Sequence record: NC_073324.1
Reading direction: 5' to 3' (one strand)
Length of the DNA stretch: 45,176 nucleotides
DNA from: Escherichia phage vB_EcoS-22664BS2
In this document: positions 1 through 45,176 of the stretch, one piece after another
Layout: every line of letters begins with the position of its first letter
Position numbering within the stretch: position 1 is the first letter of the stretch
The notes under the pieces: generated by a model
Database searches by the model: none
What the model saw: only the letters and a program-made list of their open reading frames with translations
What the model was told of the DNA's origin: nothing
Translations under genes and position numbers: made by a program

Positions 1-51
1 GATTCAGGCCAGGCGCAAAGCGGTCCGCGCCTGTGGATTCCAGAACGGAAA
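1..51. repeat. 51-nt exact repeat of window end (45126..45176); circular-assembly overlap or terminal redundancy
   Basis: First 51 nt are identical to the last 51 nt of the window. Confidence 0.8.
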
Positions 52-190
52 GGCCGTGAATCTAGGAGAGTTTAAAACACAGGAACGCGCGGCAATCGCT
101 AATCGGTTATTTAATTACTGGAAATCGCTCGGATACGATGATATTCCGACTAAACCGCAGAGACGACAATACATCTGGCGTCATAAATAA
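1..190 (+). CDS. C-terminal part of wrap-around small basic protein (continues from 45022..45176); possible AP2-like DNA-binding fold
   Basis: Frame continues across the end/start overlap to TAA at 188-190; segment GKAVNLGEFKTQERAAIA loosely resembles an AP2 domain. Confidence 0.4.
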   Translation, partial: IQARRKAVRACGFQNGKAVNLGEFKTQERAAIANRLFNYWKSLGYDDIPTKPQRRQYIWRHK

Positions 191-265
191 ACCGTTATTA
201 AGATAATTCCTAACCGTGCTATCCTCCAGTTACTGCATACTTAATACGCACCTGGAGGATTCATC

Positions 266-574
266 TTGGATAAATTTACTGAAACAGTGACGGGGTGGCT
301 TCTCGCTGCCGCATTAGCTGGTGGGGTAATAGGCTTACGGCAACACAAAGCCACTATTACCGGCCCTGTCGATGCTCTCTGTTTTCTCGCCACTGGCTTT
401 GCGTGCGCCGTATTCGGTGCGCCTCTCGCCGCTCAATGGTTCGGTATCGCAGGTGAACGCGAAATAGCGGGCCTTGGATTCATCATTGCTATTCTCTGGA
501 TGCCAATTTATTCCCGTCTCTCTGGCATTGTCGCCGGAGAATACATCGCACGTCGCGGAGGTGGTAATGAATGA
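266..574 (+). CDS. holin-like membrane protein (about 3 TM segments), TTG start
   Basis: ORF track; GGAGGA 6 nt upstream of TTG; three hydrophobic segments; immediately upstream of endolysin. Confidence 0.5.
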   Translation: MDKFTETVTGWLLAAALAGGVIGLRQHKATITGPVDALCFLATGFACAVFGAPLAAQWFGIAGEREIAGLGFIIAILWMPIYSRLSGIVAGEYIARRGGGNE

Positions 575-839
575 GTTATTCTGGTTTGGTGGTATGCTCG
601 CAATCGGGAGCACATCGCTGTTTAACGTATACCACCCCAGCGTAGATGATGGCCTGTTCGGGCGTGTGCTTTATATTCTGACTGCTATTGTCTGCGCCGC
701 CGGATGTATCCACCTGTTACAGGGCAGCATGTCACCTACGCTACCTGAGACATTAATCACTTTAGTTGCGCTGCGCCAGATTCGTCAGGCGTGGCTGTCG
801 TACGGAGGACATAAGCGTGTCTCGAAACATTTCAGATAA
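567..839 (+). CDS. second small lysis-cassette membrane protein (holin/antiholin-like)
   Basis: ATG at codon 32 of track ORF 474..839, overlapping upstream stop (ATGAATGA); two or three hydrophobic helices and a charged C-terminal tail. Confidence 0.45.
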   Translation: MNELFWFGGMLAIGSTSLFNVYHPSVDDGLFGRVLYILTAIVCAAGCIHLLQGSMSPTLPETLITLVALRQIRQAWLSYGGHKRVSKHFR

Positions 840-1305
840 TGGGTTGCATTTCACCGCAGCGTTTGAGGGGTTCCGCGGAACTGCGTATCGCGCTACGCCA
901 AATGAGAAGTACCTGACTATTGGGTACGGTCATTATGGGCCAGACGTAACGCCAGGCAAGACCATCACCCCGGGACAAGGCCTCCTGTTACTGAATCGTG
1001 ATATGGCTAAGGCCATAGCTGCGGTTGACGCAGCAGCACACCATTCATTGACACAGGCACAGTTCGACGCAGTGTGCGACCTGGTGTATAACGCGGGTGC
1101 CGGTGTGATTGCGGCTACTACTGGCACAGGTAAGGCACTGCGTTCTGGTGACGTCACGACTCTGCGGGCTAAGCTGGCGCTGTTCATCAACCAGAACGGC
1201 AAACCGATACTTGGACTGCGTCGTCGTACCGCCGGTCGTCTGGCGCTGTTCGACGGTAAACCGTGGCAGGAGGCTGAGGCTATCGGGCGCGCGGTGAAAG
1301 GTTGA
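817..1305 (+). CDS. endolysin, phage lysozyme (GH24-like)
   Basis: GTG start with GGAGGA RBS (codon 18 of track ORF 766..1305); EG...TIGYGH and LGLRRR motifs resemble P22/lambda-type lysozymes. Confidence 0.8.
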   Translation: MSRNISDNGLHFTAAFEGFRGTAYRATPNEKYLTIGYGHYGPDVTPGKTITPGQGLLLLNRDMAKAIAAVDAAAHHSLTQAQFDAVCDLVYNAGAGVIAATTGTGKALRSGDVTTLRAKLALFINQNGKPILGLRRRTAGRLALFDGKPWQEAEAIGRAVKG

Positions 1306-1371
1306 CACATAAGACTAATCCGACGATACTTAAATCACCTCCTGCTCCATCCCTCTGCTCTCCAGTTTTAT

Positions 1372-1401
1372 CCCGGCCCTGACCCAGCCGGGATTTTTTT
1401 T
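1372..1401 (+). terminator. intrinsic terminator after endolysin
   Basis: CCCGGC...GCCGGG hairpin followed by a run of T. Confidence 0.6.
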
Positions 1402-1423
1402 ATCTATTTTCTGTGATGACTAG

Positions 1424-1452
1424 TTGACTATTATCCTCGACCCTATTATATT
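1424..1452 (+). promoter_or_regulatory. sigma70-like promoter (TTGACT-N17-TATATT)
   Basis: Near-consensus -35 and -10 with 17-nt spacer; leader shares the CGACAACGAGA motif with other promoters. Confidence 0.55.
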
Positions 1453-1486
1453 TACTTCATCGACAACGAGAACGGAGTAGAGAGAA

Positions 1487-1687
1487 ATGGGCAACGTATC
1501 GACGATAGAAATAACCGAAGAACTCGAAGTTAAATGTATCGCATCAGCTATAATAGGGAATGGTTCGGTGGAAAAACTACAGATGAGGGCTGCTGCGGGC
1601 TACATACGCAGGGCTAATAGCGCGCAGACTGATGTTTTACGTAAACGTTACCTCGTGAAAGCGTTAGAAATACTGGAGAATAACTAA
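1487..1687 (+). CDS. hypothetical protein
   Basis: ORF track; GAGAGAAATG RBS and start. Confidence 0.5.
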   Translation: MGNVSTIEITEELEVKCIASAIIGNGSVEKLQMRAAAGYIRRANSAQTDVLRKRYLVKALEILENN

Positions 1688-1836
1688 TGAAAATCACAGA
1701 TATCGAAGCATTCAAAGACGCGCAACTGATGGCGCGCATCGCAGTTAGTAACCTGAGCAACAGCATTCCAGCGGACGCGTTCTGGTTCGCTGCGATGCAG
1801 ACACTTAAAGCAGCTTATGCAGGAGAGAAGAAATGA
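1687..1836 (+). CDS. hypothetical small protein (49 aa)
   Basis: Read by eye; TAATG and ATGA overlaps couple it to both neighbours. Confidence 0.35.
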   Translation: MKITDIEAFKDAQLMARIAVSNLSNSIPADAFWFAAMQTLKAAYAGEKK

Positions 1837-2030
1837 AAGTTAAAGCCGCTAAAATTCTCTGGTTAGCCGCCCTTGACTATGTGACAGAGGGTAAAGTGTA
1901 CGATGTGTACAACCCGACAGCTACTGGTTTCGGTTATATAGACTCCGACGACGACTGCTGTATTTTCATAGACTTTGGTAACGATGAAGGTGATGGCTTC
2001 CACGGCGTTAAATGGGAGATTGTAGAATGA
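1833..2030 (+). CDS. hypothetical protein
   Basis: ORF track; translationally coupled. Confidence 0.5.
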   Translation: MKVKAAKILWLAALDYVTEGKVYDVYNPTATGFGYIDSDDDCCIFIDFGNDEGDGFHGVKWEIVE

Positions 2031-2185
2031 GCGAACAAGGTCAAGTAAGCCAACCACTACGGGTAGGCCGTAAAGTCAGCCACACCCCGTTCCCGACACG
2101 CGAGGAACTGATGAAACGTAACAGTTTCCCTGGGCCGGACAAGAACAAGTATCTCAATCGCATGTGGGGAGAGCGTAAAGTATGA
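2027..2185 (+). CDS. hypothetical small protein (52 aa)
   Basis: Read by eye; ATGA overlaps at both ends. Confidence 0.35.
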   Translation: MSEQGQVSQPLRVGRKVSHTPFPTREELMKRNSFPGPDKNKYLNRMWGERKV

Positions 2186-2406
2186 CTAATAACGAATATG
2201 AAAAAGCATGCGTCGAATCCGCGACCGGTGAATCTGAAATAGCGTGGATTGACACCCACATCGAACACCACTTACGGCAGGTGGATAATCTTATGGAACG
2301 CCGCCGTGAGCTGATTAGCCGCTTCAACATGAACAAGGAGCGCGCTATTTCTGACGATTTCGATGGGGATTACCGAAATGGCGATTTTTATGAGGGAGCC
2401 GAATAA
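2182..2406 (+). CDS. hypothetical protein
   Basis: ORF track. Confidence 0.5.
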   Translation: MTNNEYEKACVESATGESEIAWIDTHIEHHLRQVDNLMERRRELISRFNMNKERAISDDFDGDYRNGDFYEGAE

Positions 2407-2696
2407 TGCCTAAAATCACAATCGCGTCACTTGAGCGTCGTATTCTGGTCCTTGAGTCAGAGAAACAGACGTTAGGCGGGCAACTGTCAATTAACGGTGA
2501 GTTTCAACTGGAGGCGTTTAAGGAGTTACTGGCTATTAAGACGCAAGAACCGAACGTGTACGCGGGGTTGTTCGTCGGTGAAGACAGTTCTTCGCTGGCT
2601 TATTACAACACGGCAACCGCAGCTTCAAAGGATGGGGCTGATGTGATAATCCCGCTGTACGACAATGTTGTCGGACCAGAAGATGAAAGCGCCTGA
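2406..2696 (+). CDS. hypothetical protein
   Basis: ORF track; TAATG overlap with upstream gene. Confidence 0.5.
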   Translation: MPKITIASLERRILVLESEKQTLGGQLSINGEFQLEAFKELLAIKTQEPNVYAGLFVGEDSSSLAYYNTATAASKDGADVIIPLYDNVVGPEDESA

Positions 2697-2865
2697 ACCG
2701 GTAGTTATTGATGGCGTCCTGTGGAAACCATACTCGGTTAACCACATCGACGCCGACGGGAAGAAGTTCAGCTTCTACATTTTTGCAATTAGCCGTGAGC
2801 ATGCTGCCTGTGTGGTCGATGATATACGAGAAACGGCGTGGCTCGGTGATGAGATAGTGGGGTAA
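2665..2865 (+). CDS. hypothetical protein (start may be ATG at 2683)
   Basis: ORF track; overlaps upstream gene. Confidence 0.4.
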   Translation: MLSDQKMKAPEPVVIDGVLWKPYSVNHIDADGKKFSFYIFAISREHAACVVDDIRETAWLGDEIVG

Positions 2866-2869
2866 GAGT

Positions 2870-2953
2870 ATGAGTCTTGAGGTTGTTATTGGCCTGGTCG
2901 GTCTTAGTTACTTCATCGGACTATTGGTTGGGTTTCTGTGGGGCAGATACTAA
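2870..2953 (+). CDS. tiny hydrophobic peptide (27 aa, one TM)
   Basis: Read by eye; MSLEVVIGLVGLSYFIGLLVGFLWGRY; stop overlaps next ATG. Confidence 0.25.
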   Translation: MSLEVVIGLVGLSYFIGLLVGFLWGRY

Positions 2954-3123
2954 TGTCCAGTGACATCAACGCAGCAATCGAAGAGGCAATCTGGCGACGC
3001 TACAACGGCGAGCAGCAACGGCACTTCTGCCTGGTGCAACGCGGCAACATGGTCGCCGTAGTGCAGGACCGCGATAACAAATATCCGAATGCGATGTGGA
3101 CGACGAGGAATTTCTTAGGATGA
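2953..3123 (+). CDS. hypothetical protein
   Basis: ATG at codon 6 of track ORF 2938..3123. Confidence 0.45.
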   Translation: MSSDINAAIEEAIWRRYNGEQQRHFCLVQRGNMVAVVQDRDNKYPNAMWTTRNFLG

Positions 3124-3356
3124 TTACCAGCATTCCTAACCTTATTAAAGAATTTGGCACGATGGCGGAGACGTGCCGACAAACAGGCCTCAACGAAATG
3201 ACGATTGCGAAGTACAGCAAAGACGTGAAATGCGAGCGCCATGTAATTTATAATAACCGCCTTATGACGCACGTTAAGACAAGCCCGGTGTTATTCACGC
3301 GCCGTGGTATCACTAAAACAGAGCAACGCATTGCGCGAGAGGAGAGCGGGGAATGA
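3120..3356 (+). CDS. hypothetical protein
   Basis: ATG at codon 9 of track ORF 3096..3356, ATGA overlap with upstream stop. Confidence 0.45.
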   Translation: MITSIPNLIKEFGTMAETCRQTGLNEMTIAKYSKDVKCERHVIYNNRLMTHVKTSPVLFTRRGITKTEQRIAREESGE

Positions 3357-3625
3357 TTGAATATGATAACTACCACATAAACCGGTGTGAGGCACTTGAA
3401 TTTTTGTCCAGAAACTTCCACGATTTCCCAGAACACATGCCTAATGTACGCGAAGTTGCGGAGGGTATTTCCGAGAACATATTCAAAGGCTGGCGATTCG
3501 TCGTTATTGATTCTGGTGAGTTGGTTTTCGCTGATTGCCTTTCACCATGTATTCGTAAAATAGACCTTGAGGAATTTAATGCAACTTTTAGTCTTTCCGA
3601 ATGCCTGGGTTATAGCGGTAGCTAA
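3353..3625 (+). CDS. hypothetical protein
   Basis: ORF track; ATGA coupling. Confidence 0.5.
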   Translation: MIEYDNYHINRCEALEFLSRNFHDFPEHMPNVREVAEGISENIFKGWRFVVIDSGELVFADCLSPCIRKIDLEEFNATFSLSECLGYSGS

Positions 3626-3682
3626 CGACCATTACGGCGGCGACGGTAAACGAGCGCCACGCCACGGCCTATATAACTGATA

Positions 3683-3708
3683 CAAGCCCTCTACGGAGGG
3701 CTTTTCTG
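3683..3708 (+). terminator. intrinsic terminator
   Basis: AGCCCTC-TACG-GAGGGCT hairpin followed by TTTTCT. Confidence 0.55.
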
Positions 3709-3801
3709 TACATCCCGCCCAATCCCCTTATATAATCCCTTTAGACGCGTAGGGCGCGTCTGGTGCGCTCTGATGGTCAGACGCATATGCAAGGGGATTC
3801 T

Positions 3802-4311
3802 ATGAAGCTGAAACTTAAGCAGCCATCGCCAGAGGTGGTACAAGCTGCACATGAAGAAGCTGTTAGCGCAAACCGTCGCCGTAAACGACCGCGCGGTAAA
3901 CAGAGCCTTTATCAATCATCCCGTAATTCCGCCGCGTTGTGGGACCCGGGCTATTGCGATGCACTAATCGAGTTCTTCGACCGCACGTCGTGGGAGCTTG
4001 TGCCTACGTCTAAGGGTGACGAACGCCCGCTGATTCAGGATAAACCACCGTCACTGGCCCGCTTCGCCTTACACATCGGAGTCACTATCCCGATTATTAA
4101 GCTTTGGCTGCGTGAGATTCCCGCATTTGCAGAAGCCTGGGAGACAGCACAGGCGCTGGAAGAGGCATACTTCACTGAAACGGGGGCCGCAGGCATCTCT
4201 GCTACGTTTGCTGCCGCGAAACTGGGCCTGAATAAAACAGTTGTCGCCGAAGAAGTACGCGACGAGCCAATCAGCGAAGTAACAATTAAGGTGGTGTCCG
4301 GTGAACGTTAA
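3802..4311 (+). CDS. terminase small subunit (putative)
   Basis: Immediately upstream of and overlapping the large terminase; HTH-like segment; AGGGGA RBS before ATG 3802 (codon 14 of track ORF). Confidence 0.55.
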   Translation: MKLKLKQPSPEVVQAAHEEAVSANRRRKRPRGKQSLYQSSRNSAALWDPGYCDALIEFFDRTSWELVPTSKGDERPLIQDKPPSLARFALHIGVTIPIIKLWLREIPAFAEAWETAQALEEAYFTETGAAGISATFAAAKLGLNKTVVAEEVRDEPISEVTIKVVSGER

Positions 4312-5572
4312 TATCACGGCAACGGAGCCGCAAGGCGCGTTTCTCGGTATGCATTGCAAGTTTCCGGCATTCGTAGCTGGCTTCGGTACGGGTAAATCCG
4401 AAGTTATGTGCAACTCTGCACTACTCGACAGCATGGAAGGTGGTAGCGATTCTATCATCGCCATGTATGAGCCGACTTATGACCTGGTGCGCCTCATCCT
4501 TGCACCGCGTATGGAAGAAAAGCTCACCGACTGGGGTATCCGGTACAAATACAACAAGTCTGACAACATAATCTATACGTCTTCCGGACAATTTGGGGAT
4601 TTTGTTCTGCGTACACTTGATAATCCAGCACGAATCGTTGGCTACGAATCGTTTCGTGCGAAAATCGACGAGTTGGACACCCTTAACATGGAGCACGCCG
4701 AGCACGCGTGGAACAAAGTCATCGCCCGTAACCGCCAGTTGCCGCGGACATATAAACCTATTACACCGAAACCTGCTAATACCGTTTCCGTGTTCACTAC
4801 CCCGGAAGGATTCCGTTTCGTACATGACCGCTGGGTAGTCAAAAAGAATCCAGGCTACGAGATGATTCAGGCGTCCACCCTGTCTAACCCGTTCCTGCCA
4901 GAAGATTATGTGCAGTCGTTACGCGACACATACCCAGGTCAGTTGATTGACGCCTACATCAACGGCGAGTTCGTCAACCTGACGGCGGGGACTGTCTATT
5001 ACGCCTATGACCGCAGGAAAAACAGCAGCCGCGAAACAATAAAACCAGGCGAGACTCTGTATATCGGGCAGGACTTTAACGTAGGCCACATGGCTAGTAC
5101 AGTTTACGTGCAACGTGGCAAAGTCTGGCATGCAGTCGCCGAGTTGGTGGATATGTTCGATACGCCCGATGTGGTGAGAGCCGTAACAGAGCGCTGGAAA
5201 AGTAAGGGCCACTATATCGTTATGTACCCCGACGCAAGCGGTAAAAACCGTAAAAGTAACAACGCCAGCACATCTGATATTGCCCAGTTACAGCAGGCCG
5301 GCTTCGAAGTGCGCGCTAAATCGACAAACCCACCGGTTAAAGACCGCGTAGCGGCGATGAATAAGGCGCTTGAATCTGGTATGGTCATGATTAATGAACA
5401 GGCCTGCCCAGTTACGGCGCGATGCCTGGAACAGCAAGCCTACGACAAGAACGGCGAACCGGATAAATCCGGGGGCGTGGACCACCAGAATGATGGAACC
5501 ACATACCCTATCGCGTATGAAATGCCGATTCGCAAACCAGTTATTAACGTCCCGGTGACTTTCGCACTTTAA
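4301..5572 (+). CDS. terminase large subunit
   Basis: Walker A GFGTGKS near N-terminus, size and position before portal; GTG start with AAGGTGG RBS. Confidence 0.85.
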   Translation: MNVNITATEPQGAFLGMHCKFPAFVAGFGTGKSEVMCNSALLDSMEGGSDSIIAMYEPTYDLVRLILAPRMEEKLTDWGIRYKYNKSDNIIYTSSGQFGDFVLRTLDNPARIVGYESFRAKIDELDTLNMEHAEHAWNKVIARNRQLPRTYKPITPKPANTVSVFTTPEGFRFVHDRWVVKKNPGYEMIQASTLSNPFLPEDYVQSLRDTYPGQLIDAYINGEFVNLTAGTVYYAYDRRKNSSRETIKPGETLYIGQDFNVGHMASTVYVQRGKVWHAVAELVDMFDTPDVVRAVTERWKSKGHYIVMYPDASGKNRKSNNASTSDIAQLQQAGFEVRAKSTNPPVKDRVAAMNKALESGMVMINEQACPVTARCLEQQAYDKNGEPDKSGGVDHQNDGTTYPIAYEMPIRKPVINVPVTFAL

Positions 5573-5584
5573 GAGGATTATTCA

Positions 5585-7063
5585 ATGTTAACTATGAACG
5601 GTCAGAATCAGGGTGTTAAGACAAAACACCGGGAATGGCTGCATCACTTCAATAAATGGCAGAAGGTACGCCACGCTCTGGAGGGCGACCTTATTCGTTA
5701 TCTGCGCAATGTCGGAAAGAACGAACCTGACCCTACCTACGCGGAACAGCGCCAGGAAGAATATGAGAACGGCGCTATTTGCTACAACTTCACTAAACGC
5801 ACCCTGGCCGGGATGGTTGGTAGCGTCATGCGCAAAGACCCTGAGCAAATTATTCCTCCTGAGCTTGAGTACTTGTTACGTAACGCCGATGGTTCAGGTG
5901 TCGGGCTGTGGCAGCACGCGCAGGACACGCTAATGGAAATCGATTCTGTGGGCCGTGGTGGGTTGCTGGTCGACGCCCCGGAGACAGCTGCGGCAACGGC
6001 AGCCGAACAGAACGCGGGATTATTAAACCCGGTCATCGCATTCTACACCGCGGAGAACATCATCAACTGGCGACTGACACGCATCGGATCCGTTAACCGC
6101 GTGACGATGGTCGTGTTGCGTGAGGTATGGGAATACTCAGAACCTGGCGCAGAGTTCGAAACAAAGTTCGGCGAGCAATATCGTGTCCTCGACCTGATTG
6201 AAGGCCGTTACCGCCAGCGCATTTACCGCTTCGATGCCGAAGGTGGCGCTCAGGATGAAGTAATCGAAATCTTCCCGGAACTCGGCGAACAGTTACGCGG
6301 CAAAATCCCGTTCACGTTCATTGGGGCGAGCAACAACGACGCCACTATAGATGATGCACCTTTGCTGCCGTTGGCCGAGCTAAATATCGGACATTTCCGA
6401 AACAGCGCGGACAATGAGGAGTCCAGCTTCGTTGTAGGTCAGCCCACGCTGTTCATCGCCCCGGGCGAGAACATGAGCATGGAACAGTGGAAAGAAGCCA
6501 ACCCACACGGCGTGCGCATGGGGTCGCGTTCAGGCCATAACATTGGTTACGGCGGTAATGCGTTTCTGGTTCAGGCAGGAGAGAACAACCTTGCCAAGCA
6601 GAACATGCTGGATAAAGAGAATCAGGCCATCCAGATTGGTGCGCAGCTTATCACCCCGACGCAGCAAATCACCGCTGAATCGGCCCGTCTACAACGCGGT
6701 GCTGATACGTCCGTTATGGCAACAATCGCACGTAACGTAAGCATGGCGTATACCAATGCGTTGCGCTGGGTAGCGGCGATGCTGGGGCTGCGTGAAGGCA
6801 CAGAGATTGAGTTCAAGCTGAATATGGAGTTCTTCCTGCAACCAATGACCGCTCAGGAACGCGCTCAGTGGATGGCGGATATTAACGCTGGCCTGTTACC
6901 GGCTACCGCTTACTACGCTGCGTTGCGCAAGGCGGGGATAACTGACTGGACTGACGAGGACATTCAGAACGCTATTGAGGACGCGCCGCTGCCGTTAGGT
7001 GCTGTTGCTCAGGTAGCAGGAGAGATTCCGCAGTCGGCACAGCAGGAAGCGCTGCCTGCGTAA
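5585..7063 (+). CDS. portal protein
   Basis: 492 aa, directly after terminase and before head morphogenesis protein. Confidence 0.8.
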   Translation: MLTMNGQNQGVKTKHREWLHHFNKWQKVRHALEGDLIRYLRNVGKNEPDPTYAEQRQEEYENGAICYNFTKRTLAGMVGSVMRKDPEQIIPPELEYLLRNADGSGVGLWQHAQDTLMEIDSVGRGGLLVDAPETAAATAAEQNAGLLNPVIAFYTAENIINWRLTRIGSVNRVTMVVLREVWEYSEPGAEFETKFGEQYRVLDLIEGRYRQRIYRFDAEGGAQDEVIEIFPELGEQLRGKIPFTFIGASNNDATIDDAPLLPLAELNIGHFRNSADNEESSFVVGQPTLFIAPGENMSMEQWKEANPHGVRMGSRSGHNIGYGGNAFLVQAGENNLAKQNMLDKENQAIQIGAQLITPTQQITAESARLQRGADTSVMATIARNVSMAYTNALRWVAAMLGLREGTEIEFKLNMEFFLQPMTAQERAQWMADINAGLLPATAYYAALRKAGITDWTDEDIQNAIEDAPLPLGAVAQVAGEIPQSAQQEALPA

Positions 7064-7085
7064 GACCAACAACAGAGATAAAATT

Positions 7086-7110
7086 AAGGCCCCATAAGGG
7101 GCCTTTTTAT
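7086..7110. terminator. terminator between portal (+) and a minus-strand small gene
   Basis: GGCCCC-ATAA-GGGGCC hairpin followed by TTTTT; sits between convergent genes. Confidence 0.6.
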
Positions 7111-7392
7111 CTATACAAATGTAAATCCAGTGCTGGTAGCGGTGTAACTGGTGGCGCCGTTTTTCGTTTCGGGCCAACAGATATACGAGCGCCCGCGATA
7201 CTCTACCCACCAAAGTTCCACATCGGAGTCCCCGTTAGGTCTAGTCAACCACCCGTGGTGTAGCCAATACTTGCGCCCTATTTTAAATATATCTTCTTCA
7301 CTGGAAGTCCACTCCTGAGCGACACACTCTACCTGAACGCTATCAACACATACACATGTAAGATATAAATCACTGTTTGAATATTTAGCCAT
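7111..7392 (-). CDS. hypothetical protein (93 aa), moron-like insert in head module
   Basis: Internal ATG at codon 37 of track ORF; own promoter and RBS; opposite orientation to flanking structural genes. Confidence 0.5.
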   Translation of the reverse strand: MAKYSNSDLYLTCVCVDSVQVECVAQEWTSSEEDIFKIGRKYWLHHGWLTRPNGDSDVELWWVEYRGRSYICWPETKNGATSYTATSTGFTFV

Positions 7393-7427
7393 TTCTAAAT
7401 TCCTTATCTCTCGTTTCGATGCAATGA

Positions 7428-7456
7428 ATAGTACCCTATTATGTTGGTGTCTGCAA
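7428..7456 (-). promoter_or_regulatory. sigma70-like promoter (TTGCAG-N17-TACTAT) for 7111..7392
   Basis: Read on minus strand; member of the conserved promoter family. Confidence 0.5.
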
Positions 7457-7500
7457 ATATTATTTTTATGCGTTACACTGGCGATACCACAGGAGGGCAT

Positions 7501-8544
7501 ATGAGCTTACTTACATCGCTAATCAGCCACCAGATATGGCTGCAACGCACCGCATCAGGTGAAGTGAAAGACCTCGCACCGTTCATTCAGGAAATGCGAG
7601 ACGAAATCAAACGGCAGGTGCTGTTATTCGGCGACGACGGGCGAAGCACAGCGCGGCTGAATAAACTGTTACGCGACCTTGAAGAAGCACTGACCGGACT
7701 TACGGGCGACTGGCGGACAAAGCTGACAGAAGACCTTAAGGAACTTGCCGCGTATGAGGCCGAGTGGAATGCAAAGACACTGACGACTAACGTTAACGCG
7801 GAATTTGTTACGCCTACCGCTGAACAGGTGTGGGCCGCCGCCGAGTTTCAACCGCTCTCACTGAGCGACAAACCAGTTGATTTCACCAAGCTGATGTCAG
7901 GCTGGGGTGAAACCGAAGTCGCGCGCCTGGTAACCGGCGTTAAGATGGGTTTTGTACAAGGTCAGACCACACGGCAGATTGTCAAAGAAGTGGTCGGTAA
8001 AGGTGGGCTGGCTGACGTATCAGAGAAATATGCAGCTACAGTAATCCGTACCGCGCTGTCTCACGTATCAAACGAAGCCCGTAACGAGACGTACCGCCAG
8101 AACGACGACATCATTGAGAAATACGAATGGGTGTCGACGCTGGATAGCCGTACCAGTACGATTTGCAGAGCCAGAGATGGAATGACGTGGGCGATTGGAA
8201 AAGGGCCGATGCCCCCAGCACATCCGAACTGTCGAAGTACCACTGCGCCGGTAATCAGTTCAGAGTTCGACTTCCTCGATAAAGGCGCAAAACGAGCGGC
8301 TAAGGGCGCGGACGGCGGTACTCAGGTAAGCGCGGACACCACCTATTACGAGTTCCTTAAACAACAACCGGCATGGTTCGTGGATGAAGCACTCGGCCCG
8401 GTGCGAGGTAAGATTTTCCGTAACAGCGGTATATCGCCGGAAGAGTTTCGCGTAATATCTGTAGATGGTTTCGGGCGTCCGCTGACTATTAAAGAGATGG
8501 CGGAACTCGATAAACGTGTTGCTGATTATCTGAAAGAGGTTTAG
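7501..8544 (+). CDS. head morphogenesis protein (Mu F / SPP1 gp7-like)
   Basis: ATG with AGGAGGG RBS (codon 21 of track ORF); conserved PAHPNCRS segment; follows portal. Confidence 0.75.
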   Translation: MSLLTSLISHQIWLQRTASGEVKDLAPFIQEMRDEIKRQVLLFGDDGRSTARLNKLLRDLEEALTGLTGDWRTKLTEDLKELAAYEAEWNAKTLTTNVNAEFVTPTAEQVWAAAEFQPLSLSDKPVDFTKLMSGWGETEVARLVTGVKMGFVQGQTTRQIVKEVVGKGGLADVSEKYAATVIRTALSHVSNEARNETYRQNDDIIEKYEWVSTLDSRTSTICRARDGMTWAIGKGPMPPAHPNCRSTTAPVISSEFDFLDKGAKRAAKGADGGTQVSADTTYYEFLKQQPAWFVDEALGPVRGKIFRNSGISPEEFRVISVDGFGRPLTIKEMAELDKRVADYLKEV

Positions 8545-8547
8545 TTT

Positions 8548-9006
8548 ATGGGCTTTTTCAAAGTAACTGATGTACCTTCGCGTCGCGTAGTCCAGTACGC
8601 CCGCGTGTCTGGCTCTGGTGAGAACGTGGTGTTTATTGAAGACGAAAGTGTACTTGGTACACCAGTAGACGATATGCCGTTTGCAGACAAGACTGGCATT
8701 GCGCTACCAGCGGCGGGTATGCTTTATGAAATCCCGTATCTGGCTGACGCAGGCGATGTGTATTTCTCTGTACAACCGCAGGACGTTGAACTGGCAGATG
8801 GCAGCGCAACTATCACTGTCGAAGTTAAGGCGGGTAAATCCCCCTATGCACTGGCCTGGTACAAAGACGGCAAGGAAGTAGTAAACGCGCCCGAAGAGGC
8901 TTTGTCTCTGACGGTTAACGCGGTCGGTGAATACTTCGTTAAAGTTACCGATGCTGATGGTGTAGAGGCTGTCAGTAAAGCTGCGAAGGTCACTAAGCCC
9001 GAATGA
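8548..9006 (+). CDS. Ig-like domain protein (possible head decoration protein)
   Basis: C-terminal I-set-like segment ALAWYKDGKEV...GEYFVKVTDADG. Confidence 0.45.
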   Translation: MGFFKVTDVPSRRVVQYARVSGSGENVVFIEDESVLGTPVDDMPFADKTGIALPAAGMLYEIPYLADAGDVYFSVQPQDVELADGSATITVEVKAGKSPYALAWYKDGKEVVNAPEEALSLTVNAVGEYFVKVTDADGVEAVSKAAKVTKPE

Positions 9007-9007
9007 T

Positions 9008-9036
9008 AAAAGGCCCCATTAAGGGGCCTTAGTTTT
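9008..9036. terminator. bidirectional terminator between convergent genes
   Basis: AAAGGCCCC...GGGGCCTT hairpin with T/A runs on both sides. Confidence 0.6.
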
Positions 9037-9239
9037 CAACGGAATCTTGTGTTTAAATCCTGCTCGTGGACGACCCTCAGAACAGTGTCATAATCCCCGT
9101 ATCTTCCAGGTTCAAATATATCTAATGCCTTGTAAGCAGACATTGCGTCAGGGAAAACCTGCAGAACCTTTTTAACACGGCACAAGTCACCGTCGAACTC
9201 TTCATCGAACTCTTGAACTACTTCGCAAATTGCATACAT
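9036..9239 (-). CDS. hypothetical protein (67 aa), moron-like
   Basis: ORF track; own promoter, GGAGGTG RBS and terminator. Confidence 0.5.
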   Translation of the reverse strand: MYAICEVVQEFDEEFDGDLCRVKKVLQVFPDAMSAYKALDIFEPGRYGDYDTVLRVVHEQDLNTRFR

Positions 9240-9266
9240 TTTTCACCTCCTGCTTAAGTTAACTGA

Positions 9267-9295
9267 ATAGTACCCTATTATATTGGGGTGCGCAA
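9267..9295 (-). promoter_or_regulatory. sigma70-like promoter (TTGCGC-N17-TACTAT) for 9036..9239
   Basis: Conserved promoter family. Confidence 0.5.
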
Positions 9296-9361
9296 ACTAT
9301 TTATTCGACTATTCCAGTTATTCCGCTCAATTGTAAATGTTGGAATAAACTATTCGAATAG

Positions 9362-9390
9362 TTGACTTTTCACTGAAAATGTGCTAAGCT
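9362..9390 (+). promoter_or_regulatory. sigma70-like promoter with extended -10 (TTGACT-N17-TGcTAAGCT) driving ncRNA candidate 1
   Basis: Same promoter architecture repeated at 41851-41879. Confidence 0.5.
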
Positions 9391-9393
9391 CCA

Positions 9394-9597
9394 CCTGAGC
9401 TTGTGAAGTATGAACAAGCGACCGCGGCGCGGGCAGGTAACGGAGCGGGACGTAAGTCCTGAGTGTAGTTACGCTGACGCGTTCGGAAGGGCCATAGTCT
9501 ATTGCTTGTGTAAAAAGTAACTGGTTTACTGAGATTACGCCGTTTCTATGTTTAAATGATAAGGACTAGCGCCCCGCTTTATGGCGGGGCTTTACTT
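9394..9597 (+). ncRNA. candidate structured non-coding RNA, copy 1
   Basis: Promoter upstream and hairpin plus T-run terminator at 9569-9597; first 38 nt identical to 41883-41920, rest aligns with indels. Confidence 0.4.
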
Positions 9598-9614
9598 ATC
9601 GAGAAAGGAGAAAC

Positions 9615-10001
9615 ATGAATCTTAAAGCAACTGTCGTAGCGGGAGCATGTTTCATCATCCTGGCTTACACACACGGCATCTACCAGTACCGCATCGGCTG
9701 GAACGAAGGCCGGGCGAATCTCGTTTCTCAGCAACAGCAGAAAGCACAGGCCGAGATGACTAAGAAAACACAACGGCAGCAGCAGGACGAATCAAAGGCC
9801 GCAGCCGCTGACAACGAAGGCAAGACGAAATCAGAGGTGATCACCCGTGAAGTCGTTAAGTACATTAAAACGCCTGGTCGCAGTGTGTGCGCTTTTGACC
9901 CTGAGCGCGTGCAGCTCAAGTCCCGCGCCGTCGCAAACGCCAACTCCATCCCCGGATACGACGATGATGCAGCCGCCGTGCAAACTGGCAGCGCCAAGTA
10001 G
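9615..10001 (+). CDS. i-spanin (Rz-like)
   Basis: N-terminal TM segment, then Gln/Ala-rich coiled coil; AAGGAG RBS. Confidence 0.6.
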   Translation: MNLKATVVAGACFIILAYTHGIYQYRIGWNEGRANLVSQQQQKAQAEMTKKTQRQQQDESKAAAADNEGKTKSEVITREVVKYIKTPGRSVCAFDPERVQLKSRAVANANSIPGYDDDAAAVQTGSAK

Positions 10002-10110
10002 CGACGCGGACGAGGATTTAGCTATCGACGTTCAGAACGCCGAATGCGTACGGCAACTGAGGCTGAAAGTGTTCATGTTGCAGGATTACGTGAGGAATAT
10101 TCTGGAATAG
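9847..10110 (+). CDS. o-spanin (Rz1-like lipoprotein) in +1 frame overlapping the Rz-like gene
   Basis: Signal peptide with lipobox LSAC, Pro-rich mature region; starts inside the Rz-like ORF and ends beyond it. Confidence 0.55.
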   Translation: MKSLSTLKRLVAVCALLTLSACSSSPAPSQTPTPSPDTTMMQPPCKLAAPSSDADEDLAIDVQNAECVRQLRLKVFMLQDYVRNILE

Positions 10111-10192
10111 TTGCCTTGCATGTTGGAATAATTTATTCTTGACATGTAAATCCGGGTGGCCCGGATTCCAACGTCCAGGGGACATACTGACT

Positions 10193-10894
10193 ATGAATCG
10201 TTTTTTACGTTATCCGTTCCAGGAAGAAGCTGGGGCAGAAGATAAAGCTGGTGGCGGTGACGCTCCTAAAATGTACACAGCCGAAGAAGTGCAGGCGCTA
10301 ATTGAGAAAGAAGTCGCCGGGCTTAAGGCCAATCAGGAAGCATTACTGGCGGAGAAGAAAGAAGCCGCTCGTAAAGCAAGAGAGGCCGAAGAAGAACGGC
10401 AGCGCGCACACCAGGAGGCGTTAAAAGCCGCCGGTAAGATGGACGAGTTCGAAAAGACGATTCGTAGCCAGTATGACCCGGTGTTAGCCGAGAAAGACGG
10501 TCGCATCTCCAGAATGGCAGAGCGTATCCTCGGCAGCGAACGTAAAGCGGTGCTAGGCTCTTTCGCGGGTGACTTTATTACCCCAGAAGCAGTGGACATT
10601 CTTGCGCCGTTCGTTAAGACTGAGTTCGAAGGCGATGATGTGGTTACTAAGTTTGTTGGTGCAGACGGTAACGTAATCACGACTGACCCGGAACAGTTCC
10701 GCAAATACCTGCGCGAACACAAGGCGTTTTCGCATTTGATCAAAGCAAATGCAGCTTCCGGCGGCGGGGCTTCCGGTAGCAAAGGCGGCGGGGCCGCACC
10801 AGCGTTTAAAGACATGAGTGAAGCAGAGCGTTTAGCCCTGTATAAATCGAACCCTGCCGAATTTGAACGGCAACTTAAAGCCCTGAGGAAATAA
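10193..10894 (+). CDS. scaffolding protein (putative)
   Basis: ATG at codon 19 of track ORF; charged coiled-coil-rich protein directly upstream of major capsid protein. Confidence 0.65.
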   Translation: MNRFLRYPFQEEAGAEDKAGGGDAPKMYTAEEVQALIEKEVAGLKANQEALLAEKKEAARKAREAEEERQRAHQEALKAAGKMDEFEKTIRSQYDPVLAEKDGRISRMAERILGSERKAVLGSFAGDFITPEAVDILAPFVKTEFEGDDVVTKFVGADGNVITTDPEQFRKYLREHKAFSHLIKANAASGGGASGSKGGGAAPAFKDMSEAERLALYKSNPAEFERQLKALRK

Positions 10895-10896
10895 TA

Positions 10897-11946
10897 ATGG
10901 CAATTACCACTATCGGCGATATCGTAACTGGCAACATCCCGGTCCTGGCGTCTTATATGACCGAGGACCCGGTAGAAAAAACCGCGTTCTTCCAGTCTGG
11001 TATTCTGACCCCGACCCCATACGCCGCCGAGATTGCCCGCGGCCCGTCCAACGTCGCTAATATTCCTTTCTGGAAAGCGATTGATACCTCTATCGAGCCG
11101 AACTACTCGAACGACGTATACCAGGACATCGCCACCCCGCGTAACGTGCAGACCGGCGAGATGATGGCCCGCGTTGCATACCTGAACGAAGGTTTCGGTC
11201 AGGCGGATTTGACTGTCGAACTGACCAGCCAGAACCCGCTGCAATCCGTAGCGTCCCGTCTGGATAACTTCTGGCAGCGCCAGGCACAACGCCGTCTGAT
11301 TGCTACCGCGCTCGGTCTGTACAACGACAACGTAGCTGCTACCGATGCTTACCACGAGCAGAACGACATGGTTATCGACGTGTCTGCTACTCTGGGCTTC
11401 GATGTGGGCGCGTTCATCGACGCTACCCAGACTATGGGCGATGCTCTGATGGGCAACGGCGGTGAAGTGCTGGGGGCTATCGCGATGCATAGCTTCGTTT
11501 ATGCGCAGGCACGTAAGCAGCAGCTTATCGACTTCATCCGTGACGCGGACAACAACACCATGTTCGCCACCTACCAGGGCTACCGCGTGATTGTTGACGA
11601 CAGCATGACCGTAGTCGGCACTGGCCCGACCCGTAAGTTCATCTCCATCATCTTCGGCAACGGCGCTATCGGTTACGGTGAAGGTTCTCCGTCCAACCCG
11701 CTGGAATACGAGCGCGAAGCGTCCCGCGGCAACGGCGGCGGCGTTGAAACCCTGTGGACCCGTAAGACCTGGTTGCTACATCCGTTTGGTTACAGCTTCA
11801 CCAGCGCAGTAATCACCGGTAACGGCACCGAGACTGTCGCACGTTCTGCTTCCTGGCAGGACCTGGCGAACGCCTCTAACTGGAGCCGTGTTGTTGACCG
11901 TAAGCACGTACCGATTGCCTTCCTGGTAACTGGTGTCGGTGCTTAA
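10897..11946 (+). CDS. major capsid protein
   Basis: 349 aa, follows scaffold, followed by a terminator/attenuator. Confidence 0.85.
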   Translation: MAITTIGDIVTGNIPVLASYMTEDPVEKTAFFQSGILTPTPYAAEIARGPSNVANIPFWKAIDTSIEPNYSNDVYQDIATPRNVQTGEMMARVAYLNEGFGQADLTVELTSQNPLQSVASRLDNFWQRQAQRRLIATALGLYNDNVAATDAYHEQNDMVIDVSATLGFDVGAFIDATQTMGDALMGNGGEVLGAIAMHSFVYAQARKQQLIDFIRDADNNTMFATYQGYRVIVDDSMTVVGTGPTRKFISIIFGNGAIGYGEGSPSNPLEYEREASRGNGGGVETLWTRKTWLLHPFGYSFTSAVITGNGTETVARSASWQDLANASNWSRVVDRKHVPIAFLVTGVGA

Positions 11947-11961
11947 GGTTAAGCTATAATC

Positions 11962-11990
11962 GAGAGGGACTTCGGTCCCTCTTTTCATTT
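11962..11990 (+). terminator. terminator/attenuator after major capsid gene
   Basis: GAGAGGGAC-TTCG-GTCCCTCTT hairpin followed by T-rich run. Confidence 0.55.
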
Positions 11991-12005
11991 ACTAAGAGGT
12001 AAATT

Positions 12006-12305
12006 ATGGTCAAGACCGGAAAAGGCTTGCCGCGCAGCCTTCAGAATGTCGATTTCGGCGACTTTGATATCCCAGTCGCGCCTGCTACTACCAGCGTAGT
12101 TGGTGGGGTTAAAAAATCAGCTACTGTAGCCGCACCTGCGGCGGTTACCGCTGGTAAAGGAGCGCAGTCCGCCGCGGCACCGACTAAGGAAGAGTTCGAC
12201 GCCCTTGTAGCGGAGTACAACAAACTCCGAACCGATGTTACCGCGCTGCGCACTACCGTAGCAAATCTGTTGACTGCGCTTAAAAACGCAGGAACCGTAA
12301 GCTAA
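12006..12305 (+). CDS. hypothetical virion protein (Ala-rich)
   Basis: ORF track; position in head module. Confidence 0.4.
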   Translation: MVKTGKGLPRSLQNVDFGDFDIPVAPATTSVVGGVKKSATVAAPAAVTAGKGAQSAAAPTKEEFDALVAEYNKLRTDVTALRTTVANLLTALKNAGTVS

Positions 12306-12317
12306 AGGAGCTTAAAA

Positions 12318-12668
12318 ATGGTTGATGTAATCAAACGTCGTATTACCGGTGTTTCTGATGATTCTCCTGCCGATGGTCAGGTTGAAATCGATATGGCGAA
12401 TATCTCGCCAGCGTCTTTTTCTACCGCGCTTGCGGCTACCACCGCAGTTACGGTGGGGCAGACTATGACTCTTACCGTAGTGGTAACTGGCGGTCTGGAG
12501 CCGTATTCCTACCAGTGGTACAAAGATAACAACGCCATCGACGGAGCCACCGCAGCTACCTATGCGAAGGCGTCCACTACTACCGCAGATTCAGGCACGT
12601 ATAAAGTGGTTGTTCACGATGTGTATGGTAATATTATCTCCAGCAGCACCGTAGCAACTGTGTCTTAA
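12318..12668 (+). CDS. Ig-like domain protein (possible decoration protein)
   Basis: I-set-like segment PYSYQWYKDNNAIDGA...GTYKVVVHD. Confidence 0.5.
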   Translation: MVDVIKRRITGVSDDSPADGQVEIDMANISPASFSTALAATTAVTVGQTMTLTVVVTGGLEPYSYQWYKDNNAIDGATAATYAKASTTTADSGTYKVVVHDVYGNIISSSTVATVS

Positions 12669-12704
12669 TACAACGGCCCTTCGGGGCCGTAATAAGGAAA
12701 GGTC

Positions 12705-12884
12705 ATGGCAGATAATTACGTAATCCGCGAAAAGTATACCCACGTTGATATCGTTGACGGACAGGTGATGCCTGTTCGCGGTGTGGTAGAAGCGGATGAA
12801 CTGGTTGCAACCCAACCAGACAATGAAGAAGCGCACAACAACGGCGGTGGTACTAAGCGTCGTCGCCGTAAGTCAGAGGAATAA
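12705..12884 (+). CDS. hypothetical small protein (59 aa)
   Basis: Read by eye; AAGGAAAGG RBS; basic C-terminus. Confidence 0.3.
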   Translation: MADNYVIREKYTHVDIVDGQVMPVRGVVEADELVATQPDNEEAHNNGGGTKRRRRKSEE

Positions 12885-12887
12885 TTT

Positions 12888-13400
12888 ATGCCGCTAATCG
12901 TGGAAACTGGGGTGATCGTCCCAAATGCCGACAGTTACATTAGTCTGGCTGACGCCCGCGCGTTAGCGGCTAATTATGGCCTTGAGCTGCCGGAAGACGA
13001 TACCGCAGCAGAGGTGGCCTTACGCAACGGTGCTACTTATGTAGGGCTTGCAGAACCGCAGATGTGCGGTCGTCGAGTATCCGCCGAACAGTCTCTTGCA
13101 TACCCCCGCACCGGCGTTACGTTAAACGGGTTCCCGGTGGTCAACAACGCCATTCCGAAACAGGTGATTCTTGCGCAGGTAATCGCTGCCGCTACATATG
13201 GCGAGGGCACCGAAGTCCGGGCTAACTCAGACGGTCGCGCCGTGCAGACTGAGCGTGTCGAGGGTGCAGTAACAGTGACCTACTTCAACAATGGCAACAG
13301 TGGCGCTACGACCGCGATTACCGCTGCTGACGACGCTTTACGCCCGTTATTGTGTGGCGGTCTTAACAATGGTTTCTCGTTTAACGTGTACCGGGGTTAA
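12888..13400 (+). CDS. head-tail joining protein (putative)
   Basis: ORF track; position between capsid and tail genes. Confidence 0.45.
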   Translation: MPLIVETGVIVPNADSYISLADARALAANYGLELPEDDTAAEVALRNGATYVGLAEPQMCGRRVSAEQSLAYPRTGVTLNGFPVVNNAIPKQVILAQVIAAATYGEGTEVRANSDGRAVQTERVEGAVTVTYFNNGNSGATTAITAADDALRPLLCGGLNNGFSFNVYRG

Positions 13401-13402
13401 AA

Positions 13403-14017
13403 ATGGCGAAGACTAAAACAGAGATATTCACTCTAATCGGTTCAGAGCTACCGGACAACACAACCGGGCTTATCACGCCAGCGAAGCTACGCGAGGTAAT
13501 GACTCAGATGGCGGACTCACCTATTTACGCCACCCCCGGTGTTAAGGAGGTTGAAGTTCTCCGCGCTGCGTCGACAGTAGCGCAAGCGCCTACCGCAGTA
13601 GATACGGCATTGCAGGTATCGTTCGGCTCTGCTCAGGGAAGCGCATCTGACCCTGTAATGATTAATGCCGCTGGGCTGGTTACGTTCAACACCGCGGGTA
13701 ACTACGCCGTTCGCATCAAGTTACAGGCCGGTCGCTCCGGCGCTAGCGGAACGTCTATCCTGTTGTCGCGTATCCTCATTAACGGCGCTCAGTACGGCTC
13801 ACCAGCAGCTACGAAACTTGTTAGCTCGGAAACCACCATCCCTATTGAATCCCGTGTAGTGATTAACCCAACCGCCGGGCAAACATTCGCCGTTCAGATT
13901 ATGCGAGATAGCGCCGGGACTAACTTCGGAGGCGTATACCCGCAGGTGGCTACTGTAACTGCATGGGGCACGGCACCGTCCGCGCTACTGGTTATTTCGA
14001 GACTGGAGGCTGCCTGA
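13403..14017 (+). CDS. virion structural protein (putative)
   Basis: ORF track; structural module. Confidence 0.45.
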   Translation: MAKTKTEIFTLIGSELPDNTTGLITPAKLREVMTQMADSPIYATPGVKEVEVLRAASTVAQAPTAVDTALQVSFGSAQGSASDPVMINAAGLVTFNTAGNYAVRIKLQAGRSGASGTSILLSRILINGAQYGSPAATKLVSSETTIPIESRVVINPTAGQTFAVQIMRDSAGTNFGGVYPQVATVTAWGTAPSALLVISRLEAA

Positions 14018-14376
14018 TGAGCACAGCTTTCAGTAAACGTATGCAAGGCGTGGGCACACGCCTGCTAACCAAATTTGGTAGCACGGTATCTTTGGTTCGC
14101 GCTGGCTCGAAAGTGTGGGATGAAGTTCTCGGTGAATACGTCTGGTCTGCGGATGAAGTGTTGCCGTTGAAGGCCGTTCCGGTTCCGGTAAACGCGGGGC
14201 TGGTTAACGGTACGACGATTCAGGCTGGCGACATGATTGTTAAAGCGGATTACAGCGTCGTTCCGAAGATGGAAGACAAGGTGCAATTTGGCGGCGAGCA
14301 ATGGTCTATCGAAGCCATTGAGAAGAAGATAGTTAACGATGATGTCGTGGCATACTTTATTCAGGTGAGAAAATGA
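14017..14376 (+). CDS. head-tail joining protein (putative)
   Basis: ATG at codon 19 of track ORF, overlapping upstream stop. Confidence 0.45.
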   Translation: MSTAFSKRMQGVGTRLLTKFGSTVSLVRAGSKVWDEVLGEYVWSADEVLPLKAVPVPVNAGLVNGTTIQAGDMIVKADYSVVPKMEDKVQFGGEQWSIEAIEKKIVNDDVVAYFIQVRK

Positions 14377-14768
14377 GTTTTGCGCTTGATGTCTCTAAGT
14401 TCGTGGAAAAGGCGAAGAAGAACCCTGAGAAGGTGATGCGTCAGGTGTCTATCAAGCTGTTTTCCGCTATTATAAAGGCGAGTCCGGTAGATACTGGTCG
14501 GTTTCGCATGAACTGGATGGCATCTGGCGGTACTCCTGCTTCCGGGATTACGGATGCTACGGATAAATCAGGAAACACAGCAACCGGAAACGCTACAAGT
14601 TTCGTGCTGAAAGCCACCGACTGGCATGAGTTCACGCTGACAAATAACCTGCCGTATGCACAACGGCTGGAGTATGGCTGGTCGCAACAGGCCCCGCAAG
14701 GATTCGTCAGGACTAACGTGTCCCGCTTCCAGCAACTCATTAACGAAGAAGCTAGCAAGGTGAGATGA
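14373..14768 (+). CDS. tail completion protein (putative)
   Basis: ORF track; ATGA coupling. Confidence 0.45.
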   Translation: MSFALDVSKFVEKAKKNPEKVMRQVSIKLFSAIIKASPVDTGRFRMNWMASGGTPASGITDATDKSGNTATGNATSFVLKATDWHEFTLTNNLPYAQRLEYGWSQQAPQGFVRTNVSRFQQLINEEASKVR

Positions 14769-15181
14769 TGGGCTACTTTGAGGACTTAACAAAAGCGTTT
14801 GATGTGCCGCTGGTAGCCTTCGGAACCACCAACGGCATCAAGGTAGCGCTTGAAAACATCGACGCGCCGACGTCAACAGATACGCCGTATCTGGCAAGTT
14901 ACATGTTGCTGGCGGATACCGAGCAGGCTGACTTATTCTTCACGGAACAACGCGCCGGTGTCTATCAGATAGACATTAACTACGCATCGGTGAAAGGTAG
15001 CGCGCCAATCAATAAAATGGCAGACTTACTTAACACGGCGTTTAAATCAGGTAAGGCATTTTCGCGTAACGACATCTGCGCCGAGGTTCAATCGGTTAGC
15101 CTGGGGCCGCTGATTGTAGAAAACGGATGGGCCAAACGACCATTGTCAATTAACTTTATTGCATTCACCAAGAGGCTGTGA
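14765..15181 (+). CDS. tail terminator/completion protein (putative)
   Basis: ORF track; directly before major tail protein. Confidence 0.45.
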   Translation: MMGYFEDLTKAFDVPLVAFGTTNGIKVALENIDAPTSTDTPYLASYMLLADTEQADLFFTEQRAGVYQIDINYASVKGSAPINKMADLLNTAFKSGKAFSRNDICAEVQSVSLGPLIVENGWAKRPLSINFIAFTKRL

Positions 15182-16350
15182 ATATGGCTACAACTCCTTT
15201 TAAGGGCGCGAATACCGCGCAATTCTATGTGGCGGAAAATACCCCTGGCGTAACACCGACTAACCCGGTATGGTCGCCGTTGCGTAACACGGGCGGCGTT
15301 CCCGCTGTAACCCGCGATGCACTGACTTCCAACGAACTGGACGGCAGCCGTGAAACTACATCCATCCGAACCGGTAACAAACAGGTTAGCGGGGAGTACG
15401 CCATCGAACTTAGCTCTCGTAGCCAGGATGATTTCCTTGCGGGAGCGATGACTTCTACGTGGCAAGCTGGGGTAGAGATTACTGGCGCCAAAATTACGGT
15501 CGCCCCAGCAGGTAAAACATTCACCCGCGCTGCCGGTAGCTTCATTACTGACGGTGTAGAAGTTGGCGACCTTATTGCGTTCACCGACTTAACCGGCGAC
15601 AACGCAAAACCGTTTATCGTGACCGCGGTTTCCGCTCTGGTAGTTACGGGCGCAGGTATTCAGCACACGCTGACAGCAGAGACAGTAACCACTGACGCAA
15701 AAACTGGCGACAAGCTGGAAACCGGTAACGCGTGTAAGACGTTCTCCATCCTGACGTGGTTCAAGGGCCAGTGTGGTAACCCGGACGCGTACATGCTGAC
15801 CAAAGGTGTGGAAATCTCTGGCTTTACCGTAGAGCAGGCGGTTAACGCCATGGTCACCGGCAGCTTCCCGTTCATCGGCCTGAGTCAGGAGATTCTTACC
15901 GCGCCGCCGTCTGGCTCTGATTTCTCTCAGGTTACGTTCACCGATGAGCCGTTCTCGTCGGTAGATGTGTCGGTGTTCGATGGCTCCACGCCGTTGCGTT
16001 GCGATACTCTCACCATCACCAACGACAACGGAGCTTCCGCGCAGTTCGAACTCGGTAACAGTAGCGTGGCGTTCGTCGAACGTGGACGCGCAGCTAACAC
16101 ATTCTCTATCTCTGGCAAGCTGTACGACATGGCGATGATTCAGAAGTTTATCAACGAGCAGCAGGTAGAGATTAACTCTATTCTGGCAGGGGTAAACGGG
16201 GCTATGTCTTTCAGTTTGAAACGTGCAGAGCTTACGGCGGTTACACCTGAGATTGGTGGGCCTGAGTCAATCACTCAGTCCATTGAAGGCCAGGCTACCG
16301 GCAATCAGTACCAGTCGTCTATCGTAATTCAACGTATCACCTACGCATAA
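15178..16350 (+). CDS. major tail protein (putative)
   Basis: 390 aa, last gene of the head-tail block, followed by strong terminator. Confidence 0.6.
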   Translation: MNMATTPFKGANTAQFYVAENTPGVTPTNPVWSPLRNTGGVPAVTRDALTSNELDGSRETTSIRTGNKQVSGEYAIELSSRSQDDFLAGAMTSTWQAGVEITGAKITVAPAGKTFTRAAGSFITDGVEVGDLIAFTDLTGDNAKPFIVTAVSALVVTGAGIQHTLTAETVTTDAKTGDKLETGNACKTFSILTWFKGQCGNPDAYMLTKGVEISGFTVEQAVNAMVTGSFPFIGLSQEILTAPPSGSDFSQVTFTDEPFSSVDVSVFDGSTPLRCDTLTITNDNGASAQFELGNSSVAFVERGRAANTFSISGKLYDMAMIQKFINEQQVEINSILAGVNGAMSFSLKRAELTAVTPEIGGPESITQSIEGQATGNQYQSSIVIQRITYA

Positions 16351-16354
16351 AACT

Positions 16355-16380
16355 AAGGCCCCTTTCGGGGCCTTTTTCTT
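16355..16380. terminator. bidirectional terminator
   Basis: AAGGCCCC-TTTC-GGGGCCTT hairpin plus T-run, between convergent genes. Confidence 0.6.
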
Positions 16381-16933
16381 ACAAACCTAATTTTAAAGCA
16401 ATGTCTATAACGTTCGATTTAACGTCACCCGGTATGATGTAGGTGTCGTAATCTTTTACACCACTAACATCGTACAGATAGCCACGGCTATCGCAGATGA
16501 ACGTATAGCCGTCACGATGGAGGCGGACGATTCGCACGTCATGCCCCGCGGCGACGATAGGGGCAACTTCACTGGCGAATCCACCATCGGACACTACAAA
16601 AACTTCGTCGCCGTCAGGCAAGTTTTCAGCAAGATACTTACCGAAATAATCATCGCCGAATACCGGTTTAATGAATTGCTCAGAAATGGCAATCATTAAC
16701 CGGCGGCGGGACAACCCATTAAGAAAACCCTCGGGTTTTTCTTTCCGCGCCCGGTCGTCGTAGCCGTCGAGAAATTCGTGGTAAGCATCCTGGCCTAACG
16801 CTGCCAAAGCAATATTGAACATTGGATTCTTGAAACTGGTAGTTCCTTTCGCAAAGCCCATTTCTACCAGCGCCATAGCAAGCGTGTCTTTCCCGCAACC
16901 CGCAGGGCCATTAAGAATAATTACCTTAGCCAT
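16379..16933 (-). CDS. P-loop nucleotide kinase, dNMP-kinase-like
   Basis: Walker A GPAGCGKDT and overall layout resemble T4-type deoxynucleoside monophosphate kinase. Confidence 0.55.
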   Translation of the reverse strand: MAKVIILNGPAGCGKDTLAMALVEMGFAKGTTSFKNPMFNIALAALGQDAYHEFLDGYDDRARKEKPEGFLNGLSRRRLMIAISEQFIKPVFGDDYFGKYLAENLPDGDEVFVVSDGGFASEVAPIVAAGHDVRIVRLHRDGYTFICDSRGYLYDVSGVKDYDTYIIPGDVKSNVIDIALKLGL

Positions 16934-17421
16934 TATTTATCGCTCCCGTGTGGTTTTAAGTGTGTAGAGTTCCCGTTACAGTCGTATTCGGTAACTGCGT
17001 GTGCGGTTATGCCGAGGTCACGGAAATGCTTTATTACCGCTGGAGAGTCGTCGAACGCACACAAGATTCTTTCCAGTCCGAAAGCACGCAACACCTCTTC
17101 TTTAATTACGATGTCTTTTCTGTTGTCGTGTTTGCTGCGCATGATTAGCGTGTCAAACCTAACGTTATTCTCTCGTAACCATTCGCGAGTCTCCTCCTCA
17201 GCGTCATCACTTCGCCCGGTAAGGATAATTATAGTAAGTCCGGAATGCCACAGTACGCTACACAAATGGATATTGTCGTATATCGGAGCGTCATCTTTGC
17301 AGGCCATGTTAAATGGCTTCCACGCCCACGTTTCTCCGTAGTTATCTTTTGGTAACAGGTGTAAGCGATGGGTACCGTCGGCCAATGTCCCGTCTAAATC
17401 GAAAATTACAATATCTTTCAT
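16933..17421 (-). CDS. HAD-superfamily phosphatase (nucleotidase or 3'-phosphatase-like)
   Basis: N-terminal FDLDGTL motif (DxDGT); small capless HAD. Confidence 0.6.
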   Translation of the reverse strand: MKDIVIFDLDGTLADGTHRLHLLPKDNYGETWAWKPFNMACKDDAPIYDNIHLCSVLWHSGLTIIILTGRSDDAEEETREWLRENNVRFDTLIMRSKHDNRKDIVIKEEVLRAFGLERILCAFDDSPAVIKHFRDLGITAHAVTEYDCNGNSTHLKPHGSDK

Positions 17422-18548
17422 CCCAGCATCTCCGGTGAAATAGTTAAACGTGCGACCTCGCCATATTCGGCGCTATAAGTAATTACATTTGCACTGCGGC
17501 CCGACATCCATCCGCCGCGAGAGGCGTAGGCGTCTTTAGCCGCTAAGGTGCGGTGTTGCTCAACAATCATGTTACGGCTTTCTACAATCTTCTGGTGGTG
17601 CAGATGGCCTACGTGGGCGTAGCTGTAAACACTCTCGCCGAACGCTTTACGGAACTTGGCAATCATAACCGGTTCGATAGCGTCGAATCGTGCTTTATGC
17701 CCGTGATGGAAGAACAGCGTCGTTTTGCCGTGTTGCACCATCTTGTAAACATCCGGCGACGTATCAACAATCACTCGGCTGTCGTTTGAGTATAAAACCG
17801 TGAACATTTCGGCAAGCCATACGGAGCCAACAGGGTCGTGGTTACCTTGAACGATTAAAAGTTTTACTGTGTGATGCTTAACCAGCGCCATATCAACAAC
17901 ACGGCGGACCATACGAATCATGTAACGTACCAGTTTCTGATAGCGAGTATCCGCATCTAATACATGGCGCGACTCGGGGGTAACGGCATCAAGACTATCG
18001 AAGTGTGCGAAGTCCCCAAGCAGGTTAATAACTCCTGTTCCTGCATCCGGTGCTTTCTGAAACGCCGCGTCGAACCACCGAGAGAACAGGTCTTCTGCAA
18101 TCTTCATGTCCCAGTCGTCGCCGCTCTCATCGGCCCATGCCAGCATACCGAGATGGAAATCAGATACAGTGTAAAGATTGAGTAGCTTGTCGTCACGTTT
18201 GGCGCGCGCCGCTTTAACAGGCGCAACGGGCGTAATCTCTGACTTCATGCCCTCTATTACGGCTTTCATCAATTCAACCTGACGTTCGGCGTCGGTATCA
18301 GTCTTAACCCATTGCAACTTAGTGTTGCCGAACTCGTCCACAAGTGACGACGTTCCTTTAATCTTGTAGCCGTCTGGCACAAGGTGGCTAACGTCGCGCC
18401 CGTGGCCCACGCCTTTCTTAGCCAGCTTCGCTTTACGGATACGAATTACGCGGTCTGAGATGCCGTATTTACGGGCGATATCTACATTCTTCATACCGGC
18501 GTTCAATTCTTCCTGCAACTGTTCGTCGGTTATTTTCTTCCGGGCCAT
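17418..18548 (-). CDS. metallophosphoesterase with N-terminal HTH domain
   Basis: Calcineurin-like motifs DFH, GDFAHFD, GNHD, HHGH, GHLHH; N-terminal segment NVDIARKYGISDRVIRIRK is HTH-like. Confidence 0.6.
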   Translation of the reverse strand: MARKKITDEQLQEELNAGMKNVDIARKYGISDRVIRIRKAKLAKKGVGHGRDVSHLVPDGYKIKGTSSLVDEFGNTKLQWVKTDTDAERQVELMKAVIEGMKSEITPVAPVKAARAKRDDKLLNLYTVSDFHLGMLAWADESGDDWDMKIAEDLFSRWFDAAFQKAPDAGTGVINLLGDFAHFDSLDAVTPESRHVLDADTRYQKLVRYMIRMVRRVVDMALVKHHTVKLLIVQGNHDPVGSVWLAEMFTVLYSNDSRVIVDTSPDVYKMVQHGKTTLFFHHGHKARFDAIEPVMIAKFRKAFGESVYSYAHVGHLHHQKIVESRNMIVEQHRTLAAKDAYASRGGWMSGRSANVITYSAEYGEVARLTISPEMLG

Positions 18549-18585
18549 GTTTATTCCTCGTGCTTAGGATTTGTCCTATACTAGC

Positions 18586-18777
18586 TCACTTCTCTTTGAC
18601 ATTCGAGTTGCAAGCCCAGATTAAAATAAATACCCACGGCAGCAGAACCCATCCAAGAAACAGATTAGCCATGAATATCGCTAATTTCGCTTTATGGTCG
18701 CGCATATGCGCCACGAGAAATGGAATAAAATAAACTAAAACGATAATGATTAAGAAGAACATAGTAATACCCGTCAT
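18586..18777 (-). CDS. small membrane protein, superinfection-immunity-like
   Basis: ATG at codon 47 of track ORF; two TM segments; NLFLGWVLLPWVFILIWA resembles the Imm family signature (from memory). Confidence 0.4.
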   Translation of the reverse strand: MTGITMFFLIIIVLVYFIPFLVAHMRDHKAKLAIFMANLFLGWVLLPWVFILIWACNSNVKEK

Positions 18778-18818
18778 GGTGTAGCTCCTGTTTGGGATAA
18801 CATCGTTGGTGTAAGTGA

Positions 18819-18847
18819 ATAGTACACTATTATATTGGGGTGTGCAA
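18819..18847 (-). promoter_or_regulatory. sigma70-like promoter (TTGCAC-N17-TACTAT) for the minus-strand cassette
   Basis: Conserved promoter family. Confidence 0.5.
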
Positions 18848-18954
18848 GTAATGTGATAGAATAATTTTGCGCCTAGTGTCGCACACGAAAAGCGGGTGGT
18901 TCCCGTCTGGCGCATTAACCTTAACCCGTAACCTCTTAACCAAAGGATTAAAGA

Positions 18955-19371
18955 ATGAAACTTTCTGATTTTTATTACGAAGCTGAGGCAGAAAAAGGCG
19001 CCCGTATGCCGATCCCACTGAAAGACGGCACCGATTCAGGGGAGTGGCTGAACGTTGTTTCACCGGAGGCAGACGTTGCGGTTAAAGCCATGCGTGCATT
19101 TACCCTGGCGTACCGCGCGTCGTTAGGTAAACTGAAGCCGCTTCGTGATAAATGCGAGGAACTGAAAGATTTCTCGGAATATAACATTAAGATGGAAGAC
19201 GCCGCGACGGACCTTAACCGCCAGTTAGCACTTGAACTGGTTAACGGTTGGAGTCTCGACGATGAATTTAATAAAGAGAACCTGAATACTCTTTTTTCAC
19301 AATATAAACGCCTCGCTGAACACGTTGTTGTTTTCCACAACGAACAGCTTCACCAATTGCAGGAAAAGTAG
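18955..19371 (+). CDS. tail assembly chaperone (lambda G-like)
   Basis: 138 aa acidic protein directly upstream of tape measure; a -1 frame ORF is open across its stop. Confidence 0.6.
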   Translation: MKLSDFYYEAEAEKGARMPIPLKDGTDSGEWLNVVSPEADVAVKAMRAFTLAYRASLGKLKPLRDKCEELKDFSEYNIKMEDAATDLNRQLALELVNGWSLDDEFNKENLNTLFSQYKRLAEHVVVFHNEQLHQLQEK

Positions 19372-19736
19372 ACGCGTTGCTCCAGTTTGCCCGTTGGAAC
19401 TTCATAACTCGCCACAAACGGCGGGAGTTTGACAGTATCTCCGACGGGCATAAAGCCGCGCTAATTGCTATGGGGGTTATGCAAGACGCGCCGGAAGCAA
19501 CGCAGGACACCGGGCCAGAATGCCCCCCTGAGCTATTAACCACCTTCGAGAAGTACAGGGAAATCAAATTCACCCGCCGAGTGGACGATGATGGCATCAA
19601 GATGTATCCGCGTGAACAGTTAAGATGGTCGGATTTAGTGGCATATAGCACCGTTTCAGGCCAGAATATAGGCATGTTTGAATCTGACATCATCATGAGC
19701 TTAGACGCTATTTTCGAGGGTAGAAACGATGGCTGA
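18955..19736 (+). other. predicted -1 frameshift fusion product of the tail chaperone (G-T-like)
   Basis: -1 frame is open from before the chaperone stop to 19736; candidate slip site AGGAAAAG at 19361-19368, just before TAG. Confidence 0.4.
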
Positions 19737-22068
19737 TGTAGCTAGTTTAGTTGTAAAAGTATCAGAGCAAGGCGCGAAAGCTACATCAGACCGTCTTGAT
19801 AACCTTTCCAAGTCTGCAAAGGTAGCCGGAGCTGCGGTAGCGGGCCTCGCTTCCATCGTCGCCGCTACCGCTTACAAGGCCGCACAGGAACTGGTAGAAT
19901 CCCAACGGCAACTGGACAAGATGTCCGCCAGCCTGAAAACACTAACCGGAAGCACGCAGGGTGCAAGACAGGCGTTAAGCATCCTGCAAGACTTCGCGCG
20001 CGACACTCCGTATGGCCTTGAACAGGCGGTAGAGGGATTCCGTAAACTTGTGGCGCTTGGTCTTACACCGTCAGAAGAAGCGTTGCGTTCCTACGGAAAC
20101 ACCGCCGCTGCTATGGGTAAAGACCTGAATCAGATGATTGAGGCGGTTGCAGACGCTAGTACTTTTGAATTTGAGCGCCTTAAAGAATTTGGTATCAAGG
20201 CCAAACAGAACAAAAACGATGTTGAATTTACATTCCAGGGTACTACTACGGTAGTTAAGAAGAGCGCTGCCGACATCGAGCAATACCTGCTCAACATCGG
20301 TAACGTAAACTTCGCGGGGGCTATGGCGGACCAGGCCAACACACTTAACGGGGCCATCGCCAGTGCCAGCGACTCATGGTCGCAGTTAAAAATGACACTG
20401 GCTACCAGTCTTGATGTTGGTGCGCTCGCCGAACCTATCCGATACATCGATGATTTAATCCAGGAACTTAACGCACAGGTTGCATCCGGTGAACTTGCCG
20501 CAGAGATGCGTATGTGGGGTGACATCGCGTCGGAAGTAGGAAGCGCAATAGAGATGTCATTCGACGCGGCATTTGGTTTCGTGGGTGATGCGATAAACGG
20601 GCTAAATGAGCTTTGGGATTTTAGTAGCAAAAGTATCACGGATAGCGGCGAACAAACGGCGACAACCATAGCGGAATCAGCCGCCGATGCGCTCGATTTC
20701 ATCGCGGAAGAATTTACCGCGATGGAGCGCTTCTTTGAGGATATGGTTAAAGGGGCGCAGGATGCCGGTCGGCTGGTTAAGGCCGCCTTCACACCAGGGG
20801 AATCCGTAGACGTAGCAAAAAATATTAACTTCCAGCTGGGGATGGCACTGGATACTCAGCGCGACGTTGCGGACCTGACACGTAAAAGTTTCCGCGAACA
20901 GGTGGAGGCTCAGCAAAATATCGTCGCGCTTAAACGCGCAGCGTATGACATCGACAAAGAAGCCGCTAAGGAAGAAGGGCTTAGTAAATTTAAGGTAACT
21001 GGTACCGGCGGCGGATCTGAAGATGATAGCGCGGGTGCAAAAGCCGCTAAGAAAGCAGCGGATGCGTTCGAGCGCCAGAAGAAAGCCGCGGAGGATTTCT
21101 ACTATCAGTCAATTCATCTCAATGATGACGTATTCCAGAAAATAGAAGCCAACCAGGAACAGCAGTTAACCAAGCTACAGGAGTTTTACGGCAATCAGCT
21201 TCTTAGCGACCAGCAGTACGAAAACGCCAAGACGCAGATTATGCTGGAAGCGGACACTGCTCGCCAGGAGGAACTCGCTAAACGAGAGAAAGAACGGCAG
21301 GAAAAGAACCAGAAAGGTGAAGACTTCATGGCTCAGATTATGGGTCAGAACGCCGCTGAGCTTGAGCTTCTCAACATTCAGGAACAGCAGAAACTGTCGG
21401 TAGCAGATAAGTACCGCGAGCAGGGTTTGATTAGTGAGAAGCAGTATCAGGCTGCGCTTAATGCCATCAACGAGCAGTACGCCACGAAGCGTGCCGACGC
21501 AACGGCAACGGCCTTCGGTAACATGGCCTCAAACATCGGTTCGGCTTTGGGCGAGGCTTCTGGCGCGTACAAGGCATTCGCTATCGTGCAGGCCACTATA
21601 GCCACGTACACCGCGGCTATTGAGGCGTATAAGTCAACAGCGGCTATCCCTGTAGTTGGCCCGTTCCTGGCTCCTGTAGCTGCCGCTGCTGCCGTTGGGG
21701 CGGGTATGGCGCAGATTTCCGCTATCAGGTCCGCACGTGAACAGGGCGGACAGTTATCCGCGGGGCAGGCTTCAACCATCGCCGAACGCGGTAAACCAGA
21801 AGTTATCATGCCCGCTGGTGCGTCACGTGTACGCACCGCACAGCAGATGAAAGAAATTATGGGGCAAAACGGGTCTTCTTCCGGACCGTCTAATGTTACT
21901 ATCGTAAACAACACGAGTTCTCAAATCGGCAACGTATCCACTGAGCAAGATGATGAAGGCCGTTTGCGTATCATCATCGAGGAGCAAGTGGCTGCCTCTT
22001 TGCAGAACAGTAACAGTAAGATTAGCAAGGCCCGCAAGGCCACAAGAAATGCGCCGGGGTTTAAATAA
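19729..22068 (+). CDS. tape measure protein
   Basis: 779 aa, Ala/Gln/Glu-rich coiled coil, follows chaperone pair. Confidence 0.85.
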   Translation: MADVASLVVKVSEQGAKATSDRLDNLSKSAKVAGAAVAGLASIVAATAYKAAQELVESQRQLDKMSASLKTLTGSTQGARQALSILQDFARDTPYGLEQAVEGFRKLVALGLTPSEEALRSYGNTAAAMGKDLNQMIEAVADASTFEFERLKEFGIKAKQNKNDVEFTFQGTTTVVKKSAADIEQYLLNIGNVNFAGAMADQANTLNGAIASASDSWSQLKMTLATSLDVGALAEPIRYIDDLIQELNAQVASGELAAEMRMWGDIASEVGSAIEMSFDAAFGFVGDAINGLNELWDFSSKSITDSGEQTATTIAESAADALDFIAEEFTAMERFFEDMVKGAQDAGRLVKAAFTPGESVDVAKNINFQLGMALDTQRDVADLTRKSFREQVEAQQNIVALKRAAYDIDKEAAKEEGLSKFKVTGTGGGSEDDSAGAKAAKKAADAFERQKKAAEDFYYQSIHLNDDVFQKIEANQEQQLTKLQEFYGNQLLSDQQYENAKTQIMLEADTARQEELAKREKERQEKNQKGEDFMAQIMGQNAAELELLNIQEQQKLSVADKYREQGLISEKQYQAALNAINEQYATKRADATATAFGNMASNIGSALGEASGAYKAFAIVQATIATYTAAIEAYKSTAAIPVVGPFLAPVAAAAAVGAGMAQISAIRSAREQGGQLSAGQASTIAERGKPEVIMPAGASRVRTAQQMKEIMGQNGSSSGPSNVTIVNNTSSQIGNVSTEQDDEGRLRIIIEEQVAASLQNSNSKISKARKATRNAPGFK

Positions 22069-23465
22069 TGAGCGACTTATATTTCCCACGTAGCCTTAAG
22101 CCGGTGGTATCGAAAGGCTACTCAATGACCAGACGCAACAACGTCTGGAGTGTAGATTTAGCCGGTGGCGGAGTGCGTCAAGGCCGTGACACGTATTATG
22201 ATGTGTTCCCAATAAGCGTAACCCTGATTACATCCGCAATGGGGCGGCAGGCGTTTCTGTCGTTCCTCGAGAAAGTCGATGGTGGCGCGTCAAGTTTCTG
22301 GATGGCGCACGACTTCGGCATGGGTATTGAGGATTATCAAGTCACCATTACATCCACCGTCGCCGAGTCCACTGAAGACGGGATTAACTGGACAATTACT
22401 TTCACGGCAACCGCTGAGAAATCACCGTTCCAGGACCTCGAGAACCAGTGTCTGATTAACAATCTGCCAGATTTGTATGGCTGTTATGGTGATTGCCTGG
22501 GCAGTTTCCTGAAAATATACGCGAACTATGAGACAACGTTCCCGCGCATCTGGAGCAATGAAGGGCCTGCCGGGTATCCACCGATTAACCTTCTGGCGTC
22601 GACTCTTGATAGCCGCATTGTGTATGGCGCGCCGCAGGTTTATTACATCAACCGCAACGGCAATCTTGTGCAGTCCGCCGCTAATGAATGGCCTCTTACG
22701 TTTATTGATGGGGTTGCTGTTGGACGTGTTCCGCCGGAATCCGCGTCCAGTAATATCCTGATTAAATCGTCGAAATTATCTGACGCATCGTGGGATAAAA
22801 CTAGAACAACAGTGTCGGATGCAGTTGACGGATTTCTAAACGGTGGTACGTTCTCGCTAGTCCCGAACCAGACAAACACCAGCCATCTCGTATATCAATC
22901 GGTGTCTTCCGCTTTTGCGGAGGGTGATGTATACACTCTCAGTTACGTTGCTAAGGCATATGGTTATAATTATGCGAGACTTCGCGCCGCTGATGATGCT
23001 GGGTTTATCGCGGATTGTGTTGCTAACTTATCGACAGGGGTTATTTACGCGGGCGCCCCCGGCAGCGATATAGCAGAGCTTGGCGATGGTTGGTATCGAT
23101 TTACAGAAACGGTAGCTATACGCCAGGGCGGCGCATCTTCTCTGCTTTTAGCGTCATGGGTGTACAACAACTCCGCCGTTGGTTCATTTGTCGGTGACGG
23201 GGTTAGTGGGATATTAGTGTGCGCGATGCAAATAGAAAAATCACCTTTTGCCACGTCGCCAATAGTAACCGAATCGTCACCGGTAACCCGAACGACGGCA
23301 TCGGCAAAAGTAGTAATGAACGGTGCAACAAGCATTGATATTACATATTCAGACGGCTCTGTGGTAAACGTTCCGTCTGTTGACGGTTACGCCGCCATCC
23401 CTCAAGCAGACTCTGCGTGGGGAAGCAAGTACATCACCCGTATTGATTTTAATGTGGACAGTTAA
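22068..23465 (+). CDS. distal tail protein with C-terminal extension (putative)
   Basis: First gene after tape measure; 465 aa. Confidence 0.5.
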   Translation: MSDLYFPRSLKPVVSKGYSMTRRNNVWSVDLAGGGVRQGRDTYYDVFPISVTLITSAMGRQAFLSFLEKVDGGASSFWMAHDFGMGIEDYQVTITSTVAESTEDGINWTITFTATAEKSPFQDLENQCLINNLPDLYGCYGDCLGSFLKIYANYETTFPRIWSNEGPAGYPPINLLASTLDSRIVYGAPQVYYINRNGNLVQSAANEWPLTFIDGVAVGRVPPESASSNILIKSSKLSDASWDKTRTTVSDAVDGFLNGGTFSLVPNQTNTSHLVYQSVSSAFAEGDVYTLSYVAKAYGYNYARLRAADDAGFIADCVANLSTGVIYAGAPGSDIAELGDGWYRFTETVAIRQGGASSLLLASWVYNNSAVGSFVGDGVSGILVCAMQIEKSPFATSPIVTESSPVTRTTASAKVVMNGATSIDITYSDGSVVNVPSVDGYAAIPQADSAWGSKYITRIDFNVDS

Positions 23466-23468
23466 CTT

Positions 23469-23984
23469 ATGAGCCAGGAATCAGTAGAAGCCGCCTATCG
23501 CCGTAAGCTGGCCTCCAACCCCGACGGCGAGATGGACTACATCACGTTGCAAATCAGCCACCCGTTGCTGTCTAAGACGTACTATCTTGTGCGCGGGTTA
23601 CAGGAACTCACGGCAACACTGGAGACAGGCGAAATTATCACGTTCGAGCCAACCCCGATGGAGGCGTCGGGGGCGGCTAACAACAGTGATATGGACCAGA
23701 CGACTACGTTTACTTTACCGGATATTCTCAATCAACTTGACGATGAGATGGATAAAATCCCTATGAGTAACACCGAGTTGCCGAAGTTCGTCTTCCGTCG
23801 TTACGTCAGCACAGACCTGTCTTATCCGGCTGACGGTCCTGTCATGTATGAGTTGCAGGCCATCAACCAGGAGAAGGGCGAGTTCTCCGCGGATGTTGGT
23901 ACACCTATGCTGAACCAGCGAAGCACTGGTATACTGATGACACCTAAAGAGATACCGTTATTACGCGGCCTGTTGACCACATGA
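23469..23984 (+). CDS. minor tail protein (lambda L-like position)
   Basis: Gene order in tail tip block. Confidence 0.45.
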   Translation: MSQESVEAAYRRKLASNPDGEMDYITLQISHPLLSKTYYLVRGLQELTATLETGEIITFEPTPMEASGAANNSDMDQTTTFTLPDILNQLDDEMDKIPMSNTELPKFVFRRYVSTDLSYPADGPVMYELQAINQEKGEFSADVGTPMLNQRSTGILMTPKEIPLLRGLLTT

Positions 23985-24346
23985 ATATTAACGACTACAC
24001 GGGCATACCTTACGACTTTCGCAAGCGCAATTGCTGGCATCACGTGCGCATTGTCCGCGCGGATGCCGGGTTAGAAACCCCTGCGTTCGACGTTACAAGC
24101 CCAACGGCAATTAACGAAGCGTTTGACGAAGGCCACCGTGACACGAAGGGGCTTACAAAAATTGATAAGCCTGAAAACTTCTGCGCGGTGCTTATGGGTT
24201 ATCGCCGCGGGGGTCGTATCGTGTGGCACGCTGGAGTTTACTTCGACGGGATGGTGAGTCATTGCGAGCTTGCATCCCGTCAGGTACGGCTTGACAGGCT
24301 GGTGGACCTCAGAGACACGTACACGGAGATTGAATTTTGGCGATAA
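23981..24346 (+). CDS. tail tip assembly protein, NlpC/P60-like (lambda K-like)
   Basis: Cys in RNCWHH and downstream His in WHAGVYFDGMVSH; gene order. Confidence 0.5.
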   Translation: MNINDYTGIPYDFRKRNCWHHVRIVRADAGLETPAFDVTSPTAINEAFDEGHRDTKGLTKIDKPENFCAVLMGYRRGGRIVWHAGVYFDGMVSHCELASRQVRLDRLVDLRDTYTEIEFWR

Positions 24347-26904
24347 TCCTGCACTACACGCGAAACGCTGAAGGCGCTTTCGACCGTACAAAACACGTCG
24401 GGATGCCGATGGAGTTTGTCGTTAACCGTATTCCCTACGGCGTGCCTGTGCGCGTCTATCTCGGTGAGATTGGCGATGATACAGATGTAACAGACGACTT
24501 CAATGCGCTCAAAGACGAGGACGCCGTGTACCACATTATCGAGGGTGCAGGCGGTGGTATCGGCGACGCTATCGGTAGTGTATTCAGTTTCATCCTTAAG
24601 CCAATTGCCAAATTGTTCGGGCTAAACACAGCAGCTAACGCTAATTATTCCGCTACCAACAATCAGGCTACGTCGCCTAACAACAGTCTTACTGACCGCT
24701 CGAACAAGCCACGTCCTTATGAACGTTCTTATGACATCTGCGGGACAGTGCAGACTATACCCAATGACCTGATGCAGACGTATAAGGTGTTTAACGCCAC
24801 GGGGGCGCTTATTGAATATGCGTACTATGACGCCGGTCGAGGGTATCTGCATATTGAGGAAGACGGTGTAACTGAGGCAGATACCCGAATCAGCGAGATA
24901 ACTGGCTCGTCGGTGACGGTGTATTCTCCTTACACTTCGCCGAATAACACCAGCACACCACAATTGCATATCGGCGACCCTATAGACCAGAAATTGTACG
25001 TTACATTTAAAAACGCCGATGTCGATGGCGCTGTTCTTCCCGCCCCTAATGATATCGCTATAGACGTGCAGGACTACACTGTCCAGCGGCAGGGAACAAC
25101 CGGCGTTGTAGTAGGCGATGACGCTGGTTTCGATGAGTTTTTGGCGGTCGGGGACCTGGCATACTTCGATAACGTATATGCAGATACAACCCCAGGGTCT
25201 TTGGGTAATGAGGTTAACCTGGACGGGAGGTACACGGTTCTTTCTGTTAGTGAAACGACCCTTATTGTGGACGTCAGTACAAATCAATCAATATGGAACC
25301 AGCTAGGAACATCTGTATGGTTTATAGGTGAAGAGGGCAACCATCTTATAGGCCCGGCGGATACTTACGCGGCTTCCCTCTCTGAATGGGCGTACATCAC
25401 CCGCGGAACCGTCGACCGTGTTGTAGCCAATGTGGCTGCCAGCAACGGCATGTACAAATACAACGGCGACTATAACCGCGCTTCAGTGACAGTCGAACTG
25501 CAATACCAGATGGTAGATGAATTGAAACAGCCTGTAGGTGACATATTTACCGTACGAGGAACCGTAACAGGCCGGAACACGGATTACACAGGGATTACTC
25601 TTTACGGAAGTTTACCAACTGCTTCCAGATTCCGCGCCCGTATGCGTCGTGTTTCGGACACCGATAAAGATTTTGAAGGTACTGTTAGCGACGAGGTTAC
25701 TTTCACTAATCTGTATGGGCAGTCGCTGGACACGACCCCCCACTACGGCAACCGTACTACCGTACACTGCGCCCGTAAACAAACCCCACGTGCAGCCGAG
25801 GTGTCCGAACCGGAACTGCGCATGATTGCAACCGAGATGTGCTACAAATACTTAGGTAACGGCGTATTCGATACGGTAATGACACCGAACACTCAGGCCG
25901 TGCAGTCGCTAATCAGGCTGGCGCGTGACCCTGTGGTGGGTAATCTGGAACTGACAACGGCAAATATGGACAAGTTACTTGCCGTGCAGGAAGAAATTGA
26001 GTCGTATTTTGACAGTGAATTAGCCGGGCAGTTCTGCTACACATTCGACGACTACGACACAACCATGCAAGACATCGTTCAGACCATCGCGGAAGCCGTG
26101 TTTTGTACGGCATACCGTAAAGGTGCTGATATTATGCTGCGATTCGACCGTCCTGTTGCGGGGCCTGAGATGGTTTTCACCCACCGCAGCAAAACGACCG
26201 GTACGGAGAAATGGACGCGCACGTTCAACGATTCGACAACCTACGATAGCCTGTCGTTCTCGTACATTGACCCGGATACAAACGTACAGGAGACGATTTA
26301 TATCCCGGAAGAACTCGGCGCGAACACCGAGGAGTACGAATCGAAGGGTGTACGTAACTATCAGCAAGCGTACTGGCTGGCGTGGCGTCGCTACCAGCGC
26401 AACACGTTAAGTAAAGTTGTCGTAGAGTTCGAAGCTACCGAAGAAGGCGCTCTCGCTACTCCCGGCGGCGTAATCAGTGTGGTTAAAGGCTCGCGTATCG
26501 CGCCGCAGGATGGTTATGTTGTTGCCGTCAATGGCCTTACGCTGACGCTGTCTCAGCCTGTTACGTTTACTCCTGGTGATGACCATTCCATCATTCTTAA
26601 GAAGCGCGACGGCTCTGTGCAGAGTATTTCTGTTATCAAAGGAAGCCACGACCGCGAAGTGATTATGCTCTCCGCGCCGGAGGAGGCAATCTACACGGGG
26701 AATAGTGCGCTAAAAACTGAGTTTTCATTCGGCAACGAAGCAAGGCATAATGCTCAGAAGATAGTTGTTTCTTCAATCGACCCCGGCGACGACCGCACGG
26801 TCAAGATTACGGGCTACAACTATGATGACGGATTCTATAAATACGACGGCGTCGCGCCATACGGCAGCGGTTTCTCCGACGGATTCAGCAATGGTTTTAA
26901 TTAA
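24337..26904 (+). CDS. tail tip / central fibre protein (lambda J-like; N-terminus resembles lambda I)
   Basis: 855 aa, TTG start overlapping upstream gene; Gly-rich hydrophobic N-terminal segment. Confidence 0.6.
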   Translation: MAIILHYTRNAEGAFDRTKHVGMPMEFVVNRIPYGVPVRVYLGEIGDDTDVTDDFNALKDEDAVYHIIEGAGGGIGDAIGSVFSFILKPIAKLFGLNTAANANYSATNNQATSPNNSLTDRSNKPRPYERSYDICGTVQTIPNDLMQTYKVFNATGALIEYAYYDAGRGYLHIEEDGVTEADTRISEITGSSVTVYSPYTSPNNTSTPQLHIGDPIDQKLYVTFKNADVDGAVLPAPNDIAIDVQDYTVQRQGTTGVVVGDDAGFDEFLAVGDLAYFDNVYADTTPGSLGNEVNLDGRYTVLSVSETTLIVDVSTNQSIWNQLGTSVWFIGEEGNHLIGPADTYAASLSEWAYITRGTVDRVVANVAASNGMYKYNGDYNRASVTVELQYQMVDELKQPVGDIFTVRGTVTGRNTDYTGITLYGSLPTASRFRARMRRVSDTDKDFEGTVSDEVTFTNLYGQSLDTTPHYGNRTTVHCARKQTPRAAEVSEPELRMIATEMCYKYLGNGVFDTVMTPNTQAVQSLIRLARDPVVGNLELTTANMDKLLAVQEEIESYFDSELAGQFCYTFDDYDTTMQDIVQTIAEAVFCTAYRKGADIMLRFDRPVAGPEMVFTHRSKTTGTEKWTRTFNDSTTYDSLSFSYIDPDTNVQETIYIPEELGANTEEYESKGVRNYQQAYWLAWRRYQRNTLSKVVVEFEATEEGALATPGGVISVVKGSRIAPQDGYVVAVNGLTLTLSQPVTFTPGDDHSIILKKRDGSVQSISVIKGSHDREVIMLSAPEEAIYTGNSALKTEFSFGNEARHNAQKIVVSSIDPGDDRTVKITGYNYDDGFYKYDGVAPYGSGFSDGFSNGFN

Positions 26905-26916
26905 AGAGGACTCTAT

Positions 26917-28902
26917 ATGTCAAGCGGATGCGGTGACGTTTTAAGCCTGGCGGATTTACAAACCGTCAAGAAACACCAAATTTTTGAAGCCGAGGTTATC
27001 ACCGGTAAATCCGGCGGGGTTGCTGGTGGCGCCGATATTGATTACGCGACCAACCCTGTTACCGGGCAGACCCAGAAGACGCTTCCTGCTGTGTTGCGTG
27101 ATGCCGGTTTTTCTCCCGTATCGTGGGACTTTTCCACCGGCGGTACGTTAACAGTTAATGGCCGCGACAAAGTGGTGTATGACCCCGTAAGCAAGACGTG
27201 GTACTCATATGCGGGTACGTTGCCGGTTGTTGTTCCCGCGAGTTTTAATCCAGTCGGTAACGCTAACTGGAAGCCGCAGACAGACCCAAATTTGCGTAAT
27301 GATTTGGCGTCAAGTACCGCCGGTTTAGGGGCTTCACTGGTGTCTTTTTCCAACGGTAACACCGTTGAAACATTATCTGACGCGGAAGGTGCCAAGAACA
27401 TAGGCAGTGGCGAAAGGAGTTTGCTTGCACGTAACAATGATATTAAGCATTCTGGCGACTTTTCTACCCTTCAAGCCGCGGTAGATGCGTCGTTAACTAA
27501 AAACGACTTAATTGTTTCTCCGGGTGAGTATACAGAAGCAATCACTCTGGGTAGTAAGCAGATAAAAGGTGTAGGTGGTGCTGCAATATTAAAACCATCG
27601 GCAAACTATGCAAATACTGTACAGGTTAATTTATCCACCCCGCACTGGCAGTTTCGACACAGCGGTGGTTTTGCCGTAGATGGTACAGGTACAACTGGGG
27701 CCGTAGGTATTAGTTTTGACCCGTCAGACCAATATTCCGGACGTCATAATTTTAGTGATTTATACATCCACAACATCAACAAGGCCATTCAGAAGCCTTC
27801 CGGGAACATCGGTAATACATGGAGAAATATTGGGGTATCTACGTGTGATTGGGGGTATTACGCGATTAGTGGCTCAGAGATGCATTGCGGGGCCGATACC
27901 CTCTACAATATCCACTTCGACGGCATCTCCACCTATGCCGTCTACCTAAACGGCACTGTCGATAACGGCGGGATAGGCGGATGGTGGCTTAAAGACTCCA
28001 TTATTGAGGCTTCCGGAGGCGGCGGGATATATTTAAAAAGCAAATCAGGTGACTGCCCTACATCTCCATGCGGGGTATCCAATGTATGGACGGAAGCGAT
28101 TGCAACATCATCGGCTGTTCAGGTAGACGGCGTGGCGCAAAAACCGCGAGTTCTCAAGTTGGTAGACACCGCGATATTCTTTGCTGAGTATTCTTATCTC
28201 AACAACATCGAGCTATCCAACTCCAACTTAGTAACTTATGGTTGCCGTTTTGACAACGCCGATGGTAATCAGGATATTGTAGTGGATGCACAAAGCACCA
28301 TCGTAGCCCACGACGTGTATTTAAACGGCAGCTCTGGAAAGGACGTTATTGTAGAGTCTGTCGCGTCGCAATCCGCAACGATAGCCACTACAAACTTGTC
28401 TCTACGAGGAAATTTAACAAGGGGACGAGTGTTTAATACGCCTACGGGGAATAAGTTAAAAGCTATCACATTTGACTCAGGTAGCCATAATTTTTCTGGT
28501 AGCGGTACCGTTAACGGTTCGACTGTATCTGACGGACTTCACGCCGCTACATGTACCGAATTTTCATTCCCTGGGTCCGGTTTATATGAAATGGTAGCGT
28601 CAAGAACGACACTTACATCCGGTAGATGGTACGTGTGGGGCGTCAACTCTCGCCTCCAATCAGGAACAGCAGATGTGAGTATAACGTCAGGTATTACTAT
28701 GGGTAGCGTTTATACTAAGTCTGGTGAGTGGATTAGCACATTTGGGGTGGGTAAAGCTTCCGCTAACGGTACTGTAGGTCTGTACGTCTCTACTGGGGGA
28801 GGTTCAGGTGCTGTTATCAGATTTAGTGACTTCTTCATCGCTGAGTTTACGACGCAGGCTCAGGCTTTAGCTTTCGCTAACTCCCGAATGTCGTTGGCTT
28901 AA
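26917..28902 (+). CDS. tailspike / tail fibre receptor-binding protein
   Basis: 661 aa; N-terminal anchor-like domain then Gly/Asn/Ser/Thr-rich repeats suggesting a beta-helix; last tail gene. Confidence 0.6.
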   Translation: MSSGCGDVLSLADLQTVKKHQIFEAEVITGKSGGVAGGADIDYATNPVTGQTQKTLPAVLRDAGFSPVSWDFSTGGTLTVNGRDKVVYDPVSKTWYSYAGTLPVVVPASFNPVGNANWKPQTDPNLRNDLASSTAGLGASLVSFSNGNTVETLSDAEGAKNIGSGERSLLARNNDIKHSGDFSTLQAAVDASLTKNDLIVSPGEYTEAITLGSKQIKGVGGAAILKPSANYANTVQVNLSTPHWQFRHSGGFAVDGTGTTGAVGISFDPSDQYSGRHNFSDLYIHNINKAIQKPSGNIGNTWRNIGVSTCDWGYYAISGSEMHCGADTLYNIHFDGISTYAVYLNGTVDNGGIGGWWLKDSIIEASGGGGIYLKSKSGDCPTSPCGVSNVWTEAIATSSAVQVDGVAQKPRVLKLVDTAIFFAEYSYLNNIELSNSNLVTYGCRFDNADGNQDIVVDAQSTIVAHDVYLNGSSGKDVIVESVASQSATIATTNLSLRGNLTRGRVFNTPTGNKLKAITFDSGSHNFSGSGTVNGSTVSDGLHAATCTEFSFPGSGLYEMVASRTTLTSGRWYVWGVNSRLQSGTADVSITSGITMGSVYTKSGEWISTFGVGKASANGTVGLYVSTGGGSGAVIRFSDFFIAEFTTQAQALAFANSRMSLA

Positions 28903-28905
28903 AAC

Positions 28906-28932
28906 TAAGGCCCCAAACGGGGCCTTTTCTCT
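28906..28932 (+). terminator. intrinsic terminator after tailspike
   Basis: AGGCCCC-AAAC-GGGGCCT hairpin plus TTTT. Confidence 0.6.
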
Positions 28933-29068
28933 ACTCTTCTGATAACTTCTCCAGTACAAACGCCAGTTGCGCATTAGCGGCGTCTCTTTGCTGACGTAGC
29001 CGCAGAACCTCTTCTTCGAGTTCCTTGATACGTTTTTGCAATGCCGGAATTGGGGCTATGATGTTCAT
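28931..29068 (-). CDS. small coiled-coil peptide (45 aa)
   Basis: Read by eye; ATGA-type overlap with upstream stop; MNIIAPIPALQKRIKELEEEVLRLRQQ. Confidence 0.25.
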   Translation of the reverse strand: MNIIAPIPALQKRIKELEEEVLRLRQQRDAANAQLAFVLEKLSEE

Positions 29069-29580
29069 CTGGTAAATTTCCTCGCAAGATACGTTATTTC
29101 TTCTTCACAAAGTTCATCAAGGTCGTTAGATACAAATCCTCTGGTGAATGTTTTGCTGAACTTTAATCCAGCTTTATCATTGTCGCCAGCGCACACCCAG
29201 TCATACGGCAAAAGTGACATTTGCTGCCGTAGGTCTGTTGATATATTTGACCCCAGTGCGCTTACAGCATTGAACCCGCAATTCATCAAGGCTACGGCTT
29301 TGAATATGCTTTCGGTAACAAATACCACCCCGCTTTCCGGCAAATACTCAAGCCCCCATAAACACGGCCTTGTTGTTCTGGTAAAGTACCGCGCGTCTTT
29401 AGGGTTTTTACAGTTCTTTTCGGCATGTGGTTTGTAATGCTGGTATCCGCGAAGCCTACCGTCAAACCCCCACAGGTAAAACGTAGCTACTCCAGGGGCT
29501 AAGACTACCTGGAGACGGTCAGCGTCAAACCCACGCGCCAGCAGATGAGCTTTAAGTAGAAACTCTTCGAAATCCATCAT
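29065..29580 (-). CDS. TOPRIM-domain protein (primase catalytic-domain-like)
   Basis: VFVTESIFKA (Glu) and VCAGDNDKAG (DxD) TOPRIM signatures. Confidence 0.5.
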   Translation of the reverse strand: MMDFEEFLLKAHLLARGFDADRLQVVLAPGVATFYLWGFDGRLRGYQHYKPHAEKNCKNPKDARYFTRTTRPCLWGLEYLPESGVVFVTESIFKAVALMNCGFNAVSALGSNISTDLRQQMSLLPYDWVCAGDNDKAGLKFSKTFTRGFVSNDLDELCEEEITYLARKFTR

Positions 29581-31001
29581 TTCTTACCTCGTCTCTTCAT
29601 GTAATTAAGCAACTCTTCCTGTACCGATTTCTTCTCGTCGGTACGCGCGGCGACAACCTCGTCCAGAGTGTCTTTAGCAACGATGTGATAAAGGAACACC
29701 GGGCGCTCGTGACCCGCCTGTTTCTGGCGGACTGGGCCTATGCGCTCAACAACCTGCAAATAGTGCTCAAGGTTCCAGCCTTGCGAGATGAACGCCAGAT
29801 GATGACCCCCGTCCTGTAAATTCAAACCATGCCCGGCTGACGCAGGATGCACGCATAAAATCTCGATTTCCCCACGGTTCCACGCTTCCATCTGCTTGTT
29901 CCCCCTAGCGCCTTTGGCGAACGCCTGTGCCTGTGGGAATCGCTTAAGGATACGCTCCAGTTCGTGTTTAAACTGATAGGCTACCAGCAACGGCGCACCC
30001 TGCAACTCCTCAACAATCGACTCGAGCGCATCCAGTTTCGTGTCGTGCACTTTCTCCCAGTCTTTGGTCGCTTCGCCATCCGGCCCTGACACATACACGG
30101 AACCAGATGCAATCTGCAAGCACTTTGAGGTCTTCGCCGCAGCGTTAGCCGCTTCAACTTCCCCGCTCTCCAGTTCTGCGAATAACTTCTCCTCCATATC
30201 TATGTACGCCTGACGCGCTTTCTTCGGCAGGTCTATTTCCACCGGTACGATAACAGGCGCTTCACAACCAAACCACTCGGCAGGGTCTATGGTCAGGCTG
30301 ATGTCTTTCATCTTCTGATGAATCTCATTATCCGCACCCGGTCGTGCATGATACTCGCGGGCCATAGCCGATTTACCTTTCTGTACCGAGTTAAACCAGC
30401 GGTCGGTGAATGCTGTGTACGAAGAGCCGAGGCGCTCGCCAGCGTCGATAAACCAGTTCTGACCCCACAAGTCTTTGAGGCCGTTTGGTGACGGTGTGCC
30501 TGTCAGGTTGATGAAACGCTTAACCTTTCCGAACGCAACCTTGCTGAGCGCCTTTGCCCGCTTGCTACCACCCGAACGGCTGCGGAACGATTTAAGCTTC
30601 GTGCTTTCATCGGCAACGATAACCGTAAAAGGCCAGTCGTCTTTGCCGTAGTAGTCAATTAGCCACTCGATAACTTCGTAGTTAGTGCACACCACGTTAG
30701 CATCTGACTCCAGCGCTGCGATGCGGCGCTTCTCCGAACCAGTTGCATCTACGACACGCAGACAAGGGAATTGCCATTTCTCTTGTTCAGCGGGCCACGT
30801 ACCGGACGCAACACGTAACGGGGCAAGGATTAACACGCGGTCCTCTTCCGTAAGCTGCCCGTTGCGGAACAGGCGGTTGAGCACCCACATAGTGGAGGAG
30901 GTTTTACCTCCCCCCATTCCGCACCAGATATTACAGCGCGGGTGTTGCAGCATGAACGAGGTCATGAGCTTCTGGTACTCGCGTCTTTGAAACTTAGACA
31001 T
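29577..31001 (-). CDS. SNF2-like superfamily 2 helicase
   Basis: Walker A GMGGGKT, motif II VIVADEST; ATG at codon 42 of track ORF. Confidence 0.65.
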   Translation of the reverse strand: MSKFQRREYQKLMTSFMLQHPRCNIWCGMGGGKTSSTMWVLNRLFRNGQLTEEDRVLILAPLRVASGTWPAEQEKWQFPCLRVVDATGSEKRRIAALESDANVVCTNYEVIEWLIDYYGKDDWPFTVIVADESTKLKSFRSRSGGSKRAKALSKVAFGKVKRFINLTGTPSPNGLKDLWGQNWFIDAGERLGSSYTAFTDRWFNSVQKGKSAMAREYHARPGADNEIHQKMKDISLTIDPAEWFGCEAPVIVPVEIDLPKKARQAYIDMEEKLFAELESGEVEAANAAAKTSKCLQIASGSVYVSGPDGEATKDWEKVHDTKLDALESIVEELQGAPLLVAYQFKHELERILKRFPQAQAFAKGARGNKQMEAWNRGEIEILCVHPASAGHGLNLQDGGHHLAFISQGWNLEHYLQVVERIGPVRQKQAGHERPVFLYHIVAKDTLDEVVAARTDEKKSVQEELLNYMKRRGKK

Positions 31002-31677
31002 GATTAGCCTCGTAAACTGCTTTTGCGAAACCCCGAGGAGTAAGGCTGCGGATTGTTTTTGTCCGCACTGATTTACCGCCAAGTTTGTTGTGCTGGTCAG
31101 AATACCCATCACCCACGGCAACACCTGACTTAACCGGCATTACGAAACCATTACCCGTCCAAAGACATGTCTTTTTAGGGTACGCGTCTCGGGGTTTTAT
31201 GTATTCAGGGAACATTGGATGCGTATCGTCTTCCGGTAGATAGCCGCCGTATTCGTAAGGATTGAACACATAATCGGGCTTACGCCACAAAGACGAGAGG
31301 ACGCTAACTGGGTTCTCAATCATATAAGGTACGTTATACCTTTTAGCCAGGCGTGCCGCCACTTTGCATGTGATAACAGCCTCTACCTGAAACGTTGGGT
31401 TCTTCTTACGCTTCGTTTCGAAATGCGCCGCACCACTAACGGCTAAATCTGTGCAAGGAGGGAACGCAAAAATAATATCTGGCGAAACCTCGAAGTCGAA
31501 CTTATTATCAATCCACGCGTTTATATAGTGGATGTTCTCGTGTTCAACTTTTGCGCCCAATCGCGCGTAGTCGCCGTGGTCGGCACCGTCGTAGTTGAAA
31601 CAATAGCAAGTATGGCCCGCTTCTGCCCACGGTCGGGCCATAAGGCCCGAACCGTCAAACAATGACCAGACAATCAT
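30994..31677 (-). CDS. compact DNA C5-cytosine methyltransferase-like protein (227 aa)
   Basis: Motif I FDGSG, motif IV FPPC, motif VI ENP in canonical order; too short for a full target-recognition domain. Confidence 0.55.
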   Translation of the reverse strand: MIVWSLFDGSGLMARPWAEAGHTCYCFNYDGADHGDYARLGAKVEHENIHYINAWIDNKFDFEVSPDIIFAFPPCTDLAVSGAAHFETKRKKNPTFQVEAVITCKVAARLAKRYNVPYMIENPVSVLSSLWRKPDYVFNPYEYGGYLPEDDTHPMFPEYIKPRDAYPKKTCLWTGNGFVMPVKSGVAVGDGYSDQHNKLGGKSVRTKTIRSLTPRGFAKAVYEANHV

Positions 31678-31865
31678 TTTGCCACCAGCACCAGCTCTTT
31701 ACGCCCGAACGCCGTAACGTTACCAGTTACATCTTCGATAACCAGTTTACCGTTCGACTCGACGAACACCGTATCAACGGCAACAGGGCGACGTGTCTTA
31801 ACGTTGAAAATCATGTCGCCAGGTACGATGTCACGTGCTGGTTTACGGTCATATTCGTGTTTCAT
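31674..31865 (-). CDS. hypothetical protein
   Basis: ORF track; own promoter and AAGGA RBS. Confidence 0.45.
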   Translation of the reverse strand: MKHEYDRKPARDIVPGDMIFNVKTRRPVAVDTVFVESNGKLVIEDVTGNVTAFGRKELVLVAK

Positions 31866-31895
31866 TTCTCAATTCCTTATATTGTTGGTGTAAGG

Positions 31896-32180
31896 CTAAC
31901 TATAATAGTTCGCTATTAGGTCGTCAACCTGTTTAAACGAACCAACGACAAAAACATTTGCACCGCGTTTACGGAATCTTTCATGCTCGCGTAACTGGTG
32001 GGGGTCAGGCTTCGTGTTTTCGTCTTTCTTAATCTCGACGAACCAGATGATACCGCCGGGGAGAATTACCAGCAGGTCCATGGCGGCTCGCCGGCCTTCA
32101 AATGCCATCTTGCGAACGAGGCCACCAATGGCCTCGAATCGCTCTTTTGCGTATTTCTGAATCTTGCCTTCCGGGGTCAT
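31896..32180 (-). CDS. VRR-NUC nuclease
   Basis: DLLVILPGG...FVEIKK pattern (PD-(D/E)XK core). Confidence 0.6.
   Translation of the reverse strand: MTPEGKIQKYAKERFEAIGGLVRKMAFEGRRAAMDLLVILPGGIIWFVEIKKDENTKPDPHQLREHERFRKRGANVFVVGSFKQVDDLIANYYS
31899..31927 (-). promoter_or_regulatory. sigma70-like promoter (TTGACG-N17-TATAGT)
   Basis: Conserved promoter family; lies in the 3' end of the upstream gene. Confidence 0.45.
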
Positions 32181-32333
32181 GAGCGCAGAACCCAGGTTAT
32201 AAACGCTCCTCCGAGAACGGCAACGCCAACAAACTTAAAGAACAGGCCGTAACAGAACATCGCAGCTATTCCCGCGCCGAGTAACAGTGCGAGCATGGTT
32301 ACTATGGTCCTAAATACAAACATTGTCATAATA
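32181..32333 (-). CDS. small membrane peptide (50 aa)
   Basis: Read by eye; hydrophobic; stop overlaps downstream ATG. Confidence 0.3.
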
Positions 32334-32411
32334 CACACCCCTCACGTTTCGTATGCTCAATCCCGCAGCGCGGACAGATTCGGCAGTCTTCTTCGTATAA
32401 CCAGTAAATTT

Positions 32412-32543
32412 TCATTCCAGCACCCACAGATAAATTGCTACTAACATACCCAATACGGCGACCATCATGCCGTATTGGCCCTCGTGACAATAGACACCGG
32501 CGGCGAATCCCGCCAGTACCGCGATAATCAGTTTACTTAGCAT
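32412..32543 (-). CDS. small membrane peptide (43 aa)
   Basis: Read by eye; hydrophobic; overlaps 3' end of polymerase gene. Confidence 0.3.
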   Translation of the reverse strand: MLSKLIIAVLAGFAAGVYCHEGQYGMMVAVLGMLVAIYLWVLE

Positions 32544-34713
32544 AACGCTTCATCTCCGCACCTTCTGCTACAAGAGGGAACCCCTCAGCCCATTCCGGTA
32601 ATTCGCACATCAACCGCTCAAGCTCTGCAACATTGTATTCTGGTAAATCTGGTGTCTCGCAGATAATCTCATCGTGTACGTGAAGCACAATCGGGTATCC
32701 GTTTGCTTCTACGTTCAGCAGGGCGTTAGCCAGCAAATCACGGCACAGCGCCTGAGTGCAGTTTTCCACCAGTTTACCGGAGTAGGTATACTGGAAGCCC
32801 CACTGCCTGGTTAACTGGTTTTCGCCCTGGTACTTGATGCGCACGTTAGTAGACACCTTCCCGTCTTCGTCTGTCTCTTTTGATACACTTAAACCAACGC
32901 CCGGGTAAGACATAACGCGGCCCGACGGCAACGTCATGCGCAACCACCAGCCCGCGACTTTGTTGCCGTTGGTGTCTGTTTCTACGTTACGCGAAAACTT
33001 AACGCCCCGCGGCCCTGCGGTGAACTCTTTACCTGGGTTGCGGATAGCCGCCATAGCTGCATCTTCAATATCTCGCCAGAAAGCTACTGTTTCCGGGTGA
33101 GACTCGCGCCACATGCGCTTGATAGCGTCACAGGTACGCCACACTTTCTTATCAAGAATATATGATGGTCGGTCATCCTTTTCACCTGGACGTGGTGGTC
33201 GCTTGGCTTCCTGAATACGCGCCCACTCATATCCACGTGCGGTAGCGGCCCATATATGGTCCGGGAAAGTACCGTCCATTGTTTTAGCCATATCAACCAG
33301 GTCAAGGCCGAGGTTTTTAGCGAACTGAACGAAAGCACCGACACCGCCCGCGTATCCGAGGCCCAATTCGCAGGCTTTACCAATCTGGCGTAAGTCTTTA
33401 CGTTCTTTCTTAATGTAATCCGGCTCCATGCCAAACATCTTACCTGCTGTTACGCAGTAAATATCCAGTCCGGCGCGGAACGTATCTAGCGCGGTTTCTT
33501 CGCCTGCCAGCCACGCAAGCCCGCGACCCTCAACGTTAGAGTAATCGGCGACGACAAACTTATGCCCAGCTTCCGGTATAATGCAGCTACGAACGGTAGA
33601 TGCCGTCAGCTTGGCTACGTCAAATCGGCGGTGCGCCCGGCCCTTAAGTAACGCTGAAATGCCTTTATCCAGTTCATCATCGTGATAGTACCCACGCGCC
33701 AGGTTCTGTGGCTGGAAGCCTTTACCCGCGAACCGTAACGTACGCTTTGCCCCACCGTACTGGATACAACCGCGGCGTCGGTCGTCCGACGAGCGGCCTA
33801 ACAGCAGCGGGTTATATTTCGTGGACGCTGTTGACGCGGCCCCGAGGCGCATTTCGATAATCATCCGGGCGTCGTCCGGTAAATCATCATCTGCCAACAG
33901 GTCGTTAAGCGTCGACTTCTGTGCATTGTGTATGCGGTGCGCGGGCGCAAGTTCACGCAGAATCGGAAGGAAGTCTTTACCGGTAAGCGAGCCGCCGTAT
34001 TTACGTTGAGCTTCTTCCTGTAACTGTGCCTTGTGCTTCTCTACGGCTTCAATCGCGGCTTCCGCCAGTGCGACGTCAACCTTAAATCCGCGGTCGTTGA
34101 TTAACTGGTCAAGTTCCAGTACACGGTCTTCGAACTCGGAGTTACCCCAACGCGGCAGCTTATGGAAGACTTCACGCATCGCAGTGATGTCGCTCACGGC
34201 GTACCTGATGAACATCGCCCACTCGTCAGGGTGCGTTTCAGCGGTATATCGGCGTATTTTGTAGTTCTTCGGTGTCGGTTTAGAGAAACGCTTAATCAGA
34301 GCCTTGCCGCGTTTATCTTTCGCGTTGTCTGCAGACACGCCCAGCACTTCGCACAGCGCATCAAGAGAACCCGGCAGCGCGTGACGGAACGCCCAAATCA
34401 TAGTATCAATGGTGTTACTTACCGGAATATCAAAGTCCCAGCAGTGTTTCATGATTAGGCGATCGAAAAGTCCACCGTTGTGCCACACCATCTTGATGCG
34501 GCTGTTGGGCTTAACAAGGCGGCGCAGTGCGCGGTGTAAATCCCCCGGCATGTCGCTGCCGTCGGTGCAATCCCATACCCGCACAGGTTCGTCGTCAAAA
34601 GCATATGTACAGATAAGCACTTCGGTTGACGGGTGTTCGGCGTAAGCGTAAGAACCGACTTTCTTCAAATCGGCTTCTGAGAATGTTTCAAAGTCTAAGA
34701 ACAGGTAACTCAT
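32533..34713 (-). CDS. family A DNA polymerase with 3'-5' exonuclease domain
   Basis: N-terminal Exo motif LDFETFS; 726 aa. Confidence 0.85.
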   Translation of the reverse strand: MSYLFLDFETFSEADLKKVGSYAYAEHPSTEVLICTYAFDDEPVRVWDCTDGSDMPGDLHRALRRLVKPNSRIKMVWHNGGLFDRLIMKHCWDFDIPVSNTIDTMIWAFRHALPGSLDALCEVLGVSADNAKDKRGKALIKRFSKPTPKNYKIRRYTAETHPDEWAMFIRYAVSDITAMREVFHKLPRWGNSEFEDRVLELDQLINDRGFKVDVALAEAAIEAVEKHKAQLQEEAQRKYGGSLTGKDFLPILRELAPAHRIHNAQKSTLNDLLADDDLPDDARMIIEMRLGAASTASTKYNPLLLGRSSDDRRRGCIQYGGAKRTLRFAGKGFQPQNLARGYYHDDELDKGISALLKGRAHRRFDVAKLTASTVRSCIIPEAGHKFVVADYSNVEGRGLAWLAGEETALDTFRAGLDIYCVTAGKMFGMEPDYIKKERKDLRQIGKACELGLGYAGGVGAFVQFAKNLGLDLVDMAKTMDGTFPDHIWAATARGYEWARIQEAKRPPRPGEKDDRPSYILDKKVWRTCDAIKRMWRESHPETVAFWRDIEDAAMAAIRNPGKEFTAGPRGVKFSRNVETDTNGNKVAGWWLRMTLPSGRVMSYPGVGLSVSKETDEDGKVSTNVRIKYQGENQLTRQWGFQYTYSGKLVENCTQALCRDLLANALLNVEANGYPIVLHVHDEIICETPDLPEYNVAELERLMCELPEWAEGFPLVAEGAEMKRYAK

Positions 34714-34727
34714 TATTTTTGACCCCT

Positions 34728-34753
34728 AGTAAAAAGGCCCAATGAAGGGCCTT
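34728..34753 (-). terminator. hairpin terminator/attenuator upstream of polymerase
   Basis: AAGGCCC...GGGCCTT hairpin followed by T-run on minus strand. Confidence 0.5.
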
Positions 34754-34772
34754 AGTTAAATTGATTCAGATA

Positions 34773-35399
34773 TTAGCGGCGGCGACGTTCGCGGCGCGGT
34801 GCTTCATCTTCTTCGTCGTCTTCCAGGTCATTGACGCTCGCAGCGACTTTAGAACCGCCGAACGCTTTGCCTTCGCCAACGTATTTAATCGCCAGCAGGT
34901 TAACGCCGAGGACTTTGTATTTCTGGCTGAACCAGATTTCAACGCTTACGTTAGCTAAGCATCCGCTGTAAACCTGTTCACCTTCAATCTGTTCACCGTC
35001 TACATTGAAGTCCTGTTCTACCTGAGTCTCACCTTTTTTAGAGGTTACAATCAGCGGCTGCTTCTGTGCCTTCGCTTTGAAGTAGAAGCCTTCCGGGAAG
35101 TCTTCAAACGGATTGTCACGCTCGGCAATGTCTTTAATCGCACATTTATCCATGTGCTTACCTTCGCCGTAGTTGGACTTCATCCACTTCTCGGCGGCGG
35201 CTGCACCTAACGCTTCTTCAACTACAGCGTAAACGGTGTCGTAGAGCGCGTCGATTTGCGCGTGGTCGGACGGCAGGATAATAGTCGCGCTGTACTGACC
35301 TTTAGTGATTGAACCATCATCATTTTCACGGTCTTTTTCGCGTTCGAATACGTTAACCCAAGCAGTGTTTACTTTACGCAGATTTAATTTCAGTCCCAT
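34773..35399 (-). CDS. putative ssDNA-binding protein (call from gene context only)
   Basis: Between RecB-like nuclease and polymerase; acidic DDEEDE stretch near C-terminus. Confidence 0.4.
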   Translation of the reverse strand: MGLKLNLRKVNTAWVNVFEREKDRENDDGSITKGQYSATIILPSDHAQIDALYDTVYAVVEEALGAAAAEKWMKSNYGEGKHMDKCAIKDIAERDNPFEDFPEGFYFKAKAQKQPLIVTSKKGETQVEQDFNVDGEQIEGEQVYSGCLANVSVEIWFSQKYKVLGVNLLAIKYVGEGKAFGGSKVAASVNDLEDDEEDEAPRRERRRR

Positions 35400-35454
35400 T
35401 TCTCGATTCCTCAGTTTTCAGTTTACTCCGGGAGCTGCCCGGCCAGTGATTAGA

Positions 35455-35483
35455 ACTATAATAGCTAACTATTCAGGTGTCAA
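35455..35483 (-). promoter_or_regulatory. sigma70-like promoter (TTGACA-N17-TATAGT)
   Basis: Consensus -35, 17-nt spacer. Confidence 0.5.
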
Positions 35484-35672
35484 ATAAAATTTCGCAATAC
35501 GGGCTATGTTCTCGAAATCATTCATATCAACGGGTTCGAATTCATCCTCCACATGGTTGTATCGCACCATCGTGCCGTTCAGGAACGTAAACGATTCCGA
35601 ATGGATATAACCGCCCCAGCGCCATATCATCACAAAATCTTTATCTGTGGGCATTTCATTTACTTGAATCAT
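35469..35672 (-). CDS. hypothetical protein
   Basis: ORF track; start overlaps upstream stop. Confidence 0.4.
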   Translation of the reverse strand: MIQVNEMPTDKDFVMIWRWGGYIHSESFTFLNGTMVRYNHVEDEFEPVDMNDFENIARIAKFYLTPE

Positions 35673-36910
35673 TATAAATCCTCCTCTGTTACCCTATTCC
35701 ACTCAGGACGTTTGTCGTCTGCCGTTGCAACACATGGTGCGCCTGGCTTACGGGTAATGAAGTCTTTCAGTTCTTCTTCCGGTATGACTTTAACCGCTTC
35801 GGTTGGCGTCATGAGCACTTGCTTCATTAGCGCTATGCCATACTTGCCAGCCACTTTCTCTGCATCTTTCCACGCACGATTACCCGGGCGGCCTTCAACC
35901 AGCTTGTACCCCGGCACTTTCTTACCGGAATGCAACGCGGCAGCCATCGCTTTCTCAACCTTGTCGATGTGCTGGCGCAACAACGGCAACTTCTCATACT
36001 CAGCTACGAGTTGCTCCGGCGTAAGTTCCAGGGCAAAGTCGTCCTCCAGTTCTTCCGCCAGCACAGAGTTAACCGTCTTTGTACGCGCGGCGCACTGTTC
36101 AGAGAACCGGCACCACTGACAACCATCAACCGACGGCTTGAAGTCTGACGCTTTCAGGTTCTTCTTGCCACGGTGATAAGCATCAAGCGCTAACAGTGCG
36201 CGTTTCTGTGCGAACTTAGCGAACAGCTCCATACCTTCAACCGAGATGTCCCACTCCGACGCGCCGCCAGTGTACGGCTGGAAGATTACCAGACGAACAA
36301 CTGTTATGTTATAACGTCTCTTGAGTCGGCGATAAACACCGAGAGCGTAAAGCATAAGCTGCTTGTTTTCTTTCGCTTCGACGCGATGCCGCCCGGTTTT
36401 CAGGTCGCCGATAATGAGCATGTGCTCGTCGGTGTTTGCCAGTTCCTGGACAGCAACGAGGTCAGCGGTTCCGAACGTCTCAACGCCTTCATACCCCGGA
36501 TGCAATACCTCAGTAAGATTGACACGCATTTCCAGCTTGGCGTAAGTCGCTACGTCTATAATCGCTTTGCAGTAGTCGGTGTACTTGCGCACCTGCTCAA
36601 TCATGCCCGCCGTAATCAGTACCGCGCCTTTCATCGGGCTGATTAGCGCCTTAATCTGACCTTTGCCTTCATCCAGTACGTAAGCGCCGACTTCACGCTC
36701 CAACGGCAACGCAGTGCCTCGTATATAGGCGTTGAGATGGACCTCAGCTATGGTGTGCATGGCGGTTCCTAATACAGCGGCTTTACCCGACGTGTTAGGG
36801 GTATCTTTTTCACACGCCAGCGACGCAGCGCATGACAGCCACTTTTTAGCGCCTGACGGTGACAGTAAGGCGTGTACATCATTATTGCCGCCTCGTTCTT
36901 TTAGAATCAT
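35672..36910 (-). CDS. Cas4/RecB-family PD-(D/E)XK exonuclease with C-terminal Cys cluster
   Basis: GDLKTG...E.K core, QLMLYAL (QhxxY) motif, C-terminal CQWCRFSEQC. Confidence 0.6.
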   Translation of the reverse strand: MILKERGGNNDVHALLSPSGAKKWLSCAASLACEKDTPNTSGKAAVLGTAMHTIAEVHLNAYIRGTALPLEREVGAYVLDEGKGQIKALISPMKGAVLITAGMIEQVRKYTDYCKAIIDVATYAKLEMRVNLTEVLHPGYEGVETFGTADLVAVQELANTDEHMLIIGDLKTGRHRVEAKENKQLMLYALGVYRRLKRRYNITVVRLVIFQPYTGGASEWDISVEGMELFAKFAQKRALLALDAYHRGKKNLKASDFKPSVDGCQWCRFSEQCAARTKTVNSVLAEELEDDFALELTPEQLVAEYEKLPLLRQHIDKVEKAMAAALHSGKKVPGYKLVEGRPGNRAWKDAEKVAGKYGIALMKQVLMTPTEAVKVIPEEELKDFITRKPGAPCVATADDKRPEWNRVTEEDL

Positions 36911-37167
36911 TATTTAGCCTCCTCCGGTAGTTCTGGTAAATACATCCAGTGTGTTATACCCATCTCGATATACCGTTTCGTATATAACTGATTTCCGTTT
37001 TCATCCAGCCCAGCAGTAATGTCGTCGAAATAGTCCTGTATATGCACAAAATCAATTCCGCCTTCCGGGAACCCATTATCGTCACATTTACTTCCGTCTA
37101 CTGAGCAAACTAAAACAGAATCATCTTTTGACTCTGGTAGTGCTTCGTTTACGCTAACCCAATTCAT
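36910..37167 (-). CDS. hypothetical protein with C-terminal HWMYLPELP motif (DUF551-like)
   Basis: Shares C-terminal motif with 42965..43270. Confidence 0.45.
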   Translation of the reverse strand: MNWVSVNEALPESKDDSVLVCSVDGSKCDDNGFPEGGIDFVHIQDYFDDITAGLDENGNQLYTKRYIEMGITHWMYLPELPEEAK

Positions 37168-37436
37168 ACCCTGTTATCCCACTGGTCAATTAAATGTCGT
37201 GTCTTATGGTCGCAGTGCATGGCCCACCCATACATCGACTCGAAGACATAAAAGTCAGGCTTGGCGAAAGTTGTGCGCTTAATCTGTGACACGTGACGGC
37301 CTATATCTTTAGGCCGTGGTACTTTTCCTAAGTACGCCATCTCTTCCATCTGGTGCGCACCGGACGGAGCACGCAATAGCCATAGCGCCTCTGTGTTATC
37401 CCGCCTGTCGACGGCTCGGTAGAGTTGGTAAATCAT
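37164..37436 (-). CDS. hypothetical protein
   Basis: ORF track. Confidence 0.45.
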   Translation of the reverse strand: MIYQLYRAVDRRDNTEALWLLRAPSGAHQMEEMAYLGKVPRPKDIGRHVSQIKRTTFAKPDFYVFESMYGWAMHCDHKTRHLIDQWDNRV

Positions 37437-37449
37437 AATTCCGACCCTC

Positions 37450-37475
37450 AGTTAAAGCGGCCCGAAGGCCGCGAG
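37450..37475 (-). terminator. hairpin (weak terminator or RNA stability element)
   Basis: GCGGCC-CGAA-GGCCGC perfect stem; weak T-run. Confidence 0.35.
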
Positions 37476-37479
37476 ATAG

Positions 37480-37980
37480 TTATTCTTCTTCGAAATACTT
37501 GTTCTTGATTGCTGTCAGGCGTTCCAGGTACTCAACCAGGTCTTCGTCTTTAATCGCGGCAATCTTCATCTTCTTACCTGTGAACTCTTCCAGCAGTTCA
37601 TCAGAATCATCGCACGCGGCATCGCTAGGACCTTCATTAATTGCATCGTCGATGGCCTGAATCTGGTCACGCAGAGACTTGTAATCGACTTCTTCTTTCT
37701 CTTCTTCCGGTTCTGGCGCAGGTTCCTCTACTTTAGCTTTACGCGGCTTGCGTTTTGGCTTCTCTTCCTCCGCCGGTTTAGTGTCAACTACGTCTTCACC
37801 TTCAACCGGGATTTCTTTTGTTGCTTCTTCAGCGCACTCAGCTACCGCTTCTTTGGTGTACGATACCGTCTCTACTTCCAGCGGCGTGGCAACCTGAACA
37901 ACTTGTTTCGCACTGTTCGCGGCAATCAGTTCGTGCGCAACTACGAAACGTTCCAGTAATACTAAGAATTTCTCTAACAT
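37480..37980 (-). CDS. highly acidic low-complexity protein
   Basis: ORF track; long Glu/Asp/Pro-rich stretch. Confidence 0.5.
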   Translation of the reverse strand: MLEKFLVLLERFVVAHELIAANSAKQVVQVATPLEVETVSYTKEAVAECAEEATKEIPVEGEDVVDTKPAEEEKPKRKPRKAKVEEPAPEPEEEKEEVDYKSLRDQIQAIDDAINEGPSDAACDDSDELLEEFTGKKMKIAAIKDEDLVEYLERLTAIKNKYFEEE

Positions 37981-38004
37981 TATTTATTCTCCTGTTTATT
38001 TGGG

Positions 38005-38232
38005 TTACTCGCCGTCGCCTTCTGTAAGGCTATCGTCTATTAATTCAAATTTACCGTTTGGGTGTTGAATAGCTTCTTGCCCGCAATGGTCGCAGACAAC
38101 AAGTTTATCGAACCCATCAAACTCGTCCCCGACTACGCAAGAAAGTACAAATTTATGTTTTGTGCACACTTCCTGCGATTCTCCGAAAATTGCTAGAAAA
38201 CCTTTAGCTATGGCCCCCGTTATTGTGTTCAT
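38005..38232 (-). CDS. zinc-ribbon protein
   Basis: C-x10-C ... CDHC arrangement. Confidence 0.5.
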   Translation of the reverse strand: MNTITGAIAKGFLAIFGESQEVCTKHKFVLSCVVGDEFDGFDKLVVCDHCGQEAIQHPNGKFELIDDSLTEGDGE

Positions 38233-38260
38233 ATCCGCCCCTCTCGTTTGGTATGGGCTA

Positions 38261-38289
38261 ACTATAATAGCGAACTATTCACATGTCAA
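38261..38289 (-). promoter_or_regulatory. sigma70-like promoter (TTGACA-N17-TATAGT)
   Basis: Consensus elements; divergent from the XRE gene promoter. Confidence 0.5.
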
Positions 38290-38293
38290 TGGG

Positions 38294-38322
38294 CTTTTCT
38301 AAAATAATTAATATGGTACTAT
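38294..38322 (+). promoter_or_regulatory. extended -10 promoter (TGgTACTAT) for XRE regulator
   Basis: TGn plus TACTAT; weak -35. Confidence 0.45.
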
Positions 38323-38353
38323 TCACATATCAACTGACTAAGGAGTAATTGAC

Positions 38354-38569
38354 ATGCAACCATCTGAACTAGGTATCCGTGTAGAACAACGCCGTAAAGA
38401 ACTCGGCATCTCCCAGCGCCGTTTGGCGGCCCTGACCGGCGTTTCCCAGGGCGCGATTAACCAACTGGCACTTGGAGTAACTCAGGACGTCCGCCCGGCA
38501 ACGCTGTTCAAACTGGCGGAAGTTCTGGAAGTAGACGCCAAGTGGCTGGCGTTAGGTGAAGGGGCTTAA
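38354..38569 (+). CDS. XRE-family HTH transcriptional regulator (Cro/CI-like)
   Basis: ELGISQRRLAALTGVSQGAINQL helix-turn-helix signature. Confidence 0.65.
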   Translation: MQPSELGIRVEQRRKELGISQRRLAALTGVSQGAINQLALGVTQDVRPATLFKLAEVLEVDAKWLALGEGA

Positions 38570-38586
38570 AGCCCCTTTCTTTTTAT
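38559..38586. terminator. bidirectional terminator
   Basis: GGGGCT-TAA-AGCCCC hairpin plus TTTCTTTTT; between convergent genes. Confidence 0.55.
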
Positions 38587-38897
38587 AGCAACTTATCGAG
38601 TTCTTCCAAATTCTTAATAGTGTGTTGCACGTTCAGGTACTGAATCCAGGCGAGAAACCACGCACTTACAGGAAAACTTATAACAATAGTTATCGATATA
38701 ATTAATTTGAAAAGGCACTTTATAATCTCTGCCAGCGTCATGTCTAAAATGTCTTTAAACTCCGCAAAAATCCCCGCTGCATACACACAAAAAGTCCACC
38801 AGTGGCCGCTTACCGCGGAAACACATGTCAGGTATGACGGGCGGTATCCCGCCCTCACTGCTTTAAACGGGTTATCTATAAAATCGTAGATGTTCAT
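38583..38897 (-). CDS. small membrane protein
   Basis: ORF track; two hydrophobic segments. Confidence 0.45.
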   Translation of the reverse strand: MNIYDFIDNPFKAVRAGYRPSYLTCVSAVSGHWWTFCVYAAGIFAEFKDILDMTLAEIIKCLFKLIISITIVISFPVSAWFLAWIQYLNVQHTIKNLEELDKLL

Positions 38898-41155
38898 TCC
38901 AAATCCTCCTCTGTCACTATCAGCATCTCATTCGGTTCGTATATTGTCTTCGGAATCTTGTTATCGTTTATGCCCCACGGCAGTCGATATTGCTTAGGTA
39001 TAGGCCTGTTGTTGTTATCCAGCCCAGAGACGATAACTCCCGCCTCGTGCATCTCTTCCAGTTTCTTTCGAAGGTCGTTATTAGCGTTAATTGGTACGCC
39101 GTAACTATCCTCTTTCGCGGCTTTGACGATAGCGGACATAGAAAACCCGCGCTTGTCGTCGCCCTGCTCCTGCAATTTACCCAACGCGTAAATAACCGTA
39201 GCCTCTTTGGTGTCCAGTTTCTCGAACTGACCTACCTTTTCTTTAACGGCTTCCTTCTGTTCGTCGGTCATACCTTCTACTTTCTTCACGAAGACAGAGA
39301 AGGCGTTAAAGTTAACAAAGACATCGATGTGCGGATTTCCCGCGTCAAAATCTCGTACATCGTCACTACTATACCCTTCCGGAAGCCCCATGAAGTTGTG
39401 AGTTGGTTCTTTCTTTTCCGGTGGCTCCGCTATCTGAATCTTCTGTATTACGAATCCTCTGGCTTTCTGCCGTTCTCCGTTTCGGTTCTTTATGTGATAC
39501 AGGTTTATCTCTAAGTTATTGTCGTTGTCCGGCTTATGCAGGAACATCCCATTATCAATGGAGTTGTGAAAGTCGCTTCCACCCTTCGGCATCATGCCGT
39601 TTTCAGACGGCACAGTTTCGTCGATGTTTTTAGTCGGGTGCACCATAGCGCCGACCGCGGCGTTAAGCGTCGACGCTATTTCGTTAAGCGCCTGCGCCGC
39701 TTCTTTCATCGACCTGTTGTCGTTCTCGTCGAAGCCAGGTATGCAAGTTTGTAGGGTATCAAACGTAACCTTTACAATTTTCTCTTCACCGGCAACACGG
39801 CGCATCATTCTTACTGCCCGGCGGCGCCACACCTCATCGAGTAAGTTACACCCATCCGCAACACAATCGATAATGTGCAAGCGGTCAAGGTTGTCACCGA
39901 GGGCGATTTGCAAAGACTTTTTATGACGCTCGAACGACTGTGCACCTTCACCGGCGAAAATGAACGCATGTCCTTCCGCGACCTCCGCCCCACCGAACGC
40001 ATATCTTTTTTCGGAGGCAATAGCGGCGTCAATCGCCATGCTAAATGTTGACTTACCGGTGTGGGACTTTGCGCAAATGTAGAATGATTCGTTAGTCTGC
40101 ACAAGGCCGTCTACGACGGAGTAAGCAGGTTCTTTTTCAACTTCCGGCTCGTCTTCGAGGTCTTCCAGCGTGCAAGTTACAGGCTCCTCGTTCTCTGTGC
40201 GATGCAGTTCTTCAACCTCTTCGTCCGGTAAATCAGGCAAAGCCGCACGAATGCTGTTAATACTGATAGGTTGCTTGTCTACGTTAAGCTCGTCCGGAAG
40301 GCCGCACATACGCAGGGCTAGATGTTGCCGGCGGTTAAGCTCGGTACAAGCGCCATTGTTTGTGTGCTGGCAGACAAAGCGCACTTCTTTACCGTCAAGC
40401 ATGATGCTGGTGGAGCCTTTACCGGTGTGCAGGTGTTCGTTAGGGCAGGGCACTTCGTACCCGCGCCCGGAAGATAAAGCGTCAAGTCCAAGCTCCGCTT
40501 CGCAGAAATGCGCTATATCTGCGTTAAGCCCATGCTCATCAGCGGCAAGTGTCTTAGCTTCACGTTTACGCAACCCCATCTCTTCGGCTTTCTTGATGTA
40601 CCGCTCCGCACGGATAACACGCCCTTCTGTAACCGTTATCTTCGACTCTCTATGCGGCAGGTAGATAAGGCGGTTGCCGTCTTCTGTGCAGTGGTCACGC
40701 AATGCCTCGTCTATTTCTAACTCTGCACAAATAGCCCGTTGCACCATCCACGCATCGTTAGAGTTAAACGGCGTGCGAGCCGGAACCAGAACGCGGAAGG
40801 CGTAATCACCGTTTTTACACGCGTGCTGATGGGATGCCGTTGTGTGTAGAATATTGAAGAACGGCGCGTTCTTGAATTTGCGGGTAAGGTCGCGGTACTG
40901 AGTACGGTTGAGATGGTCGAAGTCAAACTTAACCACACTGTCTTCCAGAATCGCGTTTTTACGGCGACCCCCAACGGGGGCGATAGCCTTCTGCTTAATC
41001 TTGGCAGCGTCGTACTCTTCCTTAGTCCATGACGGGTCTACGGACAGACGCTTCGATGTATCGCAGACATATTCTACGAACTGCTCCAGCGGCATTTCAC
41101 GCGCTACAGGGTTTTTATCGAATGTGTTACGCAGCGTTGCAAAAACAATATTCAT
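38894..41155 (-). CDS. replicative primase/helicase-like protein (CHC2-like zinc finger plus P-loop ATPase)
   Basis: CPNEH...CQHTNNGAC zinc-finger-like segment; Walker A SHTGKST. Confidence 0.6.
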   Translation of the reverse strand: MNIVFATLRNTFDKNPVAREMPLEQFVEYVCDTSKRLSVDPSWTKEEYDAAKIKQKAIAPVGGRRKNAILEDSVVKFDFDHLNRTQYRDLTRKFKNAPFFNILHTTASHQHACKNGDYAFRVLVPARTPFNSNDAWMVQRAICAELEIDEALRDHCTEDGNRLIYLPHRESKITVTEGRVIRAERYIKKAEEMGLRKREAKTLAADEHGLNADIAHFCEAELGLDALSSGRGYEVPCPNEHLHTGKGSTSIMLDGKEVRFVCQHTNNGACTELNRRQHLALRMCGLPDELNVDKQPISINSIRAALPDLPDEEVEELHRTENEEPVTCTLEDLEDEPEVEKEPAYSVVDGLVQTNESFYICAKSHTGKSTFSMAIDAAIASEKRYAFGGAEVAEGHAFIFAGEGAQSFERHKKSLQIALGDNLDRLHIIDCVADGCNLLDEVWRRRAVRMMRRVAGEEKIVKVTFDTLQTCIPGFDENDNRSMKEAAQALNEIASTLNAAVGAMVHPTKNIDETVPSENGMMPKGGSDFHNSIDNGMFLHKPDNDNNLEINLYHIKNRNGERQKARGFVIQKIQIAEPPEKKEPTHNFMGLPEGYSSDDVRDFDAGNPHIDVFVNFNAFSVFVKKVEGMTDEQKEAVKEKVGQFEKLDTKEATVIYALGKLQEQGDDKRGFSMSAIVKAAKEDSYGVPINANNDLRKKLEEMHEAGVIVSGLDNNNRPIPKQYRLPWGINDNKIPKTIYEPNEMLIVTEEDLE

Positions 41156-41280
41156 TTCTTTTTCTCCGCACGTTCTAAAGCTTCCTGCATACGACGCATT
41201 GCGCGGTTCATCTTTACCGGTGCGAAGAAATCAGCGCCATGTTTCTGGCGGCGTAGCTGTGGAACTATTAACTTCGACAT
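41152..41280 (-). CDS. small basic protein (42 aa)
   Basis: Read by eye; stop overlaps primase ATG. Confidence 0.3.
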   Translation of the reverse strand: MSKLIVPQLRRQKHGADFFAPVKMNRAMRRMQEALERAEKKK

Positions 41281-41330
41281 TGTATAATCCTTGTGCTTAC
41301 TTTGATGATTTGTGCTTTAGCCCCGACGTT

Positions 41331-41564
41331 CTAGCGTTGGGGTTTCTTTTGCCTACGTGCCGCATTAATCCACTCTCCTTCGCTCTGGTAGAAACTGCAA
41401 TCAAGAATATCCTCTATAGAAAATTTAACTATTTTAGTGGGTCCACAAAAGTTATAAGGGAAAAGTTCTACATAACACCCATCGTCGGTTATATTCGACG
41501 CAATCTTGAAATAATATTTAATGCTGTCGTCTTCACGGAAGCTACAACCCATACGCCCAATCAT
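41331..41564 (-). CDS. hypothetical protein
   Basis: ORF track. Confidence 0.4.
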   Translation of the reverse strand: MIGRMGCSFREDDSIKYYFKIASNITDDGCYVELFPYNFCGPTKIVKFSIEDILDCSFYQSEGEWINAARRQKKPQR

Positions 41565-41749
41565 TTCACGTTCTCCTTAATCCACGCTTCAACTTTATTA
41601 CGGTCAAATGTTCCTGGTAAACGGCGCCCCATAACTTTAATACAGCAGTCAGGGAATTTACCACTGCGTAGCCAGTTATTAATTGTCTGACGTGTTACCC
41701 CGATACGTTCTGCTACTTCATTCTGGGTCATGTAATGTTGCATTTTCAT
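41561..41749 (-). CDS. small HTH DNA-binding protein (AlpA/excisionase-like)
   Basis: ATG at codon 19 of track ORF with AGGAGA RBS; MTQNEVAERIGVTRQTINNW HTH. Confidence 0.5.
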   Translation of the reverse strand: MKMQHYMTQNEVAERIGVTRQTINNWLRSGKFPDCCIKVMGRRLPGTFDRNKVEAWIKENVK

Positions 41750-41773
41750 ATCTCCTGTTTGTTTGGTGAAAAC

Positions 41774-41803
41774 GAGTATAGGATAGCGGGAATGTAAAAG
41801 CAA
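41774..41803 (-). promoter_or_regulatory. putative promoter (TTGCTT-N18-TATACT) for the HTH gene
   Basis: Divergent from the ncRNA-2 promoter. Confidence 0.4.
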
Positions 41804-41850
41804 CTAAAACACCACACAAAGTTACTAAGATACAAAAGATGCTACTGGTA

Positions 41851-41879
41851 TTGACTTTTACTAAAAAATATGGTAAGCT
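41851..41879 (+). promoter_or_regulatory. sigma70-like promoter with extended -10 (TTGACT-N17-TGgTAAGCT) driving ncRNA candidate 2
   Basis: Same architecture as 9362-9390. Confidence 0.5.
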
Positions 41880-41882
41880 CAG

Positions 41883-42095
41883 CCTGAGCTTGTGAAGTAT
41901 GAACAAGCGACCGCGGCGCGCGGCAGGCGAAACGAGCACGTGTAGCGTGTGGAGTGAGGCTCGCTAGCGCGTTTGGGAGGCCCAAAGTCTATTGTAAATC
42001 CCACCTAAATATCTAAGTTACTGATTTGCCGTAGGTCAGAACCGCAAGCTCACTCACTCACTCTTGGTGCCTTCGGCACCCCGTTCGTTTCGTTT
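41883..42095 (+). ncRNA. candidate structured non-coding RNA, copy 2
   Basis: 38-nt block identical to 9394-9431; ends in GGTGCC-TTCG-GGCACC hairpin with T-rich tail. Confidence 0.4.
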
Positions 42096-42147
42096 CGCTC
42101 GCCATCCCATTAAACAAAAGAATCACAACGGCAACGTAACTATTCTC

Positions 42148-42176
42148 TTGCACACCCCAACATAATAGGATACTAT
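42148..42176 (+). promoter_or_regulatory. sigma70-like promoter (TTGCAC-N17-TACTAT) for early operon
   Basis: Conserved promoter family; leader ATCGAAACGAGACAGAGGAG. Confidence 0.55.
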
Positions 42177-42210
42177 TCACTTATCGAAACGAGACAGAGG
42201 AGTGAGGGTT

Positions 42211-42399
42211 ATGTTTAAGAAGGGTCAGTTGGTTAAAGCCGTAGATTATTATTATGGTATTGTTGAAACAGAGTCTGTCGTTTTTCCCGGAACTTATAGG
42301 GTGCGTTTTCTCGTGAAAAGATTAGGTGCGGTAGATTGGTTCCGTGAAGACGAGCTAACACTCATCGGCAACAATTTTAAATTCAAAGGGGCGGAGTGA
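42211..42399 (+). CDS. hypothetical early protein
   Basis: ATG at codon 4 of track ORF with GAGGAG RBS. Confidence 0.5.
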   Translation: MFKKGQLVKAVDYYYGIVETESVVFPGTYRVRFLVKRLGAVDWFREDELTLIGNNFKFKGAE

Positions 42400-42605
42400 T
42401 GGAAGAATTATTTGAAGAGCTGAAACACTATAAGCTGCTGGAAGTGCATTTCGAGATAAACAGGTACGAGGTTGTTACTTTAGATGGAATAACAATTATC
42501 ACAGCCTCCGCCGGAAGAATGCTTCACAGTTTGCGTTCCATACGAACGGCATCGAATCATGATGCTCGTGCCGACGACTCTGAGGGAGGTTGCCGTGTTA
42601 AGTAA
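42396..42605 (+). CDS. hypothetical early protein
   Basis: ORF track; ATGA coupling. Confidence 0.5.
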   Translation: MMEELFEELKHYKLLEVHFEINRYEVVTLDGITIITASAGRMLHSLRSIRTASNHDARADDSEGGCRVK

Positions 42606-42804
42606 ATACCGCATAGTTAGTGAGGAGTGGGTTACCGCCTTCGGTGAGAAACGAATTACACCCGCCGTGCAGATGCGGGTCGGGTTTTTCTGGTGGGTTA
42701 CTCTGACCCGTTGTGAGAGCGTCAAGCAGGCGCGCTACTACATCGAACATGGTTGCACCAGGCGCGAGAAATCTAAAGTTATCGGAGTTATTAGTTATGA
42801 ATAG
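42595..42804 (+). CDS. hypothetical early protein (GTG start)
   Basis: GTG at codon 13 of track ORF preceded by GAGGGAGG. Confidence 0.4.
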   Translation: MLSKYRIVSEEWVTAFGEKRITPAVQMRVGFFWWVTLTRCESVKQARYYIEHGCTRREKSKVIGVISYE

Positions 42805-42961
42805 CCGCACGTTTATTTTGAGAGAAGCATTCGAACGGTGGGCCGTCGTCGAGGGTTTGCCGGTTAACAAGGGTTCGAAGAAAGAGTACCTGAACGTTAA
42901 GACGCGTCTTGCGTGGCGGGCGTGGAAAGCTGGTGTGTTGTCTGTTAAGAATCCGGGGTGA
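42797..42961 (+). CDS. hypothetical early protein (54 aa)
   Basis: ATG at codon 29 of track ORF. Confidence 0.3.
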   Translation: MNSRTFILREAFERWAVVEGLPVNKGSKKEYLNVKTRLAWRAWKAGVLSVKNPG

Positions 42962-42964
42962 TTT

Positions 42965-43270
42965 ATGGGTGAGTGGATTGAGTGTAGTGAGCAGATGCCG
43001 AAAACAAGCGGTCCGGTTCTGGCGTTTTATGTTAATCGATGTGGCAAGGGCAGAAGAGTCAGAGCTAAATATGTCCACTTTCGGCAAGTAGAGGCAGGTT
43101 GCGAAACTGAAGAAATATGCACTGATTATGATGAAGAAAAGGATATTTATTACTTGTCTGAAGGCTGGTATGAGCTCATCGATAACTGGGACGATTATAG
43201 CAGTATCGTGATTACGGAAGGCAATGTAACACACTGGATGCCATTACCAGAACCACCATCGCTGGTGTAA
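42965..43270 (+). CDS. DUF551-like protein (C-terminal HWMPLPEPP motif)
   Basis: ORF track; motif shared with 36910..37167. Confidence 0.5.
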   Translation: MGEWIECSEQMPKTSGPVLAFYVNRCGKGRRVRAKYVHFRQVEAGCETEEICTDYDEEKDIYYLSEGWYELIDNWDDYSSIVITEGNVTHWMPLPEPPSLV

Positions 43271-43305
43271 CAGGTCAATAGGTTACTATTTGTCTTTGTG
43301 ACTTA

Positions 43306-43335
43306 CGCTGCTGTGTAGCAGCGTATCATTTTTCT
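43306..43335 (+). terminator. intrinsic terminator
   Basis: CGCTGCT-GTGTA-AGCAGCG hairpin followed by T-rich run. Confidence 0.5.
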
Positions 43336-43418
43336 CATTTTTGTTCTATTTCACCAAACGCAACAATCGAAGCGACTATTGCAGGAGATGCAACAATACA
43401 AACACCAATAAAATTTAC

Positions 43419-43447
43419 TTGCACGCTGAGATGGAATAGGCTACTAT
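43419..43447 (+). promoter_or_regulatory. sigma70-like promoter (TTGCAC-N17-TACTAT)
   Basis: Conserved promoter family; leader ACGAGAGGAGAGACAGAG. Confidence 0.5.
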
Positions 43448-43477
43448 TCATTCACACAAACGAGAGGAGAGACAGAG

Positions 43478-43651
43478 ATGAATAAACAATATACATGCAT
43501 ACTACAGCAGAATACGGTACTTGGTAAACTAGCGGAAGAACTGCGTGAGGATATGATCGCCCATTATGAAGCCGAAGGTTACGAGTGTACGGTAGTTCAT
43601 GACGAGATTATCCTTACACGGAAACATGAGGTGGAAGGAGAAACAGAGTGA
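43478..43651 (+). CDS. hypothetical small protein (57 aa)
   Basis: Read by eye; GAGAGGAGAG RBS. Confidence 0.35.
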   Translation: MNKQYTCILQQNTVLGKLAEELREDMIAHYEAEGYECTVVHDEIILTRKHEVEGETE

Positions 43652-43748
43652 ACAGTAAAAACTGTGATTCGTAAGTATCGCCGTCGAGGTAACACCGGGC
43701 TTATAGCAATAACAGGCGCTGTTGAATAAGCGAGAGGAGAGACAGAAT

Positions 43749-43889
43749 ATGGGTTGGTACGGTAGTTGGACCTTGGGTGAACTGGTAGACGCTTACGAAA
43801 TAATGGGTAGCACTTCGGTGTGCAACGGCGACACTAAATCGCTGCTAGTCGGGGTGGACGAGAAAAGGGGCGAAGATGATGACGTTTAA
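43749..43889 (+). CDS. hypothetical small protein (46 aa)
   Basis: Read by eye; same GAGAGGAGAGACAGA leader as 43478. Confidence 0.35.
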   Translation: MGWYGSWTLGELVDAYEIMGSTSVCNGDTKSLLVGVDEKRGEDDDV

Positions 43890-44046
43890 AGAAGCAGTAT
43901 CGTACGGGTACTTACGGCGTAGAGGAAATTATAAAGGTGCTCCGTGGGTGTGCAACGGACGCCAGTTCGATACCTGGAAAGAAGCGCTGGCGGAAGCCAA
44001 CGAAATGTTAAAAAGAGACCGGGAGCAACAGAAAAATGAGCAATAA
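43876..44046 (+). CDS. hypothetical small protein (56 aa)
   Basis: Read by eye; overlaps both neighbours. Confidence 0.35.
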   Translation: MMTFKEAVSYGYLRRRGNYKGAPWVCNGRQFDTWKEALAEANEMLKRDREQQKNEQ

Positions 44047-44638
44047 CAACGATGCAGTAATCGAGTTCCTGCTTAGCCAACTACGGCAGCAGGTAAATAA
44101 CAACCCATACAAGCAACAGTGCGAAGACCTGGCGCACGAGGTGCAGTCACTTAAAAATCAGTTACGTGATGCGTCGGCGCTGGTGGCTGAGTTACATAAA
44201 GAGATTGATAGACTTAATGTGCTTAACAGTGAACTTATATTTTCAGAACACGAGCAATCCGATTGCCGTAAGGAAGATACCCAGCGTTGTCACCATAACT
44301 GGCGATTCGTTAATGGTAAGGCTCCCGCCGTATGTATTAATTGCGGAGTGACTAAATCCAGCGAGTGCGAGCACGAATGGCAATTTTACGGAGTCGGGTT
44401 TCCTCGTATGTGCCTTAAATGCGGGTTAAAGAGCCCTGGCCGTCAAAAAGAAGATGCGCAGGAATGCAACCATGATTGGGTTTTGGATGAAAAAGGGGAC
44501 TATTTCGTTTGCGCTAAATGCGGTAAGCAAGAAGCTGAATTAATTGATTGCCAACACACTAATACCGTTGGTTTGCGTAAGGGCTTTGCGCCGGGGTTTA
44601 CTAAAAAGTGTCTGGATTGCGGGGCTAAACTGAAATGA
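44036..44638 (+). CDS. tandem zinc-ribbon repeat protein with N-terminal coiled coil
   Basis: Four repeats of C-x-H-x-(W/N)...C-x2-C-G after an N-terminal coiled coil. Confidence 0.5.
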   Translation: MSNNNDAVIEFLLSQLRQQVNNNPYKQQCEDLAHEVQSLKNQLRDASALVAELHKEIDRLNVLNSELIFSEHEQSDCRKEDTQRCHHNWRFVNGKAPAVCINCGVTKSSECEHEWQFYGVGFPRMCLKCGLKSPGRQKEDAQECNHDWVLDEKGDYFVCAKCGKQEAELIDCQHTNTVGLRKGFAPGFTKKCLDCGAKLK

Positions 44639-44838
44639 CCAGCATCTTATTTATCTGGGTATTGTCGGCAGGCCAGATGCAACTAGCGGCATCAGAAACG
44701 TTTTACTCGATGGAGGCGTGCCAGTCAGCGGCACGCGCCGCAGAGAACGCGCACTTTCTGTTTCAGGGGGACAAGCCCAACGATTCAGAGGTACGCGCTA
44801 TCTGCTCACCTAAGCGACTTGGTAAACAGGAGAAATAA
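44635..44838 (+). CDS. small secreted protein (signal peptide, two Cys)
   Basis: N-terminal hydrophobic signal-like segment ILFIWVLSAGQMQLAA. Confidence 0.45.
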   Translation: MTSILFIWVLSAGQMQLAASETFYSMEACQSAARAAENAHFLFQGDKPNDSEVRAICSPKRLGKQEK

Positions 44839-44839
44839 C

Positions 44840-45022
44840 ATGGTACAGAGATATACCTACGACCAGATATTCGGGTTTACTCCTGATGTTGAGGGCGTGT
44901 TAGTGCTTTACGAAGATTACGCGAAACTCGAAGCCGAGTTACAGAAATACAAGGACCAGTTTCCTGATTACGTTGAGTGCGCGAACTGTGGGTCAGTTAC
45001 ACATGTGAAGGGGGTGGAGTGA
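44840..45022 (+). CDS. hypothetical protein (60 aa)
   Basis: ATG at codon 8 of track ORF with CAGGAG RBS. Confidence 0.45.
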   Translation: MVQRYTYDQIFGFTPDVEGVLVLYEDYAKLEAELQKYKDQFPDYVECANCGSVTHVKGVE

Positions 45023-45176
45023 TGTCTCTTGCAACTGACATCCTGAAACGAAGCGGCCTTGCGCCGCTGTCACCGAGAGCGAAGACACGTATACACAAGC
45101 GCCGCCGTAACGCGCTGTACCCCGAGATTCAGGCCAGGCGCAAAGCGGTCCGCGCCTGTGGATTCCAGAACGGAAA
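45022..45176 (+). CDS. N-terminal part of wrap-around gene (continues at 1..190)
   Basis: ATG overlapping upstream stop; frame continues through the 51-nt end overlap. Confidence 0.4.
   Translation, partial: MSLATDILKRSGLAPLSPRAKTRIHKRRRNALYPEIQARRKAVRACGFQNG

Follow-up and report, generated by a model that had tools for sequence, protein, structure and literature searches.

The put RNAs of lambdoid phages are nascent transcripts of about 70 nt that fold into two stem-loops and, with no protein factor involved, allow E. coli RNA polymerase to resist both pausing and termination, and HK022 putL sits 'just downstream of PL' (PMC9378689). They favor terminator read-through in cis in a manner that requires the zinc-binding domain of the polymerase beta' subunit. 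They serve the early operons of temperate phages, and their structure combines an H-type pseudoknot (S1, positions 3-7 with 15-19; S2, positions 10-14 with 30-34), a minor-groove triplex strand (U21-C25), and a long stem II with non-canonical pairs. Promoter-proximal hairpins are also found in phage operons at the lambda nut sites. In T4 gene e (lysozyme), soc, and I-TevI, the ribosome-binding site is masked in early read-through transcripts and the late promoter lies inside the masking hairpin. E. coli mRNA is stabilized when its 5' end is closed by a stem-loop that leaves hardly any bases unpaired before it (about 0-4); stabilization by the ompA 5' UTR was reportedly described by Emory, Bouvet and Belasco in 1992, and in stabilizers of this type structure is enough and sequence is unimportant. 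Finally, the guanidine-II (mini-ykkC) RNAs carry two short GC-rich hairpins with invariant loop bases, in ACGR tetraloops, just 5' of the ribosome-binding site. The element described here consists of two plain hairpins within 44 nt and serves the packaging operon of virulent siphophages.

We analyzed a stretch of 45,176 nt (hereafter the window) from Escherichia phage vB_EcoS-22664BS2 (NC_073324.1), which is an essentially complete Kagunavirus (Guernseyvirinae) genome. Its gene order agrees with that of phage NTEC3, and region 3300-4400 is 98-99% identical to the Escherichia phages vB_EcoM_SHAK7858, phiEc3, and K-01. The original prediction had reported the inverted repeat AGACGCG-TAGGG-CGCGTCT at 3743-3761, placed between a terminator and the small terminase gene terS and devoid of a T-run on its 3' side, and had proposed a regulatory hairpin or a protein-recognition site, for example near the packaging initiation region. 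The letters and coordinates are exact: the arms (3743-3749 and 3755-3761) are perfectly complementary around the spacer TAGGG, the next letters are GGUGCGCUC, with no T-run, and the repeat does lie between a terminator-like hairpin, followed by TTTTCTGT, and terS. Two neighbors of the repeat had been overlooked, namely a second hairpin directly 3' of it and a sigma-70-type promoter directly 5' of it, at a distance of 6 nt. The coordinates of all features are given in Table 1.

Table 1. Features of the terS leader region and of the operon that it precedes, in window coordinates.
Feature	Positions	Strand	Sequence	Remarks
Terminator-like hairpin with T-rich tail	3684-3707 (hairpin 3684-3703)	+	AAGCCCTC-TACG-GAGGGCTT	End of the upstream small-gene operon
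Sigma-70-type promoter	-35, 3707-3712; -10, 3731-3736	+	TGTACA, 18-nt spacer, TATAAT	10/12 matches
Two direct copies	3721-3729; 3734-3742	+	AATCCCCTT; AATCCCTTT	Complementary to the terS Shine-Dalgarno region AAGGGGATT
Hairpin 1	3743-3761	+	AGACGCGU / AGG / GCGCGUCU	8 pairs including U·G; predicted transcript +1 to +19
Linker	3762	+	G	Single unpaired base between the hairpins; 1-2 nt in all lineages
Hairpin 2	3763-3786	+	GUGCG-C-UCUGA / UGG / UCAGA-CGCAU	10 pairs, one bulged C, UGG triloop
Shine-Dalgarno sequence	3791-3797	+	AAGGGGA	4 nt 3' of hairpin 2
terS start codon	3802-3804	+	ATG	
terS	3802-4311	+		Served by the leader
terL	4301-5572	+		Served by the leader
Portal gene	5585-7063	+		Served by the leader
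Intrinsic terminator-like hairpin	7086-7105	+	AAGGCCCC-ATAA-GGGGCCTT, then TTTTATCT	Strong, bidirectional; first downstream of the leader, past the portal gene

By its distance from the -10 element, transcription is predicted to start at A3743, the first base of the repeat, 7 nt past the -10; this +1 assignment is a consensus prediction. As RNA, the repeat gains an eighth pair, U3750·G3754, which leaves an AGG triloop, and 3743-3786 folds into two adjacent hairpins at -22.4 kcal/mol (z -3.15). The Shine-Dalgarno (SD) sequence and the terS start codon are unpaired in the fold of the promoter-initiated leader. Neither hairpin is an intrinsic terminator, as both lack a U-tract (hairpin 1 as noted above, hairpin 2 being followed by AUAUGCAAGG) and the terminator scan flags neither of them. 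From 3503 to 7086, the + strand yielded no site flagged as terminator-like. The simple scan missed the 3684-3703 hairpin, whose T-run was partly counted into the stem; this T-run overlaps the -35 region of the promoter. Since the first terminator-like site downstream of the leader on the + strand is that at 7086-7105, the leader heads a terS-terL-portal unit of about 3.4 kb. TerS matches phrog_3064 'terminase' (E 1.6e-74), and the large terminase contains Terminase_6N/6C domains. Concerning the start of terS, the likely codon is the ATG at 3802 after AAGGGGA and not an upstream in-frame codon, a point that had also been overlooked. Many GenBank records begin terS at an ATG or GTG inside hairpin 2 or in the linker just 5' of it, and such starts are probably wrong. 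An upstream open reading frame beginning at the invariant AUG in the hairpin 2 loop was considered and rejected, its length and frame not being conserved.

The same order of terminator, TATAAT-type promoter, hairpin 1, hairpin 2, SD, and terS was found in Kagunavirus, Jerseyvirus, TS6-like and phiEap-2-like phages, Dhillonvirus, and three uncultured lineages (L229, L247, and L248), and the same block is present in fifty IMG/VR loci encoding close TerS relatives. It is kept even where TerS identity falls to about 30%, as in Salmonella phage TS6, Enterobacter phage phiEap-2, Dhillonvirus L-h 1M, L229, L247, and L248. Conservation in relatives, whose absence would have counted against the original prediction, is thus strong across lineages. 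A homologue of the terminator hairpin occurs in every lineage, with compensatory changes in Jerseyvirus (AAGCCCGC...GCGGGCTT). All lineages likewise retain a -10 of the form TATAAT or TACAAT and, at 16-18 nt from it, a -35 that includes TTG, and the spacer sequence diverges; in a TS6-like locus (L122), TTGCCT-17-TATAAT was flagged at the homologous promoter position. In each of the eight lineages measured, 6-9 nt separate the -10 from hairpin 1, which would leave 0-3 unpaired 5' bases assuming that initiation occurs at the usual distance. Farther 5', the lineages carry unrelated genes, which places the beginning of the conserved unit at the terminator and promoter and led us to reject a conserved regulator gene directly upstream.

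Within the two hairpins, the stems vary and the loops do not. Jerseyvirus hairpin 1 reads AGACGCUC/AGG/GGGCGUCU, or GGGUGUCU with a G·U pair, and its hairpin 2 reads AUGCG-C-UAUGA/UGG/UCAUA-CGCAU, a double change from C-G to A-U. Stem variants of distant lineages include AGGUGCGC/GCGCGUCU, AGAUGGC/GCCGUCU, AGGUGGU/GCCACCU, GUGGCCC/GGGCCGC, and UGGCGC/GCGCUA, and the upper stem of hairpin 2 shows double changes from C-G to A-U and from U-A to G-C or C-G. The triloops, (A/U)GG in hairpin 1 and UGG in hairpin 2, are unchanged in all lineages, and the loop-to-loop distance is exactly 23 nt in every one of them. The AGG/UGG loop of hairpin 1 is closed by C-G or U·G and the UGG loop of hairpin 2 by A-U, and the hairpin 2 core AUGGU occurs in all 19 variants listed.

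To quantify this pattern, a covariance model was built on an ungapped alignment of 15 sequences and the remaining sequences were aligned by the model, plain MAFFT having placed the Dhillonvirus hairpin 1 out of register. In the window the model finds a sole copy, at 3743-3790 (66 bits, E 2e-14). It also finds elements withheld from its construction, those of Dhillonvirus (E about 1e-3), L229 (E 0.01), and L247 (E 0.08), and on 0.9 Mb of control contigs it gives only one weak false match. In the alignment of 24 distinct sequences, which is fitted to the model and whose statistics rest on about 8 independent lineages, 98.8% of the cells are paired as compared with 87.7% in column shuffles, double-sided (compensatory) changes are seen at 9 of the 18 pairs, and the covariation score is 0.345 against 0.143 in shuffles, none of 500 shuffles reaching the observed value. 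Controls with slid partners gave 16-60% pairing. RNAalifold run on the plain MAFFT alignment also predicted both hairpins, with compensatory changes at 7 of 11 predicted pairs, and in the ungapped, in-register count standard pairs amount to 100% at almost every stem position, with up to 5 pair types per position. Where only one side of a pair has changed, the result is nearly always G·U or U·G and very rarely A·C. In all ten lineages compared, the fold of the sense strand is more stable than that of the antisense strand, with a mean difference of 3.5 kcal/mol, and the sense strand adopts the two-hairpin shape each time. The wobble pairs and the better sense folding fit a structure in the sense transcript and not a palindromic double-stranded DNA site, and we consider it highly probable that the element is a functional RNA structure of the sense strand. 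The regulatory hairpin of the original prediction thus appears well founded, judged by the compensatory and wobble substitutions and by the predicted location at the 5' end of the terS transcript.

The element is also specific to this location. In a structural scan of 2.8 Mb, counting both strands and including about 100 unrelated viral contigs, the double-hairpin signature was found only 5' of terS homologues, and once in the window; neither the pattern scan nor the covariance model turned up another copy, be it in the window or in related loci. No prophage copy was matched in 5,426 complete E. coli genomes, and the GTDB species genomes gave a single match, which is probably a contaminating phage. 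In a loose pattern scan of viral contigs, most of the matches listed are due to chance. With Rfam 15, the whole window gave no match at gathering thresholds, and region 3500-4000 searched at E up to 10 gave only a spurious nos_TCE on the minus strand (18.8 bits vs 60). Full-text searches on Guernseyvirinae promoters and terminators and on put-like elements turned up no account of the element. A 'phage promoter' consensus has been published for Kagunavirus, tgAATAGTa-ccTATTat-T (PMC9825357); it occurs about 12 times in the window, never at the 3707-3736 promoter, and is a different element. We class the element as a conserved leader RNA, probably cis-regulatory, without an Rfam family.

A single GC-rich repeat of 7 bp, taken alone, is within chance. 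The window has 40 perfect inverted repeats of 7 bp with loops of 3-8 nt, where dinucleotide shuffles give 17.2 +/- 5.3, and those with at least 5 G/C per arm number 28 against 4.8 +/- 2.3, the excess being mostly terminators; about five GC-rich ones are therefore expected in DNA of the size of the window. The motif AGACGC-N3-12-GCGTCT occurs once, with 0.07 expected. Context and conservation confirm that the repeat is a real feature, and a chance inverted repeat without function can be practically dismissed, being already refuted by conservation with covariation across lineages whose TerS proteins are only about 30% identical. Could the repeat instead act as double-stranded DNA? In headful phages such as P22 and SPP1, pac sites adjoin terS or fall within it, and the repeat might be a terminase pac element or the target of another DNA-binding protein, for example an operator at +1 to +19. 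It is a perfect palindrome with ACGCGT that overlaps the predicted start, a frequent place for repressor operators, a third AGACGC copy is found at 3779-3784, and the element always accompanies this TerS family. However, the arms vary freely as long as RNA pairing is kept, and their asymmetric changes are of the G·T type, that is, mismatches in a DNA palindrome; the stems co-vary and the sense strand is favored in 10/10 lineages, while a headful pac site should conserve bases and not pairing potential. The third AGACGC copy is lost in Jerseyvirus, which rules it out as a protein-binding repeat, the N-terminal region of TerS is highly diverged between lineages while the loops are invariant, and the operator-like box AATAGTnnnCTATT repeated in this phage is absent from the 3707-3736 promoter. 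K1G/K1H-type large terminases group with those of headful packagers (PMC5582158), and by PhageTerm the genomes of relatives are permuted without defined termini: Kagunavirus fBC-Eco01 has 'no obvious genomic termini' (PMC9825357) and Jerseyvirus SeF1 has redundant, permuted, random ends (PMC9409062). Some GenBank and IMG records do begin near the site, either with the TATAAT box or where an ORF is annotated to start within hairpin 2; such beginnings are annotation conventions and not physical genome ends. A DNA site is thus improbable, the proposed protein-recognition site near packaging initiation is not borne out, and pac recognition at the repeat is unlikely. An RNA operator, bound at both NGG loops by a phage protein (such as an autoregulating TerS) or a host protein that would set the translation or stability of terS-terL-portal, fits better. 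The usual signature of loop recognition is seen, as (A/U)GG, UGG, AUGGU, and the loop spacing are fixed while the stems co-vary; two similar loops at a fixed spacing would be suited to binding by a dimer or by a protein with tandem domains, the element accompanies the terS-terL-portal module although different genes lie upstream of it, and hairpin 2 ends only 4 nt from the SD. Nevertheless, the proposed binder is putative, with no candidate protein, and no known RNA-binding motif fits: the loops (AGG/UGG and UGG) contain neither the GGA required by CsrA nor a GNRA-like pentaloop as in lambda boxB. Moreover, the element keeps a more constant distance to the promoter (6-9 nt) than to the start codon (12-20 nt), so that the 5' end seems more important than the ribosome site. 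We regard such an operator as unlikely overall, although more likely than the other alternatives.

Another explanation could be that the nascent element acts, as put does, on its own RNA polymerase and suppresses pausing and termination past late-gene terminators. Like putL, it stands right after a promoter as two stem-loops, here with a single base between them, and like put it would be a cis-acting RNA directly 3' of a sigma-70 promoter heading a phage operon, the start being predicted here; in both, the first helix begins at +1 to +3 and the apical loops are G-rich. HK022 putL even carries AGACG...GGCGCGUCU at +3, almost equal to AGACGCGUAGGGCGCGUCU in the window: the HK022 PL region reads AU-AGACG-AACGGCG-CGUCU-UUAAACC..., and this numbering fits the cryo-EM pairing of A3-G7 with C15-U19. 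Yet the put S1 helix itself co-varies, with GUCG/CGAC and UACCG/CGGUA in other put RNAs, so the AGACG/CGUCU identity is probably a coincidence. At 44 nt, the element is shorter than the roughly 70 nt of put and has no S2 helix, pseudoknot, or triplex strand; its hairpins of 8 and 10 pairs are one base apart, and a 3-nt loop cannot form S2. Compared with six put sequences (HK022 putL, HK022 putR, HK639, phiEt88, CobraSix, and S9-5), it contains none of the blocks AACGGC, AAACCAUGCGUCGG, GGCGGG, UCAGGA, and CGGCAAU (or the shared GGCAAU), and a search of the HK022 early region with covariance model R1, at E up to 10, gave no match. This alignment and this search rule out membership in the put family. 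As for the operons, strong terminator-like hairpins lie between late genes at 7086, 9571, 11962, and 16355, no convincing + strand promoter was found from 7105 to the next head gene, the 70-nt gap between the portal and head genes of NTEC3 is filled by a terminator-like hairpin, in a Dhillonvirus locus a strong terminator follows the leader after about 5 kb, and a Q- or N-like protein is absent from the annotations of the relatives examined, all of which would suit antitermination in a circumstantial way. Against it, the terS-portal unit has no internal terminator, only a weak terminator lies downstream in the TS6-like locus L122, and hairpins inside late operons may also be leaky terminators or 3' stabilizers. 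Put-like action is therefore rather doubtful in our view, and we give marginally less credit still to its most specific form, a compact, protein-independent, polymerase-binding RNA, simpler than put and evolutionarily separate from it, that would render late transcription of the virulent Guernseyvirinae and Dhillonvirus resistant to pausing and to strong bidirectional terminators. The latter terminators would flank moron-like genes inserted between late genes.

We tentatively favor, at somewhat less than even odds, that the repeat is hairpin 1 of a cis-acting two-hairpin 5' leader of the terS-terL-portal mRNA, which protects the 5' end and sets expression. Host RNA polymerase would start at the conserved promoter, at or next to A3743, and the first 44 nt of the transcript would fold into the two adjacent stem-loops. 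With 0-3 unpaired 5' bases, this cap would block 5'-end-dependent decay, that is, pyrophosphate removal by RppH and entry of RNase E, and the free SD past hairpin 2 would leave promoter-initiated transcripts both stable and translatable. The predicted arrangement resembles that of ompA-type stabilizers: one hairpin would open the message, another precedes the ribosome-binding site, and the SD is exposed. However, stabilization alone is an incomplete account, since one hairpin of any sequence suffices for 5'-end protection, which leaves unexplained the invariant loops, AUGGU, the bulge of hairpin 2, and the exact 23-nt spacing; that loops, spacing, and some stem positions are conserved from genus to genus points to something beyond passive protection. 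The constancy of the NGG triloops and of the distance between them suggests that a specific partner also reads both loops, the candidates being an RNA-binding protein, possibly from the packaging module, or RNA polymerase. With guanidine-II RNAs the leader shares tandem GC-rich hairpins, although its loops are NGG triloops and not ACGR tetraloops and it shows no sign of a ligand. Compared with lambda nut, its hairpins are also promoter-proximal in a phage operon, but its loops are not GNRA-like pentaloops and no N-like protein was identified; a boxA-like CGCUCU in the Kagunavirus hairpin 2 was rejected as a boxA, being limited to Kagunavirus. A loop-to-downstream pseudoknot (GAUGG with CCAUC at 3821-3825) was also rejected, as by eye it is not conserved in Jerseyvirus.

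In this phage, the leader may be accompanied by a second level of control. The two direct copies complementary to the SD region occupy the promoter spacer and the -10/discriminator region and, lying upstream of the predicted start, would be present in read-through transcripts only. Such transcripts would thus also carry AATCCCCTT and AATCCCTTT, able to mask the terS ribosome site: in the fold of the read-through transcript the SD is paired (-39.2 kcal/mol, z -2.28), and the anti-SD/SD duplex in the window reaches -15.1 kcal/mol (z -2.8). The arrangement resembles that of the T4 genes, in which translation is possible only for transcripts from the internal promoter: sequence immediately 5' of the -10, and overlapping it, complements the downstream SD, and the masking helix could form only in transcripts from upstream promoters. 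It differs in that an efficient-looking terminator precedes the promoter here and in that the two conserved hairpins have no T4 counterpart. Among relatives, the complementarity is significant in 5 of the 11 tested and weak or absent in the others; it is significant in L037, L038, L054, and L248, and weak or absent in TS6, L229, phiEap-2, L011, and L247. Where present, it shows some covariation, as for TACAAT and AUUGUA, or for AUACAAUCCU and AGGAUUGUAU in Jerseyvirus L037. With significance in roughly one lineage out of two, the anti-SD pairing appears to be a lineage-specific extra and not part of the core function of the leader.

Kagunavirus, Jerseyvirus, and Dhillonvirus are among the commonest phage isolates of E. 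coli and Salmonella and serve as therapy candidates and as chassis for synthetic biology, and their gene regulation is essentially uncharacterized. The 44-nt leader marks the start of their packaging operon and offers an easily mutated handle on the control of terminase and portal expression. If its loops contact RNA polymerase, it would represent a second and much smaller RNA-only solution to antitermination; if a protein binds them, the leader would define a regulatory pair of RNA and protein that is new.

The translation start of terS, the small terminase gene, is annotated differently among the relatives compared. Several database records (L008, L015, L028, L035, L048 and L239) place it at an in-frame GTG or ATG located inside hairpin 2, the second hairpin of the leader RNA, or in the linker just in front of this hairpin (window 3763-3801), and the genome record itself also begins at such a codon. 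These upstream codons are not preceded by a Shine-Dalgarno sequence. The ATG at 3802, with AAGGGGA in front of it, is the likelier start. The loop of hairpin 2 also contains an invariant AUG that begins a 10-codon ORF, MVRRICKGIL (window 3773-3805), whose TGA stop overlaps the terS start as ATGA, and the same overlap is observed in Salmonella phage TS6. Because both its length and its frame vary in other lineages, this ORF is unlikely to be conserved as an upstream ORF.

In the Dhillonvirus genome records L241-L245 (SO-1, EP23, EK99P-1 and relatives), the first bases are in every case precisely the TATAAT -10 box of the terS promoter. This reflects a common curation convention, which might be misread as a physical end of the genome. 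L260 (NZ_JACVEL010000022.1) is an 18,987-bp contig in the Taishania pollutisoli assembly, encoding a TerS 92% identical to that of the window behind a leader of the Jerseyvirus version; it is probably phage contamination of this assembly rather than a prophage.

Further features were located downstream and elsewhere in the genome.

Coordinates of additional features in the window
Feature	Position	Strand	Remark
Small inserted gene	7111-7400	minus	between late genes; conserved box upstream
Small inserted gene	~9040-9245	minus	between late genes; conserved box upstream
Promoter-like TTGACT-17-TAAGCT	within 9353-9600		overlapped by AATAGTTGACTTTT box
Strong terminator	9571-9590		closes ~190-nt stretch, just upstream of gene at 9615
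AATAGTnnnCTATT box	1419, 7427, 9266, 9357, 18818, 31904, 35460, 38266, 38310, 42164, 43277, 43435		palindromic

The two inserted genes, both flanked by bidirectional AAGGCCCC...GGGGCCTT terminators (7086-7105 and 9010-9030), constitute a moron-like organisation; at the place of the first one, phage NTEC3 has a mere 70-nt gap. The promoter-like site is followed by about 190 nt devoid of a long ORF. The predicted folding energy here is -74.8 kcal/mol (z -1.98), and Rfam gave no match; the stretch may represent a small RNA or, for the head genes, a leader-terminator arrangement similar to lambda PR'/6S.

The palindromic box AATAGTnnnCTATT, which occurs about 12 times, is identical to the consensus that a study of Kagunavirus fBC-Eco01 describes as a 'phage promoter' (PMC9825357). 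At up to 2 mismatches and counting both strands, we found 35 matches versus 10 expected. In early-type promoters the box overlaps either the -35 or the -10; the terS promoter does not contain it. This phage is not known to have an annotated RNA polymerase, and the box therefore seems more likely to be a phage-repressor operator or else a shared promoter core.

The spacer and -10 of the late terS promoter are overlapped by AATCCCCTT and AATCCCTTT, tandem anti-Shine-Dalgarno copies (window 3721-3742) complementary to 3791-3803, and this pairing potential reaches significance in the window as well as in roughly half of the related lineages. These copies could mask the terS ribosome site in read-through transcripts only, an arrangement that we liken to T4 gene e, in which ribosome-site masking is restricted to such transcripts.

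Follow-up and report, generated by a model that had tools for sequence, protein, structure and literature searches.

A reverse-oriented accessory gene in the head-gene block of Escherichia phage vB_EcoS-22664BS2 as probable cargo of one of two cassette bays

Why is a short minus-strand gene, apparently equipped with transcription signals of its own, lodged among the plus-strand head genes of Escherichia phage vB_EcoS-22664BS2, and what might it do for the phage? The stretch of DNA analysed here (the window) is 45,176 nucleotides long (NC_073324.1) and belongs to a siphovirus of E. coli that is Kagunavirus-like (Guernseyvirinae), with a genome of about 45 kb. Coliphages of the Kagunavirus group are common candidates for therapy. 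An original prediction had described positions 7111-7456 as a moron, a gene inserted in the structural operon and transcribed independently of it, and had suggested that such inserts often serve superinfection exclusion or anti-defence.

Organization of the reverse-oriented unit

The locus and its surroundings contain the following features:

4301-5572, plus strand: large terminase gene
5585-7063, plus strand: portal gene, left border of bay 1 (PF13264 DUF4055; phrog_145 at 1e-149)
7086-7105, both strands: hairpin resembling a two-way intrinsic terminator, AAGGCCCC-ATAA-GGGGCCTT, with an 8-bp stem (6 G-C) and T-rich tails on both strands
7111-7392, minus strand: coding sequence of ORF93, 93 aa plus stop (ATG at 7392, stop at 7111-7113)
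7393-7424, minus strand: 5' leader of ORF93 including its ribosome-binding site (RBS), with a predicted transcription start at about 7421
7425-7456, minus strand: promoter-like element upstream of ORF93 (-35 TTGCAG 7456-7451, 17-nt spacer, -10 TACTAT 7433-7428)
7501-8544, plus strand: head-morphogenesis gene of the Mu F / SPP1 gp7 type, right border of bay 1 (PF04233 Phage_Mu_F; phrog_241 at 8e-152)
8548-9006, plus strand: Hoc-like gene

The predicted 93-aa frame on the minus strand between two plus-strand head genes was thus recovered (7392 to 7111, between portal and head morphogenesis), and the span 7111-7456 extends exactly from the stop codon through the -35 hexamer. The RBS of ORF93, AAGGAA (7405-7400), lies 7 nt 5' of the ATG, and that of the head-morphogenesis gene is GGAGGG at 7492-7497, the start site of the latter being judged from annotated starts in relatives. 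A longer reading of 129 aa from an ATG at 7500 was rejected: every homologue has 93 aa, and the DNA upstream of 7392 is either common to unrelated cargos or different between the copies of ORF93 found in bay 1 and bay 2 (see below).

Homologues of ORF93 fall into five clusters, all of 93 aa. Among seven Kagunavirus-type copies dN/dS is 0.16-0.32, and ORF93 is therefore protein-coding and under purifying selection. The frame is short and has no family match, as might be expected if it were open by chance and the real feature were just a regulatory spacer of promoter and terminator. This can be given next to no weight, because synonymous change far outweighs non-synonymous change (dN 0.14 at a dS of up to 0.73), the reading frame is kept across two phage genera, the RBS is conserved and the protein has a fold that is predicted with confidence. 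The GC content of the unit is 0.42-0.45, as against 0.53-0.58 in its flanks. No flanking direct or inverted repeats and no transposon-like ends were detected around the unit, and Rfam and tRNA scans of the window returned zero matches.

The promoter-like element belongs to a repeat family of 32 nt, TTGCACACCCCAAYATAATAGGGTACTATTCA, reading -35 TTGCAC, 17-nt spacer and -10 TACTAT. Four full copies, each with at most 2 mismatches, occur in the window (0 expected by chance), at 7425, 9264 and 18816 on the minus strand and at 42148 on the plus strand, and a fifth, weaker one lies at 43419. An RBS and an ATG follow each copy after 25-45 nt. The ORF93 copy matches the sigma-70 consensus at just 7-8 of 12 positions, which explains why a generic sigma-70 scan missed it; its membership in the family was shown by the repeat analysis. 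The same motif had been found with PHIRE in phage fBC-Eco01 (PMC9825357). The other full copies precede the 67-aa ORF of a sister unit, a block of Imm-like, exonuclease, polynucleotide kinase and dNMP kinase genes, and an array of small ORFs. 'Early family' is therefore a reasonable label, and the conserved-family promoter of the original prediction is confirmed as a repeat, with an early timing that we infer from the genes served. The leader of ORF93 is conserved in its bay-1 and bay-2 copies, RBS included, and the promoter copy at 42148 has a leader related to it, ATCGAAACGAGA.

Within the element lies a palindromic core, AATAG-N4-CTATT (7427-7440 in the ORF93 copy), of which the window contains 9 copies (0.01 expected). 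The study of fBC-Eco01 took the motif for the promoter of a 'phage-encoded RNA polymerase' (PMC9825357). That reading was unsupported here, since none of the ten replication-region ORFs scanned, the largest non-structural ones included, matched an RNA polymerase. At 38260-38569 of the window, two copies of the AATAG-N4-CTATT type lie in a divergent intergenic region immediately before the gene for a 71-aa HTH regulator (38354-38569; phrog_4/phrog_8). The HTH protein is a candidate autoregulated repressor of the whole promoter family. Given the lack of an RNA polymerase match in the ten ORFs and the HTH gene behind two palindromes, the most economical reading of the element would be a host-polymerase promoter combined with a phage operator. 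The host sigma-70 RNA polymerase would read the ORF93 promoter early in infection, and the promoter may later be shut off through AATAG-N4-CTATT, possibly by the 71-aa regulator.

At the other end of the unit, the hairpin at 7086-7105 is predicted to end transcription of the portal gene on the plus strand as well as of the ORF93 unit on the minus strand. It scores as terminator-like on both strands, in agreement with the bidirectional terminator proposed initially. The window contains exactly four hairpins of the form AAGGCCCC-loop-GGGGCCTT, at 7086, 9010, 16355 and 28907, where 0 are expected by chance, and three of them close the three minus-strand units begun by the conserved promoter, namely that of ORF93 and the following two:

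9010-9295, minus strand: sister unit in bay 2, between the Hoc-like and spanin genes (terminator 9010-9030, 67-aa ORF 9239-9036, promoter 9264-9295)
16355-18847, minus strand: third unit of the same build (terminator 16355-16374, promoter 18816-18847)

The third unit encodes a dNMP kinase, a polynucleotide kinase, a DNA-repair exonuclease and an Imm-like protein (phrog_1039, 2e-26); this reverse-oriented block, too, sits inside the structural region. The product of the 67-aa ORF is acidic (pI 4.5) with a weak PHROG match (phrog_27256), and the ORF is also found in bay 2 of three relatives (L021, L024 and L051). The remaining hairpin (28907-28926) separates the end of a plus-strand ORF of 661 aa (26917-28902) from replication genes on the minus strand, the first of them primase-like (29065-29580), and is presumably another two-way terminator.

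Between the bay-2 promoter and the spanin-like gene, about 320 nt (window 9296-9614) are without an ORF of at least 40 aa. They hold a plus-strand sigma-70-like element, TTGACT-17-TAAGCT (about 9363-9391), and, at about 9570-9594, a strong hairpin that has a T-run. The region has no Rfam match and an RNA fold z-score of just -2.1; it may encode a non-coding RNA (about 190 nt) or serve as a long leader.

Two bays with a common pool of cargos

A probe of 1.7 kb across the ORF93 site has matches in 353 phage records, the best of them being 88% identical. Among the IMG/VR relatives with both anchor genes (48 in total), the gap between the portal and head-morphogenesis genes is 65-100 nt, i.e. empty, in 25 and occupied in 23; it measures 437 nt in the window, as against 65-72 nt in 26 loci. 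The head genes on either side are 90-98% identical in close relatives, about half of which have an empty site. Golestan is one relative in which the site is empty. ORF93 itself is rare: it was found in none of 51 IMG/VR loci and in four GenBank Kagunavirus records, against the 353 that match the flanking genes, plus a few Logan assemblies. It is hence no conserved core gene with a structural role, the finding by which the original prediction would have been refuted.

A role in head assembly or structure, for instance as a chaperone or decoration protein, could be suspected from position alone, between the portal and head-morphogenesis genes. We regard it as excluded for practical purposes: about half of the relatives with nearly identical head genes have nothing at the site, ORF93 is opposite in orientation with an early-type promoter, and its homologues lie beside lysis genes in two relatives (contig L062 and phage EP-B-K_E2) and in early-gene arrays in Wifcevirus. 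ORF93 would be dispensable for virion assembly.

Occupied sites carry at least 15 unrelated cargo families, and every plausible cargo lies on the minus strand. They include a KilA-N-like protein of 216/217 aa in Salmonella-phage relatives, an N6/N4 DNA methyltransferase (1.7e-28) and, in one locus (L038), the pair of a DpdA-type queuine-tRNA-ribosyltransferase-like protein (244 aa; phrog_887, 2.9e-84) and a YhhQ/Vut_1-like transporter (154 aa). This pair, at about 1527-3001 of IMG/VR UViG_3300045988_039442, suggests a 7-deazaguanine DNA modification. A 173-aa cargo has just matches below threshold, to the central domain of the beta clamp (PF02767, E 0.006) and to phrog_3007. It occurs in bay 1 of L003 and L004 and in 8 bay-2 loci, and its GenBank labels conflict ('RusA-like resolvase' and 'DNA polymerase III sliding clamp'). 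The other bay-1 cargos are small unknowns of 40-139 aa.

One of these records, L003 (OR594180.1, vB_EcoM_SHAK7693), is assigned to Autographiviridae/Kayfunavirus in the GenBank taxonomy under a name that implies a myovirus. Its terminase/portal/head-morphogenesis region is about 89% identical to the Kagunavirus-like window, and the record is therefore probably mislabelled.

What the occupied sites share is the equipment around the cargo. A promoter segment of about 78 nt is common to all occupied Escherichia-type sites, and in 11 loci with different cargos it stands at a fixed distance from the ATG of the head-morphogenesis gene. The ORF93 leader, through the ATG, is reused before a different cargo in phiWAO78-1. 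In that phage (L002, 1555-2444) and a relative (L017), the bay-1 insert of about 890 nt is split into several minus-strand ORFs of 36-102 aa; it could consist of several tiny genes or of one gene disrupted by frameshifts.

The homologue of ORF93 in L062 and EP-B-K_E2 is located in bay 2, between the Hoc-like and spanin genes, and not beside the portal gene. Aligned copies from the two bays resemble each other over the span bounded by the -35 hexamer and the terminator; promoter and 5'UTR are the same, the terminators belong to one type, and the flanks are dissimilar and specific to each bay. The bay-2 gap is short (320-346 nt) in 18 of 47 loci and reaches up to 1120 nt in the rest. Five cargo families, namely ORF93, the 173-aa protein, the DNA methyltransferase, a 94-aa and a 57-aa protein, are found in both bays, in different genomes. 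The two bays thus flank the pair of head-morphogenesis and Hoc-like genes and hold a common pool of unrelated minus-strand cargos. On these sequence comparisons, ORF93 is very probably an accessory gene carried as the cargo of a self-contained promoter-leader-ORF-terminator unit in one of the two bays. The moron reading is upheld by the patchy presence of the gene, the conserved promoter-like element and predicted terminator, the lower GC content and the change of position between bays.

Cassettes would pass between co-infecting phages, and from one bay to the other, by homologous recombination, with the promoter/leader repeats (about 30-50 nt) and the terminator repeats (about 20 nt) as recombination sites. 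We infer that homologous exchange at these repeats is the simplest mechanism for the distribution of the cargos.

Morons, PeSL cassettes and hotspots

A classical moron is expressed from a prophage to the advantage of the lysogen. ORF93 resembles the morons of lambdoid phages (Juhala, Hendrix and colleagues) in being an extra gene between genes that are adjacent in close relatives, with a promoter-like element, a predicted terminator and a base composition unlike that of its flanks. It differs from the classical ones in that its promoter is a phage-wide repeated element and not a private one. The phage group is described as virulent, with no lysogeny genes reported (PMC9825357, PMC7203180).

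A further parallel is offered by the PeSL (promoter-early stem-loop) cassettes of the T4-type phages phi1 and RB49 (Arbiol et al. 2010, PMC2839356). There, non-essential ORFans are bordered by early promoters, which are sigma-70-like and repeated, and by terminators of stem-loop form. PeSLs lie where close relatives differ by insertion, deletion or replacement and are also found in virion modules and next to hoc; their shuffling by homologous exchange between co-infecting genomes was proposed by Arbiol et al. (PMC2839356). Similarly, the sigma-70-like promoter motif is spread over the genome in the window, the motifs border indels and replacements between relatives, and the same cargos appear at different repeat-bounded sites. 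The PeSL is, however, one compact motif of about 100 bp, made of a promoter and a G/C-rich stem-loop before each gene, with about 50 per genome (PMC2839356). In the phage studied here, the promoter is placed at one end of the unit and the G/C hairpin at the other, about 320 nt away, the promoter itself holding a weak A/T palindrome of 5 bp; there are two or three bays per genome; and the phage is a siphovirus of about 45 kb from a different family. Judged by its sequence context, ORF93 may be considered a genuine moron in a PeSL-like cassette-shuffling system.

The bays also recall the P2/P4 hotspots and the hyperplastic regions of T-even phages, where mutually exclusive and unrelated small genes occupy fixed positions, and some of the cargos are of the counter-restriction type known from anti-defence hotspots (the DNA methyltransferase, and the DpdA-like protein with its transporter). 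They differ from those hotspots in being situated among the head genes of a virulent siphovirus, with their cargos antisense to the structural operon, and in that a standard promoter and terminator serve each cargo. Phenomena such as morons, hyperplastic hotspots and shuffling by way of promoters and terminators are already known, and the promoter motif has been reported for the genus. The two-bay cassette pool, the sharing of a gene between Kagunavirus and Wifcevirus and, tentatively, a fold link to Gp54 of phage Bas11 are new here.

The ORF93 protein and its possible role

Outside the Kagunaviruses, tblastn revealed homologues with 34-42% identity (about 100 aa) in 19 of 29 records of Wifcevirus myophages, where they do not form stand-alone units and are embedded in extended arrays of small hypothetical genes. 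Across the two genera, about 24 residues are invariant. An exhaustive profile search of 1.84 billion representative proteins returned two clusters and one fragment of the ORF93 family and no other members, and no homologues were found in complete E. coli genomes (DNA search) or in plasmids (protein search). With homologues in these two phage groups alone, ORF93 represents a family of ORFans that is restricted to virulent coliphages from two groups unrelated to each other. The phages that carry it share O-antigen-bearing E. coli hosts (PMC11990801).

The protein has a mass of 10.8 kDa, a pI of 4.97, six tryptophans and a GRAVY of -0.41. Its maximum Kyte-Doolittle average over 19 residues is 1.07, and there is no hydrophobic segment, signal sequence or lipobox; in the absence of a hydrophobic segment, the protein is taken to be soluble and cytoplasmic. 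Scans of ORF93 and all its homologues against Pfam, PHROGs, NCBIfam and PADLOC gave zero matches. AlphaFold, run on an alignment of 15 sequences, produced a model with a pLDDT of 83.7 and a pTM of 0.74 (an earlier AF2 run with 6 close sequences had a pLDDT of 53 and was unusable). The model comprises a short N-terminal helix, six strands and a long loop at residues 27-40. ORF93 is a soluble, acidic, tryptophan-rich protein, all-beta in prediction, which may adopt a six-stranded beta-barrel. A free-standing homing endonuclease was considered and rejected: there is no Pfam or PHROG nuclease match (HNH, GIY-YIG, LAGLIDADG or similar), and the all-beta model contains no beta-beta-alpha-metal fold.

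Foldseek searches of BFVD and the PDB gave no significant match for the model and did not retrieve 9AXB. The latter is the structure of Gp54 of phage Bas11 (PF25180), a protein that acts as second trigger of CapRel-SJ46, a toxin-antitoxin defence (Zhang et al. 2024, PMC11578894), and to which a resemblance of the predicted fold is conceivable. ORF93 is 13% identical to Gp54 in sequence and 27 residues longer, with an N-terminal helix. The hhalign comparison of ORF93 with the Gp54 family had a probability of 0.17, which is no homology signal, and aligned just IFKIG with IFKKG, immediately before beta2 in both proteins; PF25180 was not detected at E<=10 in a Pfam scan of all 15 members of the ORF93 family. 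As sequence corroboration is lacking, ORF93 is not placed in the Gp54 family, and a resemblance of fold is the most that we propose. The CapRel study left open what Gp54 does for its phage (PMC11578894), so the resemblance transfers no function to ORF93. Close homologues of Gp54 do not activate CapRel-SJ46.

Residues 26-31 are the most variable in ORF93 (pN/pS 0.76, against 0.26 elsewhere). They lie in the loop that would match the beta1-beta2 loop of Gp54, and their variability fits an interaction surface without proving positive selection: the ratio is below 1, and relaxed constraint explains it as well as diversifying selection does.

With respect to function, the two roles offered by the original prediction fared differently. 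Counter-defence is plausible by association, with methyltransferase and DpdA-like genes in the same bays, and superinfection exclusion is unlikely. An exclusion protein made early to block DNA entry or adsorption of competitors, in the manner of T4 Imm and Sp, T5 Llp or Sie, would suit what appears to be a separately transcribed, early-type accessory gene of a virulent phage, and the Imm-like gene opens the third unit, which has the same promoter. Known exclusion proteins of the Imm, Sp, Llp and Sie types are, however, membrane proteins or lipoproteins. ORF93, soluble in character and without a transmembrane segment, signal sequence or lipobox, matches no exclusion family in PHROGs or Pfam, which makes classical exclusion highly improbable.

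It may also be asked whether ORF93 is of any use to the phage. A neutral or selfish ORFan, kept just by the cassette system that moves it, would agree with the rarity of the gene, the absence of a recognisable domain and the fact that a cassette mechanism can spread any cargo. We consider such a passenger improbable in view of the purifying selection noted above, the constant length of 93 aa, the residues that are invariant across two genera at 34-42% identity and the retention of ORF93 in most Wifcevirus records (19 of 29).

The most likely role, to which we would give about one chance in three, is that of an early accessory protein that binds a component of the host or of its defences. It is suggested by the methyltransferase and DpdA-type neighbours, the horizontal spread and the Gp54-like predicted fold. 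The association with such neighbours is weak guidance, since most bay cargos are unknowns and one common cargo is KilA-N-like. In this role the product of ORF93 would use the long variable beta1-beta2 loop to bind a protein of the host, with a target in defence or takeover as the most likely one. Taken as a whole, an explanation of ORF93 as a swappable cassette cargo, expressed from an early promoter as a soluble host-binding barrel and exchanged by recombination, is the one we favour, with moderate confidence.

Taken alone, ORF93 would be an ordinary phage moron, and it is the context that is useful. The two 'plug-in' sites in the head-gene block provide a compact and tractable list of candidate host-interaction genes, and the cassette is a natural promoter/terminator chassis for payloads that would leave virion genes undisturbed. 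If the predicted fold link to Gp54 is true, ORF93 and its Wifcevirus homologues may help to reveal the benefit of the barrel to phages. A bolder combination, which we hold to be rather unlikely, would make the bays an integron-like counter-defence library on a standard early promoter and terminator, and ORF93 and Gp54 members of a wider superfamily of six-stranded beta-barrels traded among unrelated coliphages, with a hypervariable beta1-beta2 loop engaging immune proteins. The members of such a superfamily would inhibit one defence system at the risk of detection by another, such as CapRel, and the approximately 15 unknown bay cargos of such a library would be a candidate list for new anti-defence proteins.

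A last observation concerns the remaining matches of the profile search, which were set aside as repeat proteins matching at motif level, their significance arising just from the summing of repeats. The profile of ORF93 residues 24-57, approximately, picks blades of beta-propeller lectins of the PLL/tectonin type ('dGrLevF..G...LwHxWQtxPN', e.g. PDB 6t96), a likeness that is probably due to a convergent beta-hairpin motif.

Follow-up and report, generated by a model that had tools for sequence, protein, structure and literature searches.

A reverse-oriented and probably exchangeable accessory cassette among the head genes of a Kagunavirus

The genome of Escherichia phage vB_EcoS-22664BS2 (NC_073324.1; we analyzed all 45,176 nt, which we call the window) has a small ORF whose orientation is opposite to that of the late genes around it. 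The initial annotation, which was made from the sequence alone, proposed that this ORF is a moron that is flanked by a promoter and a bidirectional terminator, and that it is probably expressed early and independently of its neighbors. Is the ORF a real gene, does it belong to an autonomous unit, and what might its product do? The features that we discuss are listed in Table 1.

Table 1. Positions of the cassette, its parts, and related features (window coordinates)
Feature	Position	Strand	Details
Whole cassette	9007..9309	-	Replaces the plain terminator (about 35 nt) of relatives with an empty slot
67-aa ORF	9239..9036 (stop codon included)	-	ATG start; from the ORF list; same as Bas76_0006
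Shine-Dalgarno sequence AGGAGGTG	9251..9244	-	4 nt upstream of the ATG; read from the sequence
Terminator hairpin AAGGCCCC-TTAAT-GGGGCCTT	9010-9030	both	Terminator scan and folding
Conserved 33-nt block TTTGCGCACCCCAATATAATAGGGTACTATTCA, putative promoter	9264..9296	-	Recurrence and alignment
Palindrome AATAGGGTACTATT, candidate operator	9266..9279	both	Overlaps the -10 element
Hoc-like gene	8548..9006	+	Left neighbor of the cassette
Sister cassette, slot 1	7064..7447	-	Promoter block 7425-7447; 93-aa ORF 7392..7111; terminator 7086-7105
Third reverse-oriented unit	16355-18838	-	Same promoter class; AAGGCCCC...GGGGCCTT terminator at 16355-16374; inside the tail-gene module
Copies of the 23-nt core CCAAnATAATAGGGTACTATTCA	7425-7447(-), 9264-9286(-), 18816-18838(-), 42157-42179(+)		Four copies in the window
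Promoter class copy	42157..42179	+	Precedes a plus-strand cluster of small ORFs (42202 onward)
Sites of palindrome AATAGnnnnCTATT	1419, 7427, 9266, 9357, 18818, 31904, 35460, 38266, 38310, 42164, 43277, 43435, 44491		Up to one mismatch
Promoters of homologs			Geezett TTGACG-17-TAGAGT; Shemara TTGCAT-17-TATAGT; L103 TTGTAT-17-TAGTAT; L104 TTGACT-17-TATCTT

The cassette and its slot

By nucleotide comparison, 186 phage records match the region 8500-10100 of the window. The closest (93-94% identity) are the E. coli siphoviruses Bas70-76, DUEC01, phiEc3, and NTEC3, and the window is a Kagunavirus genome (Guernseyvirinae). The phage is virulent, so the cassette is not expressed from a prophage. In Bas76, the order of the genes is portal, head morphogenesis (MuF-like), Hoc-like head decoration protein, the minus-strand hypothetical gene Bas76_0006, a 36-aa hypothetical protein, Rz-like spanins, scaffold, and major head protein. 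Since the 67-aa ORF is annotated as Bas76_0006, it has already been deposited, as a hypothetical protein, in several genomes.

We confirmed the minus-strand ORF of 67 amino acids, with its ATG start, as well as the strong ribosome-binding site that had been described for it. On the other side of the ORF, a hairpin with an 8-bp, G+C-rich stem lies 5 nt past the stop codon; it is also 4 nt past the stop codon of the Hoc-like gene. The folding energy of the hairpin is -16.3 kcal/mol on the plus strand, where the U-tract UUAGUUUUC follows it, and -17.0 kcal/mol on the minus strand, where the U-tract is UUUUAUCAUU. The U-tract on the strand of the cassette is the better one. (Our terminator scan reported this hairpin for the minus strand only.) Because the hairpin folds on both strands, with a U-tract on each side, it is plausibly bidirectional, in agreement with the initial annotation. 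It would give the ORF a factor-independent terminator of its own, directly downstream.

To see what occupies this place in related phages, we surveyed the gap between the Hoc-like and spanin genes (slot 2) in 43 Kagunavirus loci. In 9 of the 43 loci, the slot is empty: there is just the conserved backbone and a plain plus-strand terminator (AAAAAGCCCCTTTCGGGGCTT), so that the cassette is inserted between genes that in these relatives are directly adjacent, with the terminator alone between them. Each of the 34 occupied loci has one minus-strand unit, and overall, these units represent at least 13 unrelated cargo families. The slot is 608 nt long in the window, as compared to 339-343 nt in relatives with an empty slot, and the backbone sequence ends at ...GGAATAACTGGAATA (9310), next to the cassette. 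The comparison of presence and absence thus upholds the claim that the unit is a moron.

The 67-aa gene is the cargo of slot 2 at 5 loci, and a 173-aa clamp-like protein is the cargo at 9 loci. Other loci carry one of two types of DNA adenine methyltransferase (N6_N4 and D12 Dam), a protein similar to endonuclease VII/HNH, or a membrane protein of 70 aa; a predicted lipoprotein and several small orphan ORFs are also among the cargoes. The flanks of the cassette are conserved, upstream as far as the start codon and downstream from the stop codon. More precisely, the cargoes are preceded by ...AAATAGTTTGCnnACnCCAAnATAATAGGGTACTATT and by one of two or three types of leader, which reaches the start codon, and the terminator sequence TAAAACTAAGGCCCCnnnnGGGGCCTTTTA begins directly at the stop codon of nearly all of them. 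In the alignment of cassettes, unrelated cargoes have the leader CAGTTAACTTAAnCAGGAGnTGAAAAATG in common, and the 173-aa cargo is found with two different leaders (L031 vs. L002).

A second site (slot 1) is the gap between the portal and MuF-like genes. Of 45 relatives, 26 have no cargo here, and the others have cargoes in the same frame. Its cargoes include the 173-aa protein, a methyltransferase, a 57-aa orphan ORF, and homologs of the 67-aa gene (in Salmonella virus VSt10, or L008; in L099; and in metagenomic Kagunaviruses). Four cargo families, including the 67-aa gene, are found in both slots. Across the two sites, more than 20 different genes appear between the same standard flanks in related phages. 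Both slots are filled in the window, and most of the relatives that we surveyed have at least one empty slot. The window's cargo in slot 1, a 93-aa ORF, has no match in Pfam, PHROGs, NCBIfam, or PADLOC.

The 173-aa protein is the commonest cargo of both slots (L002, L020, L022, and others in slot 2; L003 and L029 in slot 1). Its names in the databases conflict: it is called either a DNA polymerase III sliding clamp or a RusA-like resolvase. It matches PHROG 3007 strongly, but the central domain of the beta clamp only weakly (Pfam E = 0.008).

The ORF sits inside the head-gene module, so we considered whether its product could be an accessory for head assembly or decoration that is tied to the MuF-like, Hoc-like, scaffold, and capsid neighbors. 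This is very improbable, as most of the close relatives with these head genes lack the 67-aa gene, methyltransferases and nucleases can take its place in the slot, and homologs elsewhere lie after DNA polymerase or in early regions. The opposite orientation of the gene and its own promoter and terminator also argue against a role in the head.

The region 9007-9300 is 98.3-99.3% identical to the cassettes of four relatives (L001, L011, L012, and L045); for the Hoc-like gene next to it, the identity is just 86-89%. The base composition of the cassette is also unlike that of the surrounding genes: the G+C content is 42% in the cassette and 44% in the ORF, but 51% in the Hoc-like gene, 55% in the spanin gene, and 50% in the genome as a whole. 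Together, the contrast in identity and the low G+C content show that the cassette has probably been exchanged horizontally, by recombination in the common flanks, both between phages and between slots.

The 67-aa gene and its protein

An ORF of 67 codons is not, by itself, above what is expected by chance, because the ORF list for the window has many spurious ORFs of that size. We therefore rely on three other kinds of evidence for coding: the strong ribosome-binding site, the conservation of the length, and dN/dS. Over the pairs that we compared, dN/dS was 0.11-0.34; for example, it was 0.30 against a 79%-identical homolog and 0.11 against the homolog from Salmonella virus VSt10. For more distant pairs, synonymous sites are saturated, with dN of 0.3-0.6, and the length of 67 codons is maintained through this divergence. 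Among the 12 unique coding sequences, 11 have 67 codons, and the exception, from Shemara, has 64. The low ratios indicate that the ORF is under purifying selection.

Alternatively, the ORF might be incidental, and the terminator and an antisense or divergent promoter might regulate the Hoc-like gene or the adjacent non-coding transcript. The position of the terminator does seem to be ancestral, since empty slots keep a terminator there, and the promoter region of the cassette abuts the divergent promoter of the predicted transcript at 9362-9598. But an incidental ORF would not be expected to have dN/dS of 0.1-0.3, to retain 67 codons (64 in Shemara) in spite of saturated synonymous change, or to have a strong ribosome-binding site and a confidently predicted fold. 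It would also not be expected to have homologs in unrelated contexts that lack the flanks of the cassette. We give this explanation hardly any weight.

The adjacent region (9362-9598, plus strand) has a divergent sigma-70-like promoter, TTGACT(9362-9367)-17-TAAGCT, and then a predicted transcript of about 205 nt. This transcript would end at a strong terminator (9571-9590), just ahead of the spanin gene. The region is conserved in 43 of 43 relatives and has a minimum free energy of -70.6 kcal/mol (z = -2.4), with no match in Rfam. Of 41 distinct sequences, about 10 have a truncation, a frameshift, or no start codon in the 36-aa ORF that is annotated here in Bas76 (window 9410..9520), and the region therefore probably does not encode a protein.

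How widespread is the 67-aa gene? Using tblastn, we found it in 31 phage records, including 18 Escherichia Kagunaviruses (84-100% identity) and Salmonella and Klebsiella phages with identities down to 44%. Large protein collections add only about 20 clusters. Overall, the family is small and limited to phages, with 23 representatives among 1.8 billion proteins. A search of IMG/VR with the family alignment found just 3 loci, none of them beyond those that we had already collected. Family members, at 44-100% identity, include Bas76_0006 (XPK43669.1), VSt10 gp04 (A0A385EGZ4), Geezett_007, and Shemara_072. (We rejected a larger representative, P0029, with 5 matched stretches, because it is a repeat protein and the match looks spurious; we set aside three other larger representatives, P0036, P0038, and P0039, on the assumption that they are similar.) The gene has no match in 5,426 complete genomes of E. 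coli or in 72,556 plasmids, so it appears to circulate among virulent phages only.

The initial annotation had implied that a real gene should be conserved among close relatives. This needs to be divided in two. The locus is not conserved: it is patchy, as a moron would be. The gene, on the other hand, is strongly conserved wherever it is present.

The protein is predicted to be small (7.9 kDa) and acidic (pI 4.5, with a net charge of about -6). It is soluble, with no signal peptide or membrane segment. An AlphaFold2 model built with 19 homologs has pLDDT of 86 and pTM of 0.68. In the model, a long beta-hairpin (residues 2-29) is followed by helices at 32-41 and 44-47 and by a third strand at 53-58. 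The loop PGRYGDYDT has lower confidence in the model and varies in length across the family, and the C-terminal ...FR is invariant.

These features did not link the protein to a characterized family. It has no match in Pfam, NCBIfam, or PADLOC; a profile search against the sequences of PDB chains found nothing; and when we compared the model to the PDB with Foldseek, nothing was significant. Rfam gave nothing at the gathering thresholds, with a single match at the level of chance (E = 0.66). PHROG 27256, whose function is unknown, is a weak full-length match (E = 4e-4, 21.4 bits). In BFVD, the model matches uncharacterized phage proteins only, with a TM-score of 0.94 to the VSt10 protein. We also found no likeness, in sequence or in fold, to characterized anti-defense proteins (anti-CRISPRs, Ocr, and similar).

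All seven of the BASEL Kagunaviruses (Bas70-76) carry the 67-aa gene. These phages were described as highly sensitive to restriction-modification systems, so a broad anti-restriction activity is unlikely. In Klebsiella phage vB_Kpn2-P2 (L007), the gene directly upstream of the homolog (2524-2985) is annotated as an RNA ligase, and it has a below-threshold match to the anti-CBASS protein Acb1 (E = 1e-3, and 19 bits instead of the cutoff of 27). This match is the only hint of anti-defense in the neighborhood of the gene, and a faint one.

Another possibility is that the protein is a factor for superinfection exclusion or for competition between phages, which guards the infected cell from other phages. 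The predicted lipoprotein and the small membrane proteins in the same slots look like exclusion factors, and expression before the late genes would fit as well. But the 67-aa protein is acidic and soluble and lacks a signal peptide or a membrane segment, and there is no homology in favor of this role. To our knowledge, the exclusion proteins of virulent coliphages are envelope proteins, which also counts against it. We consider exclusion to be improbable.

Instead, we suggest that the protein binds or inhibits a protein of the host or of a defense system, and that it is dispensable and not expressed late. We propose this biochemical role with low confidence, because of the protein's size, charge, dispensability, and patchy distribution, and because of the cargoes that co-occur in the slots.

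The promoter class and the timing of expression

Within the conserved 33-nt block, the predicted promoter elements are a -35 of TTGCGC (9295..9290), a 17-nt spacer, and a -10 of TACTAT (9272..9267). Transcription is predicted to start near 9260, which would give a leader of about 20 nt. TTGCGC-17-TACTAT is the sole reading of the block with the proper geometry for sigma-70, and it agrees with the sigma-70 consensus at only 7 of 12 positions. The block is missing from empty slots, and it would give the cassette its own promoter, directly upstream.

We rejected two other readings of the block. If TATAAT (9283..9278) were the -10, there would be no -35-like hexamer 16-18 nt upstream of it, and the conserved TTGC would fall inside the spacer. 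And if TTTGC were similar to the MotA box of T4, we would expect a MotA-like or AsiA-like gene, which is not among the annotations. We also noticed a promoter-like sequence in the conserved backbone (TTTACA-18-AATAGT; 9308-9337, minus strand). It is kept in relatives with an empty slot as TTTACA-18-AATAAT, and transcription from it there would run directly into the terminator. Since our scan showed no excess of such sites, the match may be due to chance.

The block is one of a class. Its 23-nt core occurs four times in the window, as compared to 0.00 times expected from shuffled sequence, and alignment of the class members gives the conserved block TTGCnnACnCCAAnATAATAGnnTACTATTCA. A looser search adds 43433-43450 (plus strand; this copy covers about 43414-43450) and possibly 38308-38325 (plus strand), so the genome seems to have five or six members of this class. 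In 44 cassettes from the two slots, the columns of TTTGC..C.CCAA.ATAATAGGGTACTATT are at least 90% conserved.

Part of the block is a palindrome, AATAGnnnnCTATT, which has 13 sites in the window (allowing one mismatch) where about 1 would be expected. In Bas76, it has 7 exact sites, as compared to 0.01 expected, and these are in equivalent places. Of the 13 sites in the window, 12 are at promoter-like or intergenic positions, and the other (44491) looks intragenic. With respect to the -35 and -10 elements, the sites fall into three registers. The palindrome overlaps the -10 element in the cassette's promoter class and a -35 element at 1419 and 9357, and in the replication module, it fills the spacer of three minus-strand consensus promoters, TTGAC(A/G)-17-TATAGT, at 31927, 35483, and 38289.

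According to the initial annotation, the cassette's promoter belongs to the same family as the early promoters. Our results agree, in two ways: the block recurs at 7447(-), 18838(-), 42157(+), and 43435(+), and the three consensus promoters in the replication module contain the same palindrome.

Between two of the palindrome sites lies a gene for a 71-aa HTH_3 protein of the Cro/CI type (38354..38569, plus strand). This protein would be the obvious candidate to bind the palindrome. The palindrome and the Cro-like gene resemble a genome-wide pair of operator and regulator.

Two papers on Kagunavirus genomes reported seven PHIRE sites, and in one of them, the motif tgAATAGTa-ccTATTat-T was named as promoters for a phage RNA polymerase (PMC9825357). 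We rejected this label, as the annotations of Bas76, a close relative, include no gene for an RNA polymerase. For the same reason, we read the motif as promoters for the host polymerase, combined with a phage-specific operator.

When would the cassette be expressed? Since it has the opposite orientation to the late genes, as well as its own promoter and terminator, we agree with the proposal that it is expressed independently of them. Its promoter class also precedes the third reverse-oriented unit (18.8-16.36 kb), which has genes for nucleotide metabolism, and the plus-strand clusters of small ORFs that start at 42.2 and 43.5 kb. Kinases, phosphatases, exonucleases, and clusters of small ORFs are types of genes that are normally expressed before the late genes. 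Outside of the Kagunavirus-type cassettes, the homolog is the first gene behind a sigma-70-like promoter in four genomic contexts (Table 1). For example, it may be found after DNA polymerase A and before an SNF2 helicase, or at the start of a run of small ORFs that follows the endolysin gene, or beside the weakly Acb1-like gene and before a primase. In other genera, homologs usually sit in early or replication regions. We infer that the cassette is probably expressed early, or at least before the late genes. An RNA-seq study of the Kagunavirus K1B4 had coarse time points and 57 called genes, none of which was called in the slot of the cassette.

The third unit itself encodes an SbcD/Mre11-like exonuclease (376 aa), a protein with a polynucleotide kinase/phosphatase domain (162 aa), and a dNMP-kinase-like P-loop protein (184 aa). 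The 162-aa and 184-aa genes are absent from Bas76, so this unit is variable too. Its kinase/phosphatase pair might be for counter-defense by RNA repair.

On the other hand, the conserved spacer could imply that a phage factor is needed, which would make the promoter a middle promoter rather than an early one. More broadly, the cassette might be a real accessory unit that is expressed at middle or late times, with a 33-nt block that is factor-dependent and is switched on by a phage protein at the palindrome. Within the weak -35, TTGC alone is conserved, while there is hardly any variation in the spacer and the palindrome, and the register of this class differs from that of the consensus promoters (TTGACA-17-TATAGT). 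However, no gene for an activator or for remodeling of sigma factor is among the annotations of Bas76. Also, the same class precedes genes for a kinase, a phosphatase, and an exonuclease and clusters of small ORFs, which are typical of pre-replicative genes, and the homologs elsewhere have ordinary sigma-70 promoters. Middle or late expression is a serious alternative, but on this evidence an unlikely one.

A proposed mechanism and its relation to known systems

Overall, we think that 9007-9309 is probably an autonomous, exchanged accessory cassette, or moron, whose product is a small acidic protein that would bind a component of the host or of its defenses. The architecture and the mobility of the cassette are well supported.

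If so, the host's RNA polymerase with sigma-70 would start at TTGCGC-17-TACTAT, near 9260. The resulting mRNA would be monocistronic and about 250 nt long, and it would combine a short leader with a strong ribosome-binding site. Transcription of the cassette would stop at the hairpin at 9010-9030. The same hairpin would also end the rightward transcription of the Hoc-like gene, and it would shield the head genes from antisense RNA. Through the palindrome over the -10, this promoter class is probably switched by a DNA-binding protein of the phage, for which the Cro-like HTH protein (38354..38569) is the candidate. The product would be a cytoplasmic, single-domain alpha/beta protein of 67 residues, acidic, and dispensable for the virion and for replication. 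Most likely it would act stoichiometrically, by binding and blocking a host protein, which might be a component of an antiviral defense or a target for host takeover. New cargoes would spread by homologous recombination in the common flanks (the promoter and leader on one side and the terminator on the other), between phages and between slots.

A broader idea is that the Guernseyvirinae have a plug-and-play platform, with two (possibly three) fixed docking sites in the late operon. Each site would have the standard promoter with its operator, a leader, and a bidirectional terminator, and a common pool of genes for counter-defense and competition would be swapped through these sites, from phage to phage and from slot to slot. 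The 67-aa protein would then be a hitherto unrecognized inhibitor, with a new fold, of a bacterial immune or housekeeping protein. This is possible, but we are doubtful of it and offer it as speculation.

Although the principle (morons and PeSL-like shuffling, discussed below) is established, and the 67-aa gene alone is an orphan, the frame of the cassette flags over 20 accessory genes of Kagunavirus and Jerseyvirus, unrelated to each other, as exchangeable units with independent expression. It thereby gives a short list of candidates for screens for counter-defense or host takeover in the tractable BASEL phages. The standard promoter, leader, and terminator could also be natural insertion sites for the engineering of small therapeutic siphoviruses.

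Among known proteins, the product is similar to AcrIC8, AcrIF9, Ocr, and Ugi in its size, acidity, dispensability, and patchiness, and its gene is similar to theirs in lying in accessory hot spots and in a promoter-proximal position.

The morons of lambdoid and HK97-type phages were reportedly described by Juhala, Hendrix and colleagues in 2000. Like those morons, the cassette is an extra gene that separates two neighbors of relatives and has a predicted promoter and intrinsic terminator to itself; and like them, it has an atypical base composition, lies in the late structural region, and is probably dispensable. As far as can be judged from sequence, every feature of a moron that we could check (the insertion, the promoter, the terminator, and the base composition) is present. 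Unlike those morons, the cassette is found in a virulent phage and is antisense to the operon, and many different cargoes occupy one standardized frame of promoter, leader, and terminator at fixed sites.

The PeSL (promoter-early stem-loop) cassettes of T4-type phages are repeats of a sigma-70-like promoter and a stem-loop terminator. PeSLs bracket non-essential orphan genes and lie where insertions, deletions, and replacements between close relatives begin and end, a pattern that implies that homologous recombination shuffles these genes (PMC2839356, PMC4122927). In our cassette, too, the repeated promoter and stem-loop motifs coincide with the edges of indels or replacements when close relatives are compared. 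The systems differ in that the motifs are not the same, the phages are siphoviruses of the Guernseyvirinae, and the promoter and the terminator flank a single ORF instead of forming a composite element. Also, the cassettes lie in two discrete slots in the late operon, while those of the T4-like phages are in hyperplastic regions. The cassette is an analog of the PeSLs and not a member of that group.

Follow-up and report, generated by a model that had tools for sequence, protein, structure and literature searches.

The genome of Escherichia phage vB_EcoS-22664BS2 (NC_073324.1), analyzed here as one stretch of 45,176 nucleotides (the window), contains two paralogous promoters, each of which is followed by a structured RNA domain whose helices are maintained by compensatory changes among related phages. 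The first copy had originally been predicted to be a self-contained promoter-to-terminator sRNA gene, but it is better read as the structured 5′ leader of the late head/spanin operon. As judged from its reading frames in related phages the element is non-coding, and action in cis, on the transcript to which it belongs, is more likely than a role as a free small RNA. In our view it represents a new RNA family whose general kind is known, i.e., a phage cis-leader or non-coding RNA, with some chance that it constitutes a mechanistically unusual polymerase-modifying or sensing element.

Guernseyvirinae, comprising Kagunavirus, Jerseyvirus, and Cornellvirus, are among the most often isolated phages of E. 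coli and Salmonella and are found in therapy cocktails and model collections, while their gene regulation is essentially unstudied. A covarying RNA which has its own promoter, heads the capsid/spanin operon in several hundred sequenced genomes and is absent from Rfam offers a concrete way into the late programme of these phages, which is run with the host polymerase only. Should the element turn out to modify the polymerase or to respond to a signal, it would join a rare class of RNA regulators and supply synthetic biology with a small, transferable part.

Promoters and RNA fold

The window corresponds to a complete genome of a Kagunavirus (Guernseyvirinae), the initial 51 nt of which recur at its end. 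The region around copy 1 shares 95–97% identity with approximately 160 records of E. coli and Salmonella phages. Both copies begin with the same sequence, as had been noticed originally: positions 9394–9431 and 41883–41920 are identical over all 38 nt, a match that was not found in any of 100 shuffles. Counted together with the promoters, the repeat extends over 70 nt at 87% identity in a repeat search of the window. Since almost every Kagunavirus copy, at either locus, begins with the same invariant ~31 nt, the identity of the two copies is attributable to a genus-wide constraint and not to a recent duplication. Further downstream the copies align in short blocks parted by indels, in agreement with the earlier description, but one of the blocks named there, GTGTAG, is not homologous, as it belongs to an internal loop in copy 1 and to the P4 loop in copy 2. 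That the two loci form a paralogous family within the genome was borne out by the repeat search and by a covariance model built from homologues, which finds both of them.

The copy-1 promoter (9362–9390, plus strand) consists of a −35 hexamer TTGACT (9362–9367), a 17-nt spacer, a TG dinucleotide (9382–9383), and a −10 hexamer TAAGCT (9385–9390). Its copy-2 counterpart, identified by the repeat search and by pattern matching, is located at 41851–41879 on the plus strand and reads TTGACT-N17-TAAGCT with TG at 41871–41872. The pattern TTGACTTTT-N11-TGnTAAGCT matches exactly these two sites in the window, and the promoter class is retained in all homologues; the −35, TG, and −10 elements of the copy-1 promoter are conserved between Kagunavirus and Jerseyvirus, where the counterpart is TAGACT-N17-TGnTACGCT. 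A generic promoter scan called neither of the two promoters, which can be explained by the weak −10 hexamer (3 of 6 positions match) and the reliance on the conserved TGn extension. The site proposed in the original prediction is supported, but its designation as a strong promoter was an inference. The transcript start had been placed at C9394, while the spacing to the promoter elements points to G9397 or A9398, at one of which transcription of copy 1 probably begins. A palindrome, CTATTCGAATAG (9350–9361, plus strand), read from the sequence, adjoins the −35 hexamer of copy 1. It is kept in Kagunavirus copy-1 loci and absent from copy 2, and its Jerseyvirus equivalent, GAATACTTTATTC, lies 6 nt farther upstream. 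Possibly, this palindrome is the site of a regulator.

The ~105 nt following each promoter fold into a 5′ hairpin, termed P1, and a long helix P2-P3-P4 capped by a GUAA loop. In copy 1, P1 (9399–9419, plus strand) is predicted to form from GCUUGU (9399–9404), the loop GAAGUAUGA, and ACAAGC (9414–9419). It is unchanged in most Kagunavirus copies and appears as GCUUGUG/CGCAAGC in some copy-2 variants. The composite helix P2-P3-P4 (9422–9486, plus strand) was delineated by an RNAalifold consensus and by pair counts: in P2, the strand CCG/C-bulge/GGCGC (9422–9430) is paired with GCGUU-CGG (9479–9486), including two tandem G·U pairs; in P3, 9432–9438 is paired with 9471–9478; and in P4, 9446–9451 is paired with 9456–9461 around the GUAA tetraloop (9452–9455). 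The two local hairpins pointed out originally (GCTTGT/ACAAGC and GGAC-GUAA-GUCC) are real and represent P1 and P4 of a larger covarying structure.

Homologues were taken from IMG/VR and from GenBank phages, and a MAFFT alignment of 21 of them resulted in an RNAalifold structure comprising P1, P2 with the bulged C and the two tandem G·U pairs, P3, and P4 with its GUAA cap. Pairs were counted on an alignment fitted to the model, and the free MAFFT/RNAalifold alignment yields the same helices. Among 33 distinct homologues, standard pairs occupy 96.9% of the cells, compared with 35–45% in slid controls, and nine pairs are changed on both sides; none of 500 shuffles reached the observed pairing or covariation score. 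Helix 3 is paired in 97.9% with five pairs changed on both sides, four of the five pairs of P4 are changed on both sides, and one pair of P2 occurs as C-G, U-A, and A-U. Of the 32 rows that have letters at the tandem G·U pairs, 30 retain them. As such pairs allow the fold in the plus sense only, they argue for an RNA rather than a DNA hairpin. The homologue alignment suggested along with the original prediction hence supports the fold, and the RNA-level function that had been assumed is backed by the covariation, by the strand-specific G·U pairs, and by an open reading frame that is ruined in relatives. A covariance model built from Kagunavirus sequences alone scored the two copies in the window with 138 bits (copy 1) and 97 bits (copy 2), and it also matches the Jerseyvirus loci with the same architecture at 31–39 bits.

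Two further pairings were considered and rejected. Pairing of the P1 loop (AGUAUG) with CAUACU of the tail, which would create a pseudoknot, is contradicted by a key position that varies as C, G, A, or U without compensation and by a different loop in Jerseyvirus. As for a closing helix P0 (CCU/AGG), 32 of the 33 distinct sequences have letters at its positions, and 5 of these disrupt it with no compensating change; given the predicted start, it probably lies outside the transcript.

Downstream of the helices follows an unpaired, conserved tail, AAGGGCC-AUAGU-CUAUUGC (9487–9505, plus strand), which contains the motif M1, AUAGUCUAUUG, at 9494–9504. The tail including M1 is conserved in copy 1, copy 2, and Jerseyvirus, and the motif AUAGUCUAUU is present in the window at the two RNA loci only. 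The remaining part of the leader (9506–9570, plus strand) is A/U-rich and less structured; it holds a segment, GAGAUUACGCCGU, that is conserved in the alignment of Kagunavirus and Jerseyvirus, and no common consensus structure was found in it besides the hairpin downstream.

A search of the whole window against Rfam, which had been proposed as a check, gave nothing at the gathering thresholds, and at E ≤ 10 the two loci produced chance-level matches only, so that no known family explains the element. A tRNA/tmRNA scan found none. The pattern TTCGGAAGGGCC-N5-CTATTG had seven matches in bacterial genomes, all in unrelated metagenome-assembled genomes; as about four are expected by chance according to our own estimate, they were discarded. 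A literature search found no description of this RNA. One transcriptome study of a Kagunavirus, vB_Eco_K1B4, contains gene-level values only (PMC12645636), and one paper on a Kagunavirus lists only AATAG-N4-CTATT “phage promoters.”

Copy 1 and the leaders of related phages

The sequence of copy 1 ends in a hairpin, GCCCCGCU-UUAU-GGCGGGGC, with the tail UUUACUU (9571–9597, plus strand). The hairpin plus T-run of the original prediction was recovered by a terminator scan (hairpin 9571–9590, T-run 9591–9597), which reports 8 pairs, 7 of them GC, and the tail TTTACTTATC. These features suggest a probable leaky intrinsic terminator. The hairpin is kept by compensatory change, occurring as GCCCUGC/GCAGGGC, GCCCGGC/GCCGGGC, and GCCCGAC/GUCGGGC, but only the Kagunavirus version makes a convincing terminator: the sequence after the Jerseyvirus hairpin is UUAGCGU and not a U-run.

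Several observations speak against a self-contained sRNA gene. The end of the hairpin is separated by only 18 nt from the start codon of the i-spanin gene (9615), and no promoter-like site was called on the plus strand between 9597 and 14990 by a scan that is insensitive and may miss promoters. The short distance to the spanin ATG and the lack of a called promoter before the structural genes are reasons to regard copy 1 as a leader. Terminators on the plus strand were called at 9571, 11962, and 16355, of which the second (11962–11983) follows the capsid gene and the third (16355–16374) marks the end of the operon. In the close relative Bas70, the genes for terminase, portal, head morphogenesis, and decoration proteins, followed by a small reverse gene, are located upstream of copy 1, and those for Rz-like spanins, scaffold, and the major head protein downstream of it.

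The same setting is found in Jerseyvirus, where copy 1 is syntenic and the entire leader from the promoter to the spanin ribosome-binding site can be aligned with that of Kagunavirus. Conserved blocks are the promoter, ACCGCGGYGCGG, CGCRUUCGGAAGGSCC, CUAUUGCUU, AGAUUMCGCCGU, the hairpin, and the Shine-Dalgarno sequence. P1 is replaced in Jerseyvirus by an unrelated small hairpin, ACGCU-UUC-AGCGU. In Salmonella phage SLMP1, also a Jerseyvirus, P3-P4 is naturally deleted, which reduces the minimal core to ~55 nt, consisting of two adjacent hairpins and the unpaired tail.

In Cornellvirus Shemara, Pantoea phage AH01, and three IMG/VR contigs, a larger and different leader is found at this site, again ahead of the i-spanin gene. 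It comprises a perfect extended −10 promoter, a closing helix, and three hairpins with GAAA and GUAA loops that show covariation, and no terminator was found in it. With the Kagunavirus leader it has in common the hairpin GGNC-GUAA-GNCC-UG(G)AGU and the 10-mer AUAGUCUAUU, which directly follows its closing helix. The covariance model R1 did not match Cornellvirus or Pantoea phage AH01, and the kinship with the Cornellvirus-type leader is therefore one of local motifs only. In Cornellvirus, only the spanin genes lie downstream of the leader, followed by a strong terminator and a convergent gene. In every case, i.e., in Kagunavirus, Jerseyvirus, and the Cornellvirus type, the leader is placed directly upstream of the i-spanin gene, so that structured leaders at this position appear as a feature of the whole subfamily.

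The second copy

The structured domain of copy 2 (41883–41995, plus strand) scored 96.6 bits (E = 6.5e-21) with the covariance model built from homologues. In its P1, 41888–41893 is paired with 41903–41908; the P2-P3-P4 architecture is that of copy 1, with P3 and P4 differing in sequence, and the unpaired tail reads GGCCC-AAAGU-CUAUUGU. Downstream follows a distal tail (41996–42097, plus strand) comprising UAAGUUACUGAUUUGCCGUAGGUCAG, a (CTCA)3 microsatellite (42049–42062), a hairpin, and a U-rich run interrupted by C and G. The hairpin, GGUGCC-UUC-GGCACC (42066–42080), was called by the terminator scan with a poorer tail, CCGTTCGTTT. In phages that have copy 2, its 5′ module, made up of the promoter, P1–P4, and the conserved motif, continues into one of two 3′ tails that are unrelated to each other. 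An internal promoter composed of the tail motifs CUAUUG and UAAGUWAC (~10–25 nt downstream) was considered and rejected, as its spacing suits copy 2 only.

Copy 2 is located between a divergent helix-turn-helix gene and a series of small rightward genes, which lead on to holins, endolysin, and terminase. A separate promoter of the operator type (42148–42180, plus strand; TTGCAC-N17-TACTAT with AATAG-N4-CTATT in the spacer) serves the small genes from 42211 onward, a function that we infer from its membership in a repeat family and from its hexamers. With this promoter at their disposal, the genes past copy 2 would not rely on the copy-2 promoter alone. Two copies of the domain are found in only ~41 of 187 related phage records. 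Bas70 and the Jerseyvirus f2SE carry other modules at the copy-2 locus, where the distal tail alone is common, and the covariance model R1 found no match at the copy-2 locus of Bas70.

Possible functions of the leader RNA

Our best guess, which we put forward as tentative, is that the RNA controls transcriptional read-through in cis in a manner similar to put or nut elements. In the proposed course of events, host sigma-70 RNA polymerase would start at ~9397, and the nascent RNA would form the P1 hairpin and the long bulged P2-P3-P4 helix, followed by the conserved unpaired tail. As a promoter-proximal non-coding 5′ leader of the late operon, which comprises the i-spanin/o-spanin, scaffold, major capsid, connector, and tail-tube genes, the domain would then act in cis on its own transcription complex or transcript and promote read-through of the leader terminator (9571–9597) and of the post-capsid terminator (11962–11983). 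Complexes that still terminate may release a ~200-nt RNA as a by-product in Kagunavirus. A paralogous promoter-plus-RNA module would have been placed before the second rightward operon. The RNA appears unlikely to belong to a new, self-sufficient class by which virulent siphoviruses infecting E. coli and Salmonella would reprogram the host RNA polymerase through antitermination or anti-pausing; an equally novel alternative would be a new ligand-sensing leader that times the expression of the spanins and late genes.

Control of read-through is favored by the presence of two promoter-coupled copies, identical in their first 38 nt, that head two rightward operons, by the compact two-hairpin core of ~55 nt in SLMP1, by the leaky terminators downstream, and by the related leader at the same spanin site in Cornellvirus-type phages. 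The portability of the 5′ module, which is combined with different 3′ tails, would also suit an autonomous co-transcriptional element. Put RNA of phage HK022 is ~70 nt long with two stems, and putL and putR head two operons (PMC9378689). The sites nutL and nutR are arranged likewise. The Kagunavirus element resembles it in the two paralogous promoter-proximal RNAs heading two operons (promoters at 9362 and 41851), in a compact core of two adjacent stem-loops with bulges, and in its position upstream of intrinsic terminators with no dedicated protein evident. Put suppresses terminators in cis independently of a protein via the beta′ zinc-binding domain of RNA polymerase, and the phage element, downstream of which terminators were called, might do so in a similar way. 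No similarity in sequence to put was seen, which weakens the comparison: model R1 had no match in HK022, and local alignments to putL and putR gave z-scores of −0.4 to 1.5, compared with 8.7 for putL against putR. The Rfam scan of the HK022 immunity region showed no put family there; as Rfam has no such family, its silence on the Kagunavirus loci does not speak against a put-like element. Further differences are that the Kagunavirus element is found in virulent siphoviruses and at a late instead of an early operon, and that its second copy is missing from most relatives. Should it nevertheless be put-like, it would be the first such element outside lambdoid prophages and a portable “promoter plus antiterminator” cassette for late genes.

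With nut sites and rrn boxB-boxA, the leader shares hairpin(s) followed by a short conserved single-stranded motif and the occurrence of identical sequences in two operon leaders of one genome. M1 of SLMP1, GCUCUAUU, loosely resembles boxA, GCUCUUUA, but the resemblance of M1 to boxA covers only 4–6 of 8 positions and varies between phages. Moreover, the hairpin loops are not conserved across genera, and no N-like arginine-rich small protein was found in the genome. The arrangement of the lambda late promoter, PR′-6S-tR′, is similar in that a promoter, an untranslated leader of ~200 nt, and a terminator directly precede lysis and morphogenesis genes in Kagunavirus (weak or absent in Jerseyvirus and Cornellvirus) and in that a short terminated by-product RNA is expected. 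Whereas the structure of the Kagunavirus RNA is itself under selection, a conserved fold with covariation is not known for the lambda 6S leader. Unlike tR′, the Kagunavirus hairpin has no counterpart acting as a terminator in Jerseyvirus or Cornellvirus, and no Q-like product is listed in the annotation of Bas70.

The read-through reading is weakened by this lack of an evident N-like or Q-like protein. The same applies to the presence of copy 2 in only a minority of the records, which indicates that it is not essential at that locus, and to the genes after copy 2 having their own promoter. Without a U-run, there is perhaps little termination to overcome in Jerseyvirus, and processive antitermination fits poorly with Cornellvirus, in which a strong terminator and then a convergent gene come right after the spanin genes. 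Finally, a 5′-terminal hairpin with a structured domain would suit mRNA stabilization or a protein or ligand operator equally well.

We regard it as rather unlikely that the element functions as a stable small RNA in trans, be it as a riboregulator, a protein sponge, or an anti-defence decoy, with read-through into the spanin genes being incidental. In this case, the functional product would be the ~200-nt terminated transcript or a ~105-nt 5′ domain cleaved in the A/U-rich tail. Such a role would be in line with the conserved promoter of its own, the terminator-like hairpin in Kagunavirus, the compact, GC-rich, and stable fold with a GNRA loop and a 5′-terminal hairpin, and conserved unpaired motifs that could serve as seed or protein-binding site. 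It would also agree with copy 2 standing apart from the genes behind it, which are served by another promoter, and with a copy-2 locus that is mosaic between phages, as is often the case for accessory loci. A trans function of a by-product RNA is known from StxS, an sRNA derived from a lambda-type late leader (PMC7547250). However, copy 1 is in all cases continuous with the 5′ UTR of the spanin gene, and the best duplexes predicted by RNAduplex with phage translation-initiation regions were no better than those of shuffled controls and give no support to the originally proposed sRNA gene. BLAST searches against E. coli genomes yielded no match to the element. The tail UUUACUU is poor for Hfq binding, and the long U tail of Hfq-type sRNAs is not conserved across homologues, which carry UUUACUU in Kagunavirus, UUAGCGU in Jerseyvirus, and none in the Cornellvirus type, whose leader has no terminator.

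With still lower probability, the leader would stabilize or process the late mRNA, either by shielding it from 5′-end decay by RNase E/RppH or by providing a site for RNase III/E, and would have no effect on the polymerase. A hairpin at the 5′ end is the classic arrangement of a stabilizer, as in the ompA 5′ UTR, and with a start at 9397/9398 P1 would begin only 1–2 nt from the 5′ end. Together with the long bulged helix in an mRNA leader, this recalls ompA-type stabilizers and the R sites of T7. The non-homologous structured modules at the same loci in other phages suggest a generic need for structure, and P3-P4 is dispensable in SLMP1. On the other hand, its natural deletion would remove any substrate of RNase III, in contrast to T7 R sites, and P1 of Jerseyvirus would have only 3–5 bp given the predicted start. 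The primary sequence of the leader, including unpaired and bulged nucleotides and the P1 loop, is conserved far beyond the generic need of an ompA-type stabilizer. Even a mere mRNA stabilizer would still constitute a new RNA family.

It is improbable that P1–P4 serves as a riboswitch-like or protein-responsive attenuator, in which binding of a metabolite, or of a protein from the phage or the host, would set termination at the leader hairpin or spanin translation. The layout is canonical for such a device: a structured domain is followed by a spacer and by a hairpin that resembles a terminator and adjoins the Shine-Dalgarno sequence. Peripheral stems vary around a conserved core, GNRA loops and a junction of several helices occur in the Cornellvirus-type leader, and the same domain precedes two different operons with different tails. 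Yet no known riboswitch class matches, and no RNA-binding protein emerged as a candidate partner. In the leader tail, the consensus fold keeps the hairpin only, inspection revealed no conserved, mutually exclusive pairing of domain and hairpin, and the minimal core of SLMP1 consists of two plain hairpins.

A DNA-level element, such as an operator array, an origin or single-strand initiation signal, or a packaging site, is very improbable. M1 resembles half-sites of the AATAG-N4-CTATT promoter/operator motif, of which the phage has nine copies, and a palindrome abuts the −35 hexamer, but conservation of M1 is limited to its CTATT half, the element points in the same direction as the promoter in all cases, and the helices are kept by compensatory changes, with conserved G·U pairs that would be A·C mismatches on the other strand.

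The least probable explanation, a gene for a small protein of 36 aa (MNKRPRR…), can practically be dismissed, since this open reading frame, although intact in many Kagunavirus copy-1 loci, is frameshifted or stopped in three copy-1 variants (L003, L005, and L013) and at every copy-2 locus, lacks an ATG in Jerseyvirus and in the copy-2 variants L010/L034, and begins within the P1 loop without a Shine-Dalgarno sequence. This is consistent with the lost frame and poor ribosome-binding site noted originally, and no conserved in-frame small ORF was found across homologues; leader mini-ORFs (MFK* and a UUG start-stop) are not conserved either. Several GenBank records, among them that of Bas70, annotate a hypothetical protein at this site, and these comparative data on the reading frame contradict that annotation and correct it for the many records in which it occurs.

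A palindromic candidate operator in sigma-70-like promoters

The palindrome AATAG-N4-CTATT is present nine times in the window, against 0.01 copies expected (7427-7440, 9266-9279, 18818-18831, 31904-31917, 35460-35473, 38266-38279, 42164-42177, 43277-43290, and 43435-43448). All nine copies lie between the -35 and -10 hexamers of sigma-70-like promoters, which read TTGACA/TTGCRC-N17-TATAGT/TACTAT and occur in both orientations. The palindrome looks like an operator used across the phage genome by a single regulator. In the fBC-Eco01 paper, this motif was named 'phage RNA polymerase promoters'; however, no phage polymerase gene was found in the annotations examined for related phages.

One promoter of this operator type belongs to a 67-aa minus-strand gene (9036-9239), which in Kagunavirus is placed between the terminator of the decoration gene and the promoter of copy 1, the structured leader RNA upstream of the i-spanin gene. 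In Jerseyvirus, this gene is missing from the corresponding position.

Hairpins at module boundaries

Near-identical hairpins of the form AAGGCCCC-N4-GGGGCCTT constitute a family at module boundaries, with five members in the window (7086-7105, 9010-9030, 16355-16374, 28907-28926, and 34735-34755). The three that fall within the scanned stretch (at 7086, 9010, and 16355) were called terminator-like, and for two of these the call was made on both strands. The whole family looks like one standard part that has been reused.

Predicted start site of the leader RNA and a probable second leader family

In copy 1 and its paralogue, copy 2, an inverted repeat (AAGCTC-N-GAGCTT; 9386-9403 and 41875-41892, respectively) spans the predicted start site: the -10 region can pair with the bases transcribed first. 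In transcripts entering from upstream, this repeat would act as a competitor of P1, the 5'-terminal hairpin of the leader (9399-9419 in copy 1). In Jerseyvirus, the -10 sequence (ACGCT) is instead a repeat of the P1 5' arm.

Upstream of the i-spanin gene, Cornellvirus and Pantoea phage AH01 have a different leader of ~290 nt with multiple hairpins (L073, 6975-7290; L072, 12170-12480; also L081, L082, and L083). Its promoter is of the extended -10 type (TGTATAAT), and the RNA contains a closing helix (UUGACC/GGUCAA), GAAA and GUAA loops, and a distal hairpin whose C-rich arm is complementary to the Shine-Dalgarno region. This leader probably represents another RNA family related to the first.

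Variation at the copy-2 locus and genome ends

The tail of copy 2 contains a (CTCA)3 microsatellite (42049-42062), which looks prone to slippage, since one relative (L006) has ~3 additional CTCA units. In other phages, the locus is occupied by different promoter-plus-hairpin modules, e.g., GUUGACGAACCCUC-CCC-GAGGGAUUCGUCAAC (Bas70, 25260-25520; the Jerseyvirus f2SE, 11160-11460), which have only the distal tail GCCGUAGAUUCGCAACCGUAAAA and a terminator in common. The copy-2 locus is a mosaic hotspot.

The ends of the window are an exact 51-nt duplication (1-51 = 45126-45176); the window is a complete genome assembly, either terminally redundant or circularly closed.

Follow-up and report, generated by a model that had tools for sequence, protein, structure and literature searches.

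The perfect 16-bp palindrome AACTATTCGAATAGTT, which adjoins the promoter of the spanin genes in Escherichia phage vB_EcoS-22664BS2 (NC_073324.1), is confined to one branch of the phage family, and we regard it, with moderate confidence, as a lineage-specific by-product. On the same reading it is arrays of short GGAATA/TATTCC units, present both at this promoter and at that of the scaffold and major capsid genes, that would be the putative operators, through which a single oligomeric DNA-binding protein of the phage would control both promoters. The original prediction was that a common regulator links the RNA made from the first promoter to the structural operon; this remains plausible, but by way of the arrays and not of the palindrome. 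Throughout, "the window" denotes the whole stretch of DNA analyzed, 45,176 nt in length.

The window is a Kagunavirus-type coliphage sequence, whose region 9000-10200 is 96.8% identical to that of Escherichia phage Bas76 and other Kagunavirus phages (Guernseyvirinae). A gene for a Hoc-like head decoration protein (8548-9006) is separated by a bidirectional terminator from a small leftward gene of 67 aa (9036-9239), and a gap of 375 bp lies between the latter and the i- and o-spanin genes (9615-10110), which are followed by the scaffold gene (10193-10894) and the major capsid gene (10897-11946). Counterparts of the spanin promoter were gathered from 82 loci and amounted to 48 distinct sequences; in addition we compared eight complete genomes, namely the window, SE2, FSL SP-031, phiEap-2, TS33, SE1, AH01 and VLCpiS11a. 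One further genome, that of Salmonella phage S100, is a Jerseyvirus with an imported Kagunavirus-type block, and the copy of the palindrome that it carries is imperfect.

That a promoter adjoins the palindrome was borne out. This promoter, here called P_RNA, is of the sigma-70 type and occupies 9362-9390 on the plus strand, with the pattern T(T/A/G)GACT-N17-TGnTAnnCT kept in three lineages and its elements conserved in the Kagunavirus, Jerseyvirus, Cornellvirus and phiEap-2 representatives. Its -35 hexamer, TTGACT (9362-9367), is TTGACT, TAGACT or TGGACT depending on the phage, always with a 17-nt spacer, and its extended -10, TGcTAAGCT (9382-9390), has the TG, T-12, A-11 and T-7 invariant across lineages. 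P_RNA thus combines a -35-like hexamer, a 17-bp spacer, a TGn and T-12/A-11/T-7, as an extended -10 sigma-70 promoter does, and in one GenBank record, that of fBC-Eco01, it is annotated as a predicted host promoter. A simple consensus scanner misses it because the -10 fits the consensus at only three of six positions. From the spacing and from a 5' hairpin at 9399-9419, we infer that the transcript starts at ~9397.

The transcript would begin with a structured leader of ~200 nt (9397-9595, plus strand), previously named "RNA-1", whose 3' hairpin (9571-9590) lies directly before the spanin ribosome-binding site. Compensatory changes in the leader are visible between lineages, and the RNA region is unusually well conserved, the whole promoter/RNA region being 95-99% identical among Kagunavirus-type carriers. 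Our MAFFT/RNAalifold alignment of the leader from all lineages was too poor to recover more than the 3' hairpin, and Rfam gave no match to the leader at gathering thresholds and only a weak wcaG match (E = 1.4) when an E-value threshold was used. Since a U-tract follows the last hairpin in the Kagunavirus type only, "RNA-1" is better called a spanin leader than a free-standing non-coding RNA. We rejected a 36-aa ORF within it as a gene, as it is not conserved in Jerseyvirus. Two hallmarks of promoter-proximal antitermination of the Q/AlpA type, a co-distributed protein and a conserved downstream terminator, were not found for the leader, and none of the candidate small proteins scanned was Q-like or AlpA-like.

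Upstream of P_RNA lies the first array. Its units U1 and U2 form the direct repeat TATTCC-agt-TATTCC (9310-9324, plus strand; about -87 to -73), and units U3 and U4 form the dyad GGAATA-aac-TATTC(g) (9342-9356), centred at about -48. The direct repeat is invariant in the representatives of Kagunavirus, Jerseyvirus, Cornellvirus and phiEap-2, as are the dyad cores, GAATA-N3-TATTC, across these four lineages, in which the gap of 5 nt between dyad and -35 is also fixed. Overall, the architecture kept upstream of P_RNA reads TTATTCCA(G/A)TTATTCC, followed in turn by 15-16 variable A+T-rich bases, (T)GGAATA-N3-TATTC, the 5-nt gap and the -35. In Cornellvirus-type contigs, phiEap-2 and TS33 the dyad is itself a perfect palindrome of 15-17 bp, TGGAATAAATTATTCCA. 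When the columns from U1 to the -35 were compared among the same four representatives, 24/24 unit columns were invariant as against 10/30 of the others (Fisher p ~1e-7, with units partly defined from the same sequences).

The second array is at the scaffold/major-capsid promoter, P_scaf. That a motif is shared by the two loci had been predicted, and it proved to be conserved and non-random, with the second locus being the promoter region of this operon. The sequence TGTTGGAATAA does occur at both 9338-9348 and 10121-10131, and the run common to the two sites is in fact 12 nt long, ATGTTGGAATAA, with TATTC following two bases later at each. A second shared sequence, GAATAGTTG, is also present near both promoters, at 9356-9364 and 10105-10113, one base away from where it had been placed. 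It adjoins the -35 at both, an arrangement that at P_RNA is specific to the Kagunavirus type.

P_scaf itself has the -35 hexamer TTGCCT (10111-10116, plus strand) and the -10 hexamer TATTCT (10134-10139). Abutting the -35 and overlapping the end of the o-spanin gene is the unit pair GGAATATTCTGGAATAG (10094-10110), and a second copy of the dyad, GGAATA-att-TATTCT (GGAATAATTTATTCT, 10125-10139), spans spacer and -10, its right arm being the -10 hexamer. Distant relatives have TTGCAT, TTGCTT, TTGCAA or TTGTTA as the -35, always 17 nt from a -10 that reads TATTCT or TATATT. A hairpin at the 5' end of the scaffold mRNA (10149-10167, plus strand), 12-14 nt downstream of the P_scaf elements, has its pairing kept by a compensatory change, AAT/ATT to ACA/TGT, and the transcript probably starts at ~10146. 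TTGACA (10139-10144), earlier read as the scaffold -35, did not hold up in that role: it is TTGTTA in Jerseyvirus, it has no usable -10, the hairpin lies downstream of it, and it sits at about -7 to -2. As the promoter is TTGCCT-17-TATTCT, the shared motif therefore lies in the P_scaf spacer and -10. The combination GGAATAG+TTGCCT is retained in SE1 and in the Cornellvirus type even though an inserted gene there separates it from the spanin genes. Both hexamers of P_scaf, -35 and -10, also persist in Pantoea phage AH01 and in two metagenomic relatives (L089 and L096), all of which lack the GGAATA units.

Neither the dyads nor their clustering are expected by chance. GAATA-N3-TATT[CA] occurs twice in the window as against 0.09-0.12 times expected (P(>=2) = 0.003), and the 43-kb genome of Salmonella phage SE2 likewise contains the dyad exactly twice, at the same two promoters. 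Clusters of at least three GGAATA/TATTCC units within 60 bp number two in the window and none in 300 simulated windows, and in both the window and SE2 they are confined to the two promoters. The units start at relative positions 0, 9, 32 and 41 at site 1 and 0, 10, 31 and 40 at site 2; with 9-10 bp between the members of a pair and ~31 bp between pairs, all of them therefore lie on one face of the helix. In Hafnia phage TS33 the region is rearranged, yet the dyad and two direct GGAATAA units are kept upstream of a new -35. Against the reading as operators count one contig (L028/L053), whose dyad spacing is N4 rather than N3, and a third array in phiEap-2 that adjoins a terminator, not a promoter. 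Symmetry that is kept, together with recurrence at promoters, is what a dimeric operator would be expected to display, and judged by sequence the GGAATA-N3-TATTC dyad displays both.

The functional element may accordingly be pictured as an array of ~8-bp units, TGGAATAA / TTATTCCA, each array containing one dyad GGAATA-N3-TATTC of 13-15 bp. Array 1 would extend from about -88 to -40 of P_RNA, the promoter of the structured leader and spanin mRNA, where an upstream position fits activation or DNA bending. Array 2 would cover two stretches of P_scaf, about -52 to -36 and about -21 to -7, and its overlap with the core promoter there would fit occlusion.

One may also consider an explanation that involves no dedicated regulator at all. 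The repeats could be intrinsic to the promoters, consisting of an A+T-rich UP-like or curved region and of -10-like TATTCT hexamers, and the similarity of the two sites could reflect descent, through duplication or conversion of promoter pieces or through recombination linkers at module boundaries. TATTCT is indeed the scaffold -10 and persists in relatives that lack the arrays, site 1 looks as if two copies of site 2 had been joined in tandem (...ATGTTGGAATAAnnTATTC followed by GAATAGTTGnCT...), an A-tract (AAAAAG) lies shortly before the P_RNA -35 in Jerseyvirus and Cornellvirus, and both sites lie at boundaries of variable gene insertion, in a block that has moved between genera. Yet invariance is limited to the unit cores while the A+T-rich positions between them vary, which is unexpected for an effect of composition or curvature. 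Moreover, the units survive the rearrangement in TS33 and adjoin a terminator in phiEap-2, and where they are missing two phage genes are missing too, although the -35 and -10 stay. To our knowledge, the units do not fit the UP-element consensus either. We consider this explanation unlikely.

The palindrome at 9348-9363 is perfect, as had been claimed, and its final two bases are the first two of the TTGACT hexamer. By itself, however, it is not significant, because ~0.73 perfect 16-bp palindromes are expected per window, where one was observed, and 55% of Markov-simulated windows contain one. It consists of unit U4 (TATTC) and a GAATAG, set against the -35, that is specific to the Kagunavirus type. 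Kagunavirus-type promoters read TATTCGAATAGTTGACT here, Jerseyvirus promoters TATTCAAAAAGTAGACT (a region type present in 268 GenBank records), and those of Cornellvirus and Enterobacter phage phiEap-2 TATTC(C/A)AAAAGTGGACT, so that 8/8 symmetric pairs in the Kagunavirus type compare with 3/8 in Jerseyvirus and 4/8 in Cornellvirus and phiEap-2. Checked in relatives, the palindrome is thus absent from the homologous promoters of Jerseyvirus, Cornellvirus and phiEap-2. Within the lineage, 35 of 40 distinct promoters have the canonical sequence at the positions scored, a count that leaves out the last two bases (in which one of the 35, L003, differs). Six of the 40 carry variants of the palindrome, all of which break the symmetry, and none is compensatory. 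With symmetry lost in other lineages and variants uncompensated, the palindrome is no conserved element. It would arise where the conserved TATTC unit meets the lineage-specific GAATAG, which at P_RNA copies the layout of the scaffold promoter, where a unit likewise stands directly against the -35.

The arms of the palindrome had also been likened to an AATAG/CTATT dyad at the -10 of other promoters. That promoter motif is real, GAATAGTNNNCTATTAT having 21 matches with up to three mismatches in the window as against 3.05 expected, but the link to the palindrome is superficial. The motif is the PHIRE-predicted "phage promoter" of Kagunavirus, tgAATAGTa-ccTATTat-T (PMC9825357; PMC7203180 Table S4), and supplies both spacer and -10 in early and moron promoters. 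One of its copies is found 70 bp left of the palindrome, within the leftward promoter GAATAGTaccCTATTAT...GGGGTGCGCAA (9264-9296, minus strand) that drives the 67-aa gene, and this promoter was the source of the earlier comparison. Motif and palindrome arms have the heptamer GAATAGT / ACTATTC in common and both are specific to the Kagunavirus type; the arrangement, however, is opposite, AATAG-N4-CTATT in the former and CTATT-cg-AATAG in the latter. Accordingly, the best match overlapping the palindrome, GAATAGTTGACTTTTCA, has three mismatches, with its arms reversed relative to GAATAGT-N3-CTATTAT. Of the seven other complete genomes scanned, five (SE2, FSL SP-031, SE1, AH01 and TS33) have no member of the GAATAGT-type promoter family; in phiEap-2 it is represented by a single loose match and in S100 by one copy, inside the imported block. 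Any likeness between the family and the palindrome arms is limited to the Kagunavirus lineage. Several genomes without the family still carry the GGAATA repeats.

It could nevertheless be argued that the palindrome is itself an operator, for a Kagunavirus-specific dimeric HTH regulator acting at the -35 of P_RNA, be it the 434-Cro-like protein encoded in the window or whatever recognizes the GAATAGT arms of the Kagunavirus promoter family. Its perfect symmetry and position next to the -35 would suit such a role, as would the canonical sequence of most Kagunavirus-type promoters, the enrichment of GAATAGT in the window (14 as against 5.5 expected), and the fact that palindrome and promoter family share one lineage. 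Conservation within that lineage nevertheless says little when the whole region is 95-99% identical among its carriers, and about one palindrome of this kind is expected by chance. S100 has an imperfect palindrome and no other GAATAGT-type promoter, and the same dimer geometry is impossible on both kinds of site, since the half-sites are oppositely arranged and their spacing differs from AATAG-N4-CTATT. Considered as the operator of a dimeric HTH protein, the palindrome lacks the expected dyad symmetry at homologous loci, where it is neither conserved nor compensated, be it at the Jerseyvirus, Cornellvirus and phiEap-2 promoters or in the six Kagunavirus-type variants. We therefore regard an operator function of the palindrome as improbable.

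If the arrays are instead the operators of a phage protein, its gene might be expected to follow them across genomes. The window, SE2, FSL SP-031, phiEap-2 and TS33 carry arrays, as does SE1 at the scaffold promoter only; neither Pantoea phage AH01 nor Klebsiella phage VLCpiS11a has any. Among the six-frame ORFs of at least 35 aa in the window, only two recur in every one of the five other array-bearing genomes and in neither of the array-less ones. The first is the gene for a DUF2737 protein (2012-2185), and the second (3120-3356, plus strand; ORF 3096/3120-3356) encodes an HTH protein of the Fis-like NinH family, with a pattern that matches that of the arrays in 8/8 genomes; against it, SE1 has the gene and yet lacks the P_RNA array. 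Such co-occurrence of gene and array may reflect only one or two evolutionary events, as shared traits of one clade.

By its sequence the ORF at 3120-3356 is a member of the NinH family, its own PF06322 score (20.6 bits) being below the cut-off of 29.8 bits. It matches lambda NinH by BLASTP with E = 1e-8 over 51 aa and shares the invariant columns of the family in an alignment, and among its close homologues some are precomputed as PF06322 (Phage_NinH) and one is named ninH by UniRef. Between lineages the protein keeps 64-70% identity, and its HTH hardly varies, which would fit an invariant DNA target. Its structure model is weak (pLDDT 62), with fold matches that are non-significant generic HTH domains, and a sequence search of the PDB gave no match. 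The residues equivalent to the arginines by which Fis and NinH contact DNA are not conserved (LNEMTIAKY as against CSRGTVRKY). This protein is the best candidate for binding the arrays, and we suggest, tentatively, that it is a dedicated regulator of Guernseyvirinae that binds them at the two promoters on either side of the spanin genes and couples the leader/spanin mRNA to the scaffold/capsid mRNA.

Two other DNA-binding proteins of the window were considered. The HTH_17 "excisionase-like" protein (41561-41803) was rejected as the binder, as it is found only in Kagunavirus and Jerseyvirus genomes, whereas Cornellvirus, phiEap-2 and TS33 carry arrays as well; a related-locus search with it reached Kagunavirus-type contigs only. 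The 434-Cro-like HTH_3 protein (38354-38569) is uninformative because it is present in all eight genomes. Upstream of its gene there is no GGAATA dyad, and a conserved early promoter, TTGCA-N17-TATAGT, is found instead.

The protein that binds the arrays could also belong to the host, i.e. be Fis or another nucleoid-associated or global regulator conserved in enterobacteria. Arrays occur in phages of Escherichia, Salmonella, Enterobacter, Raoultella and Hafnia, and the complete dyad, GGAATAAATTATTCC, which is found in phiEap-2, TS33 and the Cornellvirus-type contig L084, is 15 bp long, has an A+T-rich centre and conforms to G-N13-C, the 15-bp core of Fis and NinH sites. However, the outer G and C of this pattern are missing from SE2 and from both sites in the window (G...G at site 1 and G...T at site 2), and neither Pantoea nor Klebsiella lacks Fis and the other global regulators, although AH01 and VLCpiS11a, which infect these hosts, have no arrays. 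We also know of no fit in spacing to the consensus of ArgR, IclR/AllR, RcsB, DeoR, TyrR, CpxR, NanR, Lrp, sigma-54 or sigma-E. Binding by a host protein thus has a slim chance of being correct.

About as slim is the chance that the arrays are replication-origin iterons or a pac region, with the helicase-primase or the small terminase as the binding protein and with promoter and RNA serving origin activation. Two clusters of short repeats in both orientations, helically phased, ~780 bp apart and with an A+T-rich spacer, an adjoining promoter and an unusually conserved RNA region do recall phage P4, in which two iteron clusters (ori and crr) are bound by the primase-helicase; but the helicase-primase of the window is only 27-29% identical to those of other lineages, in which the units are nevertheless identical, which argues against an origin, the small terminase is 27-32% identical outside Jerseyvirus, the dyads are in fixed register to -35 and -10 elements, AH01 and VLCpiS11a manage replication and packaging with no array at all, and no initiator was found that co-varies with the repeats or is co-conserved with them.

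Guernseyvirinae are a large group of Escherichia and Salmonella phages that are widely proposed for therapy and biocontrol, and in the literature that we searched there was no description of these array sites, nor anything on the regulation of structural or lysis genes in the group. The analysis replaces a lineage-specific palindrome with a map that can be tested, comprising two promoters, defined units and two candidate genes.

Several known systems resemble the arrays in part. Those of Cox, Apl and Xis (P2, 186 and lambda), which are small winged-helix proteins, have a unit spacing of ~10 bp at promoters, as here, and the window encodes the HTH_17 "excisionase-like" protein; in contrast to their direct repeats, the units here are in mixed orientations, and the distribution of HTH_17 is limited to two genera. 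The operators of the lambda and 434 repressors and Cro are dyads of 14-17 bp that overlap promoters and act as cooperative pairs. Dyads of 13-17 bp in or next to promoters, in pairs about three helical turns apart, are found here too, along with a 434-Cro-like HTH protein. On the other hand, this protein also occurs in array-less genomes and shares no more than 35-48% identity between lineages, the upstream units in each array are direct and not inverted repeats, and the phage is virulent, with no immunity region at these sites.

The remaining comparison is with the Fis sites upstream of rrnB P1 and with lambda NinH, a phage mimic of Fis that, as a homodimer, binds and bends DNA, with a preference for a 15-bp palindrome of the form G-N13-C (PMC7166090). 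As is predicted for the arrays, several helically phased sites for a small, dimeric, DNA-bending HTH protein there lie upstream of a sigma-70 promoter, the sites in both cases are of odd length and ~15 bp, and the phage encodes a NinH-family protein whose distribution matches that of the arrays. They differ in that the invariant bases of the dyad are G-N11-C, with outermost positions that vary, where Fis and lambda NinH prefer G-N13-C, in that the contact arginines are unconserved, and in that one dyad overlaps a -10. No NinH protein has a known physiological target, and binding of the arrays by the one described here is a candidate interaction. If the NinH-like protein does bind them, this would be the first natural target for the NinH family, and would give engineers a handle on capsid and spanin expression.

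The segment at window positions 9300-9615 (316 bp) is 95-99% identical across 177 GenBank phages, and is better conserved than the DNA that flanks it. Together with the adjoining leftward promoter it moved as one block into S100, a Salmonella Jerseyvirus whose genome outside the transferred block shares 76% identity with the window and 90% with the genome of Salmonella phage SE2. Within this segment lies RNA-1 (9397-9595), a structured leader that stands immediately 5' of the spanin genes in all Guernseyvirinae lineages examined, with counterparts at 1100-1316 of L042 and 420-714 of L043, two related loci, and at 823-1058 of L084, a Cornellvirus-type contig. The promoters that drive the leader differ among Guernseyvirinae lineages, and among those examined a U-tract 3' of its terminal hairpin is found in the Kagunavirus type only. 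RNA-1 matched no family in Rfam, and the ORF of 36-38 aa annotated within it in GenBank records is not conserved. The spanin genes themselves (9615-10110) sit among the head genes, some 8 kb from the holin/endolysin cassette (295-1305), and have a promoter and leader of their own.

A hairpin (10149-10167) at what is inferred to be the start of the scaffold mRNA is kept even where the scaffold protein of relatives is only 55-56% identical, and compensatory flank changes, from AAT/ATT to ACA/TGT, preserve its pairing. The scaffold and RNA/spanin promoters share a "TAG + TTGnCT" junction with a strong sigma-70-like promoter at 1420-1452 (CTAG-TTGACT-17-TATATT), just past the terminator of the lysis cassette, which heads an operon containing the terminase genes, the NinH-like gene and a gene for a 57-aa DUF2737 protein (2012-2185). 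In eight genomes the presence or absence of the DUF2737 gene is exactly that of the NinH-like gene and of the GGAATA/TATTCC arrays. The Enterobacter phage phiEap-2 has a third such array (11498-11540; AGAATAACTTATTCC and GGAATAACTGGAATAAA, 8 nt apart), situated not at a promoter but between two convergent genes, adjoining a terminator; GGAATA/TATTCC hexamers occur genome-wide in this phage at about twice expectation (43 observed, 20 expected).

A separate family of promoters, each about 30 nt long (TTGCACACCCCAAyATAATAGGGTACTATTCA), is specific to Kagunavirus, with copies at 7426, 9265, 18817, 42162-42178 and 43433-43449, and also at 35458, 38264 and 38308. Genes downstream of these promoters are small, variable, often leftward and "moron-like". 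The early divergent region carries a related form, TTGACA-N3-GAATAGT-N3-CTATTATAGT. Of seven other complete genomes that were scanned, five lack the family; phiEap-2 has a single loose match and S100 one imported copy. The portal and head-morphogenesis genes are separated by a small gene that reads leftward from a promoter of its own (7064-7440); in Bas76, a Kagunavirus Escherichia phage, the gap between the portal and head-morphogenesis genes is only 37 nt.

Follow-up and report, generated by a model that had tools for sequence, protein, structure and literature searches.

In the genome of Escherichia phage vB_EcoS-22664BS2 (NC_073324.1), a Kagunavirus-like siphophage of the Guernseyvirinae, two overlapping genes are found among the head genes. 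The question raised by this locus is whether they encode the spanin pair of the phage, to which spanin family they would belong, and how their place in the head module is to be understood. The entire stretch of DNA analyzed, 45,176 nt in length, is referred to as the window; its relevant features are compiled in Table 1. As judged from the sequence, the locus very probably codes for a two-component spanin that falls into the "Jersey" family and has an overlapped gene arrangement.

Table 1. Features of the spanin locus, its neighborhood, and its presumed functional partners (window coordinates unless otherwise indicated)
Feature	Position	Strand	Remarks
Holin-family ORFs	266..574, 474..839	+	phrog_2359 and phrog_2508; predicted functional partners
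Endolysin	766..1305	+	Pfam Phage_lysozyme, 2.9e-26; predicted functional partner
Hoc-like Ig head-decoration gene	8548..9006
Terminator-like hairpin	9571..9590	+	GC-rich; short, interrupted T-run; 24 nt upstream of i-spanin ATG
i-spanin Shine-Dalgarno sequence	9605-9610	+	AAGGAG, 4 nt before ATG
i-spanin gene	9615..10001	+	ATG start, 128 aa
i-spanin transmembrane helix	residues ~5-23, nt 9627-9683	+	N-terminal
o-spanin Shine-Dalgarno sequence	9834-9839	+	GAGGTG, 7 nt before GTG
o-spanin gene	9847..10110	+	GTG start, 87 aa, +1 frame relative to i-spanin
i-spanin invariant Cys92	9888-9890	+	in conserved motif ITxxVxxY..PxRxxCxF
o-spanin acylated Cys22 (predicted)	9910-9912	+	lipobox LSAC; lipoprotein signal, residues 1-21
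o-spanin invariant Cys45	9979-9981	+	periplasmic, predicted
o-spanin invariant Cys67	10045-10047	+	periplasmic, predicted
o-spanin conserved C-terminal helix region		+	motif DEDLxxDV..C..LR
Scaffold gene	start ATG 10193, end 10894		phrog_206; major capsid gene next
Short or missing o-spanin CDS in GenBank records of relatives	L001 5836-5982; L006 2853-2996; L007 2847-2993; L010 2655-2813; L008 no CDS

The two overlapping genes and their products

The 128-amino acid product of the first gene would combine a single membrane helix at its N-terminus with a periplasmic domain that is helical for the most part. Its hydrophobic maximum lies at residues 5-23 (1.59 over 19 residues and 2.17 over 15 on the Kyte-Doolittle scale, which was used as our own heuristic for transmembrane calls), and no further hydrophobic segment was found on this scale over the whole protein. 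Viewed along the criteria of Kongari et al. (2018), the protein thus has, by hydropathy, the single N-terminal transmembrane domain of an i-spanin, with the remainder predicted to be periplasmic. Both the ORF and its N-terminal hydrophobic segment had been named in the earlier note and are present. The transmembrane segment is followed by a polar stretch rich in Gln, Lys, and Ala. Single-sequence AlphaFold2 modeling gave a single helix over residues 3-64 (pLDDT 77-89), while the part beyond residue 64 was poorly modeled; with pLDDT values below 50 for residues 68-128, the two-helix-plus-linker layout described for the Jersey family was not confirmed. The modeled helix is compatible with the coiled coil assigned by Pepcoil to residues 33-66 of the K1G i-spanin in SpaninDB, albeit not itself a coiled-coil test; the same database gives an identical AAGGAG Shine-Dalgarno motif for K1G (PMC6139136).

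The second gene overlaps the first by 155 nt in the +1 frame and extends 109 nt beyond its stop codon. The N-terminus of the encoded 87-amino acid protein, MKSLSTLKR-LVAVCALLT-LSA↓C-SSSPAPSQTPTPSP, is made up of a positively charged n-region (MKSLSTLKR), an h-region (LVAVCALLT), and the lipobox LSA↓C, upon which a Pro/Ser/Thr linker follows; seven of the eight prolines are located within the first 25 residues of the mature protein. The residue at position +2 is Ser, and the Lol-avoidance Asp, which would cause retention in the inner membrane, is not present. By our own loose pattern rule for lipoprotein signals, the protein therefore carries a signal for signal peptidase II, with a Cys in the lipobox and a residue other than Asp at +2. 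Periplasmic cysteines that would be available for intermolecular disulfides are predicted in both proteins, namely Cys92 of the i-spanin and Cys45 and Cys67 of the o-spanin. In all these points the description given in the earlier note, an inner lipoprotein ORF in the +1 frame with an LSAC lipobox and a Pro-rich region that runs past the i-spanin stop, agrees with what was found, and a lipoprotein signal, whose functional absence had been proposed as a ground for refutation, is predicted by the pattern rule. Since the o-spanin frame opens only at position 9841, the GTG codon listed in Table 1 is the sole start that gives a signal peptide. When all six frames of the window were searched with the pattern rule, the 87-amino acid ORF was the only match, which leaves no rival o-spanin or u-spanin; a second spanin candidate of either type was not found anywhere in the window, the small ORFs downstream of the endolysin gene having no spanin-like features.

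The locus was compared with its counterparts in ten relatives, giving 11 loci in total. The relatives were the Kagunavirus phages Bas72 and HSE2, the Jerseyvirus phages S120 and BPS11T2, the unclassified Guernseyvirinae phage SE1, the Cornellvirus phage PhiSTP1, the Dhillonvirus phages TheodorHerzl, YD-2008.s, and rolling, and Klebsiella phage Kp4882-1. The o-spanin frame is open in all 11 loci, down to an i-spanin identity of 41%, and each of them keeps the signal peptide, the lipobox Cys, the two further cysteines (45 and 67 as counted in the window o-spanin), and the motif DEDLxxDV...C..LR; the i-spanin motif with its invariant Cys is equally found throughout. The overlap of the two genes varies between 8 and 155 nt among the relatives, and the distant ones start the o-spanin at an ATG codon. 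In a codon-position test of the window against four relatives of equal length, differences in the segment coding for the o-spanin only (10002-10110) fell on o-frame third positions in 8/11, 3/4, 14/23, and 13/21 cases, with very few at o-frame second positions. Those in the i-spanin-only segment are concentrated at i-frame third positions, which are also favored in the overlap; the latter bias fits a tolerant o-spanin signal peptide and linker. This pattern implies that both frames are under purifying selection.

These data bear on the possibility that only the 128-amino acid ORF is a gene, and that the +1 ORF is a chance frame or yields just a 48-amino acid product from an internal ATG, which in the lack of a signal peptide could not be an outer-membrane lipoprotein. 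Such a 48-amino acid form (MMQPPCK...) without signal peptide is indeed annotated as o-spanin in Bas72, S120, SE1, and YD-2008.s, the HSE2 record has no o-spanin CDS at all, the profile phrog_5672 (47 positions) was built on the truncated form and matches residues 41-87 only, and the start codon in the window is a GTG. Against this stands the fact that none of the compared loci has lost the signal peptide or the lipobox Cys, although this is the least conserved part of the o-spanin, and that the signal peptide begins at an ATG in Cornellvirus, Dhillonvirus, and the Klebsiella phage. The GTG of the window is, moreover, preceded by the GAGGTG ribosome binding site, and SpaninDB contains the 87-amino acid form for K1G, K1H, and K1ind. 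Wrong or missing o-spanin starts are a known gene-caller artefact, with 64 wrong starts and 196 missing CDSs counted by Kongari et al. (PMC6139136). The explanation by a chance frame or a short form is, hence, considered extremely improbable, and the start equivalent to GTG 9847, which yields 87 amino acids and restores the lipoprotein signal, is the correct one.

Among the relatives, S120 (L006 2126-2996) has a mosaic relationship to positions 9240-10110 of the window. The untranslated region upstream and the N-terminus of the i-spanin are almost identical in both, and from about i-spanin residue 30 on S120 becomes Jersey-like, which suggests a recombination breakpoint inside the S120 i-spanin gene. 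Divergence from the window in the i-spanin-only segment amounts to 16% for S120 and 32% for BPS11T2.

Affiliation to the Jersey family and comparison with known spanins

Both proteins match PHROG profiles named as Rz-like spanins, the i-spanin phrog_2536 at 1.9e-55 and the o-spanin phrog_1267 at 8.7e-20. Against SpaninDB entries, the i-spanin is 93% identical to that of K1G and the o-spanin 94% identical to that of K1H; the i-spanin of phage Jersey itself is 63% identical over 126 of the 128 amino acids. These values are well above the family threshold of SpaninDB, which requires an identity of 40% or more over no less than 40% of the length. Among the overlapped families tabulated by Kongari et al. 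(2018), the "Jersey" family is the largest; its 27 members, among them Jersey, SETP3, K1G, K1H, K1ind1-3, HK578, and EP23, are described by a 155-bp overlap and constant cysteines at positions 45 and 67. In the supplement, the K1G, K1H, and K1ind proteins are listed with 128 and 87 amino acids and flagged "ovl", frame +1, overlap 155 (PMC6139136). The window pair shares all of these properties as well as the lipobox TLSA↓C, and differs by only a handful of substitutions, which are mostly located in the transmembrane helix and in the signal peptide.

Membership in the sequence families of lambda Rz/Rz1 and of P2 LysC was considered and rejected, because no model of Pfam or NCBIfam scored above its cut-off for either protein. 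At E ≤ 0.1, neither lambda Rz (PF03245) nor Rz1 (PF06085) was matched by either of them; the best Pfam match of the i-spanin was DUF2514 with 16.8 bits against a cut-off of 26, the o-spanin had no Pfam match, and the P2 LysC model NF038368 (P2_Rz1) reached 16.7 bits against a cut-off of 27. The designation "Rz/Rz1-type", which had been used before for this pair, thus holds for the architecture and the presumed function, while for the sequence family it is to be replaced by Jersey.

In architecture, the window pair resembles lambda Rz/Rz1 in being composed of a type II protein of the inner membrane and a lipoprotein of the outer membrane, the latter encoded in the +1 frame and both with periplasmic cysteines, and the same membrane-fusion step after the action of holin and endolysin is presumed. 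In contrast, there is no detectable sequence relationship; the lambda o-spanin gene is fully embedded, whereas that of the window is overlapped; and the window genes are located outside the lysis cassette. In the window o-spanin, a helix is predicted at the C-terminus and there are two periplasmic cysteines where lambda has one, and the i-spanin is shorter (128 versus 153 amino acids), with one periplasmic Cys. P2 LysB/LysC share the overlapped arrangement, with an o-spanin gene in the +1 frame that continues beyond the stop of the i-spanin, but the relationship of LysC to the window protein does not go beyond the sub-threshold match mentioned above, and the P2 genes, unlike the window pair, belong to the lysis cassette. 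The textbook example of spanin genes that are not linked to those of holin and endolysin is T4 PseT.3/PseT.2, whose o-spanin also has two cysteines, which are essential in T4, and a C-terminal helix (PMC6139136); yet the T4 genes are separated, the sequence family is another one, and the i-spanin is devoid of Cys.

Position within the head module and flanking elements

The region is about 95-96% identical to that of many Escherichia Kagunavirus-type siphophages, such as Bas70-76, SCS92, Golestan, and NTEC3, and the Salmonella Jersey-like phages are more distant relatives; in many of the matching GenBank records "Rz-like spanin", "i-spanin", or "o-spanin" is already annotated at the locus. In the window, the holin and endolysin genes are found where the earlier note had placed them (266-1305), and the distance to the spanin genes, given there as about 9 kb, measures 8.3 kb from the endolysin stop to the i-spanin start on the same strand. 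With the Hoc-like gene on one side and the scaffold gene on the other, the spanin pair lies inside the head module. The order Ig-like gene, spanins, scaffold is as had been proposed, but the Ig-like gene is not the direct neighbor, being separated from the spanin genes by 608 nt, in which a small ORF on the minus strand and an untranslated, conserved region are located.

The same order of genes, that is, head morphogenesis, (Hoc-like plus variable insert), spanins, scaffold, and major capsid, is found in Jerseyvirus, Cornellvirus, and Kagunavirus, and in Dhillonvirus the start of the i-spanin gene overlaps the end of the head-morphogenesis gene. The comparison of locus position in related phages, which had been suggested as a check, consequently showed a conserved place in the head module in all four genera, and this location is an old trait common to Guernseyvirinae and Dhillonvirus. 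Separation of the spanin genes from the holin and endolysin genes is also reported in the Schulenberg announcement (PMC6763661), and in the Golestan paper the spanins are ORF7/8, far from ORF66-68 for holins and endolysin. The stretch from the Hoc-like gene to the spanins (9007-9614) is a variable slot, with equivalent gaps in L003, L006, L007, and L008. In the window it is occupied by a 67-amino acid ORF on the minus strand (9036..9239), which has a terminator-like hairpin of its own (9030-9010), in S120 by an adenine methyltransferase gene, in PhiSTP1 by genes for an HNH endonuclease and a transcriptional regulator, and in HSE2 by a different minus-strand ORF.

Within this slot, a stretch of about 200 nt (9392-9600) lies between a promoter-like element and the ribosome binding site of the i-spanin gene; it is the one that had been listed as "ncRNA candidate 1" in the earlier note. 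It is nearly invariant across Kagunavirus and the Jerseyvirus phage S120, is recognizable in BPS11T2, and includes a 36-codon ORF (9410..9520) that is hypothetical in the Bas72 annotation. Its folding is not distinctive (z = -1.74), and convincing compensatory changes were found only in the stem of the terminator-like hairpin, which is kept by such changes in relatives. This hairpin would be expected to limit read-through into the spanin genes. Rfam gave no match, either for the whole window at gathering score or for positions 9000-10250 at E ≤ 1, so that the conserved upstream region fits no described RNA family.

Two copies of a 19-nt direct repeat, ATGTTGGAATAAnnTATTC, at 9337 and 10120, enclose the untranslated region together with the spanin cassette. 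In the form ATGTTGGAATAA(AC/TT)TATTC, the two copies are identical at 17/19 positions, with 0.08 matches expected by chance, and a 13-nt repeat, GAATAGTTGACTT / GAATAGTTGCCTT, is adjacent; the repeats are located at 9337-9368 and 10105-10144. A TTGAC -35-like hexamer lies directly next to each copy of the 19-nt repeat; 17 nt after the first there is an extended -10-like element, TGcTAAGCT, and the downstream copy is invariant in five relatives. The repeats may be duplicated promoter or regulator sites. A sigma-70 consensus scan did not flag TTGACT...TAAGCT at 9362-9396 and gave nothing at 10139; the reading of 9362-9396 as a promoter is, accordingly, by inspection only. The sequence at 10150-10166, in the gap that separates the o-spanin stop codon from the scaffold start, forms a 7-bp hairpin without mismatches, ATCCGGG-TGG-CCCGGAT, and the core of this hairpin, CCGGGTGGCCCGG, does not vary among the Kagunavirus and Jerseyvirus relatives. 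As no T-run follows, it is not a typical terminator.

From these elements it could be conceived that the spanin pair is part of a small self-contained expression unit and not a passive passenger of the head operon, which is regarded as rather unlikely. The parts of the unit may be the promoter-like element with the repeated 19-nt motif, the untranslated RNA of about 200 nt, the hairpin terminator, and the spanin genes. If true, the leader or the terminator would set or time the spanin dosage independently of the holin-endolysin cassette, acting as an attenuator or as a small RNA in its own right. The repeats on both sides could, in addition, be a sign that the spanin unit came into the head module as a mobile insertion.

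Presumed function in lysis

The strongest argument from independent evidence for a spanin function is provided by Klebsiella phage Kp4882-1 (OK490460.1, unannotated; L004 159-2963), which contains a homologous pair with 41% i-spanin identity and a 125-nt overlap. Here, the order of genes is a Q-like antiterminator, an 89-amino acid holin-like membrane protein, the endolysin, the i-/o-spanin pair, an HNH protein, and the small terminase; the endolysin has an N-terminal SAR-like hydrophobic segment, and the spanin pair follows it directly. By gene order, this is the canonical position of spanins in a lambdoid lysis cassette, and the presence of a related pair at that position supports a lysis role of the Jersey-family spanins.

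The competing explanation is that a membrane protein and a lipoprotein with a role outside lysis are encoded, for instance in superinfection exclusion or assembly, as might fit the head module. The location among head genes at a distance of 8.3 kb from the lysis cassette would be in line with this, and phage lipoproteins such as Llp of T5 are known exclusion factors. The literature search, furthermore, revealed no published experimental test of any Jersey-family spanin and, hence, no lysis phenotype; according to Kongari et al., essentially all spanin experiments were done with lambda, to which T4 was added in that paper (PMC6139136). On the other hand, the homologous pair of Kp4882-1 is placed right after the SAR endolysin, the window contains no other spanin candidate despite the Gram-negative host and the holin-endolysin system, and a transmembrane protein with an overlapping lipoprotein and conserved periplasmic cysteines is the signature of spanins. 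Distance does not preclude a lysis function either, as the T4 spanins are also unlinked to t and e and yet complement lambda (PMC6139136). A role outside lysis is, therefore, deemed very improbable. The interpretation as a spanin pair, as given in the earlier note, is upheld by the sequence-level criteria, the PHROG profiles, the identity to K1G and K1H, and the cassette of Kp4882-1.

The spanin genes would be expressed along with the late head genes, and the terminator-like hairpin just upstream would probably keep the spanin level low. Following the models for lambda Rz/Rz1 and T4 PseT.3/PseT.2 as summarized in PMC6139136, the i-spanin would be anchored in the inner membrane, while the o-spanin would be lipidated and sorted to the outer membrane by the Lol system. 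The C-terminal regions of both proteins would then bind to each other across the periplasm through the meshes of the peptidoglycan, and homotypic disulfides would be formed, for the i-spanin via Cys92 and for the o-spanin via Cys45/Cys67. As long as the peptidoglycan is intact, the disulfide-linked complexes would be restrained by it. Upon release of the endolysin by the holins and degradation of the wall, the complexes would collapse and fuse inner and outer membranes, and lysis would be complete. Spanins acting in this passive way need no timing of their own, so that expression with the late structural genes would suffice.

Summarizing, the literature already describes the Jersey family with its overlapped genes and its cysteines, and also its distance from the genes for holin and endolysin, and many GenBank records contain the corresponding annotation. 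With the same pair catalogued at the same place for this phage group, the finding is an ordinary one and carries little weight as a discovery. A practical gain is the correction of the o-spanin annotation, given that many close relatives and phrog_5672 carry the truncation without the lipoprotein signal. For the Jersey family as a whole, the link to a canonical lysis cassette in Kp4882-1 is useful supporting evidence.

Follow-up and report, generated by a model that had tools for sequence, protein, structure and literature searches.

In phage lambda, the tail assembly protein gpI carries, after its ubiquitin-like (Ubl) domain, a hydrophobic segment rich in glycine, in which two membrane helices, H1 and H2, are predicted (PMC11101478), and the Ubl of TAPI proteins has a conserved C-terminal glycine (PMC1779556). 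Lambda gpI forms a lumenal tripod beneath the C-terminus of gpH, and its hydrophobic helices have been proposed to enter the outer membrane. In some prophages the corresponding genes are combined: Iyer, Burroughs and Aravind (2006) described TAPI-TAPJ fusions that occur with K proteins containing NlpC only and no JAB domain (PMC1779556). The hub domains are distributed differently among polypeptides in phage T5, where pb3 corresponds to gpL plus gpI plus gpJ's N-terminal part. The structure paper on T1 does not discuss a gpI homologue. Burkholderia phage phiBtTUL1a, which is annotated as carrying an I-J fusion, was considered as a further example and set aside as a misannotation, since an intact separate gpI ORF is found there. 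Related hub proteins are known from Salmonella phage Jersey and Shigella phage Sf11. The Jersey homologue was reported to lack a central fibre; its N-terminal hub domain was called novel and left unexplained in a structural-modelling study of 2026, which proposed that it lies beneath the hub or at its side, and in an AlphaFold multimer the N-terminal tether was a coiled coil located in the lumen of the hub.

The window, i.e., the whole stretch of 45,176 nucleotides that was analysed (Escherichia phage vB_EcoS-22664BS2, NC_073324.1), is a Kagunavirus (Guernseyvirinae) genome. All tail genes discussed here lie on the plus strand, in the order tape measure protein, distal tail protein, L-like protein, K-position protein and hub. 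The tape measure protein (19729-22068, 779 aa) matches phrog_1538 (E = 5e-204) and PF20155, and the distal tail protein (22068-23465, 465 aa), which has a C-terminal fibre-type domain, matches Sf11 gp17 (9occ_C, E = 2e-106) and NF048003. The gpL-like hub 1 protein (DUF1833; 23469-23984, 171 aa) was identified by PF08875 (E = 7e-17) and phrog_396; a gpL homologue, gp30, has been reported in Jersey. Directly downstream of the hub gene there is a separate receptor-binding tailspike or tail fibre gene (26917-28902, 661 aa; phrog_27367, weak PF18668), and Kagunavirus tailspikes have been treated in the BASEL paper. Sf11 and Jersey have the same gene order and likewise a fibre-less hub, with the tailspikes attached via the distal tail protein.

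The gene in the K position (23981-24346, 121 aa) encodes one small domain. It matches the minor tail protein family phrog_329 (E = 2e-11) and no family in Pfam or NCBIfam. A Cys18/His83 motif resembling NlpC/P60 is present, and the BLASTP match to the NlpC region of lambda K is at the level of this motif only (E = 0.24). Lambda K has 199 residues, comprising JAB and NlpC/P60, and the 121-aa protein is too short for a JAB domain. The hub gene follows it directly, where genes I and J would be expected. In none of the six frames of the window was a separate I-like ORF found; instead, the gpI-like module described below opens the J-type gene at its 5' end and, as in lambda, is coded between K and the J body.

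The hub gene (24337-26904) encodes an 855-aa tail-tip protein of the gpJ/TipJ type ("baseplate hub 2") whose N-terminus forms a gpI-like module. It matches phrog_469, a tail protein family, with E = 1e-247, and its current database label is just "tail protein." The hub core (residues 359-835, 25411-26841) scored 391.9 bits against the TipJ-related model NF040662 (cutoff 140); the FNIII-A_GpJ and Phage-tail_3 signals are weak, the matches to PF24801 and PF13550 lying under threshold. Sf11 gp14 (PDB 9OCC chain E) matches residues 32-836, including the glycine-rich helix, with E = 4.9e-26, and both Sf11 gp14 and Jersey gp32 have a homologous full-length architecture in which this helix is included. 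The J-like body proposed in the first-pass annotation is thus upheld by the two matches. The TipJ-type core is common to the hub and lambda gpJ, whereas the central fibre of about 330 residues and the receptor-binding domain of gpJ are absent: the hub protein stops 20 residues past the TipJ-related region, and no C-terminal central fibre with a receptor-binding domain is found in it. The AF2 model of the full-length protein (mean pLDDT 55) was too poor for a fold search with the body. The hub body is of the TipJ/gpJ type without a central fibre.

Ahead of this body lies a module of about 100 residues. Residues 1-70 (24337-24546) are predicted to form a ubiquitin-like beta-grasp domain, and two AF2 runs agree on the order strand-strand-helix-strand-short helix-strand with pLDDT of about 70-80. 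The predicted fold is ThiS/MoaD-like, as would be expected of the N-terminal domain of gpI. Foldseek searches of BFVD and PDB with this domain returned family members and individually non-significant ubiquitin-like matches only, and no gpI model was among the BFVD matches. The domain ends in a glycine hinge, GAGGG (residues 71-75, 24547-24561). In the alignment of closer relatives G72 and G74 are invariant and G73 nearly so; in a wider alignment G74 is only nearly invariant, and HD01-type members have PGA or PAD at the hinge position. The hinge lies within residues 65-88, VYHIIEGAGGGIGDAIGSVFSFIL, the segment quoted in the first-pass annotation. It is followed by a predicted amphipathic to hydrophobic helix, IGDAIGSVFSFILKPIAKLFGL (residues 76-98, 24562-24630), for which AF2 gives a low-confidence helix at 79-94. 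The Kyte-Doolittle maximum over 19 residues is 1.54 in this helix, compared with 1.8-2.05 in gpI. Some relatives, both close and distant, have a fully hydrophobic, TM-like helix instead of an amphipathic one (2.4-3.0 in P0043, P0250, P0258, P0259, P0261 and HD01; 1.97 in P0257). A low-complexity linker rich in Asn, Ala and Thr (residues 99-112, 24631-24672; gapped and variable in the alignment, pLDDT below 50) leads to the motif that is best conserved in the family, SPNNSLTDRSNKPRPYERSYDICGTVQTIP (residues 113-142, 24673-24762), which marks the entry into the hub body. Ten columns of this motif are invariant (N115, N116, L118, R121, N123, R126, P127, R130, D133 and G136). The N-terminal fragment matched no named family in Pfam, NCBIfam or PHROGs besides phage-family PHROGs, and a word-indexed homologue search with residues 1-160 gave seven matches, all fragments of the hub family.

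The relationship of this module to gpI was assessed by comparing profiles. When a profile of 20 hub family sequences was aligned by hhalign with one of 16 gpI sequences, hub residues 24-79 were aligned co-linearly with gpI residues 52-104, i.e., the end of the Ubl and the glycine hinge (probability 54-69%, P = 5e-5 to 1.3e-4). The hinge GAGGG is paired with gpI GAKSGG, and AVYHIIEGAGGG of the hub with AVIHIVPRVAGAKSGG of gpI. The score of 33.9 lies well over those of column shuffles (10.6 ± 2.0, maximum 18.2), block shuffles (14.0 ± 2.0, maximum 21.7) and reversed profiles (10-11), and was reached by none of 300 shuffled and neither of two reversed profiles. With a 38-sequence hub profile the alignment became global and co-linear at P = 2.3e-5, while the probability went down to 31%; overall, the probabilities ranged from 31 to 69% and P from 2e-5 to 5e-4.

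Searches of other kinds did not recover gpI. BLASTP found no similarity between the hub N-terminus and gpI. PF06805 (Lambda_tail_I), which gives 100 bits with lambda gpI, had no match at E values up to 10, whether the query was the full-length hub protein, its first 100 or its first 200 residues, nor in any of 10 diverse hub family members. HMMER comparisons of profile to sequence between hub and gpI reached 2-7 bits, and a gpI HMM run over the window did not single out the hub ORF. An exhaustive phmmer search with residues 1-135 against 1.84 billion representatives returned 15 representatives, with no gpI among them; they were hub family members apart from P0256 and P0260, whose multi-stretch matches were discarded as spurious, caused by a repeat of the IGD...ALKDEDA type, the same artefact that brought up alphaRep/HEAT designs when PDB was searched. 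Local comparison of residues 95-185 with the C-terminal domain of gpI and with J N-termini gave no similarity (P = 0.4-0.6; P = 0.57 for the gpI C-terminal profile), and the SPNNSLTDR motif falls opposite the gpI C-terminal domain in the global alignment only. The resemblance to gpI is modest and exceeds chance by one measure only, the comparison of profile with profile. The beta-grasp is a very common fold, so fold similarity alone is no proof of shared descent with gpI. In the first-pass annotation the N-terminus had been likened to gpI, with a profile search proposed as the test. The likeness is retained in the hhalign alignment, which picks out the very stretch that had been flagged, and in the predicted beta-grasp fold; it found no echo in BLASTP or in the curated Pfam and HMMER profiles.

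We consider that the hub is a natural combination of I and the J hub, in which the N-terminal residues, about 100 in number, probably stand in for lambda gpI. The likenesses are a predicted ThiS/MoaD-type beta-grasp that ends in conserved glycines ahead of a hydrophobic, glycine-rich helical segment, the remote profile alignment over the last strands and the hinge, and the position in the gene order. There are also clear differences. Lambda gpI is a separate protein, whereas the module is fused to the J body; gpI has two predicted membrane helices, whereas the module has one, which is amphipathic in this phage; and the TAPI-C domain of gpI, a plug with strands augmenting the gpJ sheets, has no detectable counterpart in the hub. 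As in the TAPI-TAPJ fusions, a Ubl module and a J body are combined in one polypeptide and the K partner has no room for JAB, but the examples of Iyer et al. contain a recognisable TAPI and come from prophages, whereas the Ubl of the hub has diverged too far to be recognised by Pfam and the hub family belongs to lytic Guernseyvirinae-type phages. T5 pb3 differs in that it also holds a gpL-equivalent domain and its plug is an internal insertion.

Alternatively, the module could be a lineage-specific tethered beta-grasp that lies outside the hub, e.g., as a cell-surface appendage, and does not descend from gpI. Its likeness to gpI would then be due to a common fold plus a low-complexity stretch of glycine and hydrophobic residues. 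The negative outcome of every curated and sequence-level search for gpI, the limited hhalign probabilities, the lack of a detectable counterpart to the gpI C-terminal domain, and the Jersey study, with its novel domain under or beside the hub, all speak for such an origin. Nevertheless, we regard it as somewhat unlikely. The hhalign score stands well clear of its shuffled and reversed controls, and the alignment is correct in both position and order; the module occupies the very site from which gene I is absent; Ubl, glycine hinge and hydrophobic helix follow each other in the order seen in gpI; there are documented TAPI-TAPJ fusions whose K partners lack JAB; and in the tip model Sf11 gp14 is ordered from residue 81 on. 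The analysis shows a single ORF with a J-type body, its synteny, a fold prediction for the module and a distant match between profiles; homology with gpI, as opposed to mere analogy, and a lumenal position and a membrane role for the module are what we infer.

The extent of the module depends on where translation begins. In the ORF list the 855-aa frame starts with TTG (24337-24339), and the gene model in phage Bas70 is identical. An in-frame stop, TGA, lies upstream (24331-24333), so TTG 24337 is the earliest possible start. A ribosome-binding (Shine-Dalgarno) site, GGAGA (24325-24329), is located 7 nt before the TTG, the whole initiation region (24325-24339) lying within the upstream gene's 3' end, and Bas70 has the same bases at this site. 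The TAA of the 121-aa ORF is at 24344-24346, giving a 10-nt overlap with the hub gene, and the TTG-started ORF that overlaps its upstream neighbour is confirmed as first annotated. In the same frame, the next possible start codons are the ATGs at positions 23 and 25 of the protein. Translation from Met23 or Met25, which would leave the beta-grasp domain incomplete, agrees with the database gene calls of many close relatives, which are 24 residues shorter (824-832 aa), and with ATG being a commoner start codon than TTG. This is very improbable, as residues 1-22 are kept at the protein level in homologues that are only 45-60% identical (M1, A2, H6, R9 and G13 are invariant or nearly so) and make up the first two strands in the AF2-predicted domain, the ATG codons have no box comparable with GGAGA, and the TTG fits translational coupling to the overlapping upstream gene. 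Judged from conservation and the predicted fold, TTG 24337 is the true start of the hub gene, and it would correct many database gene calls that begin 24 codons late and lose part of the domain.

The first-pass annotation had left a choice between a natural fusion and a merged gene pair. The junction region, residues 1-160, is uninterrupted and in frame in 496 of 523 phage records, which span Kagunavirus, Jerseyvirus, and Serratia, Enterobacter, Klebsiella and Acinetobacter phages. Sixty-six IMG/VR loci were retrieved with a pattern for the conserved motif (residues 113-142); 56 of them had enough DNA to be tested, and 54 of these retain an ORF of at least 780 aa. The sole full-length exception, contig L028, carries a +1 frameshift around residue 262, well away from the junction. 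The same layout, without a separate I gene, is seen in two distant relatives, Sasha and HD01. Mass spectrometry detected Sf11 gp14 (828 aa) in virions, and the protein was modelled as a single chain, residues 81-827; the supplementary file on Sf11 does not give the peptide coverage for gp14. That the long ORF is an artefact, with I-like and J-like genes joined by a sequencing frameshift or by read-through of a stop, is hardly credible, for although the 276-residue family phrog_31307 covers only hub residues 1-246, short fragments of the hub protein also occur in databases and L028 is split, the ORF is unbroken in phages and metagenomic contigs of several genera, hundreds of them, all sequenced independently, the L028 frameshift sits in the hub body and not at the I/J junction, and Sf11 gp14 is one chain in the cryo-EM model and present in virions. 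We also considered phrog_31307 as a sign of natural gene splitting and rejected it, the sole split contig being a frameshift inside the body. The 855-aa hub gene is one genuine gene that encodes a single natural polypeptide; the merged-pair option is dropped.

Assuming that the module does stand in for gpI, a mechanism can be proposed by analogy with lambda. Three N-terminal helices would lie within the cone of the closed tip, beneath the tape measure protein's C-terminal helices, and would help to hold the tube closed. Once the hub opens at the cell surface, the helices would be freed and could contact or insert into the outer membrane before the tape measure protein and the DNA. The beta-grasp may be a flexible lumenal or assembly domain; the Ubl/beta-grasp domain is not resolved in the Sf11 homologue and likewise in lambda. 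The C-terminal strands of gpI hold it to gpJ in lambda, a role that the covalent link would take here, and receptor binding is left to the tailspike encoded downstream. A more specific reading, which we hold to be unlikely, is that the "novel" domain of Jersey gp32 is the missing gpI: a tethered Ubl with a plug or membrane helix in the lumen which, the JAB peptidase of the K partner having been lost, is never clipped off. Clipping of the Ubl by JAB is a long-standing prediction for lambda K and I.

The gpI link gives a likely role to the conserved, unannotated front module, about 100 residues long, of the hub proteins of Guernseyvirinae and relatives, a very large group of phages that infect Salmonella, E. 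coli and Shigella, and accounts for the apparent absence of gene I in these phages. It is a small, useful re-annotation and not a new system, since I-J fusions and the redistribution of hub domains are already documented. It predicts that the module would appear in existing cryo-EM maps at the lumen of the tip, under the tape measure protein's C-terminus. If the Ubl is indeed never clipped, these phages would offer a natural test of whether its removal matters for tail assembly or DNA ejection, and the amphipathic and fully hydrophobic helices would represent two ways of breaching the outer membrane.

The tail-tip module of this Kagunavirus-type (Guernseyvirinae) E. coli siphophage, whose bases 23400-27000 share 95-98% identity with Escherichia phages vB_EcoM_SHAK7858 and Bas70-76, has the lambda-type gene order on the + strand. 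The tape measure gene (19729-22068) is followed by those for a 465-aa distal tail protein (22068-23465), a gpL-like DUF1833 protein (23469-23984), a 121-aa K-position protein (23981-24346), the 855-aa hub protein (24337-26904) and the tailspike (26917-28902). The distal tail protein C-terminal domain matches the Rhodobacter gene transfer agent head spike fibre (NF048003, 6tb9) and is of a type nearly identical to residues 153-457 of gp17 of Shigella phage Sf11, in which the tailspike-docking helix is modelled within residues 3-165 and the C-terminal part is absent from the model.

The J-like body proposed for the hub protein in the first-pass annotation was confirmed by the TipJ-related NCBIfam family NF040662 (392 bits, residues 359-835); Pfam FNIII-A_GpJ and Phage-tail_3 matches were sub-threshold. 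Because the protein stops just past the hub core, it lacks the central fibre of lambda J, and receptor binding is the task of the tailspike encoded next, in line with descriptions of Kagunavirus and Sf11. The same annotation placed the start at a TTG overlapping the K-like gene, and this is the right start. An in-frame TGA (24331-24333) directly precedes the ORF opening, the TTG (24337) lies 7 nt past a GGAGA box with a 10-nt overlap, and the Bas70 GenBank gene model is identical. Many database calls begin at an internal ATG 24 codons downstream (codon 25), giving 824-832 aa. The TTG is favored since residues 1-22 are kept at the protein level even where relatives fall to 45% identity, and they make up two strands of the N-terminal domain predicted by AlphaFold2. 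The later start strips these first two strands (24337-24408, codons 1-24).

A resemblance of the hub N-terminus to lambda tail tip protein gpI had also been proposed. A family profile of 20, later 38, non-redundant N-termini was compared using hhalign with a profile of 16 gpI sequences from lambda, T1-like, HK97-like, Burkholderia, Ralstonia, Vibrio, Pseudomonas and other phages. Hub residues 24-79 were paired with gpI 52-104 (probability 54-69%, P 5e-5 to 1.3e-4) across the last ubiquitin-like domain strands and the glycine hinge, where AVYHIIEGAGGG, the stretch flagged earlier, lies opposite AVIHIVPRVAGAKSGG of gpI. The pairing scored 33.9; column shuffles gave 10.6 +/- 2.0 (maximum 18.2), 8-column block shuffles gave 14.0 +/- 2.0 (maximum 21.7), and reversed profiles gave 10-11. 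With a broader profile the local probability went down to 31%, and the global alignment was co-linear across the whole module (P 2.3e-5). Two AlphaFold2 runs predicted strand-strand-helix-strand-helix-strand for residues 1-70 (pLDDT about 70-80) and, after it, a helix at 79-94 with low confidence. The layout found here agrees with that described for gpI (TAPI), a ThiS/MoaD-related beta-grasp domain with a conserved glycine at its end, then a glycine-rich linker and a C-terminal domain (Iyer et al. 2006, PMC1779556).

In contrast, BLASTP found no similarity between lambda gpI and the hub N-terminus, Pfam Lambda_tail_I (gpI residues 14-97) matched neither the hub protein nor any of ten diverse relatives with E allowed up to 10, and profile-to-sequence HMMER gave 2-7 bits. 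A gpI HMM run across the window did not single out the hub ORF, no local counterpart of the gpI C-terminal plug/strand domain was detected in the hub protein, and an exhaustive phmmer search recovered no gpI, only the hub's own family and spurious repeat-protein matches. The latter, to two repeat proteins (P0256 and P0260), involve LGEIGDDTDVTDDFNALKDEDA (24436-24576, residues 34-80), for which phmmer also gave hits to designed alphaRep/HEAT-repeat proteins in PDB (E down to 2e-5); all these were rejected because their scores sum over many repeats and the region is predicted to be the strand-loop-helix-strand of a beta-grasp. The proposed likeness is seen in profile-profile comparison and in the predicted fold, but not in the BLASTP, Pfam, HMMER and phmmer searches, and we consider the N-terminal module probably homologous to gpI. 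That a beta-grasp domain was acquired independently of gpI, sharing the fold but not the descent, is rather unlikely, and artefact readings are very improbable. The strongest-conserved family motif, SPNNSLTDRxNKPRPxxRxxDxCG (residues 113-136), could be the counterpart of either the gpI C-terminus or the J N-terminus.

The other explanation offered at first, a merged gene pair, is ruled out. In tblastn, 496 of 523 phage records contain residues 1-160, spanning the supposed I/J junction, as one in-frame segment that takes in 80% or more of the query, with hosts including Salmonella, Escherichia, Klebsiella, Serratia, Enterobacter and Acinetobacter. The distant Salmonella phage Sasha and Acinetobacter phage HD01 carry tape measure, M-position, L-like, short K-position and long hub genes, and no separate I gene. 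Of the 56 IMG/VR loci having enough sequence, 54 retain an ORF 780 aa long or longer; one of the other two starts mid-gene at a contig end, and the second (IMGVR_UViG_641201315_000001, 42,572 bp; locus 2501 onward) is disrupted within the hub body by a +1 frameshift near residue 262, leaving 273-aa and 630-aa pieces. This frameshift may reflect either a sequencing error or a true mutation, and the split probably gave rise to the 276-residue PHROG 31307 'tail protein', which covers the N-terminal third only, and to short database fragments. Furthermore, the homologue Sf11 gp14 (828 aa) matches hub residues 32-836, including the glycine-rich helix (E 5e-26), was detected by virion mass spectrometry and is modelled as one chain, residues 81 to 827 (PDB 9OCC). 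An apparent I-J fusion in Burkholderia phage phiBtTUL1a (OR360541.1, 29209-30393) is a misannotation: the reading frames give a normal separate gpI, then J in another frame, and the record starts 'host specificity protein J' inside an intact 194-aa gpI-type ORF, with two small hypothetical proteins annotated over its 5' part.

The K-position protein (23981-24346) is shorter than lambda K (199 aa, with JAB and NlpC/P60) and had no Pfam or NCBIfam match. Its NlpC/P60 support consists of a motif, Cys18...His83, and an alignment at E 0.24 with the catalytic-Cys region of lambda K; homologues are named 'peptidoglycan endopeptidase' in several GenBank records. Several E. coli prophage calls (P0136, P0140, P0141, P0144 and others) place NlpC/P60 (PF00877) together with Lambda_tail_I (PF06805) in a single 335-390 aa protein. 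K-I fusions are mentioned by Iyer et al. (PMC1779556), and these could be real or artefacts of the roughly 100-nt lambda K/I overlap.

The hub module has one helix after the glycine hinge, whereas gpI has two. Here it is an amphipathic ILKPIAKLF-type helix (24562-24630, residues 76-98; Kyte-Doolittle 1.54); several relatives have a fully hydrophobic helix at the same place (2.4-3.0), and gpI values are 1.8-2.05. One relative, 77% identical overall (P0043), has another helix altogether, ALIVGALVALVVVAATVLL, TM-like and hydrophobic throughout. The two types reappear in distant lineages, and the position is a swap hot-spot (compare P0043, P0250, P0257-P0261 and the HD01 locus).

In lambda, three gpI copies lie in the closed-tip lumen, plugging the tube and supporting the tape measure protein's C-terminal coiled coil; on opening, gpI drops towards the outer membrane, where its hydrophobic helices may insert. 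Its N-terminal domain was never resolved. By analogy, hub residues 76-98 may act in the tip lumen or membrane as proposed for gpI, with covalent attachment to the hub standing in for the strands that clamp gpI to gpJ. Such a role fits the order of Sf11 gp14 from residue 81, not earlier, and an AlphaFold multimer of the Salmonella phage Jersey homologue, in which the N-terminal tether was placed through the hub lumen as a coiled coil. The Jersey authors discounted this placement since the lumen contains the tape measure protein; in lambda, however, both gpI and the tape measure protein are there. Hub domains are known to be redistributed among one to three polypeptides, T5 pb3 corresponds to gpL together with gpI and gpJ's N-terminal part, and I-J fusions were already listed in 2006 (Iyer et al., PMC1779556). 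Thus the hub gene, nothing new as a system, is a further case of an arrangement already known in kind.
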